From NCBI GenBank assembly GCA_046758505.1, contig JBHIAH010000047.1, positions 1 through 19,191 on the forward strand: a stretch of 19,191 bases of DNA. Direction: 5' to 3'. Shown piece by piece: positions 1 through 19,191 of the stretch. The notes beneath the pieces are model-generated. The model had not been told where the DNA came from. It saw only the letters and a program-made list of their open reading frames with translations, and ran no database searches. The stretch comes from Candidatus Methylomirabilales bacterium. GTDB lineage: Bacteria; Methylomirabilota; Methylomirabilia; Methylomirabilales; CSP1-5. The translations under genes and the position numbers were made by a program. Each line of letters opens with the position of its first letter. Position 1 is the first letter of the stretch.

Positions 1-40
1 CCGTAGGTGCATGGGAGCCCTACCCAGCTCCCACAAAGAG

Positions 41-81
41 AGGGGCGAGAACTCAAAAGGTTCTTCGCCCCTTGTCTTTTT
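41..81 (+). terminator. GC-rich hairpin with T-rich tail, probable intrinsic terminator
   Basis: AGGGGCGA-GAAC (41-52) pairs with GTTC-t-TCGCCCCT (60-72), followed by TGTCTTTTT. It lies about 110 bp beyond the stop of the minus-strand HIT gene. Confidence 0.55.
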
Positions 82-187
82 GAGTCTTAGAGCGGCCTCG
101 CGCACAGCCCGAAAAGAGTCGGCGGGACAGGCTGTTTTGTGATGCCCTTTTTTGCGGTTGGACCGAAAATACGACTGAGATGAACAC

Positions 188-610
188 TTAGGGGGGCGTA
201 CAGGCCTGGCGGAGTGTGGCGGCGAGCCCCTCGAGACTCTCCGTCCCCCGCATCCGGGCGATGCTCTTCATGCTCCCGCCTCCGTCGGCCGGATACCGGG
301 GGATGATGTGGACGTGGACGTGAAAGACTTCCTGCCCCGACGCCTTGCCATTATTGACGCCCAGATTGAAGCCCGCCGCGCCCATGGCCTGCTGCACTTT
401 CCCCGCCACCAGGGCCGCCACCTGAAACAGCCGCCCCGCCGCTTCGGCTGGCATCTCGGTCAATGTCGCGTAATGCTCGCGGGGGATGACCAGCGTGTGC
501 CCCGGGGTGCAGGGGAAGATGTCGAGGAAGGCCACCGCCCCCTCGCCGTCATAGATCGTGTGCGCGGGTCGCTTCCCTTGGACGATCTGGCAAAAGAGGC
601 ATCCGGTCAC
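188..610 (-). CDS. HIT (histidine triad) family nucleotide hydrolase, HINT-like
   Basis: CLFC at the N-terminus, FLDIFP..PGHTLVIP, GFNLGVNNG..GQEVFHVHVHII (HxHxHxx triad). Start moved to GTG at 610, which overlaps the upstream TGA (GTGA 607-610). Confidence 0.93.
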   Translation of the reverse strand: MTGCLFCQIVQGKRPAHTIYDGEGAVAFLDIFPCTPGHTLVIPREHYATLTEMPAEAAGRLFQVAALVAGKVQQAMGAAGFNLGVNNGKASGQEVFHVHVHIIPRYPADGGGSMKSIARMRGTESLEGLAATLRQACTPP

Positions 611-1743
611 TCTGCGCTCCGCCCCCTCAACTCCCCCACGTGGAGGGGAACCCACTCCACGATCTGCAGCCCGAAACCCTCGAGGCCCACGATGCGCCGA
701 GGGTTGCTAGTCAAGAGCCGGATCCGACTCAGCCCCAGGTCGACCAGGATCTGGGCGCCGACTCCGTATTCCCGAAGGTCCATCCGCGCCTGTGGGGTCC
801 CCGCAGACTTGGGTCCTCCGGCCTCCGTGAGATGACTGGTCCATCCCACGCCGCCCGAGGCCTCCCGGATATACACCAGCACCCCCTTGCCCGCCTTGCC
901 GATGCATTCGAGGGAGGCTTCGAGTTTCCGTCCGCAATCACAGTGGAGCGACCCGAGGGCATCGCCGAGCAGACACTCCGACTGAACCCTCACCAGGATC
1001 TCTTCCGCCGCCGTCACCTCCCCGAGGATCATGGCCAGATGATGCCGCCCGTCCATCTGGCTTTCGTACAGGATGCCCCGGAACGTGCCAAACCGGGTGG
1101 GAAAGGTGGTGCTCGCGATGCGCTTGACGAGCTTCTCCCGCCGCATCCGAAAATCGATGAGCGCCTTGACGGTCAGGCTCGCCAGGCCGTGGCGCTCGGC
1201 AAAGGTGTGGAGCTCGGGAAGGCGCGCGGCTGCCCCATCGTCCGTCAGGATCGCGCAGAGGACCGCTCCCGGGTAGAGGCCGGCCAGGCGACACAGGTCG
1301 AGGGCCGCCTCGGCCTGGCCGGCGCGGGTCAGGATCCCCCCCTCCTTGGCCCGAAGCGGAAAGATGTGGCCCGGCCGCACCAGATCCTCGGGGCGAGCTT
1401 TCGGATCGACCAGCGTCTGGATCGTTACAGCCCGATCATAGGCAGAAATGCCGGTCGTCGTCCCCGCCCTGGCATCCACCGAGACACAGTAGGTGATGTC
1501 ACCGGAGACCGGCTGATCCGGCACCATGACCGGGATCCTCAGAGCCTCGAGGCGTTCCCCGGTGAGGGCCACACCGATAATCCCCCGGGCCTCCCGGGCC
1601 ATAAAGTTGACCGCATCGGAGGTCACCCGCTCGGCTGCCAGGGTCAGCACCCCCTCACTTTCCCTGGCCTCGTCGTCGGCCAAAACCACCATCCGCCCTT
1701 CCCGGACGGCCCCGATTGCCGTTTCCACCAAATGGTCGGTCAC
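607..1743 (-). CDS. RibBA-like fusion (DHBP synthase domain + GTP cyclohydrolase II domain) with degenerate active sites
   Basis: DDEARESEG, GTTTGISAYDR and RPGHIFPL (RibB fold); LVRVQSEC..GD..CDCG, DLREYGVGAQIL and LLTSNP (RibA fold). GTG start at 1743 overlaps the upstream TGA (GTGA 1740-1743); 378 aa. Symbol withheld because catalytic residues are substituted. Confidence 0.9.
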   Translation of the reverse strand: MTDHLVETAIGAVREGRMVVLADDEARESEGVLTLAAERVTSDAVNFMAREARGIIGVALTGERLEALRIPVMVPDQPVSGDITYCVSVDARAGTTTGISAYDRAVTIQTLVDPKARPEDLVRPGHIFPLRAKEGGILTRAGQAEAALDLCRLAGLYPGAVLCAILTDDGAAARLPELHTFAERHGLASLTVKALIDFRMRREKLVKRIASTTFPTRFGTFRGILYESQMDGRHHLAMILGEVTAAEEILVRVQSECLLGDALGSLHCDCGRKLEASLECIGKAGKGVLVYIREASGGVGWTSHLTEAGGPKSAGTPQARMDLREYGVGAQILVDLGLSRIRLLTSNPRRIVGLEGFGLQIVEWVPLHVGELRGRSAE

Positions 1744-2726
1744 GGTCCCTCCTCGACAGCGGCCCGGATTGCCCGGAGGTGGGCTTCGGGAACGTCCAGG
1801 GGGACCACGCATCCCGGGGCCAGAATGTGGCCGAGGCCCCCGGTCTGCGCCAAGGCATCCTTCACCTGGGCCCGCACGGCCTCCTCGGGTCCGTCCCGGA
1901 GGGTCTCGACCTCGTTGAGGCCTCCTACCACGGCACCACGGTAGAGCCTCTGCGCCTCCCCGAGTGAGGGCGCGGTTCGCCGGTCGTGCCAATTGATGGC
2001 CGGAAGGGGATACGTTCCCATCACCTCGAACGGAATGTCCACGCCGTGGACGTGCAAGACCGAGAAGGAACTCCGCCCGGCGACCTGCCCCAGGACCTGC
2101 CGGTCGTACGGTTCCGCGAACCTCCGATGCTCGTCGGCGGTCAGGAAACCGGCTGCCGCCACCTGCGTGGCAAAGAAAATCCCGTCCCCTCCCGCCTGAA
2201 GGCAGGCGGCTGCATACCGACTCATCGTCTCGGTGATCACCTCGAGGGCTCCCTCAATCAGTGCAGGCTTGTCCCGGAGGTCCGCCAGGAATCGCTTATC
2301 CCCCGCGAGCTTTCTCGCGATGGAGAGAGGGCTAAAGATCGTCTGAAGGACCGGCGCGTCGTCCCGGCGGCCCTTCACGATCTCACGAAGACACTGAAGC
2401 TCCCGACCCAACGCCCCCTCCTCAAGATTCAGGGGACGGATCTGCCCCCAGTCGGCGGGACGCTTCACCGCGTGATCGACGCAGACCCGGGAGCCGCCGA
2501 CGTCCCCGCGGTACGCGACCCGGCAGCCCCAGTCCTCCACTGCATAGACCCCGGTGGGCATGACCTTGATGAAATCCAGATCGTAACGCGCGTGAAAGCT
2601 GAGGAGTGCCTGGGCCAGCGCGGACGGGTCCTCGTCGAGCTCGGGAAAATGACGCCAGAAGCTCACCGGGGTTCGGTCCACCGCTTTTCGCCCGAGCGCC
2701 CTTTGGATCCGCTCCGCCTTTGTCAT
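1740..2726 (-). CDS. Uroporphyrinogen decarboxylase/MtaA (methylcobamide:thiol methyltransferase)-fold protein, not canonical HemE
   Basis: ERI..AL....VDRTPV, PVLQTIFSPLS, AGGDGIFF, LHVHG, VVGGL, ILAPGC. It lacks the HemE MRQAGR and NLGHG motifs. Confidence 0.85.
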   Translation of the reverse strand: MTKAERIQRALGRKAVDRTPVSFWRHFPELDEDPSALAQALLSFHARYDLDFIKVMPTGVYAVEDWGCRVAYRGDVGGSRVCVDHAVKRPADWGQIRPLNLEEGALGRELQCLREIVKGRRDDAPVLQTIFSPLSIARKLAGDKRFLADLRDKPALIEGALEVITETMSRYAAACLQAGGDGIFFATQVAAAGFLTADEHRRFAEPYDRQVLGQVAGRSSFSVLHVHGVDIPFEVMGTYPLPAINWHDRRTAPSLGEAQRLYRGAVVGGLNEVETLRDGPEEAVRAQVKDALAQTGGLGHILAPGCVVPLDVPEAHLRAIRAAVEEGP

Positions 2727-2756
2727 CTCGCCTCTGCCTTGGTCAGCACATTCCGC

Positions 2757-2953
2757 CAGTGCCCCTCCAACTAACTCCTCCTAAGGACCCCAGGGCTCCG
2801 CGAGGGGCACTGAGGGGTTGTAGGGGAGAGGCTCCCCTACGCCTGGGGGTGCTCAGCGAGGCGGACGCCGAGCGCCGAAGGGGGGCCTGCCCCCCTAGCG
2901 GAAGTGCCGCACCAGCGTGGAATGCTAGTGAGAAACAGTTGGTGCGGCACTAG
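2757..2953. repeat. Cluster of inverted repeats, MITE/REP-like
   Basis: CAGTGCCCCTC (2757-2767) pairs with GAGGGGCACTG (2802-2812). GTAGGGGA/TCCCCTAC hairpin at about 2820-2840. AGTGCCGCACCAGC (2903-2916) pairs with GTTGGTGCGGCACT (2938-2951) at 13/14 positions, followed by AG. Confidence 0.65.
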
Positions 2954-3056
2954 TCCGCCGGCCAAGCTCTCAGACATCAGCCTTCAGCAATCATCCTCCC
3001 ATGCCCAAAGGAAATTGAGAACACGCTTTTTCTCAATCCTTCATAAATCCCAATGT

Positions 3057-3086
3057 ATCATAGAGACGGCCCGGAAGGGTTGTCAA
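3057..3086 (-). promoter_or_regulatory. Sigma70-type promoter for the URO-D/ribBA-like/HIT operon
   Basis: Minus strand TTGACA (3086-3081), 18-nt spacer, TATGAT (3062-3057). Confidence 0.6.
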
Positions 3087-3135
3087 TGCCTCGGTTGGGA
3101 AGGAATACGGTCGAGCAATGGGCGGAGCGGGCGGA

Positions 3136-3164
3136 TTGACAACGCTCAGGCACCATGCTATCGT
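3136..3164 (+). promoter_or_regulatory. Sigma70-type promoter for clpB
   Basis: TTGACA (3136-3141), 17-nt spacer, TATCGT (3159-3164) preceded by an extended -10 TG. Confidence 0.65.
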
Positions 3165-3205
3165 GGTTTTAGCCTTATTTTTCGTTCTGTTGAGAGGGAC
3201 CCCCC

Positions 3206-5787
<2,582 letters not shown>

Positions 5788-5803
<16 letters not shown>

Positions 5804-5927
5804 TTCAGGCTGGAGAGCTTGCACTCCATGGTTCAGGGTGCATGGTTCATGGCTCTTGGAAGACGTGGGATTTACTACCCTGAACTCTGAACCCTCAACC
5901 CTGAACGATCCACCCTGAACCACGAAC
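5788..5927. repeat. Inverted heptamer tandem array (GGTTCA[G/T] units, then CCCTGAA units)
   Basis: GGTTCAG AGTTCAT AGTTCAG..CATGGTT CAGGGTG CATGGTT CATGGCT, then CCCTGAA CTCTGAA CCCTCAA CCCTGAA..CCCTGAA CCACGAA. Confidence 0.85.
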
Positions 5928-5937
5928 GGGGTTTTCG

Positions 5938-7125
5938 ATGCAGGCGTTGGACGGCATCAAGGTGATTGATCTCTCTCGGATTCTTGCGGGACCGTTCTGC
6001 ACCCTGACCCTGGGCGATATGGGGGCCGAGGTCATCAAGGTGGAGAACCCGGATGGAGGAGATGACACCAGAGGCTGGGGCCCCCCTTTCATCGACGCCG
6101 AAAGTGCGTACTTTCTCAGCATCAACCGTAGCAAAAAGAGTATCACCCTGAACCTCAAGACCGATCGAGGGAAAGGAATCCTGCAGGCCTTACTGAGACA
6201 GGCCGATGTCCTGGTGGAAAACTTCCGCCCGGGCACATTAGACAAGCTCGGGTTCAGCTACGAAGCAGTCCAACAGTTGAATCCCCGCCTCATCTACTGC
6301 TCCATCTCTGGCTTCGGACACACCGGTCCGGAGACGCAGCGGCCAGGCTACGACGTGATTGTCCAGGGGGAAAGCGGGGTCATGAGCCTCACCGGCTTTC
6401 CAGACGGCCCCCCCGTCAAGGTGGGGGTCTCGATCGCAGACATCGTTGCTGGCATGTACGGCGTCCAGGGAATCCTGGTGGCCCTTGTTTCCCGGGAGCG
6501 GAGTGGAAGGGGGCAGAAAGTCGACATCGCGCTTCTGGATAGCATGATTTCCCTCTTGACCTATCAGGCCGGCATCTTTTTTGCCACCGGCCAGAGTCCA
6601 AACAGAATGGGAAACTTCCATCCCACCATCACCCCTTACGAGCCCTTCGAGGCCCAGGATGGCTACTTCAACGTGGCCGTCGGCAACAATGTTCTCTGGG
6701 CTCGCTTTTGCCGAATCCTCGGCCGGGAGGATCTGATGAACGACCCCCGATTTGCCACGGGGACGAAAAGGGTAGAAAACCGGGAACTGCTGCGGCCGAT
6801 CCTGGAGAAAGAGTTCAAGACCCGCTCGGTCCAAGAATGGTTACATATCTTGAACGAAGGGGGCATCCCCTGTGGGGCCATCAACTCTTTAGCCGAGGTT
6901 TTCACCAGCGCGCAGGTGAAAGCCCGAGAGATGATTCTCGAGGTTCCCCATCCATCCCTGGGAACGGTAAAGGTGACGGGGGTGCCGGTGAAACTCTCGG
7001 GCACTCCAGGCCAGATCAAGCATCCGCCCCCACTCTTGGGGGAACATACTGAGGAGGTTTTACAGGCCTGGCTCGGCATGTCCGCAGCGGAGATTCACGA
7101 GCTGCGCGGGGACGGAGTGATCTGA
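5938..7125 (+). CDS. Family III CoA-transferase (CaiB/BaiF, formyl-CoA transferase-like)
   Basis: LDGIKVIDLSRILAGP, GAEVIKVE, NRSKKSITLNLK, ADVLVENFRPG, NPRLIYCSISGFG, PGYD, catalytic SIAD, PPLLGEHT. Confidence 0.95.
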   Translation: MQALDGIKVIDLSRILAGPFCTLTLGDMGAEVIKVENPDGGDDTRGWGPPFIDAESAYFLSINRSKKSITLNLKTDRGKGILQALLRQADVLVENFRPGTLDKLGFSYEAVQQLNPRLIYCSISGFGHTGPETQRPGYDVIVQGESGVMSLTGFPDGPPVKVGVSIADIVAGMYGVQGILVALVSRERSGRGQKVDIALLDSMISLLTYQAGIFFATGQSPNRMGNFHPTITPYEPFEAQDGYFNVAVGNNVLWARFCRILGREDLMNDPRFATGTKRVENRELLRPILEKEFKTRSVQEWLHILNEGGIPCGAINSLAEVFTSAQVKAREMILEVPHPSLGTVKVTGVPVKLSGTPGQIKHPPPLLGEHTEEVLQAWLGMSAAEIHELRGDGVI

Positions 7126-7532
7126 TGTCAGAACCTGTTGCCATTGCTATTGCGATCGCGATCGGCCTCATCGCCATTGCCGTGGCAGCAGCGGTTTTCG
7201 CCGTCTTCCCCTTGCTCCGCCAGGCCCGCGAGACGCTGCGGCGGCTAGACAACTTGATCCAGTCGGCAGAGGGCGATGTCCGCCTCACCGTGGCCGAGGT
7301 TCGGGAGGCAGTTCAAAACCTGAACCAGATCTCGGGAGCGGTCCAGAAGGACATGGGCAAGTTGAGCGGCACCGTCGAATCGGTGGAGCGGTTCGGCGAG
7401 ACACTCCGAAACACCAACGACATTATCCGGACCACCATTCATCCCCGTCTCCTCTCCTTCGGGGCCCTCCTCGTCGGACTCAAGACGGGAAGCTGGTACC
7501 TCTTACGGAAAATCTTTTTGAAGAGGAGGTGA
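7125..7532 (+). CDS. DUF948/YtxG(YoxC)-like membrane-anchored coiled-coil protein
   Basis: N-terminal TM helix followed by a heptad-rich helix; TGATG overlap with the upstream gene; immediately precedes a YtxH-like gene. Confidence 0.7.
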   Translation: MSEPVAIAIAIAIGLIAIAVAAAVFAVFPLLRQARETLRRLDNLIQSAEGDVRLTVAEVREAVQNLNQISGAVQKDMGKLSGTVESVERFGETLRNTNDIIRTTIHPRLLSFGALLVGLKTGSWYLLRKIFLKRR

Positions 7533-7538
7533 TCTCCA

Positions 7539-7835
7539 ATGAGTGAGGACCGTGGATTCGGTGGGGCGGCCTTGACGTTGGCCTTTCTTCTGGGCGGGGC
7601 GTTCGGGGCGCTCGTGGCCCTGCTCAACGCTCCGGAATCGGGAAAGCGCACCCGCGTCCGCATCCGCCGCCTGACCGACGATCTCCAAGAGCGGGCCGTT
7701 GACGTCGCCGAAGAGGTTCGAGAGCGGGTTGACGAGGCCGTAGACCAGGGCCGCGAGGCCATCCTCTCCGCTTTTGAGGCGGGAAAGGAGGCCTTTCAGC
7801 GGGAACGCACGAAGCTCACCTCGTCTTCCTCATGA
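7539..7835 (+). CDS. YtxH domain-containing protein
   Basis: FLLGGAFGALVALLNAPESGKRTR signature followed by a charged helix; GGAGGTG RBS. Confidence 0.88.
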   Translation: MSEDRGFGGAALTLAFLLGGAFGALVALLNAPESGKRTRVRIRRLTDDLQERAVDVAEEVRERVDEAVDQGREAILSAFEAGKEAFQRERTKLTSSSS

Positions 7836-8917
7836 ACGGGCAACAACGACCGCCGCATCGGTGCCCGGGACGGCCATCCCGGGCACCATGCTTTTTTGCC
7901 CCGGTTGCAGGAGCCCGATTCGCCGCGGCAACAGGTTGCTCGTTGCTCGTTGCCCTCTTGCTGAGCCTCCAGGGGACAGCCCTCTCGTGCGAGGGGCAGC
8001 CCTGCGACCGAGACTTTCACCTGGAAGCGGCTCAGGAGGTCCGGCTGCCCCATGGCGGGTATCTCCGGGAGGCCTCGGGGCTCACACAATTCGCCGGAAC
8101 GCTCTGGACGGTCGCAGATAAGAGTGACGCCGCCATTTATCGGCTGAAGCTTCCAGGCCGGGACACAGTGGTCACCGCCCAGGAAGTCCCGCTCGCCATC
8201 CCCCCACCGAACCGCAAGGCGGTGCGGCGGTGCGGGGACCGTCGGCGAGGCCGCCTCGATCTGGAAGGGATCGCGGCGGGTCCGGGTGATTTCCTCTCTC
8301 TCCTCTCGGAATCGTACCGGGCCGTGCTCATCACCCGGGTGGATGACCCGAGGGGCCCCGCCCCGCGAGCCACCGTTCAGGAGATCCTCTGCATTCCCGG
8401 GCACAATCAAAGCAGGAACGATGGCGTGGAGGGATTGAGCGGCTTTCCCGGAGGGACGCTCGCCCTGGAAGAGGGAAAGGGTTGGCCGACGAAGAGACTC
8501 TACCGCTGCCGCTTCCCGAAACGCCGATGCACGCCCCTGCTCTCCCTCGTCTTGAGCGGGCGAACACCCGACCTGACCTCGCTCGATCCCCAAGGGACCA
8601 GGTTCCTGGTCCTGAACACCTTCTGGGGATGGTGGACGCGCTTCCACAAGATCTGCGAAATACACGGAGACGATCCCACCCCCAAAGCCTGCCTGCTCGA
8701 TTTGGCCCAGGTGAAGGCAACGGCGAGGGAGCGGGCGGATCTTCCCGCGTCGTTTCGGCAAGAAGGGGGAACGAACTACGAGGGGATCCACTTCGATCCA
8801 GTTACCGGACGGCTCTATCTCATCAATGATAATAACGCCTTCTGGAACCGGCGTTTCACCGGAGACGCCGAACGCGAGCCCACCCTCCTCCTCATCTTCC
8901 GACTAAAGAGGGACTAG
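7832..8917 (+). CDS. Secreted beta-propeller-like protein (SdiA-regulated/YjiK or phytase-like esterase family)
   Basis: Hydrophobic signal LLVALLLSLQGTALS; repeated blade motifs EASGL..LWTVAD, DLEGIA, GVEGL, NYEGI..LYLIND. The start codon is uncertain (ATGA overlap at 7832). Confidence 0.6.
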   Translation: MNGQQRPPHRCPGRPSRAPCFFAPVAGARFAAATGCSLLVALLLSLQGTALSCEGQPCDRDFHLEAAQEVRLPHGGYLREASGLTQFAGTLWTVADKSDAAIYRLKLPGRDTVVTAQEVPLAIPPPNRKAVRRCGDRRRGRLDLEGIAAGPGDFLSLLSESYRAVLITRVDDPRGPAPRATVQEILCIPGHNQSRNDGVEGLSGFPGGTLALEEGKGWPTKRLYRCRFPKRRCTPLLSLVLSGRTPDLTSLDPQGTRFLVLNTFWGWWTRFHKICEIHGDDPTPKACLLDLAQVKATARERADLPASFRQEGGTNYEGIHFDPVTGRLYLINDNNAFWNRRFTGDAEREPTLLLIFRLKRD

Positions 8918-9633
8918 CGACTGACAAAATCGCGGGCCTCGAGGGACTGGCCGGTCACGTCACGGGAGGCGTCGGAGGCGAGATAGAGAAAGACGGGGGT
9001 GATCTCCTCAGGCGTCGGCAGGGTGAGGGGGTCCTCGTCGGGATAGGCCGTGGCCCGCATGCCAGTGCGGGTCCCACCCGGATTGACGGCGTTCACGCGG
9101 ATGTGGCGAGGCGCCAATTCGGCCGCCAGCAGCTGGGTCAGTCCTTCGAGTCCAAACTTGGAAGCGGCGTAGGCCCCCCAGCGCGGTTTCCCGATGCGAC
9201 CGACGCCCGAGCTCACATTGACGATCGAGCCCCCGCCGGCTGCAATTATCAACGGCAGGCAGGCTTTGACGACGAAGAACGGTCCATGGAGATTGACGGC
9301 CACCACCGCCTCCCAGTCGGCTTCCGGATATTCGAGGATAGGTACCCGGGGACCGAGGAGCGACGCGTTATTGACCAGAACATCCAACCGCCCGAATTGC
9401 CTCTTGATCTCGCCAGCCATCCCCTGAACCTGCTCTCGATCGGCCACATCCACCTGAAGCGGCACGGCGCGTCCCCCCCCTTCCCGGATCTCGGCCGCCG
9501 CCGCTTCGAGCCGCTCTCGGCCTCTGGCCGTCACAACGACGGCGGCCCCCTCCCGCGCATAGGCAGCTGCGACCGCCTTGCCGATGCCTTGACTGGCTCC
9601 GGTGACCAGGGCCACCTTTCCCTCAAGCCGCAT
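8914..9633 (-). CDS. Short-chain dehydrogenase/reductase, YciK-like
   Basis: TGASQGIG, NNAS, YAASK, NPGGTRTGMRATAYP.EDP; the C-terminus resembles E. coli YciK. Confidence 0.93.
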   Translation of the reverse strand: MRLEGKVALVTGASQGIGKAVAAAYAREGAAVVVTARGRERLEAAAAEIREGGGRAVPLQVDVADREQVQGMAGEIKRQFGRLDVLVNNASLLGPRVPILEYPEADWEAVVAVNLHGPFFVVKACLPLIIAAGGGSIVNVSSGVGRIGKPRWGAYAASKFGLEGLTQLLAAELAPRHIRVNAVNPGGTRTGMRATAYPDEDPLTLPTPEEITPVFLYLASDASRDVTGQSLEARDFVSR

Positions 9634-9726
9634 GCAACCCCCTTGTCAACAGCAGGATCCCTCTGCTATCGTTCTTCATGAGCTTTCCGTTGCGCATTTC
9701 GCACATCACACCGAAAGGGAGGAGAC

Positions 9727-10038
9727 ATGGGCGAGTTCGTCAAGGTCGCTGAAACCAAAGATGTCGCTGTCGGAACGGGAATCCTGGTGGAACTGAACGG
9801 AGAGCGGATCGCGCTGTTCAACGTGGACGGCACCTTGTTTGCGATTGACGATACCTGTACCCACTCGGGCGGGCCCCTGTCCGAGGGGGAGTTGGAGGGG
9901 AGCGTGGTCACCTGTCCCTGGCACGGGGCCCAGTTCGATGTCAAGACCGGCGAGGTCACTGGGCCACCCGCCCCCGAGCCTGTCACGAGTTACCGCGTGA
10001 AGGTCGAGGGGGCCGACATCCTCATCGAACGCCCATAA
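9727..10038 (+). CDS. Rieske [2Fe-2S] ferredoxin (dioxygenase ferredoxin/NirD-like)
   Basis: CTH...CPWHG..FD..TG ligand boxes; GGAGGAG RBS. Confidence 0.95.
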   Translation: MGEFVKVAETKDVAVGTGILVELNGERIALFNVDGTLFAIDDTCTHSGGPLSEGELEGSVVTCPWHGAQFDVKTGEVTGPPAPEPVTSYRVKVEGADILIERP

Positions 10039-10060
10039 GCGACACAAGGAGGAACAGGCC

Positions 10061-10435
10061 ATGAGGCTGAATCTGTGGTCTGCTGCCAGCGCGATCCTTC
10101 TGCTCCTTGTTGCCCATCCGGCGCTTGGCGTAGATTATACCAGTAAGGTCAAGCTCAGCCAACAGGACACGTACGCGTGTGGGATGACCCACCTGCACGT
10201 TCCCGGATACGCCAAGAATACGGCGGATGTGACCCTCACGGCCATTCAGGTCGAGGGCCGTGTCCTCGACACGGAGGGAAACCTGTTGGCCACCAAGGTG
10301 GTCCCTGTCATGGCCAAGGAGCTTCCGCCGGGAGAATCCGCCGCCTTCGACCTGGAATTCGTCGAAGTGACCCAACCCAACTTTGGAAAGGTGGGCGACA
10401 TCGTACTCACGGTGGTCCAAGCCCTTGCCCGATAG
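10061..10435 (+). CDS. Secreted FxLYD-like small beta-sandwich protein
   Basis: Signal peptide; GYAKNTAD..L..IQVEGRVLDTEGNLL..LPPGESAAFDL pattern; AGGAGG RBS. Confidence 0.65.
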   Translation: MRLNLWSAASAILLLLVAHPALGVDYTSKVKLSQQDTYACGMTHLHVPGYAKNTADVTLTAIQVEGRVLDTEGNLLATKVVPVMAKELPPGESAAFDLEFVEVTQPNFGKVGDIVLTVVQALAR

Positions 10436-10474
10436 CATGACACATCGGGTAGCAAACGTGTAAGTGCCTGTAAC

Positions 10475-11341
10475 CTACCACATCACCGCTGGCGCCGTCT
10501 TGGTCTCATCCATCAGGGCGCAGGGCATCCAGGGTGCGTTGTGCGCATGTCCCGTTCGTCCCTTCCGATCGACCAGGATGATTCCGCCCTCGCCCGCGCC
10601 CCGCTCGGCCAGGATTGCCATCGCCATCCCCGCGGCGTCCACCGGATGGCGGTTACCCCTCAAGAGATCGACGGCCGTCTTGGCCAAAACCACCCGGATG
10701 ATGGCCTCGCCATAGCCCGTAGCCGAGGCCGCACCCACCTCCTGATCGGCGTACGTCCCAGCACCGATCACGGCGCTGTCCCCAACCCGGCCGGGCCGCT
10801 TGCCCGAGAGACCTCCTGTCGAGGTGGCGGCCGCCACACCCCCGGACCCATCCACCGCCACCGCACCAACCGTCCCACCCCTCTCCCCTGCCTCCGCTTC
10901 CCATCTTGCCCGCTGCCGGTCGGTCACGAGCGCCTCCGGGGCGCACACCTCTATCCCGACCTCACGGGCAAACTGGGCCGCCCCGTCCGCCACCACCAGA
11001 ACGGACTGTCCCTCCTCGAGAACCCGCCGGGCAAGCCGGATGGGATTTCGAACATTCCCGACCGCGCCCACCGCCCCGGCGCGGAGGGCCCGCCCCTCCA
11101 TGACCGAGGCGTCCATCTCGACCCCCCCCGCCGCGTTCAGGACGGAACCCCGCCCGGCGTTAAAGAGAGGGTGGTCTTCCAAGAAGGCGACTGCCTCCTC
11201 CACCGCATCCAGCGCCGACCCATCCTGGAGCAGGCATCGCCATCCCGCAAGGGCCGCCCCTCGGCAACCCTCCTGCCGCGCCTCCCGGTCCGCTTCCGCG
11301 AGAAGCCCGGCACCACCGTGGACGACGATGACCGGCTTCAT
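10475..11341 (-). CDS. iaaA: Isoaspartyl peptidase/L-asparaginase (Ntn hydrolase)
   Basis: IVVHGGAG, LEDHPLFNAGRGS, EMDASVM, nucleophile GTVGAVA, ATSTGG, GRVGDS, SATGYGE. Confidence 0.93.
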   Translation of the reverse strand: MKPVIVVHGGAGLLAEADREARQEGCRGAALAGWRCLLQDGSALDAVEEAVAFLEDHPLFNAGRGSVLNAAGGVEMDASVMEGRALRAGAVGAVGNVRNPIRLARRVLEEGQSVLVVADGAAQFAREVGIEVCAPEALVTDRQRARWEAEAGERGGTVGAVAVDGSGGVAAATSTGGLSGKRPGRVGDSAVIGAGTYADQEVGAASATGYGEAIIRVVLAKTAVDLLRGNRHPVDAAGMAMAILAERGAGEGGIILVDRKGRTGHAHNAPWMPCALMDETKTAPAVMW

Positions 11342-11532
11342 GTCGCCGGCTCCTCAGGGGAATCCTCCACCCCTCTGTCGACTTCCCGCTCCACGACCTG
11401 CAGCGGTTTTAAGATGATATAGCCCCCCTCTACCCCGATCTCCAGGAGATCCCCTGGCCGGAGCATCAACTGTTTCCTGAGCTTTGCCGGTATCGTGACC
11501 TGTCCCCGATCCTTCAAGATTACCCGGTTCAA
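11338..11532 (-). CDS. AbrB/MazE/SpoVT family DNA-binding protein
   Basis: RGQVTIPAKLRKQLMLRPGDLLEI...IILKP; TTG start behind GGAGGT; ATGA overlap with iaaA. Confidence 0.88.
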   Translation of the reverse strand: MNRVILKDRGQVTIPAKLRKQLMLRPGDLLEIGVEGGYIILKPLQVVEREVDRGVEDSPEEPAT

Positions 11533-11566
11533 TCAGAACCTCCGTTGGAAAATACGAATTATTGAA

Positions 11567-11636
11567 ATTTTGACACATTTTTTGCTTGCGTCAAGCAAAA
11601 TTTGGCCTTGCCACCCCACAAGGGCTCGGGTATCCT
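11567..11636. promoter_or_regulatory. Divergent promoter region with a palindromic operator
   Basis: Palindrome TTTTGCTTG-cgt-CAAGCAAAA (11580-11600). Minus strand TTGACG-16-CAAAAT (11594-11567). Plus strand TTGCCA-17-TATCCT (11608-11636). Locally AT-rich. Confidence 0.55.
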
Positions 11637-11776
11637 TGTTTGGACTCCAGGATGCTCGAGCAAGTCTCGAACAGCGGGCATCAAAACCTTCACACTCCCT
11701 TGGCATTCTGAGAAATCTTCACTTCCAAGAGAAGGAGACGGGATTACCCGCCTCAATTTTCAGGCAGGCATCGGCG

Positions 11777-12313
11777 ATGGAAGTCTACCTCAGTGAAAAC
11801 GCCCTCATCGGGCTACTGGTCTCCACTATTGAGGTCTACCGGCGGGAATGTTTTGGCATCCTCCTGGGCCACAGCACCGCCGACCGCGTCTTTGTCGAGT
11901 TTGCCGTCCCGTACCAGACGGCCAATCGAAAGTACCGGCAAGTCCACATCGACTGGAAGCGAAGTCAGCGGGTAGAGCAGGCGGTCCATAGCACCACCCG
12001 CTGGGAATGCGTCGGGGACTATCACTCCCATGCCATGTACGGGGAGAGCCGCGCCACCATCCAGCTCTCAACAGAGGACAAACAGTACTTCGGTGATGGA
12101 ACCACCGGGATCGTGGTGGCGATCAACGATATCGTCAAACCGAGACCCTGGGGCTACGTCAAGGGGGGGACTCTCTCGGGGGCGGTAAACGGCTATTCGA
12201 TCCGGATTGCCGCCTACTATAAATCCAACGATCACGTCGAAAAGGCCAATATCATCTGCCCGTATGCCATCGGCTTCATGGAGAAGCGACAAGACCTGCT
12301 CCGGGAGCGATAG
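11777..12313 (+). CDS. Stand-alone JAB/MPN (Mov34) domain metalloprotein
   Basis: ECFGILLG, VGDYHSH and S-x2-D (STED). ATG at 11777 chosen because the longer ORF (from 11495) overlaps abrB and the promoters. Confidence 0.82.
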   Translation: MEVYLSENALIGLLVSTIEVYRRECFGILLGHSTADRVFVEFAVPYQTANRKYRQVHIDWKRSQRVEQAVHSTTRWECVGDYHSHAMYGESRATIQLSTEDKQYFGDGTTGIVVAINDIVKPRPWGYVKGGTLSGAVNGYSIRIAAYYKSNDHVEKANIICPYAIGFMEKRQDLLRER

Positions 12314-12417
12314 TGCCGGTCCAACTATTTGTGCCAACTTGTGCGCTCTCCTCGCTCACGACCCTTGCAACGCGGCAGGCCGTTCAAATTCGGCTTGGCA
12401 CGTTGGAACGGCACTAG
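12311..12417. mobile_element. MITE-like element with about 15-bp terminal inverted repeats
   Basis: TAGTGCCGGTCCAAC (12311-12325) vs GTTGGAACGGCACTA (12402-12416), 14/15 complementary; inner GTGCCAA/TTGGCAC; TA at both ends; no convincing internal gene. Confidence 0.55.
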
Positions 12418-12462
12418 CAGATGCGCGTCCCGGGAAAGGTCAGGCCGCGCGCGTCGAAGGGC

Positions 12463-13272
12463 GTGGGTGACCTCAAGCCCTATCTGGATCGCCTGTACGC
12501 CACATACGATCTGAGCTTTCTCCCGACGTCGGCCCTCAAATTTCCCCGCCGCTATCACCGACCCCAAGACATCGAAGTGGTCGGGTTGATCGCTAGCTGC
12601 TTTGCGTACGGCCGGGTGCAGGGATTCACCCCTCCGATCGACACCCTCCTCGAGGCGCTGGGGCCGCACCCCGCCCAATTTCTCCTGCAGTTCGACCCCA
12701 GGCGCGACGCCGATCGCCTCCGCGGTTTCGCCTACCGCTTTCAAACCGCCCGGGACGCCGCCTGCCTGCTCTGGTTCCTCCGGCAGGCCCTCGACCGCCA
12801 CGGTTCCCTCCGGGCCCTTTACCTTTCCGGCTACAGTGAGCGACACGAGGACACCCGACCGTCGCTGGCGACCTTCGTCGACCGCCTCCTGCAATCGGAC
12901 CCGCGACCGGTCTATCGCAAGGGCCATCTCTCCAGGGGAATGTACCACCTTCTCCCCTCGCCAAGGCGCGGGGGGACCTGCAAGCGACTGCACCTCTTCC
13001 TCCGCTGGATGGTCCGACGAGACCACATCGACTTCGGCCTCTGGCCCGAACTCAATCCGGCGAAGCTGCTCATCCCCCTGGACACGCATGTGGCCCACGT
13101 CGCAGAGCGGCTCTGCCTCACCCGCCTCAAGAGCCCCGGCCTCCCGATGGCCCTCGACATCACCCGGTCCCTGAAGCGGTTTGAGCCGACAGATCCGGTC
13201 AAGTACGACTTCGCCCTCTGCCGGTTGGGCATGCTGGGGGACGGTTCAGGGTTGAGTGTTCATGGTTCATAG
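12463..13272 (+). CDS. TIGR02757 (DUF2400) family protein
   Basis: DIEVVGLIAS.FAYGRV, KRLHLFLRWMVR.D.IDFGLW, LLIPLDTHV, DPVKYDFAL. GTG 12463 preferred; ATG 12421 is an in-frame alternative. Confidence 0.9.
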   Translation: MGDLKPYLDRLYATYDLSFLPTSALKFPRRYHRPQDIEVVGLIASCFAYGRVQGFTPPIDTLLEALGPHPAQFLLQFDPRRDADRLRGFAYRFQTARDAACLLWFLRQALDRHGSLRALYLSGYSERHEDTRPSLATFVDRLLQSDPRPVYRKGHLSRGMYHLLPSPRRGGTCKRLHLFLRWMVRRDHIDFGLWPELNPAKLLIPLDTHVAHVAERLCLTRLKSPGLPMALDITRSLKRFEPTDPVKYDFALCRLGMLGDGSGLSVHGS

Positions 13273-13500
13273 CTTGCAGTTCATGGTTCAGGGTACATGG
13301 CTCATTGGTGGCTGGTGACTAGTGAATGGTGACTGGGGAAAGCCACCAACCACCAAGCACGAGTCACCCTTCACTTTTTTCTTGTCGGTCGTCGGTTAAT
13401 CGTGATCAGTCATCAAGCCCTGAACGCTTAACCCTGAACGATCTTCCCTGATTGCTGAACCCTGAACTATGAACCATGAACCGCGTCCCGTGAACCATGG
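13243..13500. repeat. Nested inverted heptamer arrays
   Basis: Outer GGTTCA[G/T] units (13243-13303) and complementary [C/A]TGAACC units (13418-13500). Inner TGGTGAC-type units (13306-13340) and ..CACCA-type units (13342-13375), followed by a T run. Confidence 0.85.
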
Positions 13501-14433
13501 ATGAGGACGCGGAAGAGACGGATGCGACATTCCAAGAGTGCCGACGGCCACAAATGGTCCCGCGCTGGGGGACCGCGGCTGGGGGCGCATATGTCCATCG
13601 CCGGGGGGGTAGACAAGGCCTTGCTCCGCGGGGAGCAGGTCGGCTGCGACACGATCCAGATCTTCACCAAGAACAATAACCAGTGGCGCGCCAAGCCCCT
13701 CACGGACCAAGGCATCCGGACCTATCGCGAACAGCGCGACGCGACGGGAATCTGGCCGGTCATCGCCCACGGCGGCTACCTGATCAACATCGCCTCTCCG
13801 AAACGAGACCTGCACCGGCGATCCGTGGAGGCCCTCCGGATCGAGGTGGGGCGGGCGACAGCGCTCGAGATTCCCACCCTTATCATACACCCGGGGGCCC
13901 ACCTCGGGCGAGGGGAGGGAGAGGGGATTCGAAAGGTGATCGAGGGGTTGAACACGATCCTTGAGCGGACCAAGACCTCTCCCGTCACGATCTGCCTGGA
14001 GACCACGGCGGGGCAGGGCTCCAGCCTGGGCTACTGCTTCGAGCACCTGGCGGCGATCCGCGATGGGGTGAGCCAGACCGAACGCCTAGGCGTCTGCGTC
14101 GACACGTGCCATATCTTTGCCGCGGGGTACGAGATCCGGGGCCGGAGGGCATATGAAGAGACGATGCGGCAGCTCCAGGGGGTGATCGGCCTGAAACACG
14201 TCCGATGCATTCACCTGAACGACTCGCAGCGGGCGCTGGGGAGTCGGGTGGATCGTCACGCCCATATCGGCCGAGGGGAGATCGGCCTCGCAGGATTTCA
14301 GCTTCTCGTGAATGATCCGCGCCTCCGACATATTCCCATGATCCTCGAGACCCCGAAGGGGGAGGAACCCATCGCCGCAGACCGCGGCAATCTGGCCGTC
14401 CTCCGCAGCTTGATCAAGGGGGCGTGTGGGTGA
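13501..14433 (+). CDS. nfo: Endonuclease IV (deoxyribonuclease IV)
   Basis: LGAHMSIAGG, QIFTKN, HGGYLIN, HPGAH, LETTAGQG, VDTCHIFAAGY, HLNDS, DRHAHIG.G.IG, ILETP. The start may be ATG 13522. Confidence 0.96.
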   Translation: MRTRKRRMRHSKSADGHKWSRAGGPRLGAHMSIAGGVDKALLRGEQVGCDTIQIFTKNNNQWRAKPLTDQGIRTYREQRDATGIWPVIAHGGYLINIASPKRDLHRRSVEALRIEVGRATALEIPTLIIHPGAHLGRGEGEGIRKVIEGLNTILERTKTSPVTICLETTAGQGSSLGYCFEHLAAIRDGVSQTERLGVCVDTCHIFAAGYEIRGRRAYEETMRQLQGVIGLKHVRCIHLNDSQRALGSRVDRHAHIGRGEIGLAGFQLLVNDPRLRHIPMILETPKGEEPIAADRGNLAVLRSLIKGACG

Positions 14434-14446
14434 CGGGCGGGATCTG

Positions 14447-14986
14447 TTACTGCGAGGGGAAAGACCCGGGGAGACCCGGTGGAAGCGTGAGGTCAAAGCC
14501 GGGGCGACGGGCCGGCAAATCTCGGTTTTCCTGCTCCTCGGAAAGCTGAAAGGCTGACCTCACCCCCTCCCAGCTTTCGGTGGACACCATCATCGCGTTG
14601 TCAATCTTCGGGACGACCGCGGCCGGAACTCGCTCTTTCAACGCCCGCAGGAACTTCTCTTCCTTCTGCGCTGCCGCCTTGGCAATCGCCACGGACCGCT
14701 CGGCGCCGTCCTCGGCGGGAAACAGCCCGTTTTCGATTCGATCGAGAAAGAGCAGGATGCGATCCCGTGACAGCGTGAGGGACTGCACGATCTCCATAAC
14801 CTCGAGGTGCAACTCATCAGGGACGGCTGAGGACACTTCGAGCAGCGACGTGGCATTCTTCTGGGTGAGCTCTTTTGTTTGCTCCCTGGCCTTGTGCAGA
14901 TCCAACGAGGCCGCGGCGACGAGGGTCCCCAAGGCCAGGACGGCCAGGACACCTCCGAAAGCGCCACCGAGATGCCTGCGCGTCAT
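14447..14986 (-). CDS. Hypothetical exported helical protein with an internal repeat
   Basis: GGAGGAGG RBS before ATG 14986; signal-like N-terminus MTRRHLGGAFGGVLAVLALGTLVAAA; 179 aa. Confidence 0.7.
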   Translation of the reverse strand: MTRRHLGGAFGGVLAVLALGTLVAAASLDLHKAREQTKELTQKNATSLLEVSSAVPDELHLEVMEIVQSLTLSRDRILLFLDRIENGLFPAEDGAERSVAIAKAAAQKEEKFLRALKERVPAAVVPKIDNAMMVSTESWEGVRSAFQLSEEQENRDLPARRPGFDLTLPPGLPGSFPSQ

Positions 14987-15123
14987 CGCCTCCTCCAATC
15001 CCCAAGACTGTGTATCATCGGAGGGCCCCGCCGCCGGAGCCACCCCCTCTCTTCAACGAACGGGACGGTAGGTCGATTCCGTCACCCTCTCCGCCGCGGA
15101 ACCGGCGGAGCGTTCACGAAACA

Positions 15124-15480
15124 TTACGCCGGGGGCCGAAATCCCGGCACGCCGACGACGGCCTCGTTGATCTTTGCCGCCAGAATGAAATCGCTTTCGG
15201 TCAGGCCGTTGATCTTGTGGGTCCAGATCTCGATCGTGGCCTTCCCCCACCCAAAGCTGATATCGGGATGATGCCCCTCCTGCTCGGCGATCGCGCCCAC
15301 GCGATTCACGAAGTGCAGCGTCGCCTTGAAGTCCTTGAAGCGGAAGGTCTTGCGGAGGTGGTGCGCCTCTACCACCTCCCACCCCTCGACCTGCGCGATC
15401 AAGGGGGCGATCTCTCTACCCGTGAGAGGCGGCGTCCCCCCCTTACACGGGACACACGACTTATGCGCCAACTGCGACAC
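15124..15480 (-). CDS. phhB: Pterin-4-alpha-carbinolamine dehydratase
   Basis: CVPC.GG..PL, F.FKDF, AEQEGHHPDI, WTHKINGLTESDFILAAK; GTG start behind GGAGGT. Confidence 0.93.
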   Translation of the reverse strand: MSQLAHKSCVPCKGGTPPLTGREIAPLIAQVEGWEVVEAHHLRKTFRFKDFKATLHFVNRVGAIAEQEGHHPDISFGWGKATIEIWTHKINGLTESDFILAAKINEAVVGVPGFRPPA

Positions 15481-15773
15481 GACAACCTCCTCGCAAGGGG
15501 GGGCCCTCTCCCCGGCTCATGCTCATCATACCCACGTCCGGCCGCGGCGGCAAGTCTCCTGAGCCCCGGAAGGTAATTCGACGACCCTCTCTTGATAGCC
15601 CGCCTCCTGCTCCCCCCTTTCGCCCGTACCTTCCCCTGCATCCGGCACCGCCATTGCCTGGGGGGGGTGTGAGAACCAGGCGATCGACGGGAGCCGGAAC
15701 AGACAAAAACATGTTTGCCATTCCGTATCAATAAGTTGCCATACATACCTTCATCCACCCCTTAAAAAAAACG

Positions 15774-15802
15774 TTGCACCCCCCTAGATTGTCTGGTATA
15801 AG
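15774..15802 (+). promoter_or_regulatory. Sigma70-type promoter for the M23 peptidase gene
   Basis: TTGCAC (15774-15779), 17-nt spacer, TATAAG (15797-15802) preceded by TG; A-tract upstream. Confidence 0.55.
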
Positions 15803-15827
15803 CCATGCACCTGTAAAGGAGGGACAG

Positions 15828-17180
15828 GTGCGGGACCTCAAGTCACAGAAGAACATAGAGCGGGTCTTGGGAAGGCAGCGACCCGCGCTGAAGAAGTTGA
15901 AGAAGAGGTTCGGGGGACCGGGATCCGGCTTCTTTGTCGCGGGACTGCTCTTTCTTTCCGCCCTGGTGATCTCCTCGCTTCTTCCGGTACGCAAACAGAC
16001 ACCGCGATCTCCCGAACGGCAGACCTCGCCTACCGCAGGAGTCCCCCGGGTGGCCGAGTCCCTCTCGAGGGCCCTTCTCCACCCGTCGCACCGGCTGATC
16101 CACGGCTCGGTTCGACGCGGGCAGACCTTCGCCCAGGCCCTGACGGCCGAAGGCCTCTCCCCGCGCCTCACGCATGAGATCGCCCGAGCCCTCCGCCCCC
16201 ATCTCAACTTCCGCAAGATCAGGCCGGGAGCGACATTTCAGGCAAGCCTGAATGCGAGCGAGGCGCTCCTGCATTTCGTGTATCGGGCCTCTCCCCTCGA
16301 GATTTATGAGGTGACTCGGACAGAGACCGGCTATCGGGCGGTACAGCGCGTCGTCCCTGTGGAGCGACGCGTGGAACGCGTTGCCGGCAAGGTCACCTCG
16401 TCCCTCTTCGAGAGCATGGAGGCTCTCGGGGAACGACCCGAGCTCACCCTCCGCTTCGTCAATATCTTCCTCTGGGACTTCGACTTCAACAGCAGCGCGA
16501 GACCCGGGGACGAATTCCGGTTGCTCGTGGAGAAGGAATACAGCGGGGACACGCTCGTCCGCTACGGGAAAATCCTCATCGCGCAGTATGAGAATCGGGG
16601 AAAGACCCACACCGGGATCTATTTTGAAGCCCGGCGCGGCACGGGGGACTTCTATACCCCGAACGGCAGGTCCGTACGCAAGACCTTTCTCCGCTCCCCA
16701 TTGCGATTCACCCGAATCAGTTCCCGCTATACGCACCGCAGACGCCACCCGATCTTGGGCGGGGTCAGACCCCACCTGGCCGTGGATTACGCGGCCCGGC
16801 CGGGGACGCCGGTCTGGGCCGTCGCCGACGGCGTGGTCCTCTCGGCCGGGTGGAATAGGGGCAACGGCAAGTCGATTCTCATCCGGCACCGAGGTGGGTA
16901 CCGGACCATGTATAACCATCTATCCAGGTTCGCCAGACGTATTCGAAGGGGAACCCGGGTTCGGCAGAAGCAGGTGATCGGCTACGTGGGATCCACGGGC
17001 CTCTCCACGGGACCCCACCTGGATTACCGCGTGATCAAGAATGGTCACTTTGTGAACCCCCTCAGGCAAAAATTCATCCCGGGGGACCCCATCCCCAGGT
17101 CCCAGCGGGCCAGGTTCCGGCGTCTCCGCGACCGCCTCCTGCAGAAGCTGCAGTCACCTGAACTCGCCTCAGCGAAGTAG
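15828..17180 (+). CDS. M23 family peptidoglycan DD-endopeptidase (MepM/Csd3-like), membrane anchored
   Basis: TM helix, OapA-like region, RISS.Y..RRHPILG..RPHLAVDYAA..GTPV, YNHLS, GSTGLSTGPHLDY; GTG start behind AAGGAGG. Confidence 0.92.
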   Translation: MRDLKSQKNIERVLGRQRPALKKLKKRFGGPGSGFFVAGLLFLSALVISSLLPVRKQTPRSPERQTSPTAGVPRVAESLSRALLHPSHRLIHGSVRRGQTFAQALTAEGLSPRLTHEIARALRPHLNFRKIRPGATFQASLNASEALLHFVYRASPLEIYEVTRTETGYRAVQRVVPVERRVERVAGKVTSSLFESMEALGERPELTLRFVNIFLWDFDFNSSARPGDEFRLLVEKEYSGDTLVRYGKILIAQYENRGKTHTGIYFEARRGTGDFYTPNGRSVRKTFLRSPLRFTRISSRYTHRRRHPILGGVRPHLAVDYAARPGTPVWAVADGVVLSAGWNRGNGKSILIRHRGGYRTMYNHLSRFARRIRRGTRVRQKQVIGYVGSTGLSTGPHLDYRVIKNGHFVNPLRQKFIPGDPIPRSQRARFRRLRDRLLQKLQSPELASAK

Positions 17181-17220
17181 CGCGCCAATCGCGTCGACCG
17201 ACAACCAACTACCCAAGACA

Positions 17221-17274
17221 TTTCCAATTTCGAAATTCGAATTTCGAACTCCAGGCGACTGTGAACCGTGAACC
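17221..17274. repeat. Short heptamer tandem repeats between convergent genes
   Basis: TTTCCAA TTTCGAA ATTCGAA TTTCGAA (17221-17248) and GTGAACC GTGAACC (17261-17274). Confidence 0.65.
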
Positions 17275-17308
17275 GGTCAAATAGGGATCGGTCATCGAGT
17301 TCTTGGAG

Positions 17309-19191
17309 TCATCGGTCATCACGTGTCGGGTCGAGGGTGGTCACCGAGGCATGGACCGGCAGCGGCATCTCCTCCGCCTCCTGAGAGAAGCCGAGCGTGA
17401 GCCACACAGGGACGAGGGCCATCCCCACAACGAGCTGCGAAGCGATCCAGAGCCCCCACGATAGCGGCCACCATGTCGGAACGGGACTGTGGCAGAGCCA
17501 AGATCCGATTCCGGTGAGCAAGGAGAACACAGAGAAGGCCGCCGTGAGCATAGCCGCGAACCCGCGTCCCAGGCGCTTGACGTTCGTGCCGGGATCGACC
17601 CCCAACGAGGCGGCGATCGGCCCCCACCATCCGGGTGGCTGGGCGAGCCGGAAGAAGCGGCGCAGGCGCTCGGGCTCCTCGGTCGTGAGGAGCGAGACGG
17701 CGATGCCCGCAGTAGTGGCCAGGAGCGCCATGACCAACAATCGAAGGGCCTCGTCGTCGACGAACTCGAGCAGGGGCCAGGCGGCCAGGAGCGAGACAAT
17801 GATGCAGGCGAGCTCCCCCCAGGCGCTGATCCGCCACCAGAGCCAGCGCAGGACGAGAACAACACCCATGCCGGCGCCCAGGAGCAGCGCGATCTTCCAT
17901 GCCCCCTCGATCGAGGTCAGCTGCGTCATCACGAGCATCGAGACCACAAGGATGAGCAGGTTGGATCCGCGGGCGACCCACACCAGCGTTCGTGGATTGG
18001 GGTCTCTCCTGAGCCACACCTGGCAAATCAGCCGCTTGTAGATGTCGTTTGTCCAGTACGACGCGCCCCAGTTGAGGTGGGTGTCGATGGTCGATGCCAG
18101 GGCCGCCAGCATTGCAGTCAGCATCAGGCCTTTGATGCCCGATGGGAGCAGCGCGACGATTCCCCTGACGAACGTGACCTCCCGCTCGTGCTTGAGGATC
18201 TCGGGAGCCAGGCTGAGGTCGGGAGGAAAGAGGAGCAGGAGCCCCAGGGCGATCGGCAGCCAGAAGAGACTGCGCAGGAGCACCTGGGCAATGGTGAACA
18301 CGACGCTCGCGAGCTTAGCGTCCCGGTCAGACTTGCAGGCCATCGACCTTTGGGCCAAGTAGCCGGTCCCGTCGGCGTTGAGCTGGATCAGCCACTGGAG
18401 GCCAAACACGGCGAGGACGGCGAATGAGGCATTCTTGGCCTGGGACGGCGTAAAGGCGAGGATCTGGCTTGGAGAGATTCCCCCAGGACCTCCCGTGGCA
18501 AAACGCTCGCGAATCTGCTCGATGATTGGGCCCATGCCCCCGAACGCATAGATGACGTAGCCCATGTAGACCGCGGTCCCCAGCATGGCCAGACTGAACT
18601 GAACCACGTCGGTGGCCACCACACTGCGGAGGCCGCCCGTGGCGGAGTAAAAGAGCGTCACCAGGACGATGGCCAAGATCGAGATGAGGTTGTTGGTCGA
18701 CTTGACCCAGATGTGCGGGTCATGGGGGTTCACACTGAGGGGGACATCCAACCAGGTCATGAGGTGAAGTATCGGCTGGTAGAGCGCAGCAGGCAGCCAC
18801 CGGTCCCACACGAGGAAGGGTTCCGCGATGGCCTTGGTGGCGAACAGGACCCAGGCCAGAACGACGCAGTTAAAGATCGTCCCGAAGTAGATCGCCTTGA
18901 TCCCACGCAGGGCTGTGGCGGCCCCCCCGCCGTAGCGCAGCTCGGTCAACTCCGCGTCGGTCAGCACACTGGCTCGCCGCCAGCTGGGAGCGAGGATGAA
19001 TCCCATCAGCAGGAAGGCGAGGGCGTAGATCCACAACTGCCAGATCGCAAAGATCCCGGCCGTCGCGACCAAGCCGGTCACCAGCAGCGGCGTATCTGCC
19101 GCGAACTGGGTGGCAGCCATGCTCAGGCCGGCGCTCCAGCCGCTCAGGCTGCGCCCGGCCAGGAAGTACTCTTCCAGGCTCTGTGAGGCGA
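17309..19191 (-). CDS. Sodium:solute symporter (SSS family), 5' end outside the window
   Basis: The frame stays open to the window edge: ..SLEEYFLAGRSLSGWSAGLSMAATQFAADTP; also YSATGGLRSVVATDVVQF, YLAQR, LAALASTIDTHLNWGASY and many TM segments. Confidence 0.93.
   Translation of the reverse strand, partial: ASQSLEEYFLAGRSLSGWSAGLSMAATQFAADTPLLVTGLVATAGIFAIWQLWIYALAFLLMGFILAPSWRRASVLTDAELTELRYGGGAATALRGIKAIYFGTIFNCVVLAWVLFATKAIAEPFLVWDRWLPAALYQPILHLMTWLDVPLSVNPHDPHIWVKSTNNLISILAIVLVTLFYSATGGLRSVVATDVVQFSLAMLGTAVYMGYVIYAFGGMGPIIEQIRERFATGGPGGISPSQILAFTPSQAKNASFAVLAVFGLQWLIQLNADGTGYLAQRSMACKSDRDAKLASVVFTIAQVLLRSLFWLPIALGLLLLFPPDLSLAPEILKHEREVTFVRGIVALLPSGIKGLMLTAMLAALASTIDTHLNWGASYWTNDIYKRLICQVWLRRDPNPRTLVWVARGSNLLILVVSMLVMTQLTSIEGAWKIALLLGAGMGVVLVLRWLWWRISAWGELACIIVSLLAAWPLLEFVDDEALRLLVMALLATTAGIAVSLLTTEEPERLRRFFRLAQPPGWWGPIAASLGVDPGTNVKRLGRGFAAMLTAAFSVFSLLTGIGSWLCHSPVPTWWPLSWGLWIASQLVVGMALVPVWLTLGFSQEAEEMPLPVHASVTTLDPTRDDR

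Follow-up and report, generated by a model that had tools for sequence, protein, structure and literature searches.

A RibBA paralog predicted to be inactive in both domains is maintained behind a URO-D/MtaA-fold gene in one family of Methylomirabilales

Paralogs of RibBA in which one domain is dead have been described before, namely RibBX and the plant proteins RIBA2 and RIBA3. We describe a paralog from an uncultured member of the Methylomirabilales (NC10), encoded in a window of 19,191 nucleotides, which is the whole stretch of DNA analysed. With bifunctional RibBA (PDB 4I14, and the intact copy on contig C8 of the same genome) it shares the two domains, the zinc motif and R128, but it differs in its location, away from the rib operon, and in having lost catalytic residues and the KLGH tail. 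The proteobacterial RibBX (PMC10012899) similarly has a dead cyclohydrolase domain that is kept by selection and for which a regulatory role was proposed. It keeps an active DHBP synthase, however, and is reported there to be without zinc residues, whereas the window paralog has lost DHBPS residues and kept the zinc cysteines. With PRK14019 (RibBX-type) the paralog scored 364 bits versus 513. Mycobacterial RibA1 is probably degenerate in both domains. In PMC11302143, RibA1 (Rv1940) is a second ribA-type gene unable to replace RibA2, described as a putative standalone cyclohydrolase; its neighbours differ from those of the window paralog, and the two are likened by description only. Arabidopsis RIBA2 and RIBA3, likewise paralogs of RibBA, each have a disabled domain and coexist with a bifunctional copy, but according to PMC3509567 each keeps one activity, whereas the window paralog appears to keep neither. 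A more distant parallel is PDX1.2 of plant vitamin B6 synthase, a dead vitamin-enzyme paralog that acts as a regulator (PMC6829848, 10.1101/717082). Its fold is unrelated, and the hetero-assembly shown there is only a proposal for the RibBA paralog.

The locus consists of three minus-strand genes in the order URO-D-fold, RibBA-like and HIT (2726-188): a URO-D/MtaA-fold ORF at 1740..2726 (328 aa, PF01208 E 3e-35), the RibBA paralog at 607..1743 (378 aa, PF00926 E 4e-71 and PF00925 E 1.5e-48) and a HIT ORF at 188..610 (140 aa, PF01230 E 8e-30). The three genes and the two GTGA overlaps described in the initial annotation, at 1740-1743 (URO-D/RibBA-like) and 607-610 (RibBA-like/HIT), were read in the sequence, and the alignments of relatives begin at the same starts as the three ORFs. 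The first junction is NTGA in 10 of 11 relatives, with a 2-nt gap in the remaining one, and the second is NTGA in all 8 genus loci where the ORF is complete. The operon had also been credited with its own sigma70-like promoter. The sequence scan found TTGACA-18-TATGAT at 3057..3086 on the minus strand, where 4 kb held 2 promoter-like sites and shuffled sequence 0.4 +/- 0.9, and this promoter was kept in 10/10 relatives aligned and in a further genome (G014). A divergent clpB promoter (3136-3164, plus strand) stands back to back with it. The 5' leader is long because of a palindromic element of about 200 nt with inverted repeats (2755..2953), for which blastn gave 10 other matches in this genome at 76-90% identity. 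The element was absent from the leaders of the 10 relatives aligned, and is an insertion that does not belong to the conserved operon. As for the hairpin said to follow the operon, at 41..72 on the 3' side of the HIT gene, its folding was borne out (-26.9 kcal/mol for 30-90), but the terminator scan called no terminator, this hairpin included. Its left arm falls within 55 nt that recur on contig C14. Rfam over 1-3400 gave no family at the gathering score and two weak sub-threshold matches.

The paralog is 57% identical to the intact C8 copy and has the same two-domain architecture. Residue numbers in the paralog comparison (D42, E174, T154, E92, R94, K101, Y105) are taken to be those of E. coli; E174 and T154 presumably serve DHBP synthase, and the EGR motif, K101, Y105 and the C-terminal KLGH tail presumably serve GTP cyclohydrolase II. 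In the synthase domain, D42 is replaced by V, L, M or A in 33/33 paralogs and E174 by A, G or T in 34/34, while both are kept in 82/82 intact copies and are invariant in the assessable distant intact RibBAs (56/56 and 58/58, respectively). T154 is A, V or G in 33 paralogs and S in one. According to PMC5228156, Asp-43 of the V. cholerae enzyme contacts O3 of Ru5P. In the cyclohydrolase domain, R94, K101 and Y105 are lost in 34/34 paralogs and E92 in 31/34, and the KLGH tail is found in 0/34 paralogs versus 82/82 intact copies; the TIGR00505 score is 124.8 bits versus a cut-off of 205.85. Two other changes were rejected as marks of degeneration, since both are seen in intact copies: the metal ligand H153 is Q in 33/34 paralogs and likewise in 79/82 intact copies of the lineage, and H51-to-Q was found in 58 otherwise intact RibBAs. 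Judged from these residues, catalysis appears to be lost in both domains, and the paralog is a predicted pseudoenzyme whose job is probably non-catalytic binding or regulation rather than riboflavin synthesis.

Much else was kept. The window copy has the CX2GX7CXC zinc motif (PMC10366380) with C257, C268 and C270, as well as R324; among paralogs the zinc cysteines are kept in 34/34, R128 in 33/33 and R49 and E53 in 34/34, and K154 is changed to R. E38 (31/33), E40 (32/33), R150, T107, D113 and H136 are also kept, and C67 largely so. W301 and H304 are newly invariant (34/34) within an otherwise variable stretch. The AlphaFold model had a mean pLDDT of 72.7, low at 296-324, which we did not take as disorder because the alignment was shallow.

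Conserved columns were kept at 7/7 positions in the trans loops, which a subunit donates to its partner, versus 15/33 in the subunit's own active-site loops, with loops defined from PMC5228156 (Fisher p 0.011, with columns that are not independent). This pattern would fit a dead copy that regulates or stabilises active RibBA as a hetero-oligomer by donating its trans loops, in the manner of PDX1.2, with the operon giving expression only. Intact ribBA is present in all 12 genomes with the paralog, and PMC10012899 reports that RibBX has its RibB domain regulated by the X domain, itself dead. However, a homodimer would be expected to retain its trans loops as well, and the same 7/7 columns are found in another genome (G016), in a DHBPS-dead copy of independent origin. 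At every locus seen, moreover, the paralog sits behind the URO-D-fold gene and away from rib genes. We regard this role as possible but doubtful. Three other families have second copies whose cyclohydrolase is without EGR and which still carry the zinc cysteines; as these and the G016 copy illustrate, the kept residues may be structural, which also weighs against the ligand-binding role that we favour below.

Profile scores over 251 genomes of the phylum placed the paralog in 12/15 genomes of the family and in none of the others. A separate intact ribBA, which the initial annotation had proposed to look for, was found on C8 in a normal rib operon; true hemE is also elsewhere in the genome. The same annotation had named a dN/dS near 1 as the sign of a decaying duplicate. 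The median was 0.15 (range 0.10-0.25), equal to that of the neighbour genes, and the paralog is therefore not decaying. There were no stops inside paralog matches within the genus, and the paralogs form one old clade (support 100/99). An internal deletion or a frameshift, possibly an artefact of assembly, was seen in three of 39 paralog-like database proteins (P0036, P0038, P0045); decay is refuted by the dN/dS result and seems highly improbable. A single origin for all second ribBA copies of the order was rejected by the AU test (p 7e-5) on an alignment with six rows only 22-31% filled.

The co-conservation of the trio was borne out within the genus, where HIT follows the ribBA-like gene in 11/11 loci, but not in the sister genus, which has only the URO-D/RibBA-like pair. 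In the metagenome loci, neighbours were retained in 21/21 assessable cases on each side. In G014 the pair lies at a different locus with 60-64% identity, its promoter and overlap kept, and HIT is missing from the operon; the best HIT match there (37%) is located elsewhere. The HIT protein is Hint-like, with PDB relatives 3imi and 1y23, an intact HxHxH triad and an N-terminal CxxC. Among the 31 operon copies returned from 32 loci searched, 30 have the triad with two hydrophobic residues, the remaining one being incomplete, and all 31 have CxxC and PGH; its PRK10687 score was 56.6 bits versus a cut-off of 206. It is a predicted ordinary Hint-type nucleotide hydrolase.

The pair stayed joined where clpB and HIT parted from it. 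A control operon in the window, made up of a CoA-transferase gene and two small ones, has likewise been retained in G014, so persistence of the pair over that distance is no proof of shared function, and since the family members are kin they amount to about two independent observations. The three genes might be functionally unrelated and share only a promoter, with the paralog having an independent role or a weak residual DHBP-synthase activity. The equal persistence of the unrelated-looking control operon, the clpB-side synteny kept across the genus, the largely kept E38, E40, C67, H136 and R150 and the commonness of H153-to-Q in intact copies would agree with this. The loss of D42 and E174 in every paralog and the cohesion of the pair make it quite improbable.

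The closest structure to the URO-D-fold protein was MtaA (4ay7, TM 0.87); the TM to HemE was about 0.80. It has the barrel and aligned metal-ligand positions in common with MtaA/CmuA: H225, H227, H247 and C306 occupy the MtaA zinc positions as HxH...H...C, in the window protein and 34/35 close orthologs. The HxC...E...C zinc site of MtaA/CmuA is not present, HxH standing in place of HxC and a His replacing the Glu. Its TIGR01463 score was 82.9 bits versus 235.4, far short of the NCBIfam cut-offs for MtaA/CmuA. Other conserved residues are W24, H26, K54, T129 and W246. The barrel is shared with HemE as well, but the marks of HemE (RQAGR, the catalytic Asp and a place in the hem cluster) are lacking; where HemE has RQAGR the window protein has SFWRHF, and a separate hemE with RQAGR is on C66 (E 8e-118). 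The corrinoid cap PF02607 was not found in this genome (96.8% complete), and none of the 4 of 7 PF02310 loci looked at resembled MtaC. With a site rich in His rather than Cys and no PF02607, the MtaA-like activation of thiols by zinc that had been suggested is unsupported.

This subfamily is routinely annotated as uroporphyrinogen decarboxylase, and 888 clusters at 50% identity match its profile at E<=1e-30. Fused, longer forms (679-2000 aa) were not seen at E<=1e-20, which is weak evidence, and ESM Atlas gave URO-D and cyclohydrolase clusters only and no new lead. Outside the genus, the gene was without a RibBA-like or HIT partner in 70/70 loci, so the enzyme has no need of the paralog, an observation that stands against our favoured reading; a rib gene, ribD, ribE and ribH included, was near it in 0/70 loci outside the family. 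A folate/pterin link was rejected, folB/folK neighbours in only 2/80 loci being treated as local synteny. Aromatic ring-cleavage genes occurred nearby (cupin 8/70, LigA 7/70, LigB 6/70), but this link was also dropped, as the only PF02900 match in this genome is weak and located elsewhere. The gene of one particular family-5 ABC binding protein lies 3' of the URO-D-fold gene in 31/67 outside loci; family-5 binding proteins of several paralogs together were found in 42/70. The specific one was found in 0/15 genomes of the family at E<=1e-100, and the RibBA paralog sits in the slot that it holds elsewhere. The restriction of the trio to one genus, the partnerless URO-D-fold gene and the importer argue against the purpose-built three-enzyme pathway for a purine, pterin or flavin compound that had first been envisaged.

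The slot and the missing binding protein could also mean that the cyclohydrolase domain became a new zinc or phosphoanhydride-cleaving enzyme, making inside the cell what other lineages import, with the URO-D-fold enzyme converting it and HIT clearing a nucleotidyl by-product, which comes close to the idea of the initial annotation. The kept zinc cysteines, R49, E53 and R128, the K154-to-R change and the invariant W301 and H304 would suit such an enzyme, and PMC13151069 states that pyrophosphate cleavage by RibA is a half reaction that can be separated. On the other side, the G014 operon lacks HIT, the base-binding segment is 7 aa shorter and variable, the C-terminal tail is gone, and the DHBPS acid/base positions hold small or hydrophobic residues; H51-to-Q, occurring in otherwise intact RibBAs, is no sign of new chemistry. 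We consider this neofunctionalisation somewhat unlikely. In a specific form, which we think rather unlikely, removal of the guanine-recognition segment and gain of W301/H304 would have retooled the domain to make or release the phosphorylated metabolite that relatives import, with the same parts for the URO-D-fold enzyme and HIT. If true, this would add an unprecedented pathway and a new reaction of the GTP cyclohydrolase II fold, and would give the large orphan URO-D subfamily its first function.

The reading we tentatively prefer is an operon assembled stepwise, in which the RibBA pseudoenzyme partners the metalloenzyme in a ligand-binding or regulatory role. The widespread URO-D/MtaA-fold enzyme, with its His/His/His/Cys site, would most likely be a Lewis-acid hydrolase, lyase or decarboxylase acting on a small molecule that related lineages may import through the dedicated ABC binding protein. 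An old ribBA duplicate would have been captured directly behind its gene in the family ancestor and have lost DHBPS and cyclohydrolase II catalysis while retaining the fold, the zinc site, the loops donated across the dimer and the arginines that contact phosphate. The duplicate would most likely serve as a non-catalytic subunit or sensor, binding a phosphorylated metabolite such as a nucleotide or sugar phosphate and tuning or feeding the neighbouring enzyme. A scaffold role, as raised in the initial annotation, may likewise apply. The ordinary Hint-type HIT hydrolase would have joined later, in one genus.

Our literature search found no description of a RibBA dead in both domains and kept under selection family-wide, and nothing relevant on the URO-D/RibBA gene pair or the residue roles. 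The finding concerns a narrow, uncultured lineage. A doubly dead copy under purifying selection throughout a family points to a non-catalytic or new function for the RibBA fold, and the conserved ABC binding-protein partner gives a handle on the substrate of the orphan URO-D/MtaA-fold subfamily.

Three genes joined by GTGA overlaps had been described in the initial annotation, and the sequence bears them out: on the minus strand, a URO-D-fold gene (PF01208; 2726-1740) is followed by a RibBA-like gene (1743-607) and a HIT gene (610-188), with a GTGA overlap at both junctions. The sigma70-like promoter claimed for the operon was located at 3086-3057 on the minus strand (predicted, TTGACA-18-TATGAT) and is kept in 10/10 relatives aligned. 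It stands back to back with the sigma70 promoter of clpB (the two together span 3057-3164), each with TTGACA as its -35 element, and this arrangement is conserved across the genus. The 5ʹ leader of the operon reaches 330 nt solely because a palindromic repeat of about 200 nt is inserted at 2755-2953. This multi-hairpin repeat has 10 other matches in the genome, looks like a MITE/REP-type element, and gives a weak match to Clostridiales-2 RNA (32 bits, under the gathering threshold of 58.6). The hairpin proposed downstream of HIT does fold, but the terminator scan called no terminator there. At the contig edge, window 1-55 is 100% identical to C14:45921-45975 on another contig and is the putative end of another repeated element.

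To the RibBA-like protein and its orthologs (34 paralogs) we compared 82 intact RibBAs of the lineage, with residues numbered as in E. coli. Four sequences were left out: P0045 carries a frameshift, P0036 and P0038 have internal deletions, and P0060 is another kind of second copy. In the DHBP synthase (DHBPS) domain, D42 is V/L/M/A in 33/33 paralogs and E174 is A/G/T in 34/34, while both are kept in 82/82 intact copies; T154 is changed in 34/34, and E38, E40, T107, D113, H136, R150, and E155 are retained. H153, a metal ligand of DHBP synthase, is Gln in the paralogs, yet likewise in 79/82 otherwise intact RibBAs of the phylum (set P0040-P0123). The cyclohydrolase domain keeps its three zinc cysteines (34/34), R49, E53, and R128; R94, K101, and Y105 are lost in 34/34 and E92 in 31/34, within a variable segment that is 7 residues shorter. 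The C-terminal KLGH tail is found in 0/34 paralogs versus 82/82 intact copies, and W301 and H304 (window paralog numbering) are newly invariant. In the metagenome set of 58 distant, intact RibBAs, D42 is kept in 56/56 assessable and E174, EGR, K101, and Y105 in 58/58; H51 is Q in all 58 because the search pattern selected it. By its residues, the window copy is degenerate in both domains, with presumed loss of activity. Published work supports the zinc motif and R128 of the cyclohydrolase (PMC10366380), the Glu39/His154 metal site of DHBP synthase (PMC9305975), and the contact of Asp-43 with Ru5P (PMC5228156).

A dN/dS near 1 had been named as the sign of a decaying duplicate. The median was 0.15 (range 0.10-0.25; pairwise Nei-Gojobori, 45 non-independent pairs from 10 genus sequences, the unpublished genome G007 among them), with 0.12 in the first domain and 0.17 in the second, and the neighbours gave 0.147 (URO-D-fold gene) and 0.163 (HIT). 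The paralog is under selection and not decaying, and the decaying-duplicate explanation is extremely improbable.

Close database matches carry names that assign the genome to Candidatus Methylomirabilales / NC10. When 251 genomes of the phylum were searched with up to 7 candidates scored per genome, the paralog profile reached at least 597 bits in 12/15 genomes of one NC10 family; no other genome gave more than 552 bits. In the three family genomes without it, the contig of G005 stops 21 nt past the URO-D match, while G010 (68% complete) and G013 (79% complete) miss the URO-D ortholog as well. Co-conservation of the trio holds within the genus, where HIT lies behind the paralog in 11/11 loci, but not in the sister-genus genome G014, where HIT is absent behind it and the best HIT match (37%) is at another place. 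Paralogs made up 22/80 metagenome loci, with the URO-D gene upstream in 21/21 and HIT downstream in 21/21 of those with DNA on that side. In G014 the URO-D/paralog pair lies away from clpB and retains the promoter site and the overlap; the CoA-transferase operon of the window, taken as a control, likewise survives there, which makes the persistence of the pair a weaker argument. That the operon genes are co-transcribed but functionally unrelated is improbable.

A separate intact ribBA, for which a check had been proposed, is present on contig C8. It is 57% identical to the window copy, in what appears to be the order ribD-ribE-ribBA-ribH-nusB (neighbour names assigned by reading the sequences). 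The true hemE is on contig C66 (E 8e-118, RQAGR motif). The paralogs form one clade (support 100/99), and its placement as sister to the family's own rib-operon copy was not rejected (p 0.54). Three further families carry second ribBA copies of their own, in which the cyclohydrolase lacks EGR and retains the zinc cysteines. The DHBPS sites of these copies are intact wherever the sequence reaches them, in full for G023 and in part for G016, with no coverage in G019 and G034. A single origin of these copies and the paralog was rejected (AU p 7e-5). Separate origins indicate that ribBA was duplicated, and the cyclohydrolase lost, repeatedly within the order, and that the DHBPS residues went as well only in the paralog's family. 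In G016 (L149, L150), the DHBPS loop is dead and the cyclohydrolase intact in the ribBA of the rib operon, and the second copy combines a dead cyclohydrolase with DHBPS sites that are intact over the covered part; this complementary split resembles plant RIBA2/RIBA3. In two other families a PNPOx-like (PF01243) gene follows the EGR-less second ribBA (L145:6258-8363, L147, L153); in G023 both are located behind an aldehyde ferredoxin oxidoreductase cluster. The dead RibBA might instead be a hetero-oligomeric regulator of active RibBA, since trans loops are kept 7/7 versus 15/33 for cis loops, but an independent dead copy retains the trans loops likewise, and we consider this role rather unlikely.

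The predicted model of the URO-D-fold protein (pLDDT 94.6) is closest to MtaA (TM 0.87), then HemE, and its H225, H227, H247, and C306 align with the zinc-ligand positions of MtaA. A length filter kept 141 of 150 representatives; H225 is found in 137 of these, H or C at position 227 in 101 and 35, H247 in 78, and C306 in 132, and W24, H26, K54, T129, and W246 each in at least 134. Cys-rich zinc sites serve thiol alkylation, and His-rich ones usually activate water or polarise the substrate. By this rule, the thiol activation that the initial annotation gives for MtaA-fold enzymes is not supported here, and thiol methylation would be less likely than hydrolysis, hydration, or decarboxylation. 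A search of the genome for a PF02607 corrinoid cap gave none. Among the best 80 of 496 matches, 70 loci lie outside the genus; ribBA and HIT were missing from the surrounding DNA, read to up to 5 kb, in all 70, and 0/70 had ribD, ribE, or ribH nearby. A family-5 ABC binding protein (for example L094:5984-7477) is directly downstream on the same strand in 31/67 of these loci with at least 300 nt downstream, its copies being at least 70% identical and many of the genomes kin; this partner was not found in 15/15 family genomes. Smaller neighbour sets of the 70 loci hold a SIS protein (9) or cupin/LigA/LigB ring-cleavage genes (6-8; L099, L101, L110, L115, L125, L128).

What the initial annotation observed was confirmed, and its interpretation was supported only in part. 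A new pathway with the paralog as a re-tooled enzyme is unlikely, slightly more so than the regulator. Our best reading, held tentatively, is that the dead RibBA is a pseudoenzyme partner of the neighbouring metalloenzyme. It retains its fold and zinc site, the loops of the dimer, and the residues that contact phosphate, and would bind a phosphorylated metabolite and act on the URO-D-fold protein, occupying the gene slot held elsewhere by the importer's binding protein.

Mycobacterial RibA1 is probably degenerate in both domains. It is unable to substitute for RibA2, according to PMC11302143 and PMC13748933. RibBX (PMC10012899) and plant RIBA2/RIBA3 (PMC3509567) each keep one activity, unlike the window paralog, whose residues are degenerate in both domains. 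The literature searched (main texts, few subscription journals) describes neither a RibBA dead in both domains nor a URO-D/RibBA-like pair. The doubly degenerate paralog is real, selected, and lineage-restricted, and it extends the known RibBA paralogs with dead domains. The conserved family-5 binding protein is the best route to the substrate of the URO-D-fold enzyme.
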